Under the pieces are notes generated by a model. The model did not search any database. It saw only the letters and a program-made list of their open reading frames with translations, and was not told where the DNA came from. Positions 1-64,000 of a stretch of 64,000 bases of DNA are shown one piece after another. The position numbers and the translations under genes were made by a program. The DNA is taken from assembly GCA_963740415.1 (NCBI GenBank), contig CAVUEC010000011.1:449380-513379 (forward strand). The letters are read 5' to 3'. Within the stretch, counting starts at the first letter, position 1; the number at the start of each line of letters is the position of its first letter. The stretch is from Candidatus Eiseniibacteriota bacterium (GTDB lineage: Bacteria; Eisenbacteria; RBG-16-71-46; SZUA-252).

Positions 1-3000
1 AACGAGCTCGCGACCCTGGCGTTTACCGCGAGCGCGACCGATCCGGACGCCGGCCAGACCGTGGACTATTCACTCGACGCGGGAGCACCGTCCGGCGCGA
101 CGATCAACGCCTCGACGGGAGCCTTCTCGTGGACGCCGACGGAAGCGCAGGGCCCGGGCACGTTCCCCGCTACGATTCGGGCCACCGATGACGGAACGCC
201 TTCGCTCAGCGATTTCGAGGCGATCGACATCACGGTGAACGAGGTGAACGTGGCGCCGGTGCTCGGAGCGATCGGAAGCACGACGATGAATGAGCTGGCA
301 ACGCTGGCATTCACCGCGACGGCCACGGATACCGATCTTCCGGCGGAAGCGATCTCGTTTTCCCTGGACGCGGGTGCTCCGGCCGGCGCCGGCATCGGGG
401 CCACGACCGGCGCCTTCTCGTGGACCCCGACCGAGGCTCAAGGCCCTGGTGCCTTCCCCATCACCATTCGCGCGACAGACAACGGAACCCCCGCGCTGAG
501 CGATTTTGAGGTGATCACGGTCACGGTCAATGAGGTGAACGCGGCCCCGGCGGTGACGAATCCCGGAAACCAAACCGTCGATGAGCTGACCGCGTTGGCC
601 TTCACCGCGACCGCGACGGACGCGGACGTCCCGGCGAATACGCTCACGTGGTCCCTGGATGGCGCCCCGGCCGGCGCGGCCATTGGGGCCTCGACCGGCG
701 CCTTCTCGTGGACGCCGACCGAAGCGCAAGGCCCCGGCGCGTTCCCCGTCACGATTCGCGCCACCGACAACGGCACGTCGGCGCTGAGCGGCTCGGCCGC
801 CATCACGATCACCGTCAACGAGGTGAACGCCGCACCGGTGGTGACAAACCCCGGAAGCCACAGCGTCAACGAGCTGGCCACCCTCGGCTTCACGGTGACG
901 GCCTCGGACGCGGACGTGCCGGCCAACACGTTGAGCTGGTCGCTCGAGGGCGCACCCGCCGGCGCGTCGATCAACGCGTCGACCGGTGCGTTCACGTGGA
1001 CTCCGACGGAAGCTCAAGGACCCGGAACCTATCCGGTGACCATTCGCGCCACGGACAACGGGGCCCCCGCGCTGAGCGGGGCGGTCTCGACCACGATCAC
1101 CGTCAACGAGGTGAATGCGGTCCCGGCGCTCGCCGCGATCGGAAGTAAGACGGTGAACGAGCTGGCGACGCTCACATTCACGGCGACCGCGACGGATGCG
1201 GACGTTCCGGCGAATACGGTGGCGTACTCGCTGGATGCAGGCGCTCCGACTGGCACGGCCATTGGCGCCACGACCGGCGCCTTCTCGTGGACGCCGACCG
1301 AAGCGCAAGGCCCGGGCTCATTCCCGATCACGATTCGCGCCACCGACAACGGCACGCCGGCGCTGAGCGACTTCGAGGGAATCACGGTCACGGTGAACGA
1401 GGTCAACGTGGCCCCGGCACTCACCGCGATCGGAAGCAAGACGGTGAACGAGCTTGCGACGCTCGTGTTCACGGCGACCGCGACGGATGCGGACGTTCCG
1501 GCGAATACGGTGGCCTACTCGCTGGACGCGGGTTCTCCAGCTGGGGCGACCATTGGGGCAACGACCGGCGCCTTCTCATGGACGCCGACGGAGGCCCAGG
1601 GCCCGGGCTCATTCCCGATCACGATTCGCGCCACCGACAACGGCACGCCGGCCCTGAGCGACTTCGAGGGGATCACGGTCACGGTGAACGAAGCGAACGT
1701 GGCGCCCGTTTTGGTCGCGATTGGAAATAGGACCGTAAGCGAGCTGGCGACCCTGACGTTCACAGCTACGGCAACCGATGCCGATCTTCCGGCGGACGCG
1801 ATCTCGTTCTCCCTGGACGCGGGAGCGCCGGCGGGCGCGACCATCGGTGCCTCGACGGGTGCGTTCTCGTGGACGCCGACCGAAGCACAAGGCCCCAGCG
1901 CATTCCCGATCACGATTCGCGCCACGGACAACGGCACGCCGGCGCTGAGCGATTTCGAGGTAATCACCGTCACGGTGACCGAGGTCAACGTGGCCCCGTC
2001 CTTAGCCGCGATCGGAAACAAGACGGTGAACGAGCTTGCGACGCTCGTGTTCACGGCGACCGCGACGGATGCGGACGTTCCGGCGAATACGGTGGCCTAC
2101 TCGCTGGACGCGGGTTCTCCAGCCGGGGCGGCCATCAATGCCTCGACGGGTGCCTTCACGTGGACGCCGACCGAAGCCCAGGGCCCAGGCTCATTCCCGA
2201 TCACGATTCGCGCCACCGACAACGGCACGCCGGCCCTGAGCGACTTCGAGGTAATCACCGTTACGGTGACCGAGGTCAACGTGGCCCCGGCGCTCGCCGC
2301 GATCGGAAGCAAGACGGTGAACGAGCTGGCAACCCTGACATTCACGGCGACCGCGACGGACGCGGACGTTCCGGCAAACACGGTGGCCTACTCGCTCGAC
2401 GCGGGCTCTCCGGCTGGCGCGACCATTGGCGCCACGACGGGTGCCTTCTCGTGGACGCCGACGGAGGCGCAGGGGCCGGGCTCTTTCCCGATCACAATCC
2501 GGGCCACGGACAGCGGCACGCCGGCGCTGAGCGATTTCGAGGTAATCACCGTCACGGTGAACGAAGTGAACGTGGCGCCCGCGGTCACCAATCCGGGCAA
2601 CAAGACGGTCAATGAGCTGGTCGCGCTCGGGTTCACGGTCGCGGCGACGGACGCCGATGCCCCGGCCAACACGGTGACTTGGTCGCTGGACGCCGGTGCT
2701 CCCAGCGGCGCGGCGATCGGAGCCACAACCGGCGCGTTCTCCTGGACCCCGACCGAAGCGCAGGGCCCGGGCTCATTCCCGATCACCATTCGCGCCACGG
2801 ACAACGGCACGCCGGCGCTGAGCGGTACGGCCGCGATCACGGTGACGGTCAACGAATCGAATGTGGCCCCGTCCCTCATCGCGATCGGCAACAAGACGGT
2901 GAACGAGCTGGCGACCCTGGCGTTCACGGCCACGGCGACGGACGCCGATCTTCCGGCGGACGCGATCTCGTTCTCCCTGGACGCGGGGGCTCCGGCGGGC

Positions 3001-6000
3001 GCGACCATCAACGCATCCACCGGCGCGTTCTCGTGGACCCCGACGGAAGCGCAGGGTCCGGGAACGTTCCCCGTCACGATTCGCGCCACCGACGACGGAA
3101 CACCGGCGCTGAGCGACTTCGAGGGGATCACGGTCACGGTCAATGAAGTGAATGTGGCGCCGGTGCTCGCCGCGATCGGAAGCAAGACGGTGAGCGAGCT
3201 GGCGACCGCTGGCATTCACCGCGACCGCGACGGATGCCGATCTTCCCGCGAACACGATCTCGTTCTCTCTGGACGCAGGAGCGCCGGCCGGTGCGACCAT
3301 CAACGCGTCGACCGGAGCGTTCTCCTGGACGCCGACCGAGGCCCAGGGCCCAGGATCATTCCCGATCACGATCCGGGCCACGGACAGCGGGACGCCGGCC
3401 TCTGAGCGACTTCGAGGGCATCACGGTCACGGTCAATGAGGTGAACGTGGCGCCCGCGGTCACCAATCCGGGCAACAAGACCGTCAATGAGCTGGTCGCG
3501 CTCGCGTTCACGGTCACCGCGACGGACGCCGATGTCCCGGCCAACACGGTGACCTGGTCGCTCGATGCCGGCGCTCCTGCCGGCGCGACCATTGGCGCCA
3601 CGACTGGGGCGTTCTCGTGGACTCCGACCGAGGCCCAGGGACCCGGCACTTACCCGGTGACCATTCGCGCCACGGACAACGGCACGCCGGCGCTGAGCGG
3701 CACGGCCGCGATCACGGTGACGGTCAACGACGTGAATGTGGCCCCGGCGCTCGCCGCGATCGGAAACAAGACGGTCAACGAGCTGGCGACCCTGGCGTTC
3801 ACCGCGACGGCGACGGACGCGGACCTTCCGGCGGACGCGATCTCGTTCTCCCTGGACGCGGGGGCTCCGGCGGGCGCGACCATCAACGCCACGACCGGCG
3901 CGTTCTCGTGGACGCCGACGGAAGCGCAGGGTCCGGGAGCATTCCCCGTCACGGTCCGCGCCACCGACGACGGAACACCGGCGCTGAGCGACTTCGAGGG
4001 GATCACCGTCACGGTGAACGAGGTGAACGTGGCGCCGGTGGTGACGAGCCCCGGGAACCATACGGTCAATGAGCTGAGCCTGCTCGCATTCACGGTGACC
4101 GCGACGGACGCCGACGTTCCGGCCAACACGCTGACGTTCTCGCTGGACGCAGGCGCTCCAGCCGGCGCGACCATCAACGCATCCACCGGCGCCTTCTCGT
4201 GGACGCCGACCGAGGCGCAGGGCCCGGGCGCGTACCCGATCACGATCCGCGCCACCGACAACGGAACCCCGGCGTTGAACGGCGCCGCGGCGATCACCGT
4301 TACGGTGAACGAGATGAACGTCGCGCCGACGCTCGCGGCGATCGGCAGCAAGACCGTGAACGAGCTGGTCGCGCTCGCCTTCACCGCCACCGCGACGGAT
4401 CCCGACGTCCCGGGCACGCTCACCTTCTCGTTGGACGCCGGAGCGCCGACCGGCGCCGCGATCAACGCGTCCACCGGGGCGTTTGCCTGGACCCCGACGG
4501 AGGCGCAGGGCCCAGGCAGCTATCCGATCACGGTGCGCGTCACGGACAACGGCGCGCCGGCCCTGGACGACTTCGAAACGATCACGGTCACCGTGAACGA
4601 GGTGAACGCCGCCCCGGTCCTCACGAATCCCGGCAACAAGACGGTCGCGGAGCTTTCGGCGCTCACGTTCACCGTGACGCCGACGGACTCCGACATTCCC
4701 GCGAACACGATGACGTGGTCTCTGGACGCCGGCGCTCCCGTTGGCTCGACGATCAACTCGGGCGGCGCCTTCAGCTGGACTCCGACGGAAGCGCAAGGCC
4801 CCGGCGTCTATCCGGTCACGATCCGGGCAACGGACAACGGAACCCCGGCGCTGGGCGGCACGACGGCGATCACGATCACCGTGACGGAGGTCAACGTCGC
4901 GCCGGTCATGAACAATCCGGGCAACAAGACCGTCAACGAGCTCGCGACCCTTTCGTTCACAGCGACCGCGACCGACGCGGACGTCCCGGCGAATACGTTC
5001 GCATGGTCCCTCGACGCCGGGGCTCCCGCGGGCGCCGCGATCGACGCCGGCACCGCCGCGTTCTCGTGGACCCCGACGGAGGCGCAGGGCCCGGGACTCT
5101 ACCCGGTCACGATTCGCGCGACCGACAACGGGGCGCCCGCGCTGAGCGACTTCCAGGTGATTACGGTGACCGTGAACGAAGTGAACGCGGCGCCGGCGGT
5201 GACCAACCCCGGCAACCGAACGGTCAACGAGCTCGTTGCACTCACGTTCACCGTGACGGCGACCGACTCCGACGTTCCCGCGAACTCCATGACGTGGTCC
5301 CTGGACGCCGGGGCGCCCGCCGGAGCCGCGATCAACGCGTCGACGGGGGCGTTCTCCTGGACCCCGACGGAAGCACAGGGCCCGGGCGTCTACCCGGTCA
5401 CGATTCGCGCCACCGACAACGGAACGCCCGCGCTGGCCGGCACCGCCGCGATCGCGATCACGGTCAACGACGTGAACTCGGCGCCGGCCTTGACCGCGAT
5501 CGGCAACAAGGCGGGCACGGTGGGCTCGCCGATCACGTTCACCGCGACGGCGACCGACCCGGACCTCCCGGCCAACACCCTGAGCTTCTCGCTCGACGCG
5601 GGCGCTCCGGCCGGCGCGACGATCAACGCGTCGACCGGAGCTTTCTCGTGGACCCCGGCCGCCAACGGCACGTTCCCCGTCACGGTCCGCGTGACCGACA
5701 ATGGAACGCCGGCCTTGAGCGACTTCGAGGCCGTCACGATCACGGTGAGCCCTGCGCCGAACCAGGCGCCGGTACTCGGCGCGATCGGCAATAAGACGGT
5801 GAACGAGCTGGCCACGCTGGCGTTCACGGCCACGGCGACCGATCCGGACGCGGGCCAGACGCTGACGTTCTCCCTGGACGCCGGAAATCCCTCCGGGTCC
5901 GCGATCAACGGAACCACGGGCGCCTTCTCGTGGACTCCAACCGAGGCCCAGGGGCCCGGAAGCTATCCCATCACGGTCCGGGTGACCGACAACGGGACCG

Positions 6001-9000
6001 CCCCGTTGAGTGATACGGAGGCGATCACGGTCACCGTCAACGAGGTGAACGCCGCGCCCGCGCTCGGTGCGATCGGCAACAGGACGGTGAACGAGCTCGT
6101 CGCGCTCACCTTTACGGCGACGGCGACCGATACCGATCTTCCGGCCAACGCCATCAGCTTCTCCATCGACGCCGGCGCACCCGGCGGCGCGACGATCAAC
6201 GCCTCGACGGGCGCATTCTCGTGGACCCCGACCGAGGCGCAGGGACCCGGCTCCTTCCCGATCACCATTCGCGCCACCGACAACGGCACGCCGGCGCTGA
6301 GCGATGCGGAGACGATCACGGTCACGGTGAACGAGGTCAACGCGCCGCCCGTGGTGATCGATCCGGGTGACAAGACGATCAACGAGATCGCCCTCCTGGC
6401 GTTCACCGTGACGGCGACGGACTCCGACGTTCCCGCGAACACGGTGGCGTGGTCGCTGGATGCCGGCTCGCCGGCGGGCGCGGCGATCAACGCATCGACG
6501 GGCGCATTCTCCTGGACTCCGACCGAAGCGCAGGGGCCGGGCACATATCCGATCACGATTCGCGCGACCGACAACGGAACGCCCGCGCTGAGCGGGACGG
6601 CTCCAATCACGGTCACGGTGAACGAGGCCAACGCCGCGCCGGTGGTAACGAATCCGGGCAACAAGACGGTCGACGAGTTGGCGGCGCTCGCGTTCACGGC
6701 CACCGCGACCGACTCCGACGTGCCGGCCAACACCGCCACGTGGTCCCTGGACGCCGGCGCCCCCGCGGGCGCGACGATCAACGCCTCGACGGGCGCATTC
6801 TCGTGGACCCCGACCGAAGCGCAGGGCCCGGGCTCGTTCCCGATCACCATCCGGGCGACCGACAACGGAACGCCCTCGCTGAGCGGTGCCGCGATCATCA
6901 CGGTCACGGTGAACGAGGTGAACGTGGCGCCGGTCGTGACCGATCCCGGCGACAAGACGGTGAACGAGCTGACCGCGCTCTCCTTCACGGTGACCGCGGC
7001 CGACCCCGACCTCCCGGCAAACACGCGGACGTGGTCGCTGGACGCCGGCGCCCCCGCCGGCGCGACGATCAACGCCTCAACCGGCGCGTTCAGCTGGACG
7101 CCGACGGAAGCGCAGGGGCCGGGGACCTATCCGGTCACGATTCGCGCGACCGACAACGGAACCCCCGCGCTGAGCGGTGCTACCACGATCACCGTCACGG
7201 TGAACGAGGTAAACGTCGCGCCCGTCGTGACGAACCCCGGGAACCGCACCGTCAACGAGCAGGTGGCGCTTTCCTTCTCTGTGACCGCGACCGATTCCGA
7301 CCTTCCCGCGAACGCGCTGACCTGGTCGCTCGACGCCGGCGCCCCCACGGGCGCCACGATCAACGCGACCACGCAGACATTCTCGTGGACGCCGAACGAG
7401 GCCCAGGGTCCCGGTACCTACCCGATCACCATTCGCGCCATCGATGACGGAACGCCCGCGCTGAGCGGCACGGCCGCGTTCACGGTCACGGTGTCCGAGG
7501 TCAACCGGCCTCCGGCGCTGACGACGATCGGCAACAAGGCAGGAACCGTAGGGATCCCCATCGCGTTCACCGCGACAGCGACGGACCCTGACACACCCGC
7601 CAATACGCTCGCCTTCTCACTGGATGCGGGCGCTCCGGCCGGCGCGACCATCAACGGGTCCACGGGCGCGTTCAACTGGACTCCCTCGACGAACGGCACC
7701 TTCCCCGTCACCATCCGCGTCACGGACAACGGGACGCCGGCGTTGAGCGACTTCGAGGCGATCACAATCGCGGTGAGTCCGGAGCCCAACCAGTCGCCGG
7801 TGCTCGGCGCGATCGGCAACAAGACGGTGAACGAGCTGGCGGCGCTTGCGTTCACGGCGACGGCTACCGATCCCAACGCGGGAGATCTGCTCGCGTTCTC
7901 CCTCGACGCGGGCGCCCCGACCGGAGCGGCGATCAACGGCTCGACAGGCGCGTTTGCCTGGACCCCAACCGAGTCGCAGGGCCCGGGCAGCTTCCCAATC
8001 GCCGTTCGCGTGACCGACAACGGCAGCCCAACCCTCAGCGACTTCGAGACGATCACGGTCACCGTAAACGAGGTGAACGCGGCGCCGGCGGTGGCGAGCC
8101 CAGGCGATAAGACGGTCAACGAGCATTCGAACCTCGCGTTCACGGCGGGCGCGGCCGACGCGGACCAGCCGGCGAACACGCTCGCCTGGTCCCTCGACGC
8201 GGGCGCGCCGGCGGGAGCCGCGATCAACGCGGCGACGGGCGCCTTCAGCTGGACTCCGACCGAGGCGCAGGGACCGGGCGTCTACCCCGTTACGATTCGG
8301 GCGACCGACAACGGAACGCCGGTTCTGAGCGGCGCCTCGGCGATCACGATCACGGTGAACGACGTGAACGCGGCGCCCGTGCTGGCCGCGATCGGCGACA
8401 AGACCGTGAACGAGCTCGCGACGATCACCTTCACGGCGACGGCCACGGACAGCGACGTGCCCTCCGGCATCGTGACCTTCTCGCTCGACGCGGGCGCTCC
8501 GGCCGGCGCCGCGATCAACGCTTCAACCGGTGCGTTCTCCTGGACGCCGACCGAAGCGCAGGGCCCGGGAAGCTACCCGGTGACGATCCGCGCGACCGAC
8601 AATGGAACGCCGTCCTTGAGCGATGCCGAGGCGATCGCCATCACGGTCAACGAGGTGAATATCGCGCCGGTCGTGGCGAGCCCGGGAAACCGGACCGTCA
8701 GCGAGCTGGCCGCGCTCAGCTTCGCGGTGACCGCGACCGACGCGGACGAGCCGACCAACGCGCTGAGCTGGTCGTTGGACGCGGGCGCTCCCGCCGGGGC
8801 CTCGATCAACGCCTCGACGGGAACCTTCGCGTGGACTCCCACGGAAGCGCAGGGATCCGGCACCTACCCGGTGACGATCCGCGCGACCGACAACGGGACG
8901 CCGGCCTTGAGCGGCACGGCGGCCGTCACGGTCGCGGTAACCGAGGCGAACGCGGCTCCCGTTCTGGCGCCGATCAGCGATCGAACGGTGAATGAGCAGG

Positions 9001-12000
9001 CCGCGTTGACCTTCACCGCCACGGCGACGGATGGTGATCTGCCCGCCAACACCCTGACCTTCTCGCTCGACGCAGGGTCGCCGACCGGCGCGACGATCAA
9101 CGCCTCGACGGGCGCGTTCTCCTGGACGCCCTCCGAGGCGCAGGGGCCGGGCACGTTCCCGGTCACGATCCGGGTGACGGACGGCGGGACCCCGACGCTC
9201 GGCGATTCTCAGACGTTTGCGGTCACCGTGAACGAGGTGAACGCCAGTCCGGTCGTGACAAATCCCGGCAACAAGACCGTCAACGAGCAGACGTTGCTGA
9301 GCTTCACCTTGACCGCGACCGACGCCGACGTTCCCGTCAACACGCTCACCTGGTCCCTGGACGCCGGCGCGCCGATGGGAGCCACCATCAACGCGACGAC
9401 GCACGTCTTCTCCTGGACGCCGACGGAGGCGCAAGGCCCCGGGGCGTACCCCATCACCGTCCGCGCCATCGACGACGGAACGCCGTCCCTGAGCGGGACG
9501 GCCCCGTTCACGGCGACCGTCAACGAGGTGAACATCGCGCCGGTTCTGGTGCCGATCGGGAACAAGGCGGGAACGGTCGGAATTCCCATCACGTTCACCG
9601 CGACGGCGACCGACGTGGACCTCCCGGTCAACACGCTCAGCTTCTCGGTCGACCCCGGCGCTCCGACCGGCGCGACGATCGACCCCTCGACGGGCGCCTT
9701 CACCTGGACGCCGACGGTAAACGGCGCAACCAGCGTCACCATCCGCGTGACCGACAACGGATCGCCACCCATGAACGACTTCGAGGTCGTTTCCCTCTCG
9801 GTGAGCGCGGCTCCCAACCGCGCCCCCGTGCTCGACGCGATCGGGGACCGCACGGTCAACGAGCTCGTCGCACTCACGTTCACGGCGACGGCGAACGATC
9901 CGGACGGCAACGCGATGACCTTCACCCTGGACGCCGGCGCCCCGGCCGGAGCGACGATCAACGGGGCGACAGGCGCGTTTGCATGGACCCCGACGGAGGC
10001 ACAGGGCCCGGGCAGCTTGCCCATCACGGTTCGGGTGACCGATAACGGCAGCCCTACCCTCAGCGACTTCGAAACGATCACGGTCACCGTCAACGAAGGT
10101 AACGAGCCGCCGGAGGTGGTCAGCCCTGGCAACCGGACCGTCCACGAGTTGTCCGCTCTCAACTTCACGGTGACCGCGACCGACGCCGACCTGCCGGCGA
10201 ACACGCTCTCCTGGTCCCTCGACGCGGGCGCGCCGAGCGGCGCCGGGATCAACGCATCGACGGGCGCATTCTCCTGGACGCCGACCGAGGCGCAGGGCCC
10301 GGGCTCCTATCCGGCGACGATTCGCGCGACCGACAACGGGTCGCCGGCGCTGGACGACGCGGCCGCGTTCACCATCCTGGTGGACGAGGTAAACGCCCCA
10401 CCCGTGCTGGCCGCGATCGGCGACAGGACCGTGGACGAGCTGGCCACGCTGGTCTTCACCGCCACCGCGACGGACGCGGATCTTCCCGCCAACGCCTTGA
10501 CATTCTCTCTCGACACGGGCGCGCCCGCGGGGGCGACGATCGGCGCCGCGACGGGCGCCTTCTCGTGGACTCCGTCCGAAGCAGACGGACCGGGCGTCCG
10601 TTCCGTGACGGTTCGGGTCGCGGACGACGGGTCGCCCTCTCTGAGCGACGCCGAGACGATCGCGATCACCGTCGTGGAAGTAAACTCGGCGCCGGTTCTG
10701 AACCCCATCGGCAACAAGGGGGGCGCGGTCGGCGTGCCCGTCGCGTTTACGGTGACCGCGACGGACGGGGACGTGCCCGCCAATTCGTTCGCCTTCTCGC
10801 TCGACGCGGGGGCACCCACGGGCGCGACGATCAACGCATCCACCGGCGCCTTCGGCTGGACGCCCAGTGCCACGGGCGTTTTCCCCGTGACGATCCGCGT
10901 GACGGACAACGGCACCCCGCCCTTGAGCGCCTTCGAGGAGATCACGATCACCGTGGGTTCGGCGCCGAACGCGCCACCGGTTCTCGCCGCGATCGGCGAC
11001 AAGACGGTGAACGAGGGGGCGGCCCTGGCCTTCACGGCGACCGCGACCGACCCCGACGCCGGCCAGACTCTGGCCTTCTCGCTCGACCCCGGGACTCCGG
11101 TCGGATCCTCGATCGACCCGGCGAGCGGCGTCTTCGGGTGGACCCCTACGGAGTCCCAGGGTCCAGGCAGCTATCCCATCACGGTCCGCGTCACCGACGA
11201 CGGGACCGGATTCCTGAGTGACTTCAAGACGCTCACCGTCACGGTGAACGAGGTGAACGCGGCACCCGTGCTCACCCCCGTTGGAAACAGGACCATCACG
11301 TCCGGCGCGCCCCTCGCCTTCACCGTCACCGCGACCGATGGAGACATCCCGGCCAACACGATCGCCTACACGCTGGGCGCGGGAGCTCCGGCCGGGGCGA
11401 CGATCGATCCCGGCACCGGTGCGTTCGCGTGGACGCCGTCCGCGGCGGGCGTGTATCCGTTGACGATCCGCGCCACCGACAACGGCGCGCCGCCAAAGAG
11501 CGCGACGGAAATGATCTTCATCACGGTGGGCGATCCCACGAACCGCGCACCGGTCCTGGCCGCCATCGGAAACCGGACCATCGACGAGTCGGTGCGCTCG
11601 ACCTTCACCGCGATCGCGACCGATCCCGACTTTGGACAGGGCCGGATCTTCACGCTGGATTCCGGCGCTCCCGCGGGAGCCACGATCAATCCAACGACTG
11701 GCGTCTTCGGCTGGACGCCGACGGACGCCCAGGGTCCGGGCAGCTACCCGGTCACGGTGCGGGTCACGGATAGCGGCACGCCGCCGTTGAGCGACTTCGA
11801 GACGATCACCGTCACGGTGCGCGACGTGAACGCGGCGCCGGTGCTCGTGGCCATCGGCAGCAAGACGGTTCTGCCCATGGTCGCGCTGACCTTCACCGCC
11901 ACCGCGACGGACCCGGACATTCCCGTGAACTCGCTCGCGTTCTCACTCGACGCGGGCTCGCCGCCGGGCGCCACAATCGACGCCGCGACGGGGGCGTTCA

Positions 12001-12110
12001 GCTGGACGCCCACGACCACGGGCTCCTATCCGGTGACGATCCGCGTCACGGATGACGGCACGCCGCCACTGAGCGACTCTGAGGGCATCACGATCACGGT
12101 GACGCCGCAG
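1..12110 (+). repeat. In-frame tandem coding repeats, ~285 nt (95 aa) period, ~42 copies. Two alternating flavours: A = AIGxKTVNELATLxFTATATD...SDFExITVTVNEVN; B = TNPGNxTVNELxALxFTVTATD...SGTAAITVTVNEVN. Some copies are near-identical at DNA level (e.g. ~1441-1540 vs ~2021-2120)
   Basis: Direct reading of the periodicity of the VNEVN(V/A)AP junctions in the translation and of repeated DNA blocks. Confidence 0.9.
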
Positions 12111-12392
12111 GCTCAGGTCACGGCCCTGCGGCACAATTACCCGAATCCATTCGGCGCCGCCACGCGGATCGACTATCGGCTCCAGCAGGAAGTCCACGTT
12201 CGCCTCGCGTTGTACGACATCCACGGCCGCGAGGTGAAGGTTCTCGTCGACGAAGTCCAGAGTCAGGGCGATCACAGCGCCGTGTGGGACGGAAGCGGGC
12301 GCGGCAAAACGCGAGTCGCGAGCGGCGTCTACATCTGCCGCTTAACGGCCGGTAGCGTGACCCTCAAGGGAACGATGATTCTGGAGCGCTAG
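1..12392 (+). CDS. Giant repetitive cell-surface adhesin (5'-partial; >4100 aa in window) built from He_PIG/cadherin-like ~95-aa repeats, with a T9SS C-terminal sorting domain. Interrupted by two apparent +1 frameshifts near 3205 and 3400
   Basis: Two long same-strand ORFs (61..3405, 3234..12392) are joined by a short segment in the third frame. Repeat unit is ...VNEVNVAPxLxxIGNKTVNELxxLxFTATATDxDxPANTxxxSLDAGAPAGAxINASTGAFSWTPTEAQGPGxYPxTIRATDNGTPxLS..., period 285 nt. C-terminus NYPNPFGAATRIDYRL...LALYDIHGREVKVL...SGVYICRL...KGTMIL matches the Por/T9SS CTD pattern. Confidence 0.85.
12124..12389 (+). other. T9SS (Por secretion system) C-terminal sorting domain of the adhesin
   Basis: Motif pattern NYPNPF...T.I.Y.L...V.L.IYD..GR.V..L......G.H...WDG......SGVY..RL.AG....K.MIL at the extreme C-terminus. 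Confidence 0.7.
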
Positions 12393-12420
12393 GCTCGCGC
12401 GCGGGCGGTTCGCGGGGAGG

Positions 12421-12762
12421 CTACGACGCGGTCTTCCCGGCGCACGAGGCGCAGGGACACATCCGTCGAAGCAGGTCGAAGCTGTAGATCCCGGTGAAGT
12501 GGCCGTCGCTCCACTCGAAGTGGAGCGCGTAGTTCCCCACGATCTTGGCCGCCCCGATCTTCACGTCGGGATTCACGTGCTCTTCAAAAACCATTCTCTG
12601 CCCCGTGGTCTCGCTCACGCACTGGGCGCACGGGCACCGTCCGCGGAGGTATCGCGCCGGATACTGGCTCTCGTGCCCGTCGGCCCATCCGATCGTGAGC
12701 TGCTCGCCCCCCTTCTTCTTGATGCTGAGGGGGGTCGTGGCTTCGGGTGAAAGCGCGGGCAC
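12421..12762 (-). CDS. DUF971 (gamma-butyrobetaine hydroxylase-like N-terminal domain) protein
   Basis: 113-aa ORF with conserved W..GH.S......LR..CPCA.C pattern. Lies 1 nt downstream of mrp on the same strand, a known DUF971-Mrp association. Confidence 0.75.
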   Translation of the reverse strand: MPALSPEATTPLSIKKKGGEQLTIGWADGHESQYPARYLRGRCPCAQCVSETTGQRMVFEEHVNPDVKIGAAKIVGNYALHFEWSDGHFTGIYSFDLLRRMCPCASCAGKTAS

Positions 12763-12763
12763 C

Positions 12764-13849
12764 CTATTCTTCCACGATCGTGAGCGCGATCTGCTTGAAG
12801 GTCCGGATGCTCACCTGCTGCGCGAGCGCCCCCGCGATCTGCGAGAACGCCAGGCCCGACGGCGAATCGGGGTCCGCCAGGACGACCGGCGTCCCGTCGT
12901 CGGAGTAGCGGCGGATCGCCGCGTCGAGCGGAATCTCGCCTAAGAACGGAATGTGGAGCGACTCCGCGGCCTTCTTCGCGCCGCCGTGCCCGAAGAGATC
13001 GTCCCGGCCGCCGCAGTGCGGGCAGACGTAGGTGCTCATGTTCTCCACGATGCCCAGAATGTGGACCTTGGTCTGCTGGAACATGCGGAGGGTCTTCATC
13101 GAGATCTGAAGCCCCACGTCCTGAGGCGTGGAGACGATCACGGCGCCGGTCACGGACGCGGTCTGGACCAGCGTCAGGTGCACGTCGCCGGTTCCCGGCG
13201 GTAGATCCACCACGAGATAGTCCAGCTCGCCCCAATCCACGCCGAGCAAGCACTGCTGGAGCGCCTTGTGCGCCATCGGTCCGCGCCAGATGAGCGGCTG
13301 ATCTCCGGGGCTCATGTATCCCATCGACATCAGCTTCACGCCGTGCGCGAGGCCGGGCTCGATCCGGCCGTCCTCGCGCGGCTCCGCGGGCTGTCCCGAC
13401 TTCATGAGAATTGGAACGCTGGGTCCGTAGATGTCGGCGTCGAGAAGCCCCACGCGCGCGCCGCTCCTCGCGAGCGAGACGGCGAGGTTCGCCGCGACGG
13501 TCGACTTGCCCACGCCGCCCTTGCCGCTTCCCACGGCGATGATGTTCTTCACGGTCTTCAGCACGCCCGTGTCCGGGGCGGGGGGACGGCGGACTTCCGC
13601 GGTCATGTTGACGTGGACGTCCGTGACGCCCGGAACGCCGGCCAGTACGGCCTGTTTCGACTGCTCCCGGAGGCGGTCTTTGACGGGGCAGGCGGGGGTG
13701 GTGAGGTTTACGTCGAAGGAGACCACCGATCCCTCGATCTTCAAATTGCGCACGAAGTTGAGGCTGACGATGTCCCGGTTCAGGTCGGGATCCATGACCG
13801 TGCGGAGGGCATCTAATACTTTAGCGGCGGCGATCGCGTTTTCTGTCAT
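12764..13849 (-). CDS. mrp: Fe-S cluster carrier ATPase Mrp/ApbC/NBP35 family with N-terminal DUF59/MIP18 domain
   Basis: Walker A GKGGVGKST, CPHC near C-terminus, N-terminal MDPDLNRDIVSL DUF59 motif. Start ATG at 13849 (MTENAIAAAK). The 773-aa six-frame ORF upstream of it is read-through in high-GC DNA. Confidence 0.9.
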   Translation of the reverse strand: MTENAIAAAKVLDALRTVMDPDLNRDIVSLNFVRNLKIEGSVVSFDVNLTTPACPVKDRLREQSKQAVLAGVPGVTDVHVNMTAEVRRPPAPDTGVLKTVKNIIAVGSGKGGVGKSTVAANLAVSLARSGARVGLLDADIYGPSVPILMKSGQPAEPREDGRIEPGLAHGVKLMSMGYMSPGDQPLIWRGPMAHKALQQCLLGVDWGELDYLVVDLPPGTGDVHLTLVQTASVTGAVIVSTPQDVGLQISMKTLRMFQQTKVHILGIVENMSTYVCPHCGGRDDLFGHGGAKKAAESLHIPFLGEIPLDAAIRRYSDDGTPVVLADPDSPSGLAFSQIAGALAQQVSIRTFKQIALTIVEE

Positions 13850-14044
13850 CAGGCACTCCCAGGGGCCAAGACTGCTCTCCCGTATTGGATGCGTGATGAT
13901 AGCAACCAGGTCTAAGCCTCCCAACGCCTTTCCGCCTCGGGCGTGGCCTCGAAGGCCTTCTTCTGGTATCGTGGCGGGCTCAAGTACCGTGCCCAACTGG
14001 CCCTGCGTGGGCCCCGGCGCGGCGGTTCCGGGCAAGGAGGGTGC

Positions 14045-15013
14045 ATGCCGGTTTCCAACGACGAGCTGAAGGGCCTCTACTACTACATGAACTTGGTCCG
14101 GCAGGTGGACGAACGCTGCCGGCGCCTCTTCAAGCAGGGCCGTTTCCACGGCACCTACTTCAGCGCGGTCGGTCAAGAAGCGACCGTGGTGGGCGCGTGC
14201 TACGGGCTTCGGCCCGAGGACGTGATCGGGATCCAGCACCGCGAGATCGGCGCCGTGATCACGAAGGGGATGCCGATCAAGTATCTCATGGCCCAGCTCT
14301 TCGCCCGCAAGGACTCCCCCGACCGCGGCAAGTCTCATCCCTGCCATTACGGCTGGAAGCCGGCCGGAATCATCACTCCCGCCTCGACGATCGCCGCCCA
14401 AACCGTCATCGCGACGGGTTGCGCGCTCGCGTGGAAGATCCAGAAGAAGGACAACGTCGTGGTCGCCTTCGCCGGCGAGGGCGCCACGTCGAACGGCGTG
14501 TGGCACGAGGCGCTCAATTTCGCGGGCATCCACAAGCTGAACTGCGTGTTCGTGGTCCAGGACAACCTCTGGGCGGAGTCGGTGCCCAAGCGTCTCGGCG
14601 TCCCCCTCGAGAACGTCGCCGACCGCGCGAAGGGCTACGGCTTCCCCGGGATCACGATCGACGGCAACGATCTGATGGTGACCTACGAGACATGCCAGGA
14701 GGCGATTCGCCGCGCCCGCCGCGGCGAGGGACCGACCCTGGTCGAGATGAAGACCTATCGCTGGTACGGCCACTCGGAGATCGACCCGGCGAACTACCGG
14801 ACGAACGAGGAACTGGAATACTGGAAGAAGCGGGACCCGGTCCCGAAATACGAGAAGTTGCTGATGGAACGCGGCGTCATCGACGAGTCGTACAAGCAGG
14901 CGACGCTGCAGCGGATCGAGCGGGAGATCGAGGAGGCGATCGAGTTTGCGGACAAGAGCCCGCATCCCGATCCCGAGGAGATCTTGGAGGACGTCTACGC
15001 CCCGCTCAACTAG
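14045..15013 (+). CDS. 2-oxo-acid dehydrogenase E1 component alpha subunit (TPP-dependent; PDH/BCKDH type)
   Basis: Homology pattern (GxxG...YRWYGHSE.DP). AGGAGG RBS at 14035-14040, 4 nt before the ATG. Confidence 0.9.
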   Translation: MPVSNDELKGLYYYMNLVRQVDERCRRLFKQGRFHGTYFSAVGQEATVVGACYGLRPEDVIGIQHREIGAVITKGMPIKYLMAQLFARKDSPDRGKSHPCHYGWKPAGIITPASTIAAQTVIATGCALAWKIQKKDNVVVAFAGEGATSNGVWHEALNFAGIHKLNCVFVVQDNLWAESVPKRLGVPLENVADRAKGYGFPGITIDGNDLMVTYETCQEAIRRARRGEGPTLVEMKTYRWYGHSEIDPANYRTNEELEYWKKRDPVPKYEKLLMERGVIDESYKQATLQRIEREIEEAIEFADKSPHPDPEEILEDVYAPLN

Positions 15014-15050
15014 CTCGGCGGGCAAGACCCCGCGCGAGACGCGCGTGGAG

Positions 15051-15512
15051 ATGGTGCAGCTCGTTCTGCCGAACGACGCGAACACCCTGGGAAACGTCCT
15101 CGGCGGGACCGTGATGCACTGGATCGACCTTGCCGCCGCCGTCGTGGCGCACCGTCACTGCCGCAGCGAGGCCGTGACGGCGTCGATCGACGAGGTGTCC
15201 TTCGAGGCGCCGATCCGAGTGGGCCAGCTCGCCGTCATCGAGGCGCGCATGACCTACACGGGCCGGACGTCGATGGAGATCCGGGTCGACGTGACGTGCG
15301 AGGACCTGGGAACCGGTAAGCGGGTGCACACGAGCACCGCGTATCTGACGTTTGTGGCGATTGACAAGCAGGGACGGCCCCGAGAGGTGCCTCCCTTGAT
15401 TCCGGAAACCGACGAAGAGCGGCGGGAGGCCAGCGCCGCAAAGGCAAGACGGGCACTGCGATTGAAAGGGCGGGCCGCGAGCGAGCCGCCACGGGAGAAA
15501 GCGCATCGATGA
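15051..15512 (+). CDS. Acyl-CoA thioesterase, hotdog fold (YciA/Acot-like)
   Basis: MVQLVLPNDANTLGNVLGGTVMHWIDLAAAVVAHRH...SIDEVSFEAPIRVGQLAVIEARMTYTGRTSMEI matches the acyl-CoA hydrolase hotdog family. Its stop overlaps the E1beta ATG (ATGA). Confidence 0.8.
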   Translation: MVQLVLPNDANTLGNVLGGTVMHWIDLAAAVVAHRHCRSEAVTASIDEVSFEAPIRVGQLAVIEARMTYTGRTSMEIRVDVTCEDLGTGKRVHTSTAYLTFVAIDKQGRPREVPPLIPETDEERREASAAKARRALRLKGRAASEPPREKAHR

Positions 15513-16540
15513 AGACCATGGAACCAGTTCAGACACCTTCGGCCGGAGCGGCAGACGTGAAAACGATGAACCTGATCGAGGCCATCAACCAGGGCCTCGC
15601 CGAGGAAATGGAGCGCGACGAGCGGATCTTCCTGATCGGCGAGGATATCGCGACCTACGGCGGCGTCTTCAAGGCGACCAAGGGCCTCTACGAGCGGTTC
15701 GGCCCGATGCGCGTCATCGACAGCCCCATCTCCGAGAACTTCCTCGTGCAGGGCATGGTGGGCGCCGCGATCGCGGGCCTGATTCCGTCCCCTGAAATTC
15801 AATTCGACGACTTCATTTCGCTCGCGGTCGACGGCATCGTCGAGCACGCGGCCAAGATGCGTTACCGCTCGGGCGGCATGTTCACGTGCCCCATGGTGAT
15901 CCGCTGCTGCTACGGCGGCGCGGTGGGCGGCGGGATCTACCACTCGCAGTCGAACGCGTCGTGGTTCATGCACGCGCCGGGCCTCGTGGTGGTGACGCCC
16001 TCGAACCCCCACGACGCGAAGGGCCTGTTGAAGGCCGCGTTCCGGGGGCAGAACCCGGTTCTCTACTACGAGCACAAGCGCCTCTACCGCACCGTGAAGG
16101 GCCCCGTCCCGCAGCACGACTACGTCGTTCCCCTCGGGAAGGCGGCGGTCGCGCGCCCGGGGCGACACGTCACGGTCGTTTCCTACGCCCTCATGCTTCA
16201 GCGCTCCCTCGAAGCCGCCGAGAAGCTCGCGCCGGAGGGAATTGACGTCGAAGTCATCGATCTCCGCACGCTCGTCCCCTACGACAAGGAGACGATCCTC
16301 ACCTCCGTCGAGAAGACGGCGCGCGCGGTGGTCGTGTACGAAAGCTCGAAGACCATGGGCGTGGGCGCCGAGATCGGCGCGATGATCGCCGAGGAGGGCT
16401 TCGGCTTCCTCGACGCGCCCGTCCGCCGGGTGTCGCCGCCGGACGCGCCTCAGGAGCCGTTCGCGCCGGTCCTGGCCGAAGCCTATCTGCCCGATGCCAA
16501 TCGGATCGCCCAGGCGATCCGCGAAACCGTCGCCTACTAA
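15509..16540 (+). CDS. 2-oxo-acid dehydrogenase E1 component beta subunit
   Basis: Transketolase-like pyrimidine-binding and C-terminal domains (RVIDSPISE...GGxxHSQS..., ending ...LPDANRIAQAIRETVAY). Confidence 0.9.
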   Translation: MKTMEPVQTPSAGAADVKTMNLIEAINQGLAEEMERDERIFLIGEDIATYGGVFKATKGLYERFGPMRVIDSPISENFLVQGMVGAAIAGLIPSPEIQFDDFISLAVDGIVEHAAKMRYRSGGMFTCPMVIRCCYGGAVGGGIYHSQSNASWFMHAPGLVVVTPSNPHDAKGLLKAAFRGQNPVLYYEHKRLYRTVKGPVPQHDYVVPLGKAAVARPGRHVTVVSYALMLQRSLEAAEKLAPEGIDVEVIDLRTLVPYDKETILTSVEKTARAVVVYESSKTMGVGAEIGAMIAEEGFGFLDAPVRRVSPPDAPQEPFAPVLAEAYLPDANRIAQAIRETVAY

Positions 16541-16573
16541 GCCGGCCCCGGCGGGCCGGCGTTGGAGGAAGGG

Positions 16574-17951
16574 ATGCCCGTCACCATCGTAGTGCCCCAG
16601 CTCGGCGAGAGCGTCGTCGAGGGCACGATCGGCAAGTGGCTGAAGAAGGTCGGTGATCCGATCGCGAAGGACGAGCCGATCGTCGAGATCATCACCGACA
16701 AGATCAACATCGAGCTTCCCGCCCCCACCGCGGGCACCCTGGGACAGATCGCGGTCGCGGAAGGCGTGGTGGCCCAGGTTGGCGATACGCTCGGCGTGAT
16801 CCTCGGACCGGGCGAATCGCTTCCGGCGGGCGGCGCTCCGGCGGCAAAGGCGCCGGCCGCATCCGCGGCCCCGGCGAGCGCGCCCTCGAGGCCCACTCCC
16901 AGTGCCCGCCGCACCGGCCCCCGCGATGTCCGCGCCCGCGACGATGATGACGGGCACCGCGGTCGCAACCGCGCCGCCCTCCACCGACGGCGCGAGGCTC
17001 TCGCCCGCGGTCCGGAAACTCGCCAAGGAGCACAACCTCGACGTCTCGCAGATCCGCGGCTCCGGCATGGGCGGCCGCGTGACCCGCGAGGACGTCTTGA
17101 CCCACATCGAAGGGCGTCGCGTCGCGGTTTCGGCCGGCATCGGTGCCGGAACCCCCGCGTTCGCGGCACCCGGCTTCGCGCCGGCGCCGGCCGCGGCCCC
17201 CAAGCCCCTCTCGCCGATCCCGATGCCCGTCCTGAGCGCGCCCGGCTCGCGCGAGGTCGAGGTCAAACCCCTCACCAACATCCGCAAGAAGATCGCGGAG
17301 AACATGGTCCGCTCGCGGCACACCACGGCCCACTGCTCCACCTGGGAAGAGGTGGACATGACCGCTCTCGTGGAGTTGCGGGGACGGCTCAAGGACAAGG
17401 TCAAGACCCAGTACGGTCTGAATCTAACGTACATGCCCTTCATCATGCGGGCGGTGACGCGGGCACTCAAAGAGTACCCGGTCCTGAACGCCTCGATGAC
17501 CGACACCGAGGTCCACTACAAGAAGTACTACGACATCGGCGTGGCGGTTCACCGCGACCAGGGACTGATCGTTCCGATCGTTCACGACGCCGACCGGAAG
17601 AGCCTTCTCCAGCTGGCCGCCGAAATCGACAATCTCGGCGCCCGCGCCCGCGCCGACAAGCTCACGCTCGACGACATCCAGGGCGGAACCTTCACGATCA
17701 CGAACGCCGGCATGTTCGGGGCGACCGCCTCGACGCCGATCATCAATTACCCCGAGGTCGCCATCCTGGGCGTGCACCTGATCCAGGAGCGCGCCGTGGT
17801 CCGCGACCACCGCGTCGTGGTCCGGTGGATGATGACCCTCGTGATCTCCTTCGACCATCGCCTGGTCGACGGCACGCCGGCCGTGATGTTCCTCCACCGC
17901 GTCAAGGAGCTGCTCGAAGACCCGGATAGCTGGCTCCTCGACTCCATCTGA
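16574..17951 (+). CDS. Dihydrolipoamide acyltransferase E2 (lipoyl domain + E3-binding domain + catalytic domain). Apparent +1 frameshift near 16900 in the Ala/Pro-rich linker
   Basis: Lipoyl domain (VPQLGESVVEGTIGKWLKKVGD...IITDKINIELPAP) in frame 2. E3BD (LSPAVRKLAKEHNLDVSQIRGSGMGGRVTREDV) and catalytic domain (...DHRLVDG) in frame 0. Confidence 0.8.
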
Positions 17952-18664
17952 TGTCGCGCTCCATTCCCCTCTACGACTTGGGCCGCGTTCCCTACCGCGC
18001 GGCCCTTGCGTTTCAACATCGCGCGGTCGAGCTGCGCTCGCGCGGCGAGGCGCCCGACGTCCTCTACGCGTTCGAGCACGAGCCGGTGCTCACCGTGGGC
18101 CGGTCCGGGCACGACGAGAATCTCCGCGCGGGGACGGCCGAGCTCGCGCGCCGCGGCATCGAGGTGGTGCCCGTCGAGCGCGGCGGGGACGTGACCTATC
18201 ACGGCCCGGGCCAGATCGTCGGTTATCCCATCCTCTCGCTGGACGGTCTTCCCGGCGGCCGCGATCTCCATCGCTTTCTCCGCGACATCGAACAGGCGTT
18301 GATCGAGTCTTTGCGCGCGTTCGGCATCCGCGCGGACCGCAAGCCTCCCTACACCGGCGTCTGGGCGGGAGATCAAAAGGTCGCCGCGATCGGCGTGGCG
18401 GTGCGCCGCTGGGTATCGTTCCACGGCTTCGCGCTCAACGTGGACCCGGATTTGAGCCACTTCGATCTCATCCACCCGTGCGGCATCCGCGATCTGGGCG
18501 TGGCGTCGATCCGCTCGCTGACGGGCCAAGCTCCCTCGCGCGAGGCGGTTCTCGCCGAGCTTGCGGCCGCGTTCTCCCGCGTCTGGGAGCGGCCGGTCCT
18601 CTTCCCCGCTCCGCTCGAATCGGCTCCCGACGTTCCGCTCCCATCGGAGACCGCGCATGTCTGA
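17951..18664 (+). CDS. lipB: Lipoyl(octanoyl) transferase LipB
   Basis: Homology (…AFEHEPVLTVGRSG…GGDVTYHGPGQ…HGFALNV). Start codon overlaps the E2 stop. Confidence 0.9.
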   Translation: MSRSIPLYDLGRVPYRAALAFQHRAVELRSRGEAPDVLYAFEHEPVLTVGRSGHDENLRAGTAELARRGIEVVPVERGGDVTYHGPGQIVGYPILSLDGLPGGRDLHRFLRDIEQALIESLRAFGIRADRKPPYTGVWAGDQKVAAIGVAVRRWVSFHGFALNVDPDLSHFDLIHPCGIRDLGVASIRSLTGQAPSREAVLAELAAAFSRVWERPVLFPAPLESAPDVPLPSETAHV

Positions 18665-20082
18665 GACGAAGGCCGCCGCGAGCCCGAAGCCGACCCGGAC
18701 CGAGAAGGATTCCCTGGGCCCCCTCGAGGTCCCGGCCGACGCCTACTACGGCGTCCAGACCGCGCGCGCCGTCGCCAACTTCCCGATCAGCGGCGAGCGG
18801 CTTCACATGGAGATGGTGCGCGCGGTGACCCGGATCAAGATCGCCGCGGCGCGCGCCAACGCCGAGCTCGGCGTCCTCGATCGCAAGAAGGCCGACGCGA
18901 TCGTGGCGGCCGCCGAGGAGATCCTGGCCGGCAAGCACGACAACCAGTTCGTGGTCGACGCGTACCAGGCCGGCGCCGGCACGTCGTTTCACATGAACGT
19001 GAACGAGGTGATCGCGAACCGGGCCTGCGAGCTGATGGGCGGGAAGCAAGGGCGACCACGCCCTCGTCCATCCGAACGACCACGTCAACATGGCCCAGTC
19101 GACGAACGACGTGATCCCGACCGCGATGCGCCTCGCGGCGCACGCGCTGGCGGGACCCTCTGACGCAGGAGATGGCCGCCCTGGCCGCGTCGCTGGACCG
19201 GAAGGCCCAGGAGTTCGTCGAAATTCTCAAGTCGGGCCGGACGCATTTACAGGACGCCGTTCCCATCACGCTGGGCCAGGAATTCTCGGGCTATCGCGAT
19301 TGCGTGCTGGGCTGGCGGTCGTCGCTGGAGCGAAGCCGCGAAGGGCTTTTGGCGCTGGGACTCGGCGGGAACGCGGCCGGCACCGGGATCAACGCCCACC
19401 CGACGCTATCGCGAGCGGGTCGTCGCGGAACTGGCCAAGCTGACCGGGACGCCGTTTCGCTCCGCCCCGAATCTCTTCGAGGCGATGCAGAGCATGGCGC
19501 CCTTCGTCCGCGTCTCGAACGATCTGCGCGGTTTCTGCCTGGACCTCACGCGGATCGCGAACGATCTGAGGCTCCTCGCGAGCGGACCCACCACCGGCTT
19601 CGACGAGATCGTGCTCCCGCGCGGTCCAGCCCGGCTCCTCGATCATGCCCGGAAAGGTGAACCCGGTGATCGCCGAGATGACCAACATGGTCGCCTACCA
19701 GGTCCTGGGCTACGACACGACGGTGGCCTACGCGGCGCAGGCGGGGCAGCTCGAGCTCAACGTGATGATGCCGGTTCTCGCCCACAACCTGCTCCGCTCG
19801 CTCAGCCTCCTCACGTCGACCCTCCGCGTGCTTCGCACGGCGTGCGTCGACGGGATCACGGCGAACGAAGAGGTCTGCCGGCGGTACTTCGAGCATTCGA
19901 TCTCGCTCGCCACCGCGCTCAATCCCTACATCGGGTACGCGCGGGCGGCCGAGGTGGCGAAGGAATCGGCGAAGACGGGAAAGACGGTCGTGGAGATCGT
20001 GCGGGAGCAGAAGCTCCTCAGCGAGGAGCAGATCGCCAAGGTGTTTTCTCCGCAGGCGATGACCCACCCCGGCGACGGGTAA
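18657..20082 (+). CDS. Aspartate ammonia-lyase / class II fumarase family (AspA-like), with at least four apparent +1 frameshifts (~19065, ~19160, ~19415, ~19635)
   Basis: Five consecutive same-strand ORF pieces together give a collinear 475-aa AspA/FumC-like protein ([55 protein letters not shown]...LNPYIGY). Confidence 0.7.
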
Positions 20083-20128
20083 CGCTCACCGGCAGGCTCG
20101 CGCGGGCCAGGCGGCCCGCGGCCTCACC

Positions 20129-20761
20129 CTACAACTCGAATCCCAGCCCAACGCGGATCTGCGCGTTGTTCGTGTTGTCCATGTTGTTCAGGCTGTTCGC
20201 CGGCACGATGTGATAGGTCCCGACAATGGTCATTCGCGTCGCGTGCCCAACCGGATACCCCAGCCCGGCCCCTACGCTGAACCCCAGCTCCGTGCTCGAG
20301 TCCCCCGAGTGCGCTTGAATCAGGGCGTTGTCGACCGAGTAATCCCAGGTGATCCGGTACCAGCCCGCTCCGCCCTGGGCGAAGAAACTCGGACCCATCG
20401 TCGCGCCGAGATTCACCCGAAGCGCGGGGTTCAACCGGAGCACGTGCGCCGAGAACTCCTCGTGAAACGTCGTCGACGTCACCAGATCGTACGTGTCCGT
20501 GACGGCGGAGCCCAGGTCGTCCATGGAGAACTCGCCCCCGAGTGAAATGATCGAGGAGATCGGGTGCCAGTAGGACATGCCCAGAGACACGCTCCCGCCC
20601 ATCGTCTCGTCGCTCACCCCGATCGGGCTCGAGCACCTCGCGTAGCCCGCGCTGATTTCCATGCTGCCCGGACCGGATTCGGCGATCGCCGCCGCGGGAG
20701 CCGCGACCACGAGGACCGAGCCCAACAACCACACCCATGCATTCCGAACCGCGCGCTTCAT
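20129..20761 (-). CDS. Outer-membrane beta-barrel protein (OmpA-like barrel/porin family) with signal peptide
   Basis: Signal peptide MKRAVRNAWVWLLGSVLVVAAPAAA. Alternating beta-strand pattern and C-terminal GLGFEL. Paralogous to the next gene. Confidence 0.7.
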   Translation of the reverse strand: MKRAVRNAWVWLLGSVLVVAAPAAAIAESGPGSMEISAGYARCSSPIGVSDETMGGSVSLGMSYWHPISSIISLGGEFSMDDLGSAVTDTYDLVTSTTFHEEFSAHVLRLNPALRVNLGATMGPSFFAQGGAGWYRITWDYSVDNALIQAHSGDSSTELGFSVGAGLGYPVGHATRMTIVGTYHIVPANSLNNMDNTNNAQIRVGLGFEL

Positions 20762-20872
20762 TTCATCCCCCTCCACGGCGCGGCGGGAGCGTTGCGACCG
20801 CCCGCGGGCCGAAGCGAAACGGGGTGACGCCTCTCGGCGCCACCCCGCACGCGTACCCGAATCCCGAATCGA

Positions 20873-21454
20873 TTACAGACCGAAGCCGACACCGGCCTTG
20901 AACTCGAGGTAGTTCGTGCTCTCACCCTCGGTCGAGATCGAGTGCCACTGGCCCATCACGTTCATCTTCGTCTTCGGACCGACGGGGAAGCCCACGCCGG
21001 CGCCGAGGTTGTAACCGAACTTGCCCTGGCTGTTGTTATCAACGCCCGGCACGCTCGGCTCGATGCTCGAGGAAACGTTGTAGTAGCCGGCGCCGCCCTG
21101 AGCGAAGAAGCTCGGTCCCACCATCGAACCGAAGTTCGCGCGGACAGCCGGGTTGACGCGGAACACGCTGCCCGAAACGCTGGTCGGCGTGCCGCCGTTG
21201 TCGAAGTCCACCGAACCGAGGTTGTCATACGACAACTCGGCACCCCACGAGATGGTCGGGGTCGCAGAGCGCCAGTAGGCGGCACCAAACGAAATTCCGC
21301 CGCCCAAGGACTCGTCGTTCCCCGTGACGTCGGTCGAGGACTTGGCGTAGCCGGCGTTGATCTCCATCGTGCCGACAGGACCGGCGACCGCGGCCGAGGC
21401 AAACGCCGCCACACAGAACACTGCGAGAACCAAGGTCAGATGAATCCGCTTCAT
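20873..21454 (-). CDS. Outer-membrane beta-barrel protein, paralogue of the preceding gene
   Basis: Signal peptide. Shared blocks GPSFFAQGGAG and G(V/L)GF(G/E)L C-terminus. Confidence 0.7.
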   Translation of the reverse strand: MKRIHLTLVLAVFCVAAFASAAVAGPVGTMEINAGYAKSSTDVTGNDESLGGGISFGAAYWRSATPTISWGAELSYDNLGSVDFDNGGTPTSVSGSVFRVNPAVRANFGSMVGPSFFAQGGAGYYNVSSSIEPSVPGVDNNSQGKFGYNLGAGVGFPVGPKTKMNVMGQWHSISTEGESTNYLEFKAGVGFGL

Positions 21455-21641
21455 GTGCTTCCCCCTCCGTTATAGGTACGACTGAGAACTCCGCCCATCA
21501 CCCTAGGGACCGTCTCCCCGGCCTCCCTGGCCGAATCCGGCCCCTTTCCCGTGTCCGGCCTATGATCGGCACCCCGGGGAGGAAACTTGAGAGAGATGGT
21601 GGGGTGGGTGTCTCAGGCGTAACTGGCCATGCGACAAATAT

Positions 21642-22910
21642 TTACGCCTCTGGAATCTCCACTTCCGCGCGGGGAACGCGGCTTTCATCGACGTTCCGGA
21701 AGAAGATCCAATAGAGGATGGAGGCCGCGACATAGAGGCCCGCGGCGATGAGAAGTGGTTCGGCATAGCCCTTTCGCTCGATCAGGGCGCCTCCGATGTC
21801 GGCGCTCACGCTCCAGGCGAGGAACCAGGAGAGGGAGAGGAGGCTGTTCGTGACCGCGTGATCCTTGTCCCGCACGACCTCCATGGCGAAGTGGGCCGCC
21901 AGAGGCTGGTTCATGTTCATGATCGCGCTCCGGAGGAAGAAGGCGGCCACGACCAGCGGGAAACTGCCCGAGAGCGCGAGAACGACCATGAACGGGACGG
22001 AGCAGAGCTGAGTCGCCACCACGCCACCCACGAGCCCCAAGCGGCGCGAGGTGATCGGTCCGAAGAAATTGCCCAGCACCATGAAGCCCTGCATGGCCGC
22101 GAAGAGAAGGCCGATCTGGGACTCCGCGAGGCCGAAGCGATCTCTGAAGTACAGGTTGAGGAACGGGATGATCAAGCCGGCTCCGAGCCCGATGAGGGCC
22201 CCGGGCAGGATCAATTTGAGGTGGAGCGCCCAGTCGATCTCGAGGAGATCGCGGAGCTGCTCGCGCGGGCTGGCCGGCTTCTCCCCGGCGCTCTCCTTCA
22301 TCGCCCCGAATGGCACCGCGGACAGGAGCGTCAGGCCGCAGCCGGCGTAGAGCGTCCAGCGAAGGGTGAGCTGGTCGATCTCGGTGAGGGCGCGGAACAC
22401 GTGCGGCAGCGCCCCTCCCACGAGAGAGCCGACGATCGCCGATCCGAAGACCACGCCGTAGGACGCGCTGAATAGAAACGGCCGCACTTCGGGCTTCGCC
22501 TCGCGCATCACGACGGGCGCGACGGAGAGCCGGAAGATCGTGATGACCATTCCGGTGACAAACGCGACGGTCAGGAGAAGCTCGGGTGCTACGAGCGTCG
22601 CCTGGAGCACGTACCCCACCGCGGTCAGGACGCCCGCGAGCACGAGGAGGCGGCGCGCGGGCCAGCGCCGGAAGAAGAACGCCGCCGGCAGCGCGGCGAC
22701 CGCGGCTCCGATCGACACCTTCGAGAGGATCTGTCCGATCGCCGAGTCGGAGAGTCCCAGCGTGCGCAGATAGAGGTTATATAGGAGGGAGAATACCGAC
22801 TGCCCTAACCCAAAGAGGAACACGCCCCAGAGATAGAGCTGCGGGTTCCGGCCCGAGCCCCGCACCTGCGCGACGTACTCCCGGAGCGCGCTCCCGAGGA
22901 TCTTCACCAC
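21642..22910 (-). CDS. MFS transporter
   Basis: 422 aa with ~12 predicted TM segments and MFS-type loops. Confidence 0.85.
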   Translation of the reverse strand: MVKILGSALREYVAQVRGSGRNPQLYLWGVFLFGLGQSVFSLLYNLYLRTLGLSDSAIGQILSKVSIGAAVAALPAAFFFRRWPARRLLVLAGVLTAVGYVLQATLVAPELLLTVAFVTGMVITIFRLSVAPVVMREAKPEVRPFLFSASYGVVFGSAIVGSLVGGALPHVFRALTEIDQLTLRWTLYAGCGLTLLSAVPFGAMKESAGEKPASPREQLRDLLEIDWALHLKLILPGALIGLGAGLIIPFLNLYFRDRFGLAESQIGLLFAAMQGFMVLGNFFGPITSRRLGLVGGVVATQLCSVPFMVVLALSGSFPLVVAAFFLRSAIMNMNQPLAAHFAMEVVRDKDHAVTNSLLSLSWFLAWSVSADIGGALIERKGYAEPLLIAAGLYVAASILYWIFFRNVDESRVPRAEVEIPEA

Positions 22911-22930
22911 GGGCTACCAGCGCCCCCGGC

Positions 22931-23416
22931 CTAGCGGTCGTGGGTGCCGGGTAGGGTCTCGGTGAACCAGTGAATTCCGCTTTGAATCGCCTGACGCTGC
23001 GCGCGGAACCACTCGTAGTGCTCGTACTCGTCGTCGGCCAGCTGGAGATAGGCCTTCCGAGCGGCCTCGTCGGGCGCGCCCTCGGCGAGCTTCTTGTACT
23101 TCCCGACGGCCTCCAGCTCCTGTTCCATCGCCATGCCCAGGACCTCAATCGCGGTCGCGTTGGTGCTGGGGATAGGCGCGTGCTCGTGCGGAAGCTTGGA
23201 GGTCTCGAAGCGGAATCTCTTCCCCGTCAGGGCCCGCCACCGCTCTTCCAGAATCTCCCGGTGGCGGTACTCCTCCTGGGCCAAGTGGCGGAACTGTTCC
23301 TTGCCGGAGGGATCGTGGATGACGTCGACCATCTTGAGGTAGTAGTCCGCGGACGATTGCTCGTCGTAGATCGCGTCCTCGATGATTTCCAGGACCTTGG
23401 CGGGCGTCGTCATCAT
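22931..23416 (-). CDS. Ferritin-like / rubrerythrin-family diiron protein
   Basis: Two E..EY.H motifs (AQEEYRHREIL, ADDEYEHYEWF). Confidence 0.6.
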   Translation of the reverse strand: MMTTPAKVLEIIEDAIYDEQSSADYYLKMVDVIHDPSGKEQFRHLAQEEYRHREILEERWRALTGKRFRFETSKLPHEHAPIPSTNATAIEVLGMAMEQELEAVGKYKKLAEGAPDEAARKAYLQLADDEYEHYEWFRAQRQAIQSGIHWFTETLPGTHDR

Positions 23417-23484
23417 CGAAGCAAGGGTATGCTATCCTGCCCTACCCTTCAACGCCCCTTTCCAGCTCGAGGGATCCACAACCC

Positions 23485-24490
23485 GTGATTTGGGACGTGA
23501 TCATCATCGGCGCGGGACCCGCCGGGCTCTCGGCGGCCCTGTTCACGCGCATGCGCCGGATGTCGACGCTCCTGATCGAGACGGCGGTCGCCGGGGGCCA
23601 GCTCGCCTCTCTGTATCCCAAGAAGCCGGTCCACGATTACCCCTCCTACACCTACGTGATGGGCGAGGACCTCGGGAAGAATTTCGTGGACCAGGCAAAT
23701 CACATGGACGCCCGGATTCAATCCGGAGAGCACGTCACCATGATCGCCCGGGACGACGCCGCGAACTTGATTCGCGTGACCTCCACCAAGGGCGCCTACG
23801 AGGCGACGAGCGTCATCGTGGCAACGGGCGGCGGCGCGTTCGAGCCGCGGAAGATCAACAAGCCGGGCGAGGCGGAGCTGCGCGGAAAAGGCGTCTTCTA
23901 CGGCATGCCCGACGTCGAGGCCACTCGCGGAAAGCGGGTGCTGGTCATTGGCGGCGGGGACAGCGCTCTCGAGTCGGCGCTCTCCATCAAGGAGACCGCG
24001 GCGTCCGTGGCGCTGATTCACATGCTGGACAAGTGGCAGGGAATGGACAGCTACGTGGAGGACGTCCAGCAGTCCTCAATCCGCTCGATGCTCGAAACGG
24101 AGACGGTCGAGATCAAAGGCCGGGACCGCGTGGAATCCGTCCGTGGTCCGAAACAAGAAGTCGGCGGTGGAAGAGGAGATTCCCATCGACGTGGTGGCGA
24201 TCAATATCGGCTATCTCATGGACACGAAGATCGTCCGGCAATGGGGCCTCACGCTCGAGGGAAACCAGATTCTGGTCGACAACGTCATGAACACGAACGT
24301 GAAAGGCATTTTCTGTTGCGGGGACATCGCCACGTATCCGGGGAAATACAAACTGCTCATCACGGCCTGCAGCGAAGGCGCCGCCGCCGCCAACACCGCC
24401 TACATTTACGTCAAGCAGCCCAAGAAGTTCACGGTCGGCGAGCTCTACGCCGCTCCCAAGGAAGAAGGCGACACCCAGCCGAAGTCGTAG
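23485..24490 (+). CDS. Thioredoxin-reductase-like FAD/NAD(P) oxidoreductase (ferredoxin-NADP+ reductase type 2 family). Apparent +1 frameshift near 24150
   Basis: GTG start, IIIGAGPAGL dinucleotide motif, second GGGDSA motif. C-terminal segment continues in +1 frame after an extra C at ~24150. Confidence 0.75.
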
Positions 24491-24516
24491 GTCGAGGGCG
24501 TTGGCACAGAAGGGGC

Positions 24517-24569
24517 GTGATGACCTTCGGGACACGGGAAGCAAAAGAAACGGTCCCTACGGTCATCAC
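24517..24569. terminator. Strong imperfect hairpin (15/17 bp stem, 19-nt loop) in convergent intergenic region after the FNR-like gene. No U-tract
   Basis: GTGATGACCTTCGGGAC ... GTCCCTACGGTCATCAC inverted repeat seen directly. Confidence 0.3.
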
Positions 24570-24803
24570 ACCCCCTTCTGCGTCAGCGCCCTCGCGCCTA
24601 TCGTGTCCCGGAGGGTATCGCCTCGCCCGAGGAAGAATGAGACGCGCGACCGCGGTCGTAGTTTGAGGGCGGTTCGGAGGGGGCGGGGCGGGATCGCCCC
24701 GGAGCGATTGGAGGCCCGACGCGGTTTCTTCCTTCTGCGTCGGGCCGACGCCTTACTGAGCGAGGGGGCGATCACGCCCCGCCCCCTCTGAACCGGCTGC
24801 GCC

Positions 24804-26150
24804 CTACGTCCCGCCGATCGTGAGTTCCTTGAACCTCAGGCTCGGCGAAGCGATCTGCGTGCGGAATTCGAGGTCTTTGCCTACCGCATCGATGCCGGTC
24901 AACATGTCGGTCAGCTTCCCCGCTACCGTCACGCCTTCCACGGGTTTGGTGATCTTCCCGTTCGCGATCCACGCGCCCTCGACCTGCTGCGAGTATTCTC
25001 CCGCGGTGAGGTCGAATCCGAACCCCGCGGTGCCCGTCACGTAGAGGCCGCGAGGGACCTCCTGGATCATCGTTTCCGGCTTGGACGAGCCGCGATCGAT
25101 GTAGAAGTTGGTGGCGCCGACCGCGGGAAGCGAGTCGTAGCCGCGGGCGGCGTTTCCAGTGGGATTCACGTTGGCGCGTCGCGCCGTCGCGGTCGTCTGG
25201 AGGAACTTCATCAGCACCCCGCGGTCGACGACGACCGATCGCCGCGTCTGGGCGCCTTCCCCGTCGAAGGGACGCGAGCCCAGCCCGCGCCGCATGATCC
25301 CGTCATCCACGATGGTGACGAGGGGCGATGCGATCGGCTGCCCCATCTTCCCGGCCAGGAAGGAGCGCTGCTCCAGCACGTTCAGTCCGCTGAAGGCGCC
25401 CAGCAGGCCGCCGACGAAGCCGCCCGCCGCCTCCGCCTCGAAGATTACCGGAACTTTGGTAGATGGAACGGGGCTCGCGCCGAGGCGCGCTATGGCCCGT
25501 TCGGCGGCCCTCCGCCCAATCCGCTCGGGCGTGACGAGGTCCTGGTAGATCCGCTTCCGGTCCGAGAACTCGCCCTCGCGCTTCATGGTGCCGTCGGTGG
25601 CGATCGCGGTGCAGGAGAGCCAGCAGTTGGTGGACTGGAAGAACTGATACGGGATGAACGTGTTGGTGAAATGAACCTCCCCCACGGCGTATCCCGCCCG
25701 GGTGTCCTGGGTCGTCTCGATGCGCTTGTCCTGCGCGATCGCGTTCTCCTCCAGGGCGCGGGCAAGCGGAATCAAATCCTCGGGTTTCATCGCCGCGATC
25801 ACGTCGTCGAAGATCTCGAGATTGCTCTGCGGCGGGAAGATCTGGTCCGGGAGCTTGTTCTCGTCCCGCGGCGTCGCTTCTCCGGCGAGCGCGATCGTCC
25901 GGTTCACCAGCTCGTCCACGACCGTGCGCCGGAGATCGGTGGTGTACATGAATCCCATTCTTCGATCGCGGAGAACCCGGAGGCCGAGACCCGTGATCGC
26001 GGACTGCTGGATCAACTCCACTTCGCGGTCGCGGACGCGCACTTCGGCGAGCGTGATGAACTCGAAATAGGTCTCCGCCTCGGCCGCGCCGGAGCGCTCC
26101 GCCAGGATGCGGACCCGTTCGATCTCGTCTTTGATCTTCGGTCGTTCCAT
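24804..26150 (-). CDS. pmbA: PmbA/TldE-family metalloprotease partner
   Basis: 448-aa C-terminal part of the long six-frame ORF (start MERPKIKDEIERVR at 26150). TldD/PmbA fold signature blocks. Confidence 0.85.
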   Translation of the reverse strand: MERPKIKDEIERVRILAERSGAAEAETYFEFITLAEVRVRDREVELIQQSAITGLGLRVLRDRRMGFMYTTDLRRTVVDELVNRTIALAGEATPRDENKLPDQIFPPQSNLEIFDDVIAAMKPEDLIPLARALEENAIAQDKRIETTQDTRAGYAVGEVHFTNTFIPYQFFQSTNCWLSCTAIATDGTMKREGEFSDRKRIYQDLVTPERIGRRAAERAIARLGASPVPSTKVPVIFEAEAAGGFVGGLLGAFSGLNVLEQRSFLAGKMGQPIASPLVTIVDDGIMRRGLGSRPFDGEGAQTRRSVVVDRGVLMKFLQTTATARRANVNPTGNAARGYDSLPAVGATNFYIDRGSSKPETMIQEVPRGLYVTGTAGFGFDLTAGEYSQQVEGAWIANGKITKPVEGVTVAGKLTDMLTGIDAVGKDLEFRTQIASPSLRFKELTIGGT

Positions 26151-26152
26151 AT

Positions 26153-27703
26153 CTAGATCGCCGTACCGCCCACGGTGATGGAGGAAAAGCGGACCGTCGG
26201 CTGCCCCACACCCACGGGCACCCACTGCCCATCCTTGCCGCAGGTGCCGCGGGTCTGCTCCACGGCCAGGTCGCGGCCGATCCCCTCGATGAGGGTCATG
26301 GTCTGGAGCGAGTTCCCGATCAGGACCGCCCCCCGCACCGGCTGGGTGAGCTTGCCGTTCTCGATGAGGTAGCCGAGCCGGACGGCAAAATTGAAGTTCC
26401 CGCTCGTGGTGTCCACCGATCCGCCGCCCATTTCGGCGGCGTAGAAGCCCTTGGTGATCCCGCTCAGAAGCGACGCCGGGTCGCTCGTGCCGGCGTCGAT
26501 GTACGTGTTTGTCATCCTCGGGATCGGGCGGTTGCGGTAGGACATCCTCCTGCCGTTCCCGGTCGGCCGCATGGACAGAAGATTCCCGCTCTGGCGGTCG
26601 AGGAGATAGGACTGGAGGACACCGCCGTCGATCAGGACCGTCTTCTGGCCCAGCGTGGCCTCGTCGTCGACGGCGAACGAGCCGCGGCCGTTGGGCCACC
26701 GCGCGTCGTCCACGACGCGGAGGAGCGGCGAGCCCACCTTGGCGCCGAGCTTGCCGCTCAGAAACGACGTGTTGCGGCTGATGCCGTCTCCTTCGGACGC
26801 GTGCCCGAACGACTCGTGGATCAGCACGCCTCCCCAGCCCGGCCCGATCACCACCGGCATGGATCCGGCCGGCGCGGGTCCCGCGCCGAGCAGGGTGATC
26901 GCCTGCTTGGCGGCATCGCGGGCGACAGACTGGGGATCGCGCTTCTGGAAGTAGTACTCGTCGACGCGTCCCCCCATGGATGCGAATCCGGTGCGGCGGT
27001 CCGAGCCCTGCACTGCCGTCGGCGTGCAGACGATCGACACGAGGTACTGGCGGTCGATCACGTAGGCCCCGTCCGAGGTGCCGCACAGGATGTCCCGCGT
27101 CTCGTCCTGATACTCGATCCGAACGGAGACGATCCGAGGATCGACGCTCCGCGCCGCGGCGTCCATGCGTCCGAGGAGGTCGAACTTCGTCTGCTCGGCC
27201 ATCATCGGCGCGGGGGCGAGGATCGAGAACGGCGGGGGCGCATTGCGCAGTCTCACGTCCAATGGGCGCACGGGGCTCTGATTCTGGACGACGCTCGAGG
27301 CCACGTGCGCCGCGTCGAGGAGATCGTTGTAGGAGATTTCGTCGGTGAACGCGTGGCCTGTCTGCTTGCGCCGGAAGACGCGAACGGCGGCGCCGCGGGG
27401 ATAGCCGTAGGTGACGGAGTCGATCTTTCCGTCGTCGAGAACGATGTTGGTGCGGAATCGCTGCTCGGCAAACACGTCGGCGAAGTCGCCGCCGCGCTTC
27501 AGGGCCTCGATCAGGATCTGGTTGACCGTCTCGAGGTTCAAGACGTCGCGCAGCTCCTGGCCGATCCCCATGATGGCGGCCTCGGCCTGGCCCGCGCCTT
27601 TGACCCAAGGGAGCGACGAGGCTCCTCCGGCGAGAATGGCTCCGGAGAGGAGCGCGCTGTTTCTCAGAAACTCCCGCCGGGAGATGGAGTGGTCGGAACC
27701 CAT
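26153..27703 (-). CDS. tldD: TldD-family metalloprotease with twin-arginine (Tat) signal peptide
   Basis: Start MGSDHSISRREFLRNSALLSGAILAGG (RRxFL Tat motif), then a TldD core including HESFGH. 2 nt from the pmbA start. Confidence 0.85.
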   Translation of the reverse strand: MGSDHSISRREFLRNSALLSGAILAGGASSLPWVKGAGQAEAAIMGIGQELRDVLNLETVNQILIEALKRGGDFADVFAEQRFRTNIVLDDGKIDSVTYGYPRGAAVRVFRRKQTGHAFTDEISYNDLLDAAHVASSVVQNQSPVRPLDVRLRNAPPPFSILAPAPMMAEQTKFDLLGRMDAAARSVDPRIVSVRIEYQDETRDILCGTSDGAYVIDRQYLVSIVCTPTAVQGSDRRTGFASMGGRVDEYYFQKRDPQSVARDAAKQAITLLGAGPAPAGSMPVVIGPGWGGVLIHESFGHASEGDGISRNTSFLSGKLGAKVGSPLLRVVDDARWPNGRGSFAVDDEATLGQKTVLIDGGVLQSYLLDRQSGNLLSMRPTGNGRRMSYRNRPIPRMTNTYIDAGTSDPASLLSGITKGFYAAEMGGGSVDTTSGNFNFAVRLGYLIENGKLTQPVRGAVLIGNSLQTMTLIEGIGRDLAVEQTRGTCGKDGQWVPVGVGQPTVRFSSITVGGTAI

Positions 27704-27772
27704 CTGGTGCAGCCTGGCAGAATCGGGCCCGGGTTGCAAGAGGGCCGTGTCAATGCTACGGTTACGGGGACG

Positions 27773-28198
27773 ATGGAGCGGATCCGGAACAAGATCTTCT
27801 CGGTGGAAGAGGCGAACGAGCTCATCCCCTTCCTGGAGCGCACGCTCACCGACCTGGTCTCCTTGGGGCGCGACATCACGGAGTGCCGCAGGGAGATCGA
27901 GGTTCTTTCCGCCATCGAAAGCACCGGCGCGAGCCCGGCCAGCGCGGACGTCCAGGCGCTTCGCGCGCGGGAGAAGTCCTATGCGTCCAGCCTGGAGCGA
28001 TTCCGCGATACCCTCACCGAAATTTCCCGCCACGGATGCGTCCTTCGCGACCTGGAGCTGGGACTCGTCGACTTCTACACGATGGCCCGCGGCCAGGTCG
28101 TCTGCCTGTGCTGGAGGCGCGGCGAGGCGCGCATCGAGCATTGGCACCCGATCGACGAAGGATTCTCCGGCCGCCGCCCTCTCGAAGATCTGGCGTAG
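27773..28198 (+). CDS. DUF2203-family small protein
   Basis: 141 aa; GCVLRDLELGLVDFYT...VCLCWRRGE..IEHWHPIDEGFSGRRPL resembles DUF2203 (assignment from memory). Confidence 0.55.
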   Translation: MERIRNKIFSVEEANELIPFLERTLTDLVSLGRDITECRREIEVLSAIESTGASPASADVQALRAREKSYASSLERFRDTLTEISRHGCVLRDLELGLVDFYTMARGQVVCLCWRRGEARIEHWHPIDEGFSGRRPLEDLA

Positions 28199-28218
28199 CC
28201 GCCCACCGGCGTAGTCCC

Positions 28219-29935
28219 GTGGACAAACGAGACGTCTCGCGCGTACTGGAGGAGGTCGCGGTCCTTCTCGAGCTGAAGGGCGCCAATCCCTTCAAGATTC
28301 GCGCCTACGAGAACGCGGCCCGCGCGATCGACGGACTGACCCAGGATCTCGGCGCGCTCATCGAGGAAGGGACGCTGATCGACGTGAAGGGGATCGGCGA
28401 TTCCATCGCGAGAAACGTCGCCGAGTTCTGGAAGACCGGCCACATGAAGTTCTACGAGGAGCTGGCCGATTCGACGCCCCCCGGTTACCTCGACATGATC
28501 CGCGTCCCGGGTCTCGGAGCGAAGAAGGTTCGCGCCCTGGGCGCGGCCCTCGACATCACGTCCCTCGCCGACCTGAAGCGCGCCGCCGAGCAGGGAAAGA
28601 TCCGGGACCTGCCTGGATTTGGAGAGAAGTCCGAGAAGAAGATCCTCCAGGGCGTGGCGCTCGTGGAAGGCGGCGCGGGCCGGCACCTGGCCGCCGAGGT
28701 GAGGCCGCTGGCCGAGGATCTCCTGGCCAAGCTCCGGAACATGCCGGAGGTGGAGCAGGCCGAGGTCGGCGGAAGCCTCCGGCGCTGGGTGGAGACGGTG
28801 AAGGATGTCGACCTGCTGGTCGCGACCAACCACCCGGCCGCGGTCACGAAGGCGTACATGAAGCTCGTGCCCGACGCGACCGTGATCGGAAGCGGAGAGA
28901 CCAAGACCTCGGTGAGGCTCCCGAGCGGGCTGGCGGTCGATCTGCGGTTGGTCACGCCGTAGAGAATTCCCCTTCGCGCTCCACTACTTCACGGGAAACG
29001 TGGCCCACAACATCCGCATCCGCTCGCGCGCCCTGGATCGCGGATGGAGCTTGAACGAGTACGCACTCTCGGGGAAGAAGCGGCACGCCGCGATCGCGAG
29101 CGAGGCCGACCTCTTCAAGGTCCTGGGCCTTCCCTACATCGAGCCGGAGCTTCGCGAGGACCGCGGCGAGATCGAGGCCGCGGAGAAGGGCGCCCTCCCC
29201 GACCTGATCACGCTGGACGACCTCCGCGGCCTCATCCATTGCCACACGACGTACAGCGACGGGCGCGCGACGCTCGAGGAAATGGCCAAGGGCGCGGAGA
29301 AGTGGGGCGCGGAGTATCTCGGACTCACCGATCACAGCGCGTCGGCCCGGTACGCGAACGGCCTCTCCGAGGACGACCTCAAGCGCCAGCACGCGGACAT
29401 CGACAAGTGGAACGCCAAGTCGAAGAAGCTCCGCATTCTCAAGGGAGCGGAGGTTGACATTCTCCCCGACGGAACCCTGGACTATCCGGGCAAGGTCCTC
29501 GCCCGGCTCGACTTCGTCATCGCCTCCATCCACACCAACTTCACCATGAACGAGGAGGAGATGACGCGGCGCGTCGTCCGCGCGCTCCGTAATCGCTACG
29601 TCGGCATCCTGGCGCATCCCACCGGGCGCCTTCTGCTCCAGCGCGACGGCTTCAAGATCCACCTTGAGGAGATCTTCAAGGTGGCCGCCGAAGAGGGCGT
29701 CGTCATCGAGCTGAACGCGAACCCGCACCGGCTGGAGCTGGACTGGCGGCAGATCCCGGCGGCCAAGGAGGCGAAGGTCCGGTTCGCGGTCAATCCGGAC
29801 GCCCACGACGTCGCGGGCTACAACGATCTCGTTTACGGCATCGGCGCGGCGCGCAAGGGATGGCTGACCGCGAAGGACGTGATCAACTGCCTCCCCGCCG
29901 ACAAGGCGCTCTCCATTCTCCGGGCCCGGCGATGA
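28219..29935 (+). CDS. polX: DNA polymerase X family (Pol beta-like polymerase domain + C-terminal PHP phosphoesterase domain). Apparent +1 frameshift near 28960
   Basis: GTG start (VDKRDVSRVLEEVAVLLELKGANPFKIRAYENAAR). The C-terminal PHP domain continues in the +1 frame (…EFPFALHYFTGNVAHNIRIRSRA…HCHTTYSDG…), giving a 572-aa collinear PolX. Confidence 0.8.
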
Positions 29936-31476
29936 AACGCCGCGCGATCGCTGGATCCGGCCGACGGCGCCGCGCCACCGCGACCGTCCGGTTCTTCCCC
30001 AACGATCCGGACGCTCCCACCGGCCTGGTTCCCGCGACCCCGCTCCCCCGCGCGCTGGGCGATCCGCCCTACGTGATCGAGGGGCGGCGCTATGCGCCCG
30101 CGCCGTACGCGCCCGGGACCCTCGCGTTTCAGTACTGGCAGGGCGAGATCGCACTCGCGCGCACGGTGCGGGTGTGGGAGGACCTCTTCGACCGGGACTT
30201 TTCGGCCTGGGAGAGCGGCCGGCCGCTCCGGGTGCGCCTTCGCGCCGGCAAGGATCTGAACGCGTTTTACGATCGGAAAGGCCTCCAGTTCTTCTACGAC
30301 GTCGATCGCAAGACCGGCCGCACCGTGTACGCGGCCGAGAGCCTCGACGTCGTGGCCCATGAGGCGGGACACGCCGTGCTCGACGTCTATCAGCCCGGGT
30401 ACTGGTCGAGCGTGGACCTGGAAACGGCCGCGTTTCACGAGGCGTTCGGCGACTGTTCGGCGCTCCTGACCACGCTCACCGATGCCTCAGTGCGGGCTGC
30501 ATTCCTCGAGGAAACGAAGGGCTCGCTCCGGAAGAGCAATCTCGTGTCCAGGCTGGCGGAAGCCCTCGGGCGCGCTCTCTACGATAACTACGGGCCGGGA
30601 TCGGTGAGCGACCCCACCCGGCTGCGCGACGCCAACAACTCGTTCCGGTACGCTGCGCCCGACCGCCTTTCCCCGAGCGCCCCGGACAACCGCCTTGCCG
30701 CCGAGCCCCATTCCTTTTCACGAGTCTTCACCGGCGCGTTTTACGACACGTTGATCTGGCTCGTCGCGCGGGAGCTGAAGCGGGAACCGTCAGAAGCGGC
30801 GCTGGAGCGCGCGCGGCGTCTGGCCGGACGGATTCTGGGCCGCGCGGTGGAGACCGTGCCGCCGGGCGACGCCCGCTACGCGACCGTGGCCGCGCGCATG
30901 CGGGATATCGATCAGACGGAAGAAGGCGGCGTGGCTTCGGTGGGGATCGAGCTGGGCTTCGCGCGCCACGGCATCCGGCTCCCGCCGCTCCCCGTTTCCC
31001 GGCGGAACCAGGCGCGCCCGAGCCCTTACCGCGCGCTGCGCGCCCTGGATCCGGACCGCCCGGGCGGAGGCGCGGCCCTCCGGGCGGCGCTGCGGGTGCC
31101 ACCGGGGGCGCGCATCGAGCGCACGTCCCTTCCCGCCCGGGTGGGCGGAGGCGTCCGCGAGCAATTCATTCACAGGGATGCGATCGAAGTCCGAGACCGG
31201 TCCCTGGGACGGCTGAGCGGGGTAACGGTCGGGATTCACTGCGGCTGCACGTTGACGCGGGGACCCTCGGGTGACGTCGAGGGCGCCTCCCTGGCGCCTC
31301 ATCCTCACCCGACATCCGGTGAGGTGGCCCGCCAGCTCAGGCGCTGGATGGCGATGGACGCGATCGAGATTTCAGGGCGCGGCGCGGCCGCTCGGAGCAG
31401 CCGCGACCTCTTCCGGGATCGAAAGCCGTTCCGCGTGACTCCCTCCCGGCACATCGAGCGCGTCTACTTCGACTGA
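29932..31476 (+). CDS. Uncharacterised cytoplasmic gluzincin with thermolysin (M4)-like active-site core; start overlaps the polX stop (ATGA)
   Basis: NAFYDRKGLQFFYDVD...LDVVAHEAGHAVLD...(20 aa)...FHEAFGDCSA aligns with thermolysin NAFWNGSEMVYGDGDG...VVAHELTHAVTD...NEAISDIFG. No signal peptide, Arg-rich termini. Confidence 0.6.
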   Translation: MKRRAIAGSGRRRRATATVRFFPNDPDAPTGLVPATPLPRALGDPPYVIEGRRYAPAPYAPGTLAFQYWQGEIALARTVRVWEDLFDRDFSAWESGRPLRVRLRAGKDLNAFYDRKGLQFFYDVDRKTGRTVYAAESLDVVAHEAGHAVLDVYQPGYWSSVDLETAAFHEAFGDCSALLTTLTDASVRAAFLEETKGSLRKSNLVSRLAEALGRALYDNYGPGSVSDPTRLRDANNSFRYAAPDRLSPSAPDNRLAAEPHSFSRVFTGAFYDTLIWLVARELKREPSEAALERARRLAGRILGRAVETVPPGDARYATVAARMRDIDQTEEGGVASVGIELGFARHGIRLPPLPVSRRNQARPSPYRALRALDPDRPGGGAALRAALRVPPGARIERTSLPARVGGGVREQFIHRDAIEVRDRSLGRLSGVTVGIHCGCTLTRGPSGDVEGASLAPHPHPTSGEVARQLRRWMAMDAIEISGRGAAARSSRDLFRDRKPFRVTPSRHIERVYFD

Positions 31477-31573
31477 ACGGGCGTGCCGCGCCGCCGGCAT
31501 CGCGCACCGCTCGGCGCCGTATACAGAACCGTCGCGTGGCCGAGCCAGGTGATCGAAACGCCGAGGTTCCTGG

Positions 31574-32389
31574 TCATCGGGCCCTCCGCGACGCTGCTTT
31601 CTTTCGCGCGGGCTTCGCCGTCTTCCGTTTGGCGCCGCCCGGCTTCTTCCGCGGACCTCTCGCCGCCTTCTTCCGGGCGGGTTTCGCGGCCTTCCTGCCG
31701 CCCGCCTTCGCGCCCGCGGCGCGCGATCCGGCCCGGGCCTTCTCCCACGGCGGAACCTTGCCGCTCTGAAAGTAGGCCGCGCTCGGGCAGAGATCCTTCA
31801 CGGCGCACTCCGAGCACTTTGGCTTCCGCGCGACGCAGGTGCGCCGTCCGTGCACGATGAGGAGGTGGGCGAACAGGATCCACTCATCGCGCGGAAGAAC
31901 CCGCATCAGATCGCGCTCCACCTCCTCGGGCGTTCCCCCGCGGGTCAGTCCCAGCCGTTTCGCGATTCGATGGACGTGGGTATCCACCACCACTCCCGCC
32001 GGGATCCCAAACGCCGTGCCCAAGACCACGTTCGCGGTCTTCCGCGCCACGCCCTGGAGCGTGAGCAGCTCCTCCATCGTGCGCGGAACGGTACCGCCGA
32101 ACGCCTCCACGATGCGCTGAGACGCGGCCCGGATGGACTTGGCTTTGTTCCGGTAGAACCCCGTCGAGCGGATGATCGCCTCGAGCGCCTCCTGCGTGGC
32201 GCCGCTCATCGCGGCCGGGTCGGGGTACTGGGCGAACAACGTCGGCGTCACCATGTTGACCCGCGCGTCCGTGCACTGCGCGGACAGGATCGTGGCCACC
32301 AGAAGCTGGAACGGGTTCTCGTGGGTTAAAGCGCAGGCCGCGTCCGGGTACGCCCGGCGCAGGCGTTCGATCAACGCCGCGACGTCCAT
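31574..32389 (-). CDS. nth: Endonuclease III (Nth) with an ~50-aa Lys/Ala/Pro-rich histone-H1-like C-terminal tail
   Basis: HhH-GPD and [4Fe-4S] Cys cluster (C..C..C....C). Tail AKAGGRKAAKPARKKAARGPRKKPGGAKRKTAKPARKKAASRRAR. Confidence 0.9.
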   Translation of the reverse strand: MDVAALIERLRRAYPDAACALTHENPFQLLVATILSAQCTDARVNMVTPTLFAQYPDPAAMSGATQEALEAIIRSTGFYRNKAKSIRAASQRIVEAFGGTVPRTMEELLTLQGVARKTANVVLGTAFGIPAGVVVDTHVHRIAKRLGLTRGGTPEEVERDLMRVLPRDEWILFAHLLIVHGRRTCVARKPKCSECAVKDLCPSAAYFQSGKVPPWEKARAGSRAAGAKAGGRKAAKPARKKAARGPRKKPGGAKRKTAKPARKKAASRRAR

Positions 32390-33061
32390 CTAGTTCTGGC
32401 GGCGGTCGGGCGGGTAGAGGTGCCGCGCCCGATCGAGAGTGTCCTGCGTGGCGGAGGCCTCGAACAACACCTGGTACACGGACCGATAACGCAATTCGGT
32501 GCTCTCCATCTCCAGCAGGCGCTGTTTCACGGCGGGCTCCACGTTCAAGTTCATCGCGATGGTGTTCACGATCGCGTCGGCGCCCATCTTGGCCCCGAAG
32601 GTGGCCGCCACGTCCAGAGCCGCCCCCTTCGCCTCGTGGAACCGGCGGAACATCTCGAGCAGTTCCTTCGACGCGTCGGGCGTGGTCTCGCGGGAGATCC
32701 AGGCCTCGTCGTCGTTCAGGCGGCGCATTCGCGCGATCCGGAACGGCTGCTCGCGCTCGAAGCGATCGATGGCCACCTTGTACTCGCCCTGGAGCGTGAG
32801 GTTGTAGCGGCCGTCCGGCAGCTCCTGGTAGCTCGCGACGCGGCCGACGCACGCGATGGGATGGACGTCCGGCGAACCGTAGTAATCCGCCTCCCAGCCG
32901 GGCTTCAGGAGGGCCATGCAGATCGACTGGCCTCCCGCGAGCACTTCCTCCATCATCAGGCGATACCGCGGCTCGAATATGTGCAGTGAGAGGACGGCCT
33001 TCGGAAAGAGGACCACGTTTGGAAGCGGGAAGACCGGCTGTGTTTCATGATCGTCCGACAC
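32390..33061 (-). CDS. LON N-terminal (substrate-binding) domain-only protein
   Basis: PLFPLPNVVLFP...EPRY motif of the Lon N-domain family; 223 aa; no ATPase or protease domain. Confidence 0.7.
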   Translation of the reverse strand: MSDDHETQPVFPLPNVVLFPKAVLSLHIFEPRYRLMMEEVLAGGQSICMALLKPGWEADYYGSPDVHPIACVGRVASYQELPDGRYNLTLQGEYKVAIDRFEREQPFRIARMRRLNDDEAWISRETTPDASKELLEMFRRFHEAKGAALDVAATFGAKMGADAIVNTIAMNLNVEPAVKQRLLEMESTELRYRSVYQVLFEASATQDTLDRARHLYPPDRRQN

Positions 33062-34287
33062 GGGCGAATGGTACCACAGGGTTCGGAGGAGACCGGACGT
33101 CCGAGGCGCTCCGCGACCGCGTTCGGGCGGAGGCCAGGCGACACGGATTCGACGCCGTGGGCTTCGCGCGCGCGGAAGCGCATCCGGACGCCGCGCGCCT
33201 GAAGGCCTGGCTTGCCGAGGGGCGTCACGGGACGATGGCCTGGATGGCGCGCGATCCGGACCGGCGCGCGGATCCGCGGCGGGTCCTGCGCGAGGTCAAG
33301 ACTGTGATCTCCGTCGGGCTCGGCTACTACGTCGGCGACGTGCCGCCTACGTCGGACGCAGGGCCGGATTCGGGAGACCCGACACGGCCCGCCCTCCGGG
33401 GCCGCATCGCGCGGTACGCCTGGGGTCGCGACTACCATAAGCGGACTCGAAAGCGGCTCCTGCGCTTGGCGCGCGCGATCCGGGCGCTTCAGCCCGCGCG
33501 TTGGGCCGCGTACGTGGACACGGGTCCCTGCCTCGATCGCGGTTGGGCCGAGCGGGCCGGGCTCGGATGGATCGGGAAGAACACCAACGTGATCGTGAAG
33601 GACGCGGGATCGTGGCTCTTCCTGGGCGAGATCCTGACGGACCTCGATCTCGAGGCCGATCCGCCGGCGCGAAACCATTGCGGGACGTGCGCCCGCTGCA
33701 TCGCGGCGTGCCCGACCGGGGCGATCGTCGCTCCCTATCAGCTCGACGCGCGACGGTGCATCAGCTATCTCACGATCGAGCACAAGGGACTGATCCCTCT
33801 CGAGCTTCGCCCCTCCGTCGGGACGCGCATCTTCGGATGCGACGATTGCCAGGACGTGTGCCCGTGGAACCGCTTCGCTACCCCGACGGCGAACCCGGAC
33901 TTCGCGGCGCGCCCGGACCAGCAGACCCCGGAGCTGATCCCTCTTCTCGATCTGGACGGCCCTGGTTTTCTCGCGCGCTACCAGGGGACCGCGATCCGTC
34001 GCGCGGGCCGCGACCGCTTCGTCCGGAACGTGGCGGTCGCGCTGGGCAATCTCGCCGATTCCCGCGCGATCCCGGCGCTCGGGCGGGCGCTCCACCGCGA
34101 CGCCTCCCCCATGGTTCGGGCCCACGCCGCCTGGGCGCTGGGGCGCATCGGAACCGGCGCGGCGCGCGCGGCGCTGGCTTCGGCCAAGGACGACGATCCG
34201 GACGTCCGCCGCGAGATCGATTATGCTTTGGAGACGTGTTCCATCGACCCGAATGCCACCGTGACCTGCCAGGGAGGAAGCCCATGA
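33040..34287 (+). CDS. queG: Epoxyqueuosine reductase QueG
   Basis: Strong collinearity with QueG (HGxMAWMAR, GLGWIGKN, CGTCxxCIxACPTGAI, DARRCISYLTIE, CDDCQxVCPWN, HEAT-like C-terminus). Start uncertain: GTG 33040 or 32986, both overlap the convergent Lon-N gene start. Confidence 0.85.
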   Translation: MFHDRPTRANGTTGFGGDRTSEALRDRVRAEARRHGFDAVGFARAEAHPDAARLKAWLAEGRHGTMAWMARDPDRRADPRRVLREVKTVISVGLGYYVGDVPPTSDAGPDSGDPTRPALRGRIARYAWGRDYHKRTRKRLLRLARAIRALQPARWAAYVDTGPCLDRGWAERAGLGWIGKNTNVIVKDAGSWLFLGEILTDLDLEADPPARNHCGTCARCIAACPTGAIVAPYQLDARRCISYLTIEHKGLIPLELRPSVGTRIFGCDDCQDVCPWNRFATPTANPDFAARPDQQTPELIPLLDLDGPGFLARYQGTAIRRAGRDRFVRNVAVALGNLADSRAIPALGRALHRDASPMVRAHAAWALGRIGTGAARAALASAKDDDPDVRREIDYALETCSIDPNATVTCQGGSP

Positions 34288-35057
34288 CACGCCGTACGCT
34301 CGCGGCCTTGCTCTGCCTCGTCGCCGTCCTCGGCGCCGCGAAGGCCGACGCCGGAATGATCACCTACACGCAGGATTCCACGCGGATTCACGGGTACCTG
34401 GCATTCCCACGCGGCGAGGGGACGCACGCCGCGGTCCTCGTGGTCCACGAGTGGTGGGGCCTCAACGACTGGGTCAAGCAGCAGTGCGACAGCCTGGCCA
34501 AGCACGGATACATCGCCTATGCCGCGGATCTCTACAAGGGGCAGGTGGCGAACGACGAGGAAACGGCGCACCAGCTGATGAGCGGGCTCGTGGAGGAGGA
34601 CGCGATGAGAATTCTGCGCGCCTCCACGGATTTTCTAAGGTCGAGAAGCGACGTCCGTGCGAACGCGATCGGCGTGATCGGCTGGTGCATGGGAGGGAAG
34701 TTCTCGATCCGCACGGCCGCGGCCGATCCGGGCATCCGCGCGTGCGTGATGTACTACGGGACCCCGATCACGGACGAGAACTCGATCCGCGGGCTTCAGG
34801 CGTCGGTGCTGGGGAACTTCGGCGGCCAGGACAAGGGGCCGGCCCCGGACCAGGTGAAGACGTTTGAGGCGGCGTTGAAGAAGGCGGGCAAGAAAGCGGA
34901 CTTCAAGACCTACCCCGACGCGGGCCACGCCTTCGCGAACATCAACAATCCGTGGGGCGGGTATCGCGAAGCGGACGCCAAGGACGCGTGGAAGCGCACG
35001 CTCACGTTCCTCGACAAGGAGCTGAAGAAGGCGTCGGTTCCGAAGAGCTCCAAATAG
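34284..35057 (+). CDS. Dienelactone hydrolase-family protein with signal peptide
   Basis: AGGGAGGA RBS; signal peptide MTRRTLAALLCLVAVLGAAKA; VVHEWWGLNDW and GWCMGG nucleophile elbow. Confidence 0.8.
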   Translation: MTRRTLAALLCLVAVLGAAKADAGMITYTQDSTRIHGYLAFPRGEGTHAAVLVVHEWWGLNDWVKQQCDSLAKHGYIAYAADLYKGQVANDEETAHQLMSGLVEEDAMRILRASTDFLRSRSDVRANAIGVIGWCMGGKFSIRTAAADPGIRACVMYYGTPITDENSIRGLQASVLGNFGGQDKGPAPDQVKTFEAALKKAGKKADFKTYPDAGHAFANINNPWGGYREADAKDAWKRTLTFLDKELKKASVPKSSK

Positions 35058-35097
35058 CGGTGCCAAGGGCCAGGGCGAGGCCGCGCGCCGGCGCGCG

Positions 35098-35535
35098 ATG
35101 ATCCTCCACGAGGTGGCCGCGGGGATTCTCTGGACCGGCACTCAGGTTCTCGTCGCGCGACGCGAGGATCACGATCACCAGGGCGGGCGCTGGGAATTTC
35201 CGGGCGGAAAGCGCCGGAGGGACGAGAGCCTCGAGGCGTGTCTCAGGCGCGAGATGCTGGAGGAGATCGGAATCGAGGTGGAGGTGGGACCGCTCTGGCG
35301 GGCCCTGACCCACGTCTATCCGGACCGCGCCGTCAGTCTCTACTTCTATCGATGCGAACGCACCCGGGGAACGCCGCGCCCCATCGAATGCGCCGAGGTG
35401 CGCTGGGTTCCGCCGGACGCGCTCGTCCAGCTCCCCTTCGTCGAGGGGGACCTTCCGATCCTCCCCGACTTGGTGAGGGACCTTACTTCTTGGGCGGCTG
35501 GGGCGGACGAATCACGCCCTCGATCCCGATCTTGA
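35098..35535 (+). CDS. NUDIX hydrolase (MutT-like)
   Basis: Nudix box GGKrrrdESLEAClrREMLEEIGIEV. Confidence 0.75.
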   Translation: MILHEVAAGILWTGTQVLVARREDHDHQGGRWEFPGGKRRRDESLEACLRREMLEEIGIEVEVGPLWRALTHVYPDRAVSLYFYRCERTRGTPRPIECAEVRWVPPDALVQLPFVEGDLPILPDLVRDLTSWAAGADESRPRSRS

Positions 35536-36094
35536 TGTCCACGTCGTCGCCGAGCATCGTGCCGCCCTGATCCAGGGTCTTGTTCCAGATGATTCCGTAG
35601 TCCTTCCGGTTGATCTTGGTCGACGCGTCAAATCCCGCGCGCATCTCCCCGTTGAAGCCGGGCCCCGAGCCCAGGAAGGTCACCGCCAGCGTGACCGGCT
35701 TCGTGACGCCCCGCATCGTGAGGTTCCCCTCCACGGAAAGCTGGTTGTCGCCGGTCTTCACGACTTTGGTGCTGACGAACTTGATCGTCGGGAATTTTTC
35801 CACGTCGAAGAACTCTTCGCCTCTGAGGTCGCCGTCCCGCATCGAATTGTTCGTGTTGATCGTCGAGGCGTCGATCTCAACGGTCGCGCTGGAGCTTTCG
35901 GGCTTCTCGGCGTCGTAGACGACCGCCCCGGAAAACTTGCCGAAGCTGCCCGGCACCTTTCCGAAGAAGTGGCGGATGGTGAATCCCACCGTGGAATGGT
36001 TGGGATCGATCGCCCACGTCTTGGGCGCGGCCGAGGCCGACGAGACGGACGTGAGGAGCCCGGTAAGCGCGAGCGCGGCGAGAATTCGTTTCAT
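35483..36094 (-). CDS. YceI-family periplasmic polyisoprenoid-binding protein
   Basis: Signal peptide and YceI-like pattern (…HSTVGFTIRHFFGKVPGSF…). Confidence 0.8.
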   Translation of the reverse strand: MKRILAALALTGLLTSVSSASAAPKTWAIDPNHSTVGFTIRHFFGKVPGSFGKFSGAVVYDAEKPESSSATVEIDASTINTNNSMRDGDLRGEEFFDVEKFPTIKFVSTKVVKTGDNQLSVEGNLTMRGVTKPVTLAVTFLGSGPGFNGEMRAGFDASTKINRKDYGIIWNKTLDQGGTMLGDDVDIKIGIEGVIRPPQPPKK

Positions 36095-36159
36095 GGGATC
36101 GATTCCTCCGGATGGAGCGCGGTGCGCCCGGGTGGGCGCCGCGCGGATGCCCCGGGCTT

Positions 36160-36188
36160 GATGGCGGGGCTGCGATTGCCTACTATCC
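36160..36188 (+). promoter_or_regulatory. Sigma70-like promoter candidate upstream of trxB (TTGATG - 17 nt - TACTAT)
   Basis: Hexamers seen directly, ~100 nt upstream of the trxB ATG. Confidence 0.3.
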
Positions 36189-36288
36189 TACAGGTTCCCT
36201 TTTGGATGCGGCGATTTCCCCGCCGATTCCGTCGCACCGCTCGGGGGGCCGCCACCATCTAAAACCTACACCCAGGGCCCGATGTTCC

Positions 36289-37269
36289 ATGCCAAATACC
36301 CGTGACGTCATCATTCTCGGTTCGGGGGCCGCGGGACTGACCGCGGCCATCTACGCCGCGCGCGCCAACTTGAAGCCGATGGTGCTCGAGGGGGTGCAGC
36401 CGGGCGGCCAGCTCACGATCACCACCGAAGTCGAGAATTTCCCGGGATTCCGCGATGCGATCATGGGCCCGGCGCTCATGACCGAAATGCGCGCCCAGGC
36501 CGAGCGGTTCGGCACCGAGTTCATCCAATCCGACGCCGAGCGCGTGGACCTTCGCGCGAAGCCGATCCAGATTGTGGCCGGGGGCAAGACCTACACGACC
36601 CGCACCCTGATCATCGCGACGGGCGCTTCGGCGAAGCTCCTCGGCATCCCGAGCGAGGCGGCGCTGATGGGGCACGGCGTGTCGGCCTGCGCGACCTGCG
36701 ACGGCTTCTTCTTCAAGGGGAAGCCCCTCATCGTGATCGGCGGCGGCGACACCGCGATGGAAGAGGCGACCTTCCTCACCAAGTTCGCGAGCCACGTCAC
36801 CATCGTGCATCGCCGCGACGAGCTTCGCGCTTCCAAGATCATGCAGGAGCGGGCCCGCGCCAATTCCAAGATCTCGTTCATCTGGGACTCCGAAATCGAC
36901 GAGATCCTGGGCACCGCGGAGGGCAAGGTGAGCGGCGTCCGGCTTCGGAACTTGAAGACGGGCGCGCTCAGCGAGATGAAGGTCGAGGGAGTCTTCATCG
37001 GCATCGGGCATCAGCCCAATACCAAGCTCTTCGAAGGCCAGCTTCCCCTCGACGCCTCGGGCTACATCGTGACCCGCGAGGGCACTCGCACCGATATTCC
37101 GGGCGTGTTCGCCGCGGGCGACGTCCAGGATCACGAGTACCGGCAGGCCGTGACCGCCGCCGGCAGCGGATGCATGGCCGCGCTGGACGCGGAGCGGTAC
37201 CTCGAGGCGCTGAAACACGCCTCGCCCTCACCGGGCGCGCCGGAGACCGCCAAGGCCCCCGCCGCGTGA
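36289..37269 (+). CDS. trxB: Thioredoxin reductase
   Basis: CATCDG redox-active motif, two GxGxxG dinucleotide folds. Confidence 0.9.
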   Translation: MPNTRDVIILGSGAAGLTAAIYAARANLKPMVLEGVQPGGQLTITTEVENFPGFRDAIMGPALMTEMRAQAERFGTEFIQSDAERVDLRAKPIQIVAGGKTYTTRTLIIATGASAKLLGIPSEAALMGHGVSACATCDGFFFKGKPLIVIGGGDTAMEEATFLTKFASHVTIVHRRDELRASKIMQERARANSKISFIWDSEIDEILGTAEGKVSGVRLRNLKTGALSEMKVEGVFIGIGHQPNTKLFEGQLPLDASGYIVTREGTRTDIPGVFAAGDVQDHEYRQAVTAAGSGCMAALDAERYLEALKHASPSPGAPETAKAPAA

Positions 37270-38951
37270 GCGAAGCCCTCGAGATCGACGTCCTCTTCGT
37301 GGGCGGAGGTCCCGCCGGCCTCGCGGGCGCCCTCAAGCTCTCTCAGCTGGTCGCGGCGCACAACGAGCGCGCGGCGAAGAGCGGCGGCACGCCGCTCGGC
37401 GAAGTGTCGATCGCGGTGCTGGAAAAGGCCTCCGAGATCGGCGCCCACGGGATCTCCGGCTGCGTGCTGGATCCGCGCGCGCTCCGGGAACTCGTCCCCG
37501 ACTATCGCGAGAAGGGCGCGCCCATCGAGAGCGACGTGACGAGCGACGATCTCTATTACTTCACGTCGGGCGGCCAGATCCGCTTCCCCATCCTTCCACC
37601 GCCCCTCCAGAACCACGGCAACCACGTCGTCTCGCTCGGCTCGCTCGAGAAATGGCTCGGAGGCCTTGTCGAGGCGACGGGCGCCTACGTCCTCCCGGGA
37701 ATGGCCGCGGTCGAGGGCCTCTTCGAGGGGGACCGGATGGTCGGCGTTCGGACGGGCGACAAGGGAATCGACCGGCACGGAAATCGGAAGTCCAACTTCG
37801 AGGCCGGGTCGGACGTGCGGGCCAAGGTCACCGTCCTCTGCGAAGGCGTTCGCGGCTCGCTGGCCAAGCGGCTCGCGCCGCAGCTGAAGCTGGACGAGGG
37901 CCGCGCGCCTCAGATCTACGCGACCGGCATCAAGGAGGTCTGGCAGATGCCCTCGGGGCGCGTGCCGAAGGGACGGGTCATCCACACGATGGGCGCGCCG
38001 CTCGACTCTCGCACGTTCGGCGGCGGATTCATCTACGGCATGGACCACGACCGCTGGGCGGTGGGATTCGTGGTCGGCCTCGACTACTGGAACCCGACCA
38101 CCGACCCGCACGGGCTCTTCCAAGCGTACAAGCGCCACCCCTTCGTGGCCGCGCTCCTCAACGGAGGATCGATCCTCTCCTACGGCGCGAAGGCGATCCC
38201 AGAGGGCGGCTACTACTGCGTTCCGCGACTCTCCTGGCCGGGCGGCCTCCTCTGCGGCGACGCGGCGTCGCTCCTCAACTCGCAGCGGCTGAAGGGCGTC
38301 CACATGGCGATGAAATCGGGAATGCTCGCCGCGGAGACCGCGTTCGACGCGCTGGTGTCGGGCGACTCCGGCGGCGAGGCGCTGCGCGCCTACGACAAGC
38401 GCGTCCGCGAGTCCTGGATTCACGAAGAGCTATGGGGCGTTCGGAATTTCCACCAGGGCTTCGAGCGCGGGCTCTGGATGGGGATGTTCGACGCAGGTCT
38501 TCAGCTCGTCACGGGCGGCATGGGCCTCGGCAACCGGCCGATGTGGAAGCCCGGCCCCTCACACATGAAGAAATTGAGCGAGGCTGGTGTCGCGCCGGTG
38601 TCGCTGGAGGAAACTCAGCGGCGCTACGACAACGTTCACACGTTCACGAAGGTGAACGACGTCTTTCACTCGGGCACGAAACACGACGAGGACCAGCCAA
38701 GCCACCTGCTCGTCTCGGACGCGTCCATCTGCGCGACACGCTGCCGGGAGGAATACGGAAATCCCTGCCAGCACTTCTGCCCCGCGAACGTCTACGAGAT
38801 GGTGCCCGATGCCAAGCCGGGCGCGCTGAAGCTGAAGCTCAACCCCTCGAACTGCGTCCACTGCAAGACCTGCGACATCGCCGATCCCTACCAGATCATC
38901 ACGTGGGTCCCGCCCGAGGGCGGCGGCGGCCCGAACTACAATCAGCTTTAG
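37266..38951 (+). CDS. Electron-transfer flavoprotein:ubiquinone oxidoreductase (ETF-QO)
   Basis: GTG start overlapping the trxB stop; FAD motif VGGGPAGL; C-terminal 4Fe-4S ferredoxin-like CxxCxxC...CP region. Confidence 0.9.
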   Translation: MSEALEIDVLFVGGGPAGLAGALKLSQLVAAHNERAAKSGGTPLGEVSIAVLEKASEIGAHGISGCVLDPRALRELVPDYREKGAPIESDVTSDDLYYFTSGGQIRFPILPPPLQNHGNHVVSLGSLEKWLGGLVEATGAYVLPGMAAVEGLFEGDRMVGVRTGDKGIDRHGNRKSNFEAGSDVRAKVTVLCEGVRGSLAKRLAPQLKLDEGRAPQIYATGIKEVWQMPSGRVPKGRVIHTMGAPLDSRTFGGGFIYGMDHDRWAVGFVVGLDYWNPTTDPHGLFQAYKRHPFVAALLNGGSILSYGAKAIPEGGYYCVPRLSWPGGLLCGDAASLLNSQRLKGVHMAMKSGMLAAETAFDALVSGDSGGEALRAYDKRVRESWIHEELWGVRNFHQGFERGLWMGMFDAGLQLVTGGMGLGNRPMWKPGPSHMKKLSEAGVAPVSLEETQRRYDNVHTFTKVNDVFHSGTKHDEDQPSHLLVSDASICATRCREEYGNPCQHFCPANVYEMVPDAKPGALKLKLNPSNCVHCKTCDIADPYQIITWVPPEGGGGPNYNQL

Positions 38952-39001
38952 TTAGAGGAAGAAGAGGCGGGAGGCGGGCCCCGCCGGGGAAACGGCGCGC
39001 C

Positions 39002-39337
39002 CTAGTAGCGCGGAACGGTGGGGTCGATCAGCTCGGACCAGGCCTCGATGCCGCCGGTCATGCTCCGTATCTTGCGGAATCCGTGATCCCAGAGCATCAG
39101 GCAGCCGTCGATGCTGCGGTCCCCGTGGTGGCAGTAGACGATCGTTTCCTTCTCGGGATCCAGCTCCAGCACGCGATCGGAAAGCCCGGGGAGCGGGATG
39201 TGGATCGCGCCCTCGAGATGGGACTTCTCCCATTCCCAATCCTCGCGCACGTCGAGGAGGATGAGGTTCTCGCCTGCCTCCATCATCTCGCTCACCAGCT
39301 CGGGCGAAATCTCGAATTCGAGAAAATGGTCCCGCAC
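39002..39337 (-). CDS. Rhodanese-domain protein (single domain, active-site Cys)
   Basis: LLDVRE..E......HI.GAI.IP...L......L......IVYCHHGDRS. Confidence 0.75.
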   Translation of the reverse strand: MRDHFLEFEISPELVSEMMEAGENLILLDVREDWEWEKSHLEGAIHIPLPGLSDRVLELDPEKETIVYCHHGDRSIDGCLMLWDHGFRKIRSMTGGIEAWSELIDPTVPRY

Positions 39338-39344
39338 GGCCGGA

Positions 39345-39446
39345 TTAGCGGCCCTCGGCGGCCCGGCGGAGCCGGCGCGAGAGCGTGAGGAGATAGACGG
39401 CCCAGAGGAGGGCGCTCAGCAGGAAGGCGACGATGGCGTAGGTCAT
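39345..39446 (-). CDS. ccmD: Heme exporter protein D (CcmD), 33 aa
   Basis: Small TM peptide MTYAIVAFLLSALLWAVYLLTLSRRLRRAAEGR. Start overlaps the ccmC stop (ATGA). Confidence 0.5.
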   Translation of the reverse strand: MTYAIVAFLLSALLWAVYLLTLSRRLRRAAEGR

Positions 39447-40153
39447 GGACGCTCCGTGTCCAGCGCGGGCACGCCGAGCGGACGGTTGTCGGCTTCGCGG
39501 GACGCGGCTTCCCGCGCCCATTCCAGACGGAGCCGGCGCTCGAGAACGGCGAGATAGAACACAACCCACGCCAGCATCGAGAAGAGGAGAATCTGGCGCA
39601 TGTCCCCCGTCATCGTGACGTTCCGGGGATGCAGGGACCCGCGCCACCACTCCACCGACTTCCACACGATCGGCAGGTTCACGAAGAACACGATGCCCAT
39701 GACCGCGGATACGGTCCGCTTCGTGCTGGACCGAAGCGATCCACGGATGACCTGGTAGGCGGCGTACAGGATCCAGAGAATGAAGAAGGTGGTGAGCCGG
39801 GGCTCCCACGTCCACCAGGTGTTCCACGCCGAGCGGGCCCAGATCGGTCCGGTGATCATCACGACGGTCGCGAAGACCAGTCCCACCTCGCACGACGAGG
39901 CACCCAGCGCGTCCCAGAACCAGTGCTTGGTCGCCAGGTACGCGATCCCCGCGGCGAACGCGACACCGAACGCAAGCAAGGTCACGATCGCGCTGGGAAC
40001 GTGGATGTAGACGATCTTCTGCACGGGCCCCATCACGGCCTCGATGGGGGCGCGGAACGCGATCGCGGCGAATGAGGCCGCGACCATCAGGAGTGCTGCA
40101 CCCCAGAGCCAGGTCGCCGCTCGCCGCCACGCATCGGGAATGATCCGGTTCAT
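39443..40153 (-). CDS. ccmC: Heme exporter protein C (CcmC)
   Basis: WWxWD-like motif (WNTWWTWEPR), 6 TM segments. Confidence 0.85.
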   Translation of the reverse strand: MNRIIPDAWRRAATWLWGAALLMVAASFAAIAFRAPIEAVMGPVQKIVYIHVPSAIVTLLAFGVAFAAGIAYLATKHWFWDALGASSCEVGLVFATVVMITGPIWARSAWNTWWTWEPRLTTFFILWILYAAYQVIRGSLRSSTKRTVSAVMGIVFFVNLPIVWKSVEWWRGSLHPRNVTMTGDMRQILLFSMLAWVVFYLAVLERRLRLEWAREAASREADNRPLGVPALDTERP

Positions 40154-40821
40154 TCACCCGCCTCCTGGATCGACTCGTAGAGCCAGGCGGACAGCGCCAG
40201 GCCCAGCACGTCCATCACCGCCATGACCTTGATCCAATCGCGAACCGGCTCGATCGTCCCTCCGGCCCAGAGCGCGTGCGTGAGCTTGACCGCGCCGATC
40301 CAGATGGGAACAAGGGATGGGTACAGGAGAACCGAGAGGAGGAGCTCCCGTGCCTGGAGCCCCCGAGCCAGTGCCGCGAACAGTGTTCCCCACGCACTAT
40401 AGCCCAGAAGGGCCAGCGCGACAACGCCCGCCAGCGCGGGCAGGACGCGCAGATCTCCCACGTCGAAGAAGATCGAGGTGATCGGCAGAACGAGCACGAA
40501 GACCGCCACGAGGAGGATCCAGCTCGCGAGCGTCTTGCCCAGGTAGACGGCGTAGCCATCGGCTCCCGCGAGCCGCACGGCGTCGGCCGCGCCCCACGCG
40601 CCCTCGAGGTCCTGCGACCGGGTGAGGCCCAGAACCCCGGCGAAGAACAGCGCCGCCCACACGGTGGCCGCCGCCTCCTGCGCGGGCTCCTGAAAGATGG
40701 GACCAAACGCGACGCTGAGAATGAGCACGAGCGCCGCGCTGAACAGGCCGAGCGTGGCGAGAAAGCGCGCGTCGCGCGCGAAGAGCCTGAGGTCTTTGAG
40801 AGCCACCGTGAACACGGTCAC
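40150..40821 (-). CDS. ccmB: Heme exporter permease CcmB
   Basis: 223-aa 6-TM protein positioned between ccmA and ccmC, with overlapping stop/start codons. Confidence 0.8.
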   Translation of the reverse strand: MTVFTVALKDLRLFARDARFLATLGLFSAALVLILSVAFGPIFQEPAQEAAATVWAALFFAGVLGLTRSQDLEGAWGAADAVRLAGADGYAVYLGKTLASWILLVAVFVLVLPITSIFFDVGDLRVLPALAGVVALALLGYSAWGTLFAALARGLQARELLLSVLLYPSLVPIWIGAVKLTHALWAGGTIEPVRDWIKVMAVMDVLGLALSAWLYESIQEAGE

Positions 40822-41456
40822 GCGGCTTCGATCCTTCCCTGCGCCAGCCGGACCGACCGTGTCGCGAGGCCCGAGGCGCGCTCGGGATCGTGCCCCACCA
40901 GGAGCGCGGCGGCTCCATCCGAAACCGCCTCGCGAATGAGCGCGTTGAGCGCCGCGGTCCCGTCCGGATCCAGGCCCGCGTAGGGCTCGTCGAGGATGAG
41001 AAACCGTGGACGCGGGAGAAGCGCCCGGCAGAGGACGACGCGCTGAAGCATCCCGCGCGAAAACGTGTGGAGCGGGGTGTGGGCGAACGGCATCATGCCG
41101 AACCGGCCGAGAAGCGCCTCAGCCCGGCTCCGAACGTCGATCACCCCTGCGAGCTGCCCGAAGAATTCAAGATTCTCGACCGGCGTGAGCGATTCGTATA
41201 GAAGCGGCAGATGGGTCGAGAACCCGATGGCCCGGCGCGCCTCCGCGCGGCGGCTCAGCACCGGCTGATCGTCGAGCGTGACCTCGCCGTCGTCCGGAGC
41301 CAGCAGGGTCGCGACGATGCGCGCGAATGTGGTCTTGCCGGATCCGTTGGCGCCCGCGAGCAACACCACTTCGCCCGCGCTCAGGGTGAAGGAAGCGCCC
41401 GCGAGGATCGTCCGATCGTCGAAACGCTTTCGGACCCCTTCCGTGCGCAGGCTCAC
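40818..41456 (-). CDS. ccmA: Heme exporter ATP-binding protein CcmA
   Basis: Walker A GANGSGKTT, ABC signature FSRGMLQRV, Walker B LILDEP. Confidence 0.85.
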   Translation of the reverse strand: MSLRTEGVRKRFDDRTILAGASFTLSAGEVVLLAGANGSGKTTFARIVATLLAPDDGEVTLDDQPVLSRRAEARRAIGFSTHLPLLYESLTPVENLEFFGQLAGVIDVRSRAEALLGRFGMMPFAHTPLHTFSRGMLQRVVLCRALLPRPRFLILDEPYAGLDPDGTAALNALIREAVSDGAAALLVGHDPERASGLATRSVRLAQGRIEAA

Positions 41457-41466
41457 CGGTGCCGGG

Positions 41467-42792
41467 TCAGCGCGTTCCGGTCCTGGGTTGGTCGGCCAGG
41501 ATCGATTCGAGGCGGCGCTTCAGATTTCCCCGCACGAGCGCGTGGGACTCCCTGGAGAACTCGCCGCGCTCGAGACCCCGGTCCAGCGCGTCGATGAGGT
41601 AGAGATAGATGGTCGCAAAGTCGTCGTCCGGGGATGCGGCCGCGTCGATCCGTGAAGGAGGCGGGACACCCGGGCGAAGCGATGCGACGGCCGGGCCGGC
41701 GTTCCCCGCTCCGCTCGAGCCCGGGCCGGCGTTCCCCGCTCCGCTCGAGCCCGCGGCCGCCGCGCGGGCGGTGGCGGTCACGTCCGCGGCCTTCCTCCCC
41801 CGCCTCGCCGCGAATACCAGCGCGGCGAGAATGAGGAATGGGGCGATGAGCCACGGATAGATCGCGGGATTCGACCAGAAGCTGGCGCCCTGAATGCGCA
41901 TCGTGACTTCGGCCCCAACGGGGAAGTTCGCGGCTTGATAGATCTGGAATTTTCGCCCGCCCTGATCCCGCTCTCCGGCGAATTCAAGCGACTTGGAATC
42001 CAGCTTGAGCTTCGGATCTTCGATCAGGACCACGAAGCGGTCGGTCGGGAAATAGAGCCGGTGCGAGAGATCCATGCGGCCCGACATGGGCACGTGGTAG
42101 GTGAAGCTGAAGGGCCGCGTCCCCGGAGGGATGGGCCGCAGGCTCGCCAGGTCGCGGCCCTGCACCCGCACGGTCTCGTCGTCGCCGCCCATTCCCGCCT
42201 GGAATCCCTTGACCGAGGCCGGAAGCCCCAGCCGCACGCCGACGTTCTCGGCGTGGTTGAGCCCCGTTCCCAGATAGGCGGTCGTCCCCGAGTTCACGAA
42301 CACGACGATCTCGGTGATCTTGAGATCCGCCTGCTCGCGCTCGACGATGATGTGGTGATTGGTGACGCGGACCGCGGTCTGGTCGCGGCCGACGTCGTAG
42401 ACCACCAGATCCTGAACCGCATCCGCGCCCGACGCGTCGATCGGCCCTTCGGTGTAGTAGGCGCCCTCGTATTCGGCGGAAAGGAAGTAGGAGTGCTGCG
42501 AATCGTGGGCGAGACCCGGAAAGTCGAATCCGCCGTCCGAGCCCGAGGTTACGCTCCGGCCCGGAAGCTCTTCGTTTCCTCGCACCATGTGGAGCGACAC
42601 CGGAAGACCTGGGAGCGGCTTCCGCTCCGTCCCTTTGAGAACGTGGCCGTGGATGGTGAAGGTGGCGGCCTGGGCGGAAGACGTGCCCAACCCGGCGATC
42701 CATGTGACCGCAAGCGGAGCCGGGATCCACGCGAGCGCGAGCGGCACGGCAATCGCCATCGCGCGCAGCCTTCCCTCCCGGCGCCGGTTCAC
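41467..42792 (-). CDS. Uncharacterised single-pass membrane protein: signal peptide, CarbopepD_reg-like periplasmic N-domain, TM helix, cytoplasmic tail containing an 11-aa tandem repeat
   Basis: FTIHGHVLKGTERKPLPGLPVSLHMV...SDGGFDFPGLA (carboxypeptidase-regulatory-like); TM PAIYPWLIAPFLILAALVFAA; tail AGSSGAGNAGPGSSGAGNAGP. Confidence 0.6.
   Translation of the reverse strand: MNRRREGRLRAMAIAVPLALAWIPAPLAVTWIAGLGTSSAQAATFTIHGHVLKGTERKPLPGLPVSLHMVRGNEELPGRSVTSGSDGGFDFPGLAHDSQHSYFLSAEYEGAYYTEGPIDASGADAVQDLVVYDVGRDQTAVRVTNHHIIVEREQADLKITEIVVFVNSGTTAYLGTGLNHAENVGVRLGLPASVKGFQAGMGGDDETVRVQGRDLASLRPIPPGTRPFSFTYHVPMSGRMDLSHRLYFPTDRFVVLIEDPKLKLDSKSLEFAGERDQGGRKFQIYQAANFPVGAEVTMRIQGASFWSNPAIYPWLIAPFLILAALVFAARRGRKAADVTATARAAAAGSSGAGNAGPGSSGAGNAGPAVASLRPGVPPPSRIDAAASPDDDFATIYLYLIDALDRGLERGEFSRESHALVRGNLKRRLESILADQPRTGTR
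41686..41751. repeat. Perfect 33-bp tandem duplication (2 copies) inside the preceding CDS
   Basis: ccgggccggcgttccccgctccgctcgagc repeated head-to-tail. Confidence 0.8.
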
Positions 42793-43175
42793 GCGCCCTC
42801 CGCGTCGACGTTGGGGCGCCGGCTTCGCTTGTAGTCCTCGATCAGCCGCTCCACCCGGTCTCCGCCTTCGATGACGCCGGGGCGGCGCTCCGACACCGGA
42901 ACTTCTCGCTCTTCATCGGCGAGGACCTGGACCACTTCGCCCATGATCTCATCGCGCATGCGGGCGTGATCCTCCACCGAGATCTTGCCCGAATCGCGAT
43001 CGAAGTCGAGATCGAGGAGCGCGCCGTAGAGGCGCCCTTTCCGCTCGGCGATGCCGCGGCGACGGGCTTCCGCCTGGGGCTCCACCCACATCCGCTCCCC
43101 TTTCGAGAGAAGAAGCGGCGAGAGCACGAACAGCCCGACGCCGACGGCGAGCAGGATCTGGGCGAGCAGGATCAT
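42789..43175 (-). CDS. Uncharacterised small protein with N-terminal TM helix and charged soluble domain, embedded in the ccm operon
   Basis: 128-aa ORF; its stop overlaps the downstream gene start (ATGA); no Cys. Confidence 0.5.
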   Translation of the reverse strand: MILLAQILLAVGVGLFVLSPLLLSKGERMWVEPQAEARRRGIAERKGRLYGALLDLDFDRDSGKISVEDHARMRDEIMGEVVQVLADEEREVPVSERRPGVIEGGDRVERLIEDYKRSRRPNVDAEGA

Positions 43176-43218
43176 GGGGTGGTTGCCGGCTTCAGGATCG
43201 AGGACAAAGCGCGGAGCC

Positions 43219-43773
43219 TCACTCGCGCAGGCGTTTCAGCTCGGACTCGGCGCGGGCCCGCAGGGAATCGAGATCCGGGGCCGCGGTACCGCCTCCCCAC
43301 GCGCCGCCCGGAGCGGGGCCCGTGGCCATCGCGGGAGCGCGGCGGCGGACCCAGCGCAGCAGGATCCAGGCGGCGAGGACAAATCCAAGGAGGGTCGCCG
43401 CGAACGGGGCGATCCACACGACCAGGTTGAACCCCTCGGCCTTGGGCGCGCCGCGGATCACCTCGCCGTACTTCGCCACCAGGGACCCGACGATCTGGTC
43501 CTTCGTCTTTCCGGTCTTCAGCCCGTCGGAGACGAACGCCTGCATGGCCTTTCCGGTCTCGCAGGTGCAGCCGCTCAGGATCTCGCCGCACGAGCACGGG
43601 CAGATGAGCTGGCTCGTGATCTTGCGCGCGGGATCCTTGGCCCCCGACGCGGATTCGTTGGCGAGCGCCCCGGGGTTCTGGCCAAAGACCAACGCGGCCG
43701 CCACGAGGGCGGCCGTCACGACTGCCGGAAGCCGGCGCGTGGCCGAGCGGCGACCGATCGCTCGCGTCCTCAC
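43219..43773 (-). CDS. ccmH: Cytochrome c-type biogenesis protein CcmH-like
   Basis: GTG start overlapping the ccmF stop (GTGA). Signal/TM, Cys-rich motif ITSQLICPCSCGEILSGCTC, C-terminal TM. Corresponds to the last 185 codons of the long out-of-frame six-frame ORF 43219..45684. Confidence 0.6.
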   Translation of the reverse strand: MRTRAIGRRSATRRLPAVVTAALVAAALVFGQNPGALANESASGAKDPARKITSQLICPCSCGEILSGCTCETGKAMQAFVSDGLKTGKTKDQIVGSLVAKYGEVIRGAPKAEGFNLVVWIAPFAATLLGFVLAAWILLRWVRRRAPAMATGPAPGGAWGGGTAAPDLDSLRARAESELKRLRE

Positions 43774-45731
43774 GCGAGGAGCTTCTCCTCGCGCTTGAGC
43801 CGCATCCGGTCGCCGAGCGCGATGATGGTGCCGAACACCATGACGATTCCGCCCAGCCAGACGAAGCTGACGAGCGGGTTGATGTAGGCCTGGAGCGAGA
43901 CCGTGCCGTCGTCGTTCACGCCGCCGATGATGACGTAGAGGTCCTCGGCGGGGCTCACGCGAAGCGCGACTTCGGTCATCGGCTGCTGCGACTTGGAGTA
44001 GAAGGCCTTGGCCGGGTGGAGAACGCCGACCGTCTTCCCGTGGAGCGCCACGTCCACCGACGCCCGGGTCTCGCTGGCGTTCGCAACCTGCCGCTCCTCC
44101 ACGCCGCGGAGCGTGAGCTGATAGGGCCCAAGGGCCATCGACTCGCCCGGGTGGAGCGGCTGATGATTTTCCTTCTGGAAGACGGAAGAACCCAGAACCC
44201 CGACGAAGATCAACACCACGCCCCAGTGGACGATGTATCCGCCGTAGCGGCGCTTGTTCTTCTGGACCAGGTGGACCACCGCCCCGGGAGTCGTCGCCGT
44301 CTCGACGTCGCGCCGCGCCTGGATCCCCCGCGCGAACTCCATGACGATCGCGGCGGTGACGAAGGCGGAGCCGAAGACGCAGACGATGGGATAGACGCCG
44401 TGGAGGCCGACCGGAATGCCGATCAGCGTCGCGAGCGCCCCGACGAACGTGGGGATCAGGAAATTCCGCTTGAGCACGGACGCCGTGGCGCGCTTCCACG
44501 AGAGCACGGGGCCGATGCCCGTGAGCAGCAGGAGCGCCAGCGCGATCGGTACGTTCACGCGATTGAAGAACGGCGCCGAGACCGAGATCTTCTCGCCCGT
44601 CACCGCCTCGCTCAACACCGGAAACGTGGTCCCAAGGAACGTCGCGAAGGTCAGCGCGACAAAGAGCACGTTGTTGAACAGGAACGAGCCCTCGCGCGAG
44701 ACCACCGCGTCCATCCGGTTCTCGCTCTCGAGCAGGGCCTTTCGGTAGAGGATCAGCGCGGTCGCGATCGTGCTGGAGATGAGGATGAAGCCCATGAACC
44801 ACGGTCCGATGTTCGACTCGGCAAACGAGTGGACCGAGGTGAGGACGCCGGATCGCGTCAGGAAGGTTCCGAAGATCGAAAGCTCGAAGGTGAGGACGAT
44901 CAGCACGACGTTCCAGGTCTTGAGCATCCCGCGCCGCTGCTCGATCATGACCGAATGAAGGAAGGCCGTCCCCACAAGCCACGGCATGAGCGACGCGTTC
45001 TCCACGGGATCCCAGCCCCAGTAGCCGCCCCAGCCCAGCTCGATGTACGCCCAGCGGGCGCCCAGAAGGATTCCGAAGCCCAGGAACATCCAGTTGAACA
45101 GGGTCCAGCGCCGGACCTCCTCGATCCAGCGCGTCCCCGAGCGATTCATCAAAAGCACCGCGATCCCGAACGCGAACGGGATGATGAAGCCCACGTAGCC
45201 GGTGTAGAGGATCGGCGGGTGGATCATCATGCCCGGATCTTGAAGAAGCGGGTTCAGGCCCATGCCGTCGGCGGGGGGCGTGGCCAGAATCCGAAACGGC
45301 GAGCACACGAAGGTCAGAAGGCCGGTGAAGAACACCATGACCGCCGCCACCACCATCGCGGCCGCGTCGTAGAAGGGATCGACGCGCTTCCGGTAGCACC
45401 AGAGGAACGCCGCGCCGTACGCGCTCAGGATGAGAAGCCAGAGAAGGAGCGACCCCTCCTGCCCGGCCCAGAGCGACCCCATGGCGTAGGGGAGCGGGAG
45501 ATCGAGGCTCGTGTGCTCGGCCACGTAGCGATAGGTGAAATCGCGGGCGATGAGCGCTTTCTCTAGAATTAGGGTCGCGAGGAGCGTGAGCCCGCACACG
45601 ATCCACACGGCGCGGCGGCCGCTTCGCAGCGGGCCGGCCAGCCCCGACCGGAGGCCCCACGCGATCGAGACGACCGCGTAGCACGAGCAGAGGAACGCAA
45701 GGATGACGGACAGTCTTCCGATCTCGCTCAT
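43770..45731 (-). CDS. ccmF: Cytochrome c-type biogenesis heme lyase subunit CcmF
   Basis: ~15-TM protein with WGGYWGWDPVEN (WWD domain). Confidence 0.9.
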   Translation of the reverse strand: MSEIGRLSVILAFLCSCYAVVSIAWGLRSGLAGPLRSGRRAVWIVCGLTLLATLILEKALIARDFTYRYVAEHTSLDLPLPYAMGSLWAGQEGSLLLWLLILSAYGAAFLWCYRKRVDPFYDAAAMVVAAVMVFFTGLLTFVCSPFRILATPPADGMGLNPLLQDPGMMIHPPILYTGYVGFIIPFAFGIAVLLMNRSGTRWIEEVRRWTLFNWMFLGFGILLGARWAYIELGWGGYWGWDPVENASLMPWLVGTAFLHSVMIEQRRGMLKTWNVVLIVLTFELSIFGTFLTRSGVLTSVHSFAESNIGPWFMGFILISSTIATALILYRKALLESENRMDAVVSREGSFLFNNVLFVALTFATFLGTTFPVLSEAVTGEKISVSAPFFNRVNVPIALALLLLTGIGPVLSWKRATASVLKRNFLIPTFVGALATLIGIPVGLHGVYPIVCVFGSAFVTAAIVMEFARGIQARRDVETATTPGAVVHLVQKNKRRYGGYIVHWGVVLIFVGVLGSSVFQKENHQPLHPGESMALGPYQLTLRGVEERQVANASETRASVDVALHGKTVGVLHPAKAFYSKSQQPMTEVALRVSPAEDLYVIIGGVNDDGTVSLQAYINPLVSFVWLGGIVMVFGTIIALGDRMRLKREEKLLA

Positions 45732-46141
45732 GAGCGATCCTTCCCGAGGGTGTCCGCCTGGTACTTGGACGGACACTTGGTCACAAGCTTCGACGCCAAG
45801 AGCGTCCGGTCGGAGTGGCGATACGTTCCCTCCACCACGACCTCGCGTCCGGCCGCGAACGCGTCCGGCATGAGTCCGTCGTAGATCACGCCGATCGATT
45901 CCTTGCCGTCGGTCATCTTGAAGTGGAGCCGCGGCGTCCGCTGGTCGTAGTCCACGGTCCCCGCCGCCACCGTCCCGTCCAGGCGGAACCCGCCGGCCTT
46001 CGGCGGTTGGCTCAAAGTCGCCAGCTCCGTCACGCTCATATATTGGAGCCCGGTCTGTTTCACCCCGGAGAGGATCAAATACGCCACGGAACCCACGACG
46101 GCGATCGTGATCAGAATGAGGCGCAACGAGGACTTATTCAT
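45728..46141 (-). CDS. ccmE: Cytochrome c-type biogenesis heme chaperone CcmE
   Basis: N-terminal TM then OB-fold; start at 46141 (MNKSSLRLIL). Only the 3' part of the 357-aa six-frame ORF. Confidence 0.8.
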   Translation of the reverse strand: MNKSSLRLILITIAVVGSVAYLILSGVKQTGLQYMSVTELATLSQPPKAGGFRLDGTVAAGTVDYDQRTPRLHFKMTDGKESIGVIYDGLMPDAFAAGREVVVEGTYRHSDRTLLASKLVTKCPSKYQADTLGKDRS

Positions 46142-46194
46142 GGAGTTACCCGAAAAATGGGTGCTGAGGGGCGATTCGCCATAAGACCGTAATC

Positions 46195-46869
46195 CTACAC
46201 TACGACGCGCCTCGGCGCGAGGAGCCGCACCAGAATGAGGCCGGCGACGAACCCGCCCACATGCGCCCACCAGGCGACGCCACCGCCGGCGGCGCCGAGC
46301 GTCATGAACCCGCTCACGGCCTGGAGGAGGAACCAGAGGCCGAGCATGACCCAGGCCGGCAATTCCACGAGACGCAGGAAGAACCCCAGGGGAACCAGGG
46401 TGAGCACCCGGGACCCGGGGAACAGAATCGCGTAGGCGCCCAGGACCCCCGCGATCGCGCCGCTTGCTCCGATCGTGGGCACGGTGGAGGTGGGCGAGAG
46501 CGCGTAGTGGGTCGCGCCCGCCGCGAGCCCGCAGACGAGATAGAAGAGGAGAAATCGGAAGGATCCCAGCGTGTCCTCCACGTTGTCTCCGAAGATCCAC
46601 AGGAACCACATGTTCCCGATCAGGTGGAGCCAGCCTCCGTGGAGGAACATCGAGGTGAAAAACGGGAGGGTCGCCGCACCCCAGCTGAGCGTTCCCGTCT
46701 CGATCCCGTAGGTGACCCTCTCGGGGACGAGCCCAAAGCTCGAGATGAAGGATTCGATCTTCGAGCCCGTGGACAGCTCGAGGAGAAACGCGCCGACGCA
46801 CGCGACAATCAGCGTCACCGTGACCGCCGGGAAGGTGCCTGATGGATTCCGATCCCGGATCGGAATCAT
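46195..46869 (-). CDS. Rhomboid-family intramembrane serine protease
   Basis: GASGAIAGVLGAY (catalytic Ser) and HLxxNM / AHxGG motifs. Confidence 0.85.
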   Translation of the reverse strand: MIPIRDRNPSGTFPAVTVTLIVACVGAFLLELSTGSKIESFISSFGLVPERVTYGIETGTLSWGAATLPFFTSMFLHGGWLHLIGNMWFLWIFGDNVEDTLGSFRFLLFYLVCGLAAGATHYALSPTSTVPTIGASGAIAGVLGAYAILFPGSRVLTLVPLGFFLRLVELPAWVMLGLWFLLQAVSGFMTLGAAGGGVAWWAHVGGFVAGLILVRLLAPRRVVV

Positions 46870-47012
46870 CGGCTCGCGCCCCCGGCCGGATCGTTCATGG
46901 GTTGACCGTCACCAATCGTCCGTAGGCGGATGGCTCCGCCGCGGCGGCGGAGCTGCTCAGGAGGGATGCGATTCCGGCGGCAAGGAGAAGGCGCATGCCG
47001 CGGAAGAATACG

Positions 47013-47633
47013 CTACGGATTCCGCGTTACAAAGCGGCCGATGAGCCGTCCGATGATGGCGCCCGCGACGACGTCGGAGAAGTAGTGGTGGGCGTCCGCG
47101 ACCCTCGCTTCAGCGGCGCAGGCGGCCGCGCCGTACGCGGCCCAGCCGACCAGGCCGCCGTAGCGCCGGTCCAGCACCGTCGCGGCCGAGAACACCACGG
47201 CCGAGTGTCCCGAGGGAAACGAGTAGTTGTTGGAACCGTCCGGCCGCGGGCGTTGCGTCGCGACCTTGATGACCCAGCAGACAGCGGTGCTCCCCACCAT
47301 CGCAAAGGCGACTTCCTTGGCGGACTGGAGCGACTTGGGGTGGTGGGATGCGGCGCCGTCGATCGCGAGCGCCGCGGTCCCCCCAATCAGGAAGGGGGCG
47401 TAGCCGAACCATTCCCCGGGCTCTTCGACGTACGTACCCGGTGCGTGATCGGTATCCTCGCCGGGAGTGCCCGGTGGCAGCACATCATCCAGCGCGAACG
47501 CGGCACCGACCAGTCCCGCCGAGATCACGACTTCCCGAACGACCCTCGAAGAAATCGCGGTCGCCGGGTGGGGATGAAGGGTGGAACACAGCAGGACCAG
47601 CGCCGGAGTGAGGAGGCGGTGTGGAGCACGCAC
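47013..47633 (-). CDS. PAP2-superfamily (acid phosphatase/vanadium haloperoxidase-like) phosphatase with signal peptide
   Basis: KVATQRPRP....SFPSGHS....SRV.D..HYFSDV tripartite PAP2 motif. Confidence 0.8.
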   Translation of the reverse strand: MRAPHRLLTPALVLLCSTLHPHPATAISSRVVREVVISAGLVGAAFALDDVLPPGTPGEDTDHAPGTYVEEPGEWFGYAPFLIGGTAALAIDGAASHHPKSLQSAKEVAFAMVGSTAVCWVIKVATQRPRPDGSNNYSFPSGHSAVVFSAATVLDRRYGGLVGWAAYGAAACAAEARVADAHHYFSDVVAGAIIGRLIGRFVTRNP

Positions 47634-47714
47634 ACCTTATGGAACACCATCGGGGGCAGCGTCCCGCCAGGGTTTTTCGCTCCCGGCGCCCAGTTGGCGT
47701 ATTCTCTGGCGCTG

Positions 47715-48803
47715 ATGGCGGCCACGAGGCAGTCACCCCGGTTCCGGCGGCTGGCGTCGTTCGTCCAAGGGACGATCGATTCGGGACTCATCCCCGGCGC
47801 GGTCGTGGCTGTCGGCCGGCCGGACGGCGTTGCGTACCTCGACGCATTCGGCCGGCGCGCGCTCCTTCCGCGACGCGAGTCGATGACCCGGCGCACGATC
47901 TTCGACCTCGCGTCCCTCACCAAGGTCATGGTCACAGCGCCGTTGGTGGTCGAGCGGGCGGTGCAGGGCACGCTCTCGCTCCTCGATCCCGTCGCGCGGT
48001 ATCTCCCCGAGACAAAAGCGAGCGCCATCGGCTCGATTCCCCTGCACCTTCTCCTCACCCACACGGCCGGATTCCCGGACGACAACCCGATCGAGGACTA
48101 CGCTGGGAGCAAGGCGGAATTGCTCGCCGCGATCGCCCGGGAGCCGCTCGCGGCGCTACCCGGCTCGAAGTTCGTGTACAGCGACGTGGGCTACGTGCTG
48201 CTCCAGATGATCCTCGAGCGCGGGGCTCGCCGCCGGCTGGATCGAATCGCCGACACCGAGCTGTTCCAGCCGCTCCGGTTTCGCGACACGCGATTCGGCG
48301 TTCCGGACGCCAAGCTCTCGCGGACCGCGCCGACCACGCTGGAACGGGGCCGCTGGCTTCGGGGCCGCGTCCACGACCCGAGGGCTCGCTCCAGAGCCCT
48401 CGCCGGAGTGGGAGGACACGCGGGCGTCTTTGGAACCGCGGAAGACGTGGCGCGCTACTGCGAGACCATCCTGAATCGAGGGCGGTTCCGCGGACGCGCC
48501 GTCCTCTCCGAGGAAACCGTCCGCGCGATGACCACGGACCAGAGCGGCGGCAACACGGGGGTGCGGCGCGGCTTCGGATTCGACATCGAAAGCCCCTACT
48601 CGGCGCCGCGCGGGCGGCGCTTTTCGCGGGTCTCCTTCGGGCACACGGGGTGGACCGGCGTCTCGCTCTGGATCGATCCTGAGGCCAAGGCCTACCTCGT
48701 GCTGTTGACCAACGCGATCCACCCGGACGGCCACAAGGATCTCAAGGCCTTCCGGGCCGAGGCCGCCACGCTGGCGGCCGAAGCCCTGGGGATTAACGGC
48801 TAG
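47715..48803 (+). CDS. Serine hydrolase of the beta-lactamase/transpeptidase-like family (class C/esterase-like)
   Basis: SLTK (SxxK) motif, YSD, HTGWTG. Start chosen at ATG 47715; could be further upstream. Confidence 0.8.
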   Translation: MAATRQSPRFRRLASFVQGTIDSGLIPGAVVAVGRPDGVAYLDAFGRRALLPRRESMTRRTIFDLASLTKVMVTAPLVVERAVQGTLSLLDPVARYLPETKASAIGSIPLHLLLTHTAGFPDDNPIEDYAGSKAELLAAIAREPLAALPGSKFVYSDVGYVLLQMILERGARRRLDRIADTELFQPLRFRDTRFGVPDAKLSRTAPTTLERGRWLRGRVHDPRARSRALAGVGGHAGVFGTAEDVARYCETILNRGRFRGRAVLSEETVRAMTTDQSGGNTGVRRGFGFDIESPYSAPRGRRFSRVSFGHTGWTGVSLWIDPEAKAYLVLLTNAIHPDGHKDLKAFRAEAATLAAEALGING

Positions 48804-49003
48804 CGCGGGTGGGTGGGCTCGGCGGGTTTGGCATCCTTGTCCGCGAAGAGGTCCGAGGACAGAGCCCCGGCCCGGGTCGCGGCCCGCGCGATCTCGTCGA
48901 CGTACGCGCGCAGCGGATCGCGCGAGGGAAGCCGCCGCTGCAGAAGCTCCGCGTAGCCGAGGATGGTGGTCAGCAGATTCTTGATTTCGTGCGCGGTGTT
49001 CAT
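48800..49003 (-). CDS. Standalone HisKA (dimerisation/phosphoacceptor) domain mini-protein, 67 aa
   Basis: H-box MNTAHEIKNLLTTILGYAELL. No ATPase domain follows. Confidence 0.45.
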   Translation of the reverse strand: MNTAHEIKNLLTTILGYAELLQRRLPSRDPLRAYVDEIARAATRAGALSSDLFADKDAKPAEPTHPR

Positions 49004-49020
49004 CGCCCCTTCCGTGGGAC

Positions 49021-49593
49021 TCAGTACTTGTACCTGGGCTCCCAGTCGTTCACGCCGTCCCGGAGCAGCCCAAAGAGGTGCCAGATGCCGCTGAACGGGT
49101 CGAAGGGCCCAAACGGGGCCTTGGCGACGCGATAGAGTTTGCCGTCCGCCGCCTTGTGGAAGGTGGAAACCCCAGGCATCCAGCTCTTGTCCCCGCGGAA
49201 ACCCATGTCCTCCGTGAAGCTCGAGCCGTGCCCCGAGACCATCCGGAACTTCCAGCCGCGCGACTCCGCGAACTGAAGCTGCGTTTCCATCGAATCCGGC
49301 GAGCAGACCACGAAGGCTATCCGGCTTTCGATATGAGGCAGCACGCCGTTGAATCCGTCCGCCCAGAGCGTGCAATAGCGGCAGCCCTTCCCCATGTTGT
49401 GGATCACCGCGAGGTCGGTCTTGTCGCCGAAGAGCTGCGAGAGCTTCACGGGGCCGTCCGCGCCGGTAAGCGTGTAGTCCTCGACCTCCCTCGGAGGAAG
49501 CTGCCGTTTCAACTCGGCGAGCTTCTCCTGCTGCGTCACGAGATGCTCCTCGAGGCGCTCGATCTCCGAAACAACGACGCCACTGGGATTCAT
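49021..49593 (-). CDS. DUF899 thioredoxin-like family protein
   Basis: CxxC (GKGCRYCTLWADGFNG) and family-like length; GGAGGA RBS 8 nt before the ATG. Confidence 0.75.
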   Translation of the reverse strand: MNPSGVVVSEIERLEEHLVTQQEKLAELKRQLPPREVEDYTLTGADGPVKLSQLFGDKTDLAVIHNMGKGCRYCTLWADGFNGVLPHIESRIAFVVCSPDSMETQLQFAESRGWKFRMVSGHGSSFTEDMGFRGDKSWMPGVSTFHKAADGKLYRVAKAPFGPFDPFSGIWHLFGLLRDGVNDWEPRYKY

Positions 49594-49800
49594 GGGTTCA
49601 TTCCTCCAACCGCCTGCGGAGAACTCCGTACGTCTGCAGGGCAATGATGCGGTCTATCAAGTGTACGCCCCGGGTCCCCTCGCGCAACCGGAATCGGGGG
49701 TGATGGCCGGGCCGCCGGCTTCGGCGGCGCGAGGCATAGAAACGGGGCGGTCGCGGCCTTCGCCGCCTTCCCGCCCCGCTGGGATTCTGAAACGAGTTGC

Positions 49801-51182
<1,382 letters not shown>

Positions 51183-51189
51183 GGTTGAT

Positions 51190-52855
<1,666 letters not shown>

Positions 52856-52982
52856 CGTTGAACATTATGACAGAAACGGCCCATTGCAGCAACTAAATTA
52901 TTGTGTTACAACGAATTACAATATATTTCATTAGTTAGTAATTGATTGTAATACTGCAAATCTTGTAAACTCATTGCCACAT
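52856..52982. promoter_or_regulatory. AT-rich (~30% GC) divergent control region between aceB and the RamB/ScfR-like regulator gene; contains repeated TTGTAA/TTACAA hexamers and a TTGCAGCAA palindrome
   Basis: Sequence composition and repeats read directly. Candidate -35/-10 (TTGATT-17-TAAACT) abuts the regulator ATG. Confidence 0.5.
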
Positions 52983-54426
52983 ATGAAGAAGAAAGCGATC
53001 GGTCTCGGGAAGCGAATCCACAGCCTCCGCCAGAAGGAGGGTTTGACCCAGGCCGCCCTGGCCGTCCGCCTGGGAATCTCCCCTTCCTACCTCAATCTGA
53101 TCGAAAACGACCGGCGCCCGCTCAGCGCGAATCTCCTGATCGCGCTCGCCAAGGCGTTCGACCTCGACCTGCGGGCCTTTGCGCCGGGTGAGGACTCCAA
53201 GCTCGTCTCCGACCTCATGGAGGCCTTCGGCGATCCCCTCTTCGAGGAGCGGAAGCTGACCGAAACCGAGGTCCGCGAATTCGTAGCGGGAAGTCCCGAG
53301 ATCGCCCGAGCGGTCACCCACCTCCACCACGCGTACACGGCGGCGCGGGGCTCGGCGGAGTCCATCGCGGCCCAGGTGCTCGACCGCCAGGATCTGTCCG
53401 CGGTGGACCGCGCGGGGCTCGCCGCGGAGGAGGTCTCCGACCTGATTCAGCGCCACGTGAACTATTTCCCCGAGCTGGAGGCCGAGGCAGAGCGCCTCTG
53501 GACGGATGCGAAGCTCGAGGATCATGACCTCTTCGAGGGGATCGCCGCGTACCTGGAGCGCGTGCACGGAATCGCGGTCCGGGTCCGGAAGTTGGGCGAG
53601 ATGGAGGGCGCGGTCCGGCGCTTCGACCCGGAGCGCCGGGAGCTCCAGATCTCGGAGGTGCTGCGGCGCGGCTCGCGCAACTTCCAGCTCGCGCACCAGG
53701 CGGGCCTCCTCACCAGCTCGGCGACGCTCGACGCGATCACCCGCGATCCTCTTCTCACGTCCGCGGGGTCGCGAGCGCTCTGCCGGGTCGCGCTCGCCAA
53801 CTACTTCGCGGGCGCCGTGGTGACCCCCTACGAGCAATTCTTCAAGGCGGCCGAGGAGGAGCGTTACGATCTGGATCTGCTCGGCCACCGCTTCCGGGTC
53901 AATTTCGAGCAGGTCTCCCACCGGCTGACCACGCTCAATCGCCCCGGCGCGAGGGGGATTCCCCTTCATATGGTGCGGATCGACATCGCCGGCAATATCT
54001 CGAAGAAGTTCAGCGCGACGGGGCTACGTTTTCCCCGCTTCGGGGGCCTTTGCCCTCTGTGGAACGTGCACGCCGCTTTCCTCCAGCCTGGCGTCATCCG
54101 TCGCCCAGCTCGACCGCCTGCCGGACGGAACCATGTTCTTCTCGGTGGCCCGCACGATTCGAAAACACCGCGGGGGCTATCACGCGCCCGAGGTGCTCTA
54201 TTCGATCGGACTGGGCTGTGACGTGGAATCGGCGGAGCGGATGGTCTACGCGGACGGGTTCGACCTGACGAACCCGGCCGGTGCCGTGCCGGTCGGGATC
54301 ACGTGCCGGCTGTGCGAGCGGCTCGATTGCCGCGCGCGCGCGTTCCCGTCGATCTACCAGCCGCTGCGGGTGGATGAGAACGTGAGGGGGGTGTCCTTCT
54401 TCGCGAGGCCCGAGGGGGAGAAATAA
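52983..54426 (+). CDS. XRE-family HTH transcriptional regulator with IrrE/DUF955-like and DUF2083-like C-terminal regions (RamB/ScfR-like short-chain acyl-CoA regulator family); apparent +1 frameshift near 54105
   Basis: HTH (LRQKEGLTQAALAVRLGISPSYLNLIENDRR), then a conserved C-terminal domain continuing in the +1 frame (…FFSVARTIRKHRGGYHAPEVLYSIGLGCD…CRLCER.DC..RAFPS). Divergent from aceBA. Confidence 0.75.
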
Positions 54427-54474
54427 AGCGGCGGCCACGCCCAGCGAGAGAAACGTTACAGCCGGCCGAGCCCG

Positions 54475-54609
54475 CTAGACGCGCGAGAACTGATAGGCGA
54501 AGAGCTGCGCGACCGTCCAGATGTTGAGGGCGATTCCGGCGACCGGAAGGACCAGGGCGAGCAGAAAGCGAATGCCGATCCCGCGCGTCGAGTGACGGAT
54601 CTGTTCCAT
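54475..54609 (-). CDS. Possible 44-aa small membrane protein
   Basis: MEQIRHSTRGIGIRFLLALVLPVAGIALNIWTVAQLFAYQFSRV; single TM; downstream of the amidohydrolase gene; no homology support. Confidence 0.2.
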   Translation of the reverse strand: MEQIRHSTRGIGIRFLLALVLPVAGIALNIWTVAQLFAYQFSRV

Positions 54610-54656
54610 ACACGCAATTATCGGCAGAGTTCGAGGAGTCTTGAGGGGCTTCCCTG

Positions 54657-55970
54657 CTACGGCTTCCCGGTGTGGTCGACGACGACTTTCCCGCCCTTCA
54701 TGACCCACTTCACCCCGTGGATGACGGCGTCCACGTCCTGGAGCGGGTCCCCTTCCACCGCGACGATGTCGGCGTAGTAGCCCGGGGCGATCGCCCCCAG
54801 CTCCTTCTCCTTGCCCAGCAAGGCCGCCCCGTTCGCGGTCGCGGCGGTGAGGGCCTGGGCCGGGGTCATCCCCGCCTTCACAAACCATCCCAGCTCGCGC
54901 GTATTCTCGCCGAACATCGTGAACACCGCGTCCGACCCCATGGCGACCTTGACGCCCGCCTTGACGGCCCGCCGGAGCGTCTCGACGTTTCGCGCGCGAT
55001 ACTCGCCCAAGTGCAGGACGGCGGTGGAGTCGTACCCGAACTCCTCCGCGTGCTCCGCGTAGTAGCGATTGTGATCGATCGTCGGAACGTAGAACGTGCC
55101 CCGCCGCGCCATATCCTTGAGCGTGGATTCGTCCATGTCGGTCGCGTGCTCGATCGACGAGGCGCCGGCGCGCACCGCGTCCCGGGCACCGTCGGGCCCG
55201 TACGAGTGCACCGCGACGCGCTTCCCGTGTCCCCGGGCCGCGTCGATGGCCGCCTTCAGCTCTTCGTAGGTGTACGTGGGATCGCCGGTCACGTCGTCCG
55301 CGCTTCCGGTGGAGCCGTAGATCTTGATCACGTCGGCCCCCGCCGCCACGTTTTCGCGCACGACCCTCAGCATCTGGTCGACGCCGTCCGCCAGACCGCC
55401 GTCGGGCTCTGCGTACCCGGGGCGGAAGGCCTGGTACGTGGCGTGAAGGCCGTGGCCGCACACGAACATCCTCGGCCCGACCATCGCGCCGCGATTGATG
55501 AGATCGCGCATCGCGATGTCCATGTAGTCCCAGGAGCCCAGGTCGCGGACGGTGGTCACTCCGGTTTCCAGCGTGCGCCGCGCGTTCTCCTGGGCGAGGA
55601 ACACCGTTTCCGAGGTTCTCCGCGCGCCGAGCTGCGTCCACGGCTTGCTGCCCTTGGTCTCGTCCCAGTAGTAGGTCATGTGGGTGTGCGCATCGACCAT
55701 GCCCGGAATCGCGGTGTAGCGCGAGAGGTCGATCACGATGGCGCTGTCGGGGATGGCGACGCGCGACGCGGGGCCGCACGCCGTCACGCGCTCGCCATCC
55801 ACGAGGACCACGGCGTTCTCGATCGGCGGTCCCTTGCCGTCGATCAACTTGCCAAAGCGAAGCGCCGTGACGGCGCCGGCGGCCGGATTGGCGCCGGGAA
55901 ACGCCGCCAAAGCGAGTGCCCCGGCCGCGAGGGCCAGGGCACGGTGGATCGTCGCTTTACCTCTTCTCAT
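54657..55970 (-). CDS. Amidohydrolase-family metal-dependent hydrolase (Xaa-Pro dipeptidase/imidazolonepropionase-like) with signal peptide
   Basis: MVDAHTHM metal-binding His pair, KIYGSTG, later HxH/D ligands; signal peptide. Confidence 0.8.
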   Translation of the reverse strand: MRRGKATIHRALALAAGALALAAFPGANPAAGAVTALRFGKLIDGKGPPIENAVVLVDGERVTACGPASRVAIPDSAIVIDLSRYTAIPGMVDAHTHMTYYWDETKGSKPWTQLGARRTSETVFLAQENARRTLETGVTTVRDLGSWDYMDIAMRDLINRGAMVGPRMFVCGHGLHATYQAFRPGYAEPDGGLADGVDQMLRVVRENVAAGADVIKIYGSTGSADDVTGDPTYTYEELKAAIDAARGHGKRVAVHSYGPDGARDAVRAGASSIEHATDMDESTLKDMARRGTFYVPTIDHNRYYAEHAEEFGYDSTAVLHLGEYRARNVETLRRAVKAGVKVAMGSDAVFTMFGENTRELGWFVKAGMTPAQALTAATANGAALLGKEKELGAIAPGYYADIVAVEGDPLQDVDAVIHGVKWVMKGGKVVVDHTGKP

Positions 55971-55980
55971 CGCGGGGACG

Positions 55981-56457
55981 TTACTGCCCCAGGACGCTCT
56001 TCGAAACCGGATCCATCAAGCCCATCAGGCTGGCCTTCGACTCGGCGGGGACCTTCACCGCGTCGGCCGCGGACGCGAGCGAAGCCGTGACCGCACTCAT
56101 CGCGCTCGCGTCGAGTCCCTTCCCCATCAGCGCCTGGGTCATGTCGGCTCCGGGGTTTGGCGCTGCCATGCCGCTCGCCTTGGCGACTTCGTTCACCAGG
56201 CCCTTCGAAACGCTCGCGATGGCGTCTGGATTGAGGTACTTGGTGACCGCCGCATTCTTCGACAGATGACCCGCGAAGGAATCCGCCAGCTTGTTGACTC
56301 CCTCCGTCCCGCCCAGCTGCTGCATGAGCGTCTGCGAGGCCATCGCCGTCATCGAGGACGACGTGGACGCATTGGTGGACGACTTGTTGCACCCAAGTCC
56401 GGCCACGAGGCCGAGGCAGAGGACCGCACCGAGAGCACGATGAAGAGAAACACGCAT
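55981..56457 (-). CDS. Lipoprotein with truncated-hemoglobin (2/2 globin)-like domain, apparently lacking the proximal His
   Basis: Lipobox LVAGLGC. Pattern LGG...V....F.........YL.PD......GLV.E......GGP.PY.G.DM.Q...GKGLD aligns with trHbN but has Leu at the F8 His position. Confidence 0.45.
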   Translation of the reverse strand: MRVSLHRALGAVLCLGLVAGLGCNKSSTNASTSSSMTAMASQTLMQQLGGTEGVNKLADSFAGHLSKNAAVTKYLNPDAIASVSKGLVNEVAKASGMAAPNPGADMTQALMGKGLDASAMSAVTASLASAADAVKVPAESKASLMGLMDPVSKSVLGQ

Positions 56458-56609
56458 GACACACCTCCCACACATTGTGAGTCGCTGTTCACGGCAACGC
56501 CGCGAACCGCCCAGTCTACGCTCCTCCCCGTCGATAGGTTCAATCGCGGGTTTTCGCGATTCCGGCCCACACCCGCGGCCCCGAACGGAGTAATCTCTAC
56601 GGTCTCGTT

Positions 56610-57791
56610 ATGTTCCGACTTTCGCGCTCCAGACACCTCCATCGACCCACCCAGCGTCGGCGCGCCCTCGCGTGGGCGGTCGCCGCGTGGGTGCTCTGCG
56701 CGTGCCCTGCCGCCGCGCGCGCGCAGACCCAAGAGAGACCGGACACCACGCAGGCCTTGGTCAAGCGTGAGGTGCTTGCGACCCGCCACACCACGATCAG
56801 CGCGTACCCCTATGCGTACTACACCCCCGAAACCGAGCTCGCCTTCGGAGCCGGGGGGATCGTGACCTTTTACACATCGGAAGAGAGAATCTTGAGACCG
56901 TCGAAATCGACGGTCTCCGCCTACTACACGACGAAGAAGCAGTACAAGTTCTCGCTCTCGCCGCAGCTCTACTTCGGAGAGAACTCGCTCTTCATTTCTT
57001 CGGACCTGAACTACGGCTACTACGTCGACAAGTTTTGGGGGATCGGCGAGGACTCGCCGGAGACGGGGGACGAGGGGTACACCTCCCGCGCCTTCGCTTT
57101 CAACGCCAACGTGCAAGTGAAGCCCCCGAAGCACCTGTTCGGGAACACGAGGACGGGGATTGTTTACGACCTCCAGAACCGGACCATCGCCGACAAGGAG
57201 CAGAACCCTTACCTGTCCGACAGCCTGGCCGGGTCCGACGGCGGGGTCTTCTCCGGGCTCGGATTCAATCTGATCTGGGACTCGCGCGATGACATCTTCT
57301 GGCCGACGAAGGGCGTGTTCAGCCAGGGGAAAGCGGTATTCTACGGCCCCGCGCTTGGGAGCGACTTCGATTTCGGCAAGGTCGAGGTCGACATTCGAAC
57401 GTATCGCGCGCTTGGCCTCGACAGGGTTCTCGCGCTCCAGATCTACATGAACACCGTCGACGGCTCACCACCCTTCTATACCTACCCAGCCCTGGGTGGT
57501 CAGCGGATCATGCGCGGGTACTACGAGGGCCGATACCGCGACAAGAAGTACATCGCGACCCAAGTGGAATACCGCTCCCATCTTTGGAAGCGGCTTGGGT
57601 ATGTCGTCTTCGCGGGAGTCGGCAACGTGGCGGCCCGCTGGGCCGACCAACAGATCGGCGACCTCAAGGCCTCGCTGGGCGGGGGCCTCAGGTTCCGTTT
57701 CAGCAAGACCGAGAAGGTGAATCTCCGCGCCGACATCGGATTCGGGCGGAGCACGAACGGCGTCTACTTTGGACTGGAAGAGGCGTTCTAA
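56610..57791 (+). CDS. Omp85-family outer-membrane beta-barrel (bacterial surface antigen/D15 barrel) without recognisable POTRA repeats
   Basis: Signal peptide, barrel-like alternating pattern, C-terminal …NGVYFGLEEAF. Confidence 0.6.
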   Translation: MFRLSRSRHLHRPTQRRRALAWAVAAWVLCACPAAARAQTQERPDTTQALVKREVLATRHTTISAYPYAYYTPETELAFGAGGIVTFYTSEERILRPSKSTVSAYYTTKKQYKFSLSPQLYFGENSLFISSDLNYGYYVDKFWGIGEDSPETGDEGYTSRAFAFNANVQVKPPKHLFGNTRTGIVYDLQNRTIADKEQNPYLSDSLAGSDGGVFSGLGFNLIWDSRDDIFWPTKGVFSQGKAVFYGPALGSDFDFGKVEVDIRTYRALGLDRVLALQIYMNTVDGSPPFYTYPALGGQRIMRGYYEGRYRDKKYIATQVEYRSHLWKRLGYVVFAGVGNVAARWADQQIGDLKASLGGGLRFRFSKTEKVNLRADIGFGRSTNGVYFGLEEAF

Positions 57792-57837
57792 CCGCTTCCT
57801 CGATCGTACGACCTGGCGATCGTTCTCCGACCGCGCC

Positions 57838-58485
57838 TCAGAATTTGAGAAACACGCCCCCGCCGACGTCGATCTGTCCCACGCCCGTTCCACCGACCGT
57901 GGTGATGCACCCCAGGGGCCCGCACGCGACCGACCCGCCGCCGTCCAGCCAGGTGAACGGCAGCTGGGCCTGGGCCCGGATCCCAAGCTTCTCGCCGATG
58001 TACTTCTTCGCGCCGAGGCCGAAGATCATCGAAAAACGCCACTCGTCGCCGAAGGCTGAATTCTTGGGTATGAAGTGCGTCGCGCCGATCGTGAACAGGC
58101 CGTACGGCATCACGTCGCCGCGGGGCACGCCGCCCAGCCCTCCGATCTGCCAGTACTCGATGCCGACATCCGTCAGCGTCAACTCGGGAGAGAGGGGCGC
58201 TTTGAACGTTAGTTGGCTGTCCTGGCGGCGGTAGAGAAGCTCCAGCTGCTTCCCCTCCTGCACGTTCATGTCGAGGGTGACGCCCCAAAAGCCGGTGTCC
58301 TTGACATCCAGCTCGCCGCCGGTCGTGTAATAGACTTCGCGTGCCCAGGTCCAGACGTACCCTCCGTTGAACCCGAGCTCCGCCTTGTGAGGAGCTGCCG
58401 CCCCTCCACCACCGTATTGAGCGCTCGCGGAGCCGGCAGTCAGGAGGAGCACCGCGGCGAGAAGTGCAAGCATCGTGGTTCGCAT
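57838..58485 (-). CDS. Outer-membrane beta-barrel protein (OmpW/porin-like) with signal peptide
   Basis: Signal peptide MRTTMLALLAAVLLLTAGSASA; C-terminal aromatic GGVFLKF. Confidence 0.65.
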   Translation of the reverse strand: MRTTMLALLAAVLLLTAGSASAQYGGGGAAAPHKAELGFNGGYVWTWAREVYYTTGGELDVKDTGFWGVTLDMNVQEGKQLELLYRRQDSQLTFKAPLSPELTLTDVGIEYWQIGGLGGVPRGDVMPYGLFTIGATHFIPKNSAFGDEWRFSMIFGLGAKKYIGEKLGIRAQAQLPFTWLDGGGSVACGPLGCITTVGGTGVGQIDVGGGVFLKF

Positions 58486-58635
58486 GACCGTACCTCCAAG
58501 TGAGATGCCGTCCGGAGCTTCAAGGCGATAGTAGTCTCCCGGGACCGGGCTGCGTCAACGTCCAACTCCACGGAGGCGCGCCTCCGCCCCGGCCGCTCCC
58601 ATGCGGCCGCCGACGCTCGCCCGGCCCGCATGGTC

Positions 58636-58664
58636 TTGACGTGCCTGATACAGGCTTCTAGACT
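58636..58664 (+). promoter_or_regulatory. Sigma70-like promoter candidate (TTGACG - 17 nt - TAGACT) ~55 nt upstream of the AsmA-like gene
   Basis: Hexamers and spacing read directly. Confidence 0.4.
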
Positions 58665-58717
58665 GACGTGTCGAGTCCGGCCATCCATTCTCCGCAACAA
58701 TCGAAAGCACGAACATT

Positions 58718-61636
58718 TTGCGCGCCATTCCCAAGAAATTACTCGCCGTGCTCGGCATCCTGCTCGCGGTGTACGCGCTGGTGGGATTCCTGCTGGTCCC
58801 GCGCATCGTCCGCTCGGTTCTCCTCAAGAACATGTCGCAGGCGCTCACGACGCGGCCGACCCTCGAGAAGGTCCGGTGCAATCCGTTCGCGCTCTCCTTG
58901 ACCCTCAAGGGGTTCCGCATCCCCGACGGGCGCGGGGCGACCGCGGTCGGATTCGACAAGCTGTACCTCCGCTTTAACATCTTTTCCCCGTTCTTCGGGG
59001 CCTGGACGCTGGACGAGCTTCGGATCGACAAGCCGTTGGTGAACGTCGCCATCCTGGAAGACCGATCCCTCAGCCTGCTGAGCCTCGTGAAGCCGCAGGC
59101 GGCGCCCCCCGACACCACCAAACCTCCTCCGGTGTTGCTCGTGCGGCACCTGCGCATCGCCGACGGCGTGGCGAGCTACGATGATCTCTCGCGGCAGCCT
59201 GAATTCAAGAAGGCCCTGATCCCGATTCAAATCGAGCTCAAAGATTTCACCACGCGCCGCGACCGCCGCAACGAGTACTCGCTGGACGCCAAGACGGACA
59301 AAGGGGAGACGCTGGCCTGGAGCGGACGTTTCACGCTCCAGCCGTTCACATCCGAGGGCCGTCTGAGCATCGGAAATCTCCAGGCGCTCACCATCGAGGA
59401 ATTCTCCGGCGGGACGGCGCCCTACCAGTTCACGCGCGGGGCCATCGACTTCAGCGCCGACTACAAGGTGGATGCCGCCGAGACGCCCGCTCGATTCGGG
59501 CTCTCCCACATGGGCGTGGCGATCCGGGACCTCGCCCTGGCCGACCGCGCGACCGGAGAGGAATCGATCGCGGCCGCCGAGATCGAGACGAAGGACGGAG
59601 AGGTTCGCTCGGACCTGCTCGACGCAAACTTGGGGTCGGTGTCGGTGGACAGCCTGCACGTGTTGGTCTGGATGGACTCCACCAACACGACAAATCTCCA
59701 ACGCTGGTCCCAGACGCCGCCCGATACCGCCGCGCCGTGGACCACCCGCATGACCGTGGCCGCCATCGGCCGGGGCGAAGTGGAGTTCCAGGATCGCCGG
59801 TTCACGCCGCCGCCGAGCCTCCAATTCCACGAAACCCGCGCGGAATTGAAGTCGTATAGCTCGGCACCGGGCACCATCGTGCCGTTCAGCGCCGCGTGCA
59901 GCACCGGCACCGGGGGGCGGGTGAACGCCGTCGGCTCCCTGATTCCCTCGGCGGGCTCGGTGGACGCGCAGGCCCAGCTCGACGATTTCGACTTGAAACA
60001 GCTTCAGCCCTTCGTGTCCCAGATGGCTCATCTCGAGATCAGCGGCGGCACCCTGAGCGGCAAGGGGCGCCTTCGCATGAATGCGTTCGGCGCCGCGGGA
60101 CCGATGCTCCGGTACACGGGAGACATTGCTTCCTCCAGGTTCGCGAGCGTGGACGAGAAGATTCGGCAACCGTTCTTGAGCTGGGAGCGGCTCGATCTTA
60201 AAGACTTGGAGTACGACATGGAGCCGTCGCGGATCTTCGCGAGGGAGATCGTGGCGAAGAAGCCCTTCGTCCGGTTTGTGATCGCGCCCGACATGACGTC
60301 CAGCGTCCAGTCGATCGCGATCCCGCCCGATTCCCTGCCGCCCGCGTTCCGCCCGAAACCCGACCAGCCGGACACGATTCCGGCCGTGATCCAGTCGATC
60401 CAGGTCGTCGACGGCTCGATGTACTTCGCCGACTTCTCGTTGACGCCCAACTTTGCGACGGGCATCGAGCAGCTGAACGGCTCGATCAAGGAGTTGTCCT
60501 CGGCGCAGGCGGCCCACGCGGTGATGGATCTACAGGGGAAGGTGGACGAGTACGCGCCGGTCTTTTTCGCGGGTACCATGAATCCCCTGAACGACCGGGG
60601 CGTCACCGACGTGACCGCCAAGTTCGAGAACATCGAGCTGACCACGTTCTCCCCCTACTCGGGCAAGTTCATGGGATACCGGATCGAGAAGGGCAAGCTC
60701 GACCTGGACCTCCACTACTTCATTCAGGACCGAAAGCTGAAGGCGGAGAACAAGATTCTCGTGCGGCAGCTCACCCTGGGCGAGAAGGTCCAGAGTCCCG
60801 ACGCGACCAGCCTGCCCGTGAAGTTCGCGATCGCGCTGCTCAAGGACAAGAACGGGGACATCAACCTGAACCTGCCGGTCCACGGCGATCTCGACGATCC
60901 CAAGTTCAGCGTATTCCCCATCGTCATGAAGGTGCTGGTGCAGCTTGTGATCAAGGCGGTGACGTCGCCCTTCAAGCTCTTCGGCGCCATCTTCGGCGGA
61001 GACGACGAAGAGGTGGCCCCGGCCATCCGGTTCCCCTACGGGAGCGCCGCGCTCGACACCACCGAGGTCCGAAAGCTCGACGCCATTCATCAGGGCCTCG
61101 TGGACCGGCCCGGCTTGAAGCTCGAGATCGAGCAGGCGGGTCAGCGGGAGCGAGATTCGCTCGCGGTCGTCGACATTCGATTCAGGCAGCGGCTCCGCGA
61201 GGCCGGCATCGCGGTGGGCCCGGCCAAGACCCCGGAGCCTTCGATGGTGGCCGCCGCCGCAACGCGCGAGACGTTCGGCTACTCCGCGAGCGAGTACGCC
61301 CAGGCCCTGTCCAACGCCTACGTCGCCCAGTTCGGAAAGCTCCCGTCCCTCGAGAAAGTCCAGAGCAAGGGCACGAAGGGATCGGGCATCGATCCCGCCG
61401 TGCTCCAGGCCGAGGACCGCCGCCTGGCGGGGATGGAGGATCGCGTCCGATCGGCGCTCCGCGTCACTCCCGACGAGGTCTCCGGGATCGCGGTCGAGAG
61501 GGCGCGCAGCGTTCAGGGCTACCTGCTACGAGATACCACCGTCACCGCCGAGCGGGTCTTCATCGTCGCCAACAAAGACTCCTACCGGCCCGACAGCGCG
61601 GGCGTGCGGGTGGGACTCACCTTGACCTCGGACTAG
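58718..61636 (+). CDS. AsmA-like/DUF748-family giant membrane-anchored protein (972 aa)
   Basis: N-terminal TM anchor (LLAVLGILLAVYALVGFLLVP) followed by ~950 aa of beta-rich sequence typical of AsmA/TamB-like proteins (family assignment from memory). Confidence 0.55.
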   Translation: MRAIPKKLLAVLGILLAVYALVGFLLVPRIVRSVLLKNMSQALTTRPTLEKVRCNPFALSLTLKGFRIPDGRGATAVGFDKLYLRFNIFSPFFGAWTLDELRIDKPLVNVAILEDRSLSLLSLVKPQAAPPDTTKPPPVLLVRHLRIADGVASYDDLSRQPEFKKALIPIQIELKDFTTRRDRRNEYSLDAKTDKGETLAWSGRFTLQPFTSEGRLSIGNLQALTIEEFSGGTAPYQFTRGAIDFSADYKVDAAETPARFGLSHMGVAIRDLALADRATGEESIAAAEIETKDGEVRSDLLDANLGSVSVDSLHVLVWMDSTNTTNLQRWSQTPPDTAAPWTTRMTVAAIGRGEVEFQDRRFTPPPSLQFHETRAELKSYSSAPGTIVPFSAACSTGTGGRVNAVGSLIPSAGSVDAQAQLDDFDLKQLQPFVSQMAHLEISGGTLSGKGRLRMNAFGAAGPMLRYTGDIASSRFASVDEKIRQPFLSWERLDLKDLEYDMEPSRIFAREIVAKKPFVRFVIAPDMTSSVQSIAIPPDSLPPAFRPKPDQPDTIPAVIQSIQVVDGSMYFADFSLTPNFATGIEQLNGSIKELSSAQAAHAVMDLQGKVDEYAPVFFAGTMNPLNDRGVTDVTAKFENIELTTFSPYSGKFMGYRIEKGKLDLDLHYFIQDRKLKAENKILVRQLTLGEKVQSPDATSLPVKFAIALLKDKNGDINLNLPVHGDLDDPKFSVFPIVMKVLVQLVIKAVTSPFKLFGAIFGGDDEEVAPAIRFPYGSAALDTTEVRKLDAIHQGLVDRPGLKLEIEQAGQRERDSLAVVDIRFRQRLREAGIAVGPAKTPEPSMVAAAATRETFGYSASEYAQALSNAYVAQFGKLPSLEKVQSKGTKGSGIDPAVLQAEDRRLAGMEDRVRSALRVTPDEVSGIAVERARSVQGYLLRDTTVTAERVFIVANKDSYRPDSAGVRVGLTLTSD

Positions 61637-61643
61637 AGGGCTC

Positions 61644-62540
61644 GTGGCCGCCATCGAAGTCAAAGAGCTCCGTAAGACCTACGGGACCACCGTGGCCGTC
61701 GATGGGATCTCGTTTGAGGTCCAGGCGGGCGAGTGCTTTGGCCTCTTGGGCCCGAATGGCGCCGGGAAGTCGACGAGCATCCATTGCGTGGTCGGCGCGC
61801 TTCGCCCCGACTCGGGCGAAATCCGCATCGACGGCGAAACCGATCCCACCCGGCCCGCCGTGCGGCGGAAGATTGGAATCACACCGCAGTCGATCGCGGT
61901 CTACGAAGACTTCACCGCGGTGGAGAACCTCGAGTTCTTCGGCAAGCTCTACGGGATGGGCGGCCAGCTGCTGAAGGAGCGGATCGAGATGGCCCTCGAA
62001 TTTTCGGGACTCACCTCGCGCCGGAAGGATCGCGTCTCCACCTATTCCGGCGGCATGCAGCGCCGCCTCAATCTCGTCTGCGGTATCCTCCACGATCCCC
62101 CGGTGATCCTCCTCGACGAGCCGACGGTCGGCGTGGATCCGCAGTCCCGCAACCTGATCTTCGAGAACATCGAGGCGCTGAAGCGCCTCGGGAGGACCAT
62201 CGTCTACACCACCCACTACATGGAGGAGGCCCAGCGCCTCTGCGACCGGGTCGCGATCATCGACCAGGGAAAGATCCTCGCGCTCGATACGGTGGAGAAC
62301 CTCCTGCGCACGCACGGCGGCGCGTCCACCGTCGAGGTGGAATTCGCGCACCGTCCCGCGACGCTCGCGGACGTCGAGGGCGAATGGGATGGCGCCCGCC
62401 TCCGGGTTCAGACCCAGCGGCCGATGGACGTCCTCTCCCGCGTCGCGAAGGAGGAGACCGCCTTCATCAACGTTTCCATTCAGCGGGCCAGCCTCGAGTC
62501 GGTCTTTCTCAGCCTGACCGGCCGAAAGCTCCGCGATTGA
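61644..62540 (+). CDS. ABC transporter ATP-binding protein (ABC-2 type exporter ATPase)
   Basis: Walker A GPNGAGKST, signature YSGGMQRRL, Walker B ILLDEPT. Confidence 0.9.
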   Translation: MAAIEVKELRKTYGTTVAVDGISFEVQAGECFGLLGPNGAGKSTSIHCVVGALRPDSGEIRIDGETDPTRPAVRRKIGITPQSIAVYEDFTAVENLEFFGKLYGMGGQLLKERIEMALEFSGLTSRRKDRVSTYSGGMQRRLNLVCGILHDPPVILLDEPTVGVDPQSRNLIFENIEALKRLGRTIVYTTHYMEEAQRLCDRVAIIDQGKILALDTVENLLRTHGGASTVEVEFAHRPATLADVEGEWDGARLRVQTQRPMDVLSRVAKEETAFINVSIQRASLESVFLSLTGRKLRD

Positions 62541-62553
62541 GGCCCGCACGACC

Positions 62554-63836
62554 ATGAACGCCATTCTCGCCATCGCCTTCAAAGATCTGCGGCTTCTCGC
62601 GCGCGATCGGGCCGGGTTCTTCTGGGTGCTCGGCTTCCCGTTCCTGATGGCGCTCTTCTTCGGAGCGATCGCGTCGGGCGGAAGCGACAACCGCGCCCCG
62701 ATGCCGATCGCGGTCGTGGATCAGGACCGGACCGGGTACTCCCGCGGCTACATCGCCGAGCTGGCCGAAATCGACGGCGCTCAAGGTCCAGGAGGCTTCT
62801 CTCGATTCGGCCCGGCAGCTCGTCCGCCAGGGGAAGCTGGTGGCCTACGTCGCGCTCCACCCCGGCGTGGGGAAGTCGCTGGGGTTTGGCGGAGACAGCG
62901 CGGCGATCGAGCTGGGCCTCGATCCCAGCCGGCGGGCCGAGGCGGGATATCTGCAGGGACTCGTGACCGCCGCCACATTCACGACGATGCGCTCCCAGTT
63001 CGGGGCGGGCGGCAACGGCCGGGAGATGATCCGGGAGAATCTAGCCGCGCTGGAGCGCGACAGCACGCGGACGCCCGAGGAGCGGCAGCGTATGGCGGGC
63101 GTCCTGTCGAACCTTGAGAAGTTCATGGTCTCTCTCGATTCGACCGAATCGCGATCCGCGGACGGCGACGCAGGGGCGAAGAATGCGTCGGGCCCCAACA
63201 TCAAGGTCGTGGACATCGCCGAGGAGGAACACGGACCGCGGAACGCCTACGAGATCACGTTCCCGTCGTCCGTCATGTGGGCGATGATCGGGGTCTGCAT
63301 GAGCTTCGCGATCTCGATCGTCAACGAGCGGGTCCGCGGTACGTTCCTCCGCCTCCGTCTCGCCCCGGTCTCTCGCGCCCAGGTGCTCGCCGGCAAGGGT
63401 CTCGCGGCCTTCCTGGCTGCTCTCGGCGCGACGACGGCGCTCCTCATGTTCGGAGCCGTCGTGTTTCATGTACGCGTGAGCAACCCGCAGGCGCTCGCGG
63501 TCGCCCTGATCGCGGCCGCCTTCTGCTTCAGCGGCGTCTCGATGTTGATTTCGGTGTTCGGAAGAACCCATTCCGCGGTGGCCGGCGCAGGCTGGGCGGT
63601 CCTTCTCGTCATGTCGATGACCGGCGGCGGCATGATCCCCCTCATCGCGATGCCGGCGTGGATGCTGACGGTGAGCAACTTCAGCCTGGTGAAGTGGGGC
63701 GTGCTCGCGGTGGAAGGCGCGATCTGGCGCGGCTTCTCGCCCCAGGAGATGGCGCTCCCGGTGGGGATCCTGATCGCGGCCGGCGTTGGTGGGCTTCGCG
63801 GTCGGCGCCAGCAAGCTCACGCGGTCCGAGAACTAG
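62554..63836 (+). CDS. ABC-2 family permease; two apparent +1 frameshifts (~62780 and ~63795)
   Basis: N-terminal, middle and last 14 residues in three successive frames give a collinear ABC-2 permease (…YIAELAE|…LKVQEASLDSARQLVRQGKLVAYVALHPG…6 TM…GVGG|FAVGASKLTRSEN*). Confidence 0.7.
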
Positions 63837-64000
63837 CGCCGCGAGGCCCGGGCGGCCCGTCGCGCCTCGATACCGCAACTATCGCTTCGGCGATTCCCGG
63901 AACTTCGCTCGTATCTCATCGAAATAATTGAGGGCAACGTCTAAGCGGGTGATCTCGTCCTCGCCCTCCCCTTTCTGCATGCCTAGAAGTCTGCCGTCCG

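Follow-up and report, generated by a model that had tools for sequence, protein, structure and literature searches.

Within the 64,000-nucleotide stretch of DNA analysed here (the window), a DUF2203 gene, polX and a gene for a 514-residue protein with a thermolysin-type zinc site follow one another on the forward strand. They form an operon, whose features are collected in Table 1 together with those of the genes that face it. The DUF2203 gene does lie upstream of polX, as originally predicted. It is preceded by a promoter-like element so close to the initiation codon that the transcript would have little or no leader. Across nine aligned Eisenbacteria loci GGTTGCAAG is invariant, with a TAnnnT-type hexamer after it. 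A promoter scan based on a strict consensus made no call at this position, and neither an internal promoter nor a terminator was called within the operon. No Rfam family and no tRNA were detected in the window.

Table 1. Features of the DUF2203-polX-protease locus (window coordinates)
Feature	Position	Strand	Remarks
Promoter-like element, TTGCAA, 17 nt, TACGGT	27734..27762	+	Followed after 10 nt by the DUF2203 ATG
DUF2203 gene, 141 aa	27773..28198	+	First gene of the operon; PF09969, E 1.2e-32
polX, N-terminal part (HhH_8, HhH_5, palm)	28219..28962	+	Premature TAG at 28960-28962
polX frameshift, 1-nt insertion	28950..28962	+	GTCACGCCGTAG versus GTCAC-ACGTAA in L083
polX, C-terminal part (thumb and PHP)	28961..29935	+	+1 frame; stop TGA at 29933-29935
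Thermolysin-fold metallopeptidase gene, 514 aa	29932..31476	+	ATG overlaps the upstream polX TGA as ATGA
Basic disordered N-terminal tail, aa 1-18	29932..29985	+	7 Arg/Lys, pI 12
Catalytic domain, thermolysin fold, aa 19-355	29986..30996	+	
HEAGH	30358..30372	+	His143 and His147, zinc ligands; Glu144, general base
FHEAFGD	30433..30453	+	Glu170, third zinc ligand; Asp174
Basic, family-specific C-terminal alpha/beta domain, aa 366-514	31027..31473	+	pI 11.3
MBL-fold hydrolase remnant	31506..31577	-	First 24 codons; remainder deleted
nth (endonuclease III)	31574..32389	-	Convergent with the operon; Pfam HhH-GPD and EndIII_4Fe-2S
Lon N-terminal (substrate-binding) domain protein	32390..33061	-	LON_substr_bdg, E 3.7e-34

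The polX frameshift and the flanking genes

The original prediction treated polX as one open reading frame. In the window it is split by an additional base near position 28955 (ACGCCGT instead of AC-ACGT), whereas PolX is an intact protein of 571 residues in L083, a 94%-identical relative, and in all the other relatives. The second part is recognized by Pfam as DNA_pol_B_thumb and PHP, and by NCBIfam as PolX (NF006375, E 7.6e-95). The dN/dS ratio is 0.065 for the N-terminal part (versus L083) and 0.059 for the C-terminal part; the same comparison with L083 gives 0.08 for the DUF2203 gene and 0.11 for the protease gene, the latter value indicating purifying selection. The ATG of the protease gene (29932-29934) overlaps the stop codon of the PHP-domain frame (29933-29935) within the ATGA, as had been claimed. 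The frameshift, if real, would disturb this coupling in the window.

On the other side of the protease gene, an MBL-fold gene stands between it and nth in L083; the window lacks about 650 bp of this gene. The original prediction of a neighbouring nth holds as regards its convergent orientation and its product's basic tail (a 60-residue Lys/Arg/Ala/Pro extension of pI 12 at the C-terminal end of Nth), except that the MBL remnant stands in between. On the minus strand, the gene for the Lon-N protein immediately precedes nth, a position conserved in relatives, and the surroundings also include a MutT-like NUDIX gene and, in some relatives, AhpC. The frameshift in polX and the deletion in the MBL-fold gene are two lesions that annotators of this locus will want to take into account.

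Catalytic site, fold and domain organization of the protease

The zinc-binding motifs proposed for the protease are present: N110-A-F-Y113, V-V-A-H143-E-A-G-H147-A-V-L-D151 and F168-H-E170-A-F-G-D174, with 23 residues from H147 to E170 rather than the approximately 20 proposed. In hhalign alignments, H143, E144, H147, E170 and D174 correspond to H142, E143, H146, E166 and D170 of thermolysin, and the five residues are invariant in 21 diverse family members whose identity with the window protein ranges from 28 to 79%. Arg232 and His260 also match catalytic residues of thermolysin, and H260, the equivalent of thermolysin His231, is invariant across the family. The position of the transition-state residue Tyr157 is taken by Trp158, with Tyr/Phe beside it at 157. 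Structure comparison of the predicted model and hhalign both show a two-domain, thermolysin-type gluzincin fold in which the catalytic residues align, in agreement with the original prediction.

Family profiles capture this relationship only in part. Pfam Peptidase_M4 (PF01447) matches marginally, over residues 75-150 only, with 24.5 bits for a cut-off of 22.4. PF02868 (M4_C) gives no match even at E <= 10, although the equivalent region aligns both structurally and by hhalign. PF02128 (M36) does not match the window protein; among its relatives it gives a few weak matches, one of them over the cut-off. Profile searches of the PDB retrieve M36 enzymes and thermolysin, while the catalytic core, searched as a single sequence, gave no hit there. 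Nothing useful came from scanning the protease and the DUF2203 protein with NCBIfam and PADLOC, and no PDB relative of the DUF2203 protein was found.

The catalytic domain is flanked by two basic regions. The first 13 residues of the N-terminal tail have a pLDDT below 50 in the predicted model; its length and sequence differ among orthologues, all of which have a basic tail. The C-terminal domain, of about 150 residues, is modelled with confidence as a well-folded unit, has no match in the PDB or Pfam, and keeps its basic character across the family.

The claim that the protease has neither a signal peptide nor a propeptide was upheld. The scan for signal peptides and transmembrane segments was negative (maximal Kyte-Doolittle 19-mer, 0.99; maximal 10-mer in residues 1-50, 0.7), the alternative, longer reading frame starting at 29860 likewise has an N-terminus devoid of hydrophobicity, the fold begins at about residue 19, and no FTP or PepSY propeptide domain was matched by Pfam. 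A cytoplasmic location, deduced solely from the absence of such signals, is therefore the most likely one.

These properties set the protein apart from the known branches of the clan. Textbook thermolysin-type proteases are secreted, and depend on a propeptide both for folding and for staying inactive; M36 enzymes are secreted too, with a large N-terminal prodomain. The window protein is about 16% identical to thermolysin/M4 enzymes (pseudolysin LasB), from which it differs by the lack of a signal peptide and of an FTP/PepSY propeptide, by an undetectable PF02868, by Trp at the Tyr157 position, and by the addition of the basic tail and of a 150-residue basic C-terminal domain of no known fold. 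The missing PF02128 match distinguishes it from fungalysin (M36). In the original prediction an intracellular enzyme of M4 type was a departure from secreted M4 peptidases, a view weakened by the protealysin-like proteases, which are intracellular M4 enzymes devoid of signal peptides (PMC9505478, PMC6778150). Protealysin, which is made inside the cell, has its activity held in check by a partner and accepts RecA and FtsZ as substrates in vitro (PMC9505478), is of thermolysin type like the window protein. It falls squarely within M4, however, has a short N-terminal propeptide and shares its operon with an emfourin gene, whereas the window protein belongs to a different sequence family, lacks a propeptide and carries the additional C-terminal domain. 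A tblastn search with an emfourin protein found no homologue in the window, where the operon partners are instead DUF2203 and polX.

Conservation of the locus and extent of the family

The order DUF2203-polX-protease is found in every Eisenbacteria-type locus with sufficient flanking sequence (the window and 64 relatives), and the coupling of polX to the protease gene extends to the relatives: the stop and start codons overlap as NTGA in 62 of these 65 loci. The three-gene unit and its overlap persist at 58-80% protein identity. Downstream of the protease gene content varies, the MBL and AhpC genes being gained or lost. The unit belongs to a 12-kb block, from PmbA/TldD to YceI, that is syntenic in Eisenbacteria and contains no secretion-system genes.

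The family itself is much larger. It comprises more than 1300 close homologues of the protease and 2026 clusters at 50% identity from at least 548 species of many phyla, is annotated almost entirely as 'hypothetical', and its most distant members mostly score below the PF01447 cut-off. In a set of 82 loci spanning many phyla, nothing resembling a hydrophobic signal-peptide N-terminus was conspicuous ahead of the conserved NDP/EDD motif. Outside Eisenbacteria, PolX, DUF2203 and Nth were absent from within 4-6 kb of all 97 more distant homologous loci, as were polX and DUF2203 from within about 5 kb of the protease homologues at three plasmid loci. (The plasmid records are sparsely annotated.) Adjacency is thus kept in the Eisenbacteria clade, at 58% identity or more, and not beyond. 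Clustering all open reading frames of the 82 loci against one another uncovered no conserved neighbour outside Eisenbacteria, since only shadow frames of the protease gene itself recurred. Stand-alone genes with unrelated neighbours occur in Streptomyces, Sorangium, rhizobia, Nostoc, Chloroflexi and Acidobacteria. In the genomes surveyed, linkage to polX, DUF2203 and Nth is a feature of one orthologous clade and not a property of the family.

A broader link between DUF2203 and polX was sought and not found: the homologue search yielded close relatives only, and at two distant loci, in Thermomicrobium and Brevibacillus, DUF2203 does not adjoin polX. Searches of the literature turned up neither a report that connects PolX with a protease nor any account of what DUF2203 does.

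Possible roles of the protease

The reading I favour, and consider probable from the alignments and the structure model, is that the protein is an active zinc endopeptidase of thermolysin fold, most likely cytoplasmic, and the representative of a large unannotated family distinct from M4 and M36. It would be synthesized by termination-reinitiation of ribosomes that have translated polX, and hence be co-expressed with PolX, and it would cleave peptides or proteins through the same mechanism as thermolysin. The C-terminal domain might stand in for the missing propeptide, as a folding aid, a gate or both, or else recruit substrates; together with the basic tail, it could anchor the enzyme to a polyanion, for instance the nucleoid. 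In the Eisenbacteria clade the protease may act at PolX/Nth repair sites, a role that would not extend to the family. Against this reading stand Trp158 at the Tyr157 position, the undetected M4_C and the marginal M4 match, as well as the fused modules and adjoining exporter seen in distant members, which could point to non-classical export.

Alternatively, the protein could be a peptidase of general function that has come to follow polX through chance gene order in a single phylum; the overlap would then reflect no more than compact operon packing and be silent on function. The stand-alone members with unrelated neighbours in other phyla, the conservation of the whole PmbA/TldD-YceI block and the unlinked DUF2203 genes of Thermomicrobium and Brevibacillus are all consistent with this. 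Yet the three-gene unit and its NTGA overlap survive at 58-80% identity while downstream genes come and go, and obligatory co-expression is implied by the presence of one conserved promoter for all three genes; I regard an accident as unlikely.

Another hypothesis is that the enzyme is a repair protease which works with PolX, is tethered to DNA by its tail and C-terminal domain, and degrades proteins covalently trapped on DNA, for example the Schiff-base intermediates of PolX or Nth, thereby freeing the gap for filling by PolX. It draws on the strict, clade-wide translational coupling to polX amid changing neighbours, and on a setting that includes Nth, the MutT-like NUDIX protein, the Lon-N protein and sometimes AhpC. 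The basic disordered tail of all orthologues, the similar Lys/Arg/Ala/Pro tails that recur in family members of other phyla and on Nth in the window, and the pI of the C-terminal domain argue in the same direction. SprT, Wss1 and SPRTN are likewise intracellular HExxH zinc proteases, and the basic regions of the window protein, the sole hints of DNA binding, could in principle contact DNA. Its fold, however, is that of thermolysin and not the SprT/WLM minimal zincin. In addition, the adjacency is restricted to one orthologous clade, being absent from the 97 other loci and the three plasmid loci, no neighbour is conserved elsewhere in the family, and the fusion partners found (HAD, tyrosinase, PLD and peptidoglycan-binding modules) include no DNA-repair or DNA-binding domain. 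Moreover, the 12-kb block is syntenic as a whole, so that the adjacency may be merely inherited. On balance a repair protease is unlikely. The specific form of the idea, by analogy with SPRTN/Wss1, in which Eisenbacteria would have recruited a thermolysin-fold protease that is coupled to PolX, held on DNA and clears crosslinked proteins or peptide stubs from base-excision-repair intermediates, is distinctly doubtful. If it is true, proteolysis of DNA-protein crosslinks would have arisen twice, independently, the second time on a completely different protease fold.

Export of the protease by a non-classical route as an effector or toxin, with the C-terminal domain as a secretion or immunity-related module, appears very unlikely. 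Some distant members do carry DUF2272 plus peptidoglycan-binding, PLD or tyrosinase modules ahead of the protease, others are fused to a chitosanase-like module or adjoin a chitosanase, and others adjoin a C39-ABC/HlyD exporter with tiny open reading frames, but none of these partners is present at Eisenbacteria loci and the 12-kb block offers no secretion system. Basic Lys/Arg tails are not known to be secretion signals, which also counts against export. Protealysin has been proposed to be such an effector (PMC9505478), and in Nostoc one homologue is followed, 357 bp downstream, by an emfourin-family gene; this neighbour occurs at 1 of the 82 loci, and its product has a signal peptide of its own. 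Emfourin was rejected as a conserved partner, as tblastn detected it neither at the other loci nor in the window.

That the protein is a catalytically dead scaffold, or that the gene is not real, is highly improbable: Trp in place of Tyr157 and the marginal Pfam score could be read that way, but the family shows no variation in the zinc ligands, in the general base or in the equivalent of His231, and the dN/dS ratio and number of homologues given above are those of a real gene.

No description of a dedicated repair-linked protease of this kind in bacteria was found in the literature, and the way the gene is strictly coupled to polX throughout one phylum is a concrete lead to one, if with modest odds. 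More generally, a large family here breaks the thermolysin pattern, having no signal peptide, no propeptide and a C-terminal domain unmatched in the PDB. How such an enzyme folds and stays harmless inside the cell is a question whose answer would extend what is known of this protease clan.

Fold and active site of the protease

The original prediction assigned the 514-residue protease to the thermolysin type and regarded it as devoid of signal peptide and propeptide. The motifs on which it relied, NAFY (residues 110–113), VVAHEAGHAVLD (140–151) and FHEAFGD (168–174), are all present, and the structural interpretation proved right. The Pfam Peptidase_M4 match is marginal (24.5 bits, the cut-off being 22.4; residues 75–150 only), M4_C does not match, and NCBIfam and PADLOC scans returned nothing. 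In fold comparisons, the protease scored 22.5 against thermolysin (260 residues, 16% identity), 21.6 against M36 fungalysin, 21.1 against LasB, about 11 against M1 aminopeptidases and 7.1 against Wss1, while profile-profile alignment with thermolysin gave an E value of 3e-6 (probability 88%). N110-AFY of the protease pairs with N112-AFW of thermolysin, H143, E144 and H147 with H142, E143 and H146, E170 and D174 with E166 and D170, R232 with R203, H260 with H231, and W158 with Tyr157. Across an alignment of members 28–79% identical to the window protein, these protease residues are invariant, except W158, which is kept in at least 90% of members. From about residue 19 onwards the protein follows mature thermolysin in the succession of its secondary-structure elements and even in residue numbers, which leaves no space for a propeptide at the N-terminus. 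Residues 1–18 form a basic, disordered tail, and neither a signal peptide nor a transmembrane segment was found.

Residues 366–514 constitute a separate alpha/beta domain, modelled confidently on its own (pLDDT 90.9), for which none of 15 members gave a Pfam match. This domain is strongly basic (pI 11.3, versus a near-neutral 6.3 for the catalytic domain), a charge split found in 18 of 21 family members. Given that a propeptide is missing and that the C-terminal domain is conserved and confidently packed, this domain may stand in for the propeptide, helping the enzyme to fold or gating it, or may recruit substrates. In the Eisenbacteria proteins a beta-strand of the domain invariably contains CGC, and the C-terminus reads RVYFD; CGC is missing from many distant members, which terminate in R-x-x-F-x-C-G instead (P0137, P0138, P0192, P0195, P0207, P0238, P0251 and P0256), and some have neither. 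The two motifs could represent a relocated functional cysteine, perhaps a zinc cap or a redox switch.

The polX locus in the window and in relatives

Features of the protease locus in the window
Feature	Position	Strand	Remark
TldD homologue, start	27580–27703	-	MGSDHSISRREFLRNSALLSGAILAGGASS...
DUF2203 gene	27773–28198	+	Pfam E 1.2e-32
polX		+	between DUF2203 and protease; split into two frames
Extra base in polX	28950–28962		ACGCCGT; AC-ACGT in L083
TAG in polX	28960–28962
Protease ORF	29932–31476	+	514 aa
CGC of the protease	31240–31248		residues 437–439
Deletion in MBL-fold gene	31480–31577		~650 bp of L083 absent
MBL-fold gene remnant	31506–31577	-	first 24 codons
Endonuclease III (nth)	31574–32389	-	convergent with DUF2203/PolX/protease
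Endonuclease III C-terminal tail	31574–31750	-	...GRKAAKPARKKAARGPRKKPGGAKRKTAKPARKKAASRRAR, pI 12
Lon N-terminal-domain protein	32390–33061	-	convergent with DUF2203/PolX/protease

The layout, the overlap and the motifs were largely as first described; a broken polX and a deleted MBL-fold gene had been overlooked. The protease ORF does overlap the end of the polX frame, its ATG at 29932 sharing bases with the polX TGA (cgATGAaac). The HhH/palm part of polX is terminated prematurely, and the thumb and PHP part continues in the +1 frame. The TAG is made by a one-base insertion relative to L083, the closest relative locus (protease 94% identical), which, like all other relatives, encodes a single 571-aa PolX. 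Since both halves are under strong purifying selection (dN/dS versus L083 of 0.065 for HhH/palm and 0.059 for thumb and PHP), the frameshift would either have arisen very recently, making polX a pseudogene of very recent date, or reflect an indel error of the long-contig assembly. Between the protease gene and nth, only the start is left of an MBL-fold (Lactamase_B_3) hydrolase gene that is present in L083 and also missing from several other Eisenbacteria loci (L102, L111, L121). A promoter-like TTGCAA-17-TAnnnT element, conserved in nine aligned loci, lies upstream of DUF2203, its window copy ending 10 nt 5' of the ATG. Endonuclease III ends in a histone-H1-like 60-aa Lys/Arg/Ala/Pro tail. 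The start of the TldD homologue resembles a twin-arginine (Tat) export signal; TldD and PmbA of E. coli are cytoplasmic, so that an exported pair would be unusual.

Conservation of the protease-polX adjacency holds within the Eisenbacteria-type clade and fails in all 97 more distant loci. In the clade (58–100% identity; the window, 10 genome loci and 54 metagenome loci), PolX lies directly upstream wherever enough sequence is available, and a 4-nt NTGA stop/start overlap occurs in 62 of 65 loci (45 GTGA, 13 ATGA, 3 TTGA and 1 CTGA). PolX, DUF2203 and Nth were all absent within 4–6 kb of the more distant homologues (36–48% identity; 73 genome and 24 metagenome loci), as were polX and DUF2203 within about 5 kb at three plasmid loci, and clustering of all ORFs brought out no further neighbour conserved beyond the clade. 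The DUF2203 genes of Thermomicrobium and Brevibacillus do not adjoin polX. Immediately 3' of the protease, Eisenbacteria-type loci vary, the MBL gene being present or absent and AhpC inserted in some. The block of about 12 kb from PmbA/TldD to YceI is wholly syntenic in Eisenbacteria, so that part of the adjacency signal may be simple inheritance. Two contigs labelled Acidobacteriota (L008) and Hyphomicrobiales (L009) carry the Eisenbacteria DUF2203-polX-protease block with 71–78% protein identity and are probably mis-binned.

Distribution and architecture of the family

A word-indexed search returned over 1300 close homologues; those that carry names come mostly from Candidatus Eisenbacteria MAGs, a few being labelled Limnocylindrales. 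Exhaustive searching, with clusters formed at 50% identity, gave 2026 of them with E ≤0.001 and 490 with E ≤1e-30, most of about 450–520 aa and matching residues 17–350 at 35–48% identity. At least 548 loci in GTDB species genomes hold a relative, among others in Streptomyces, Sorangium cellulosum So ce56, Mesorhizobium, Nostoc, Chloroflexi, Acidobacteria, Verrucomicrobia, Gemmatimonadales and Planctomycetes. Plasmid copies bear the annotation 'hypothetical protein', in one case 'M36 family metallopeptidase'. In 82 loci, the sequence ahead of the conserved (N/E)D(P/D) motif showed no conspicuous N-terminus of signal-peptide type, and many members begin 5–10 residues before that motif. Lys/Arg/Ala/Pro-rich N-terminal tails recur in several phyla; that of orthologue L117 (upstream of nt 1268) contains VTPAKRR three times in tandem, indicating a tail that evolves by repeat expansion and stays basic. 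Longer members bear N-terminal HAD, tyrosinase plus DUF7868, PLD, or DUF2272 plus peptidoglycan-binding modules, and P0256 joins chitosanase-like and peptidoglycan-binding modules to the protease domain. One plasmid homologue adjoins a C39-peptidase ABC transporter and HlyD with several 50–57-aa ORFs (L085, Mesorhizobium amorphae pM0123d, 4929–9949), another a chitosanase (L087, Microvirga, 3144–6410). In the closest non-Eisenbacteria homologues (Chloroflexi, 46–48% identity; L012, 5028–5474), the protease gene is closely preceded by a gene for a BMC-domain (microcompartment shell) protein and by a 156-aa ORF that lacks annotation.

Function of the protease

The original prediction offered the hypothesis that the protease degrades DNA-bound proteins and works with PolX gap-filling, by analogy with DNA-protein crosslink proteases such as SprT. 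Circumstantial support comes from the strict coupling to polX in one clade, from a neighbourhood suited to oxidative-damage repair (PolX, Nth, a MutT-like NUDIX and sometimes AhpC) and from basic tails resembling that of Nth. However, the fold is not that of SprT, the fusion partners in the family are unrelated to repair and the remainder of the family lacks any repair link. On evidence from the whole family, the putative repair function is unlikely to extend across it.

The family belongs to the already known thermolysin clan, and an intracellular M4-type protease has a precedent in protealysin of Serratia, which is produced within the cell, is restrained by emfourin, an inhibitor encoded in its operon, and cuts RecA and FtsZ in vitro (PMC9505478). 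In Nostoc sp. LEGE 12447 the homologue is followed, after 357 bp, by an emfourin-family gene (PF20242, E 2e-24; L017, 7689–8075) whose product has a signal peptide; none was seen at the other loci. The safest reading is that the protease is a predicted active zinc endopeptidase of thermolysin mechanism, probably cytoplasmic, from a broad uncharacterised family. In Eisenbacteria its gene would have been captured by a DUF2203-polX operon, in which it stands last, its translation presumably coupled to that of polX.

Follow-up and report, generated by a model that had tools for sequence, protein, structure and literature searches.

Conserved TTGTAA-type repeats in a probable shared control region between divergent aceB-aceA and RamB/ScfR-like regulator genes of an Eisenbacteria-like genome

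The glyoxylate shunt genes aceB and aceA of an Eisenbacteria-like genome are divergent from a gene for a RamB/ScfR-like regulator, which raises the question of whether the short AT-rich gap between them is an operator that serves both sides. We considered this question in a 64-kb stretch of DNA (hereafter, the window). The gap contains 31.5% GC compared to 67.0% for the whole window, and it is the sole segment of the window below 45% GC at each of the scales tested (60, 100, and 127 nt). The initial annotation had described it as the only strongly AT-rich stretch in a window of ≈69% GC; the uniqueness stands at the <45% GC level, whereas the figure for the window was slightly too high. The intergenic gaps of syntenic relatives are GC-poor as well. 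The gap was also placed correctly between the start of malate synthase on the minus strand, whose start codon is the CAT at 52853-52855, and that of the regulator on the plus strand, as coordinates and domain matches agree. From the evidence presented below, we think that the gap is probably the shared control region of the divergent aceB-aceA and regulator genes, with TTGTAA-type repeats as its operator. The gap and its flanking genes are arranged as follows.

49801-51257, minus strand: aceA, isocitrate lyase (outer ORF limits), in two reading frames with a junction near 50695
51190-52855, minus strand: aceB, malate synthase A, with its ATG at 52855 and a 1-nt insertion near 52120 compared to relatives
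52856-52982: intergenic control gap of 127 bp, between the aceB start and the regulator ATG (52983)
52983-54426, plus strand: ScfR/RamB-like regulator, with a 1-nt insertion near 54101 and its C-terminal 97 amino acids in another frame (54133-54426)

The identity of the three genes is clear from domain matches, which are split between frames. ICL Pfam/NCBIfam matches cover profile positions 139-428 in ORF 49801-50985 and 20-142 in ORF 50601-51257, and the aceB stop at 51190 precedes the true start of aceA. The N-terminal and TIM-barrel domains of malate synthase (profile 1-79) are in the frame of 52855, and ORF 51190-52068 contains TIM-barrel positions 97-247 and the C-terminal domain. In the regulator, an N-terminal XRE-type HTH (HTH_3; E=5e-14, residues 12-64) is followed by a central IrrE/Peptidase_M78-like domain (PF06114; E=1e-20) and by a ScfRs domain (DUF2083; PF09856), of which the first frame encodes profile positions 1-68 and ORF 54133-54426 positions 69-157. 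A C-X2-C-X4-C motif, ITCRLCERLDCRA, is read straight from the window near 54300-54340; its cysteines (C441, C444, and C449 in the family) are invariant in alignment A1, and it is the motif for a [4Fe-4S] cluster, which the protein is predicted to bind. Judged by this combination of HTH, M78-like, and ScfRs domains with the cysteine motif, the predicted protein is a regulator of the ScfR/IsaR family. It matches the crystal structures of Mycobacterium tuberculosis PrpR at E=1e-82 and scores 315 bits against the NCBIfam class-1 RamB equivalog NF038139, for which the cut-off is 700.

The locus belongs to a widespread arrangement. Among genomes, a Candidatus Eisenbacteria MAG (OY969801.1) is closest, with a DNA identity of 84%. 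The divergent regulator/aceB-aceA order is kept in ≈60 of 80 loci encoding relatives of the regulator, and the syntenic loci come from at least five phyla (Eisenbacteria, Gemmatimonadota, Acidobacteriota, Anaeromyxobacter, and Planctomycetota). The layout of the gap was derived from clade alignments and from two position-weight matrices, which were refined with the gap sequences. A close-relative alignment joined the window to its three closest relatives, giving four sequences of which three are distinct. In the window, the layout consists of the following elements, where P_aceB and P_reg denote the proposed promoters of aceB-aceA and of the regulator gene, respectively.

52864-52872, minus strand: proposed extended -10 of P_aceB, TGTCATAAT, 8 nt before the aceB ATG
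52887-52892, minus strand: proposed -35 of P_aceB, TTGCTG, with a 17-bp spacer, overlapping TTGCAGCAA (52884-52892)
52891-52923, plus strand: conserved 33-bp module, family consensus CAATAAC..TTG..GTTA..TG, which abuts the P_aceB -35 and holds both TTACAA hexamers
52894-52918: 25-bp dyad TAAATTATTGTGTTACAACGAATTA, centered at 52906, ≈-49 from the predicted aceB start site
52906-52921, minus strand: left box, TTGTAA-N4-TTGTAA, pointing to aceB, at ≈-49 to -64
52938-52951, plus strand: right 14-mer GTAATTGATTGTAA, inverted partner of 52906-52919, overlapping the -35-like TTGATT
52942-52947, plus strand: proposed -35-like element of P_reg, TTGATT, whose TTG (52942-52944) is invariant in close relatives
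52945-52970, plus strand: tandem array of three TG(T/C)AA(A/T) repeats (TGTAAT at 52947, TGCAAA at 52955, and TGTAAA at 52964) with 8- and 9-bp spacing
52966-52971, plus strand: proposed -10 of P_reg, TAAACT, in the third repeat, with the regulator ATG 11 nt downstream

The hexamers that drew attention to the gap are all present: TTACAA at 52906 and 52916, with starts 10 bp apart, and TTGTAA at 52946 and 52963. The TTGTAA copies had been read as a pair one helical turn apart, a reading that we rejected, because 11 bp is the gap between them and their start-to-start distance is 17 bp. They are instead repeats 1 and 3 of the three-repeat array, in which ACTGCAAA (at 52953) is repeat 2 and the second TTGTAA forms both repeat 3 and the -10. 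Counted on both strands, TTGTAA occurs six times in the window, four of them inside the 127-bp gap. Four or more hexamers were recovered in shuffled gaps at frequencies of 2.5e-5 (mononucleotide shuffles) and 1.5e-4 (dinucleotide shuffles), so that AT-richness alone does not explain them. Likewise, TGYAAW-N2-TGYAAW-N3-TGYAAW has one occurrence in the window compared to 0.01 expected. The best pair of 14-mers in the gap, for spacers of 0-39 bp, is an inverted one, TTACAACGAATTAC (52906-52919) and GTAATTGATTGTAA, which match at 12 of 14 positions across an 18-bp spacer.

Conservation separates the elements of the gap from one another. Invariant in the close-relative alignment are both TTACAA, TGTAAT, TGCAAA, and TGTAAACT, the TTGs of both -35 elements, and the P_aceB -10 region; both hexamers of the left box are thus identical in the four closest sequences, and nearby intergenic positions vary. 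Freely variable are 52922-52941 and 52876-52889, which includes most of TTGCAGCAA. This 9-bp palindrome is present at 52884, as initially annotated, but only its CAA at 52890-52892, which is the TTG of the P_aceB -35, is invariant in close relatives, and the remainder varies. We therefore rejected the palindrome as an operator; the related loci L088, L089, and L001 do not keep it, even where the proteins are 93% identical. In the nearest relatives, the left inner arm of the dyad varies too. The first TTACAA forms the center and right inner arm of the dyad, and the second covers the conserved GTTA element. A GC-rich hairpin leader found in some relatives is not unusually stable (z=-0.68), has no Rfam match, and is absent from the window. 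An Rfam search of the gap and its flanks gave no matches at E≤1, leaving an RNA element unsupported.

Beyond the closest relatives, the module and the array keep a fixed geometry and travel with different genes. The distance from the GTTA of the module to the array is 25-28 bp in 53 of 53 loci (26 or 27 bp in 46), and the hexamer-bearing blocks are conserved, with constant spacing, in 51-53 loci that belong to several phyla. The module matrix finds one match of >12 bits per locus, always in the intergenic gap, and three weaker ones in the same gaps; three of the matching loci were outside the training set. No other match of >12 bits was found on either strand of 858 kb, which comprises the ScfR-centered loci and the window. 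The module was seen only where the divergent neighbor is aceB or aceA. By contrast, 68 of 70 matches to the array matrix are directly 5' of a regulator gene, including regulator genes that lack an aceB neighbor (L029, L040, L048, L075-L077, and L080); the remaining two are weak. The family consensus of the array is TTGTAAAT-TTGTAAAT-C-TTGTAAACT (28 bp), and a paralogue group (L042, L047, L050, L055, and L057) contains it as GTAAACTGAAAAGTCAGTAAAG. The array thus goes with the promoter of the regulator itself and the module with the glyoxylate-shunt promoter, since the array precedes the regulator even without aceB and the module occurs only beside aceB or aceA. The sequence features, their conservation, the fixed geometry, and the gene with which each block travels are direct observations. 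Neither matrix has a second site in the 64-kb window, and no further regulon member can be named there.

The module is symmetric about its position 16, with 7.3 of 12 complementary pairs compared to ≈3.5 at neighboring centers. Pairing within loci exceeds that between loci modestly (6.7 versus 6.1 of 12 pairs, P=0.003). Its strongest columns (TAAC/GTTA) have no obvious identity with the array motif.

We infer two back-to-back promoters of the sigma-70 type, whose predicted start sites, near 52857 (minus strand) and near 52978 (plus strand), would be ≈121 bp apart, P_aceB reading into aceB-aceA and P_reg into the regulator gene. A scan of 52700-53150 for the strict sigma-70 consensus called no promoter, and both proposed promoters match at 8 of 12 positions; the assignments rest, therefore, on cross-species conservation and on distances to start codons. 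On the aceB side, the CAA that opens the module supplies, on the opposite strand, the TTG of the proposed -35, which across the family reads TTGCCA, TTGACA, TTGACT, and similar, and a -10-like hexamer follows the conserved TTG by 16-17 nt. The ATGACAG of the P_aceB -10 is invariant in the closest clade, and in most Eisenbacteria-type loci the -10-like hexamer is 5-8 nt from the start codon. The aceB mRNA is consequently predicted to be leaderless or to have a leader of ≤2 nt. On the regulator side, the array spans the spacer and the -10 of P_reg, and is a putative autoregulatory operator. The distance from TAAAnT to the regulator ATG or GTG is 5-8 nt in ≈27 of 30 Eisenbacteria-type loci, 9-27 nt in Gemmatimonadota, often with a Shine-Dalgarno-like GGAG, and roughly 30 to >100 nt in Anaeromyxobacter. 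The regulator mRNA of the window would likewise be leaderless or nearly so.

Comparison with characterized systems points to the class-2 RamB of Paracoccus, rather than to class 1, as the closer analogue of the system in the window. In P. denitrificans Pd1222, the class-2 RamB gene is divergent from ms-icl, and RamB binds two nearly identical boxes with an 18-bp spacer between them, a motif that precedes the malate synthase gene by 82 bp (Kremer et al., 2023; PMC10370305). The 80-bp probe used in that study (boxes, spacer, and 17 bp per side) implies boxes of 14 bp; both are required for activation and binding, and mutating them abolishes RamB binding (PMC10370305). P. denitrificans RamB activates on acetate, appears to repress on succinate, and changes from a tetramer to a dimer with CoA esters (PMC10370305).

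We used this published geometry to predict boxes in plasmid ramB-aceB gaps of other Paracoccaceae, taking the best direct 14-18-14 pair in each. P. versutus and P. ferrooxidans gave GTCAATCTTGTCAC and GTAAGGTTTGTCAC, the second of which abuts the ramB ATG; P. alcaliphilus gave ATTGTCATTCATGT and ATTGTAATTTTTGT, 82-83 bp from aceB; and Rhodovulum gave TGTCGGTGTTGTCA and TGTAAGGTTTGTCA. The predicted boxes are paired TTGT(C/A)A repeats, 9-10 bp apart, at 82-106 bp from aceB, and this repeat is also the unit of TTGTAA-N4-TTGTAA and of GCAAATCTTGTAAAC in the window. The repeats of the window resemble the predicted RamB boxes in four of five Paracoccaceae gaps. Full-length comparison of the regulator family of the window with the P. 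versutus protein gives an identity of 42%, and a conserved recognition-helix segment, SPSYLNLIENDRRP, is shared with Paracoccus.

The two systems further share a ScfR-family regulator divergent from malate synthase-isocitrate lyase genes, an order also seen on Paracoccaceae plasmids, and a short gap (127 bp in the window compared to 134 bp in P. versutus). Like the paired boxes of Paracoccus, the putative boxes of the window may form an operator with a separation of about two turns of the helix. They differ in several respects. The best 14-18-14 pair of the window is inverted, whereas the Paracoccus pair is direct; the proximal site consists of three adjacent repeats instead of one 14-bp box; and a conserved module abuts the aceB -35. 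In addition, a Shine-Dalgarno sequence precedes aceB in Paracoccus, but the mRNAs of the window appear to be leaderless, and the host belongs to an uncultivated Eisenbacteria-like lineage. An ethylmalonyl-CoA link has been reported for the Paracoccus RamB system.

Other members of the family were compared as well. M. tuberculosis PrpR recognizes TTTGCAAA-N1-TTTGCgAA between prpR and prpD, and M. tuberculosis RamB sites contain TTTGC(A/G)AA (Tang et al., 2019; PMC6765138). PrpR and the regulator of the window are of the same protein family and fold with the same C-X2-C-X4-C Fe-S motif, and both systems have boxes between the regulator and its divergent target, in PrpR two tandem 8-bp boxes with 9-bp spacing. 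Each of the three boxes of the window, with their 8- and 9-bp spacing, matches the PrpR TTTGCAAA at 5-6 of 8 positions. Unlike the palindromic TTGCAA core of PrpR sites, the core in the window is TTGTAA; there are three boxes and a distal site; and the target is aceB-aceA instead of prpDC or icl1. Two other ScfR-type regulators agree with this pattern: the Azospirillum locus (47% identity) has CAATAA followed by CCTGTAAATCCGTAAATCTTGTAAATT, and a Sinorhizobium ScfR has tandem TTGCGAA/TTGCAAA boxes ahead of its start.

The class-1 RamB of Corynebacterium glutamicum recognizes a 13-bp motif, AA/GAACTTTGCAAA (PMC4448153). The regulator of the window is of the same protein family, and C. glutamicum RamB regulates aceA/aceB and acetate metabolism. 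However, corynebacterial RamB is mainly a repressor, and its gene is not divergent from an aceBA operon. C. glutamicum RamB is reportedly under negative autoregulation. ACTGCAAA had initially been likened to the core of corynebacterial RamB operators; it does occur, as repeat 2 of the array, but the class-1 motif TTTGCAAA has no occurrence in the window. With the operator absent and the equivalog match below its cut-off, we rejected assignment to a class-1 regulon of the Corynebacterium type.

These comparisons bear on whether a dedicated operator is needed at all. An unlikely alternative, in our estimate, is that the AT-richness and the repeats are only the core-promoter and upstream-element sequences of two divergent promoters, with the TGTAAA-like repeats related to RNA polymerase, for example as competing -10-like hexamers. 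In a high-GC genome, promoters placed back to back would be expected to be AT-rich, the conserved CAA is a -35 TTG, the third repeat is itself the -10, and every repeat resembles TAnnnT. Yet repeats 1 and 2 sit in the P_reg spacer and are conserved across phyla, which spacers normally are not, and the TTACAA pair lies on the upstream side of the -35, a region in which polymerase does not contact hexamers in a sequence-specific manner. Moreover, the array tracks ScfR genes specifically, and the same type of repeat makes up the predicted Paracoccus boxes, RamB binding being lost when the boxes of P. denitrificans are mutated.

An operator could also be divided between two proteins, with a second factor, for instance a global regulator of carbon use or one associated with the nucleoid, on the dyad module and the ScfR protein on the array alone. 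The different genes tracked by the two blocks and the differing best columns of the module (CAATAAC...GTTA) and array agree with such a division. CAATAA-N4-TTG in the module also has what we take to be the 6+4+3 layout of an IHF-type site, although only ≈3 of 6 positions of the first block match. Against a second factor, the separation of module and array is fixed at 25-28 bp in every locus, which suggests a single complex; the module contains the TTGTAA repeat of the array in the clade of the window; and in the sequence covered (ScfR-centered loci and the window) the module has no match away from ScfR-linked loci. On balance, we consider this division improbable.

Finally, the split frames could mean that the gap is a relic. 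In the window, each of the three genes is split between frames, whereas aceB and the regulator are unbroken in the closest relatives: aceB encodes 554 and 545 amino acids in L088 and L089, respectively, and regulator homologues are intact at 480 amino acids. The aceB indel was mapped against L001, and the aceA junction was located by GC3 analysis, a screen that also flagged junctions that are separate genes (TldD/PmbA and CcmF/E/H). At other places in the window, fumC (broken into three or more pieces) and the genes for a 2-oxoacid dehydrogenase E2 acyltransferase and a thioredoxin-reductase-like protein are split as well, so that the frameshifts are read as assembly indels instead of decay of the aceBA locus, and pseudogenization specific to this locus was set aside. 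A loss of function of aceB, aceA, and the regulator together with the gap is thus very improbable, given this spread of split genes, the strong codon-position GC bias kept outside the single-base indels, and the intactness of every conserved intergenic motif.

The shared operator is preferred because these alternatives account less well for the conserved spacer, the Paracoccus-type repeat, and the fidelity of the array to ScfR genes taken together. The comparison across species likewise favors the initial suggestion of one operator for autoregulation and control of aceBA. In the shared operator, TTGTAA-like repeat sites would read outward from the center of the gap, with a two-repeat box inside the 25-bp dyad by the P_aceB -35 and, on the other side, the three tandem repeats covering the P_reg spacer and -10. 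We infer that these sites are most likely bound by the adjacent regulator, which by homology to PrpR and RamB would be an acyl-CoA- and [4Fe-4S]-dependent tetramer. Bound to the array, at ≈-33 to -9 of P_reg, it would block its own promoter, and this position would imply negative autoregulation. Bound to the distal box, it may activate P_aceB, or repress it without ligand; such switching would match the activation on acetate and repression on succinate by Paracoccus RamB. The fixed 25-28 bp separation and the inverted 14-18-14 pair suggest contact of a single oligomer with both sites.

A bolder and more doubtful extension is that the locus represents a nucleoprotein switch fixed across phyla, in which one ScfR tetramer sensing acyl-CoA and [4Fe-4S] status bridges the dyad box and the array, and a ligand-driven change of oligomer shuts one leaderless promoter and opens the other 121 bp away. 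We found no description in the ScfR papers examined of a layout of dyad, 26 or 27 bp, and three repeats.

In sum, the region appears to be a real and strongly conserved, but fairly ordinary, case of a known switch, a ScfR/RamB regulator with divergent aceBA, and the gap reveals no new mechanism. The novelty is modest and comprises the host lineage (Eisenbacteria and other soil phyla), a fixed layout of module, spacer, and array, the inverted boxes, and the seemingly leaderless promoters. ScfR/RamB regulators connect the glyoxylate shunt to acyl-CoA pools and perhaps also to iron status. To our knowledge, experiments on them have so far been confined to Actinobacteria and a few Alphaproteobacteria. 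The present locus and its ≈60 relatives carry the logic of a divergent regulator, aceBA, and probable repeat-box operators over the promoter of the regulator itself into uncultivated soil lineages (Eisenbacteria, Gemmatimonadota, Acidobacteriota, and Anaeromyxobacter), and the map of sites (box positions, 25-28 bp spacing, and predicted leaderless starts) could guide the prediction of acetate and fatty-acid regulons from metagenome-assembled genomes.

Numerous genes in the window are broken across reading frames, among them six named ones:

16562-17948, E2 acyltransferase, frame-split
18663-20076, fumarase C, frame-split, in at least three pieces
23485-24484, thioredoxin-reductase-like gene, frame-split
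~50695, isocitrate lyase, frame-split
~52120, malate synthase, frame-split
~54101, regulator gene, frame-split

The malate synthase and regulator genes are unbroken in the closest relatives, and the splits look like the product of an indel-prone, possibly long-read, assembly rather than of gene decay. Isocitrate lyase is also frame-split in OY969801.1 (L001, 2772-3722), the closest relative in the genome collection, which suggests similar assembly-error problems in that MAG. The window additionally carries one very long ORF of 3052 aa (3234-12392, plus strand).

Within one clade of relatives, the stretch from the conserved aceB promoter to the start of aceB contains a GC-rich hairpin of ≈85 nt and a Shine-Dalgarno sequence:

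L011:5795-5895, minus strand, example of the hairpin leader, which is also present in L009, L014, L015, and L025

By contrast, the window has an apparently near-leaderless aceB arrangement that lacks this hairpin. The stability of the hairpin fold was not out of the ordinary (z=-0.68), and the hairpin matched no Rfam family. In Paracoccus species, a further conserved direct repeat, GTAATGTCAC-AGTA-GTAATGTCAT, lies on the aceB-proximal side of the ramB-aceB gap, 25-50 nt upstream of aceB (L082, 4365-4392; L083), and is distinct from the inferred 14-18-14 RamB box pairs.

In a group of ScfR homologues whose neighbours include neither aceB nor aceA (L042, L047, L050, L055, and L057), the homologue keeps its own three-repeat array (GTAAACTGAAAAGTCAGTAAAG) directly before the start codon. 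On Sinorhizobium medicae pSMED01 (L086, ~2420-2480), tandem boxes TTGCGAAG/CGCAAAT/TGCAAAAT/TGCGAAC of the classical TTTGCAAA type, spaced by 7-8 bp, precede an ScfR homologue; thus, the placement of tandem boxes across the promoter of the regulator itself seems to be a theme throughout the family.
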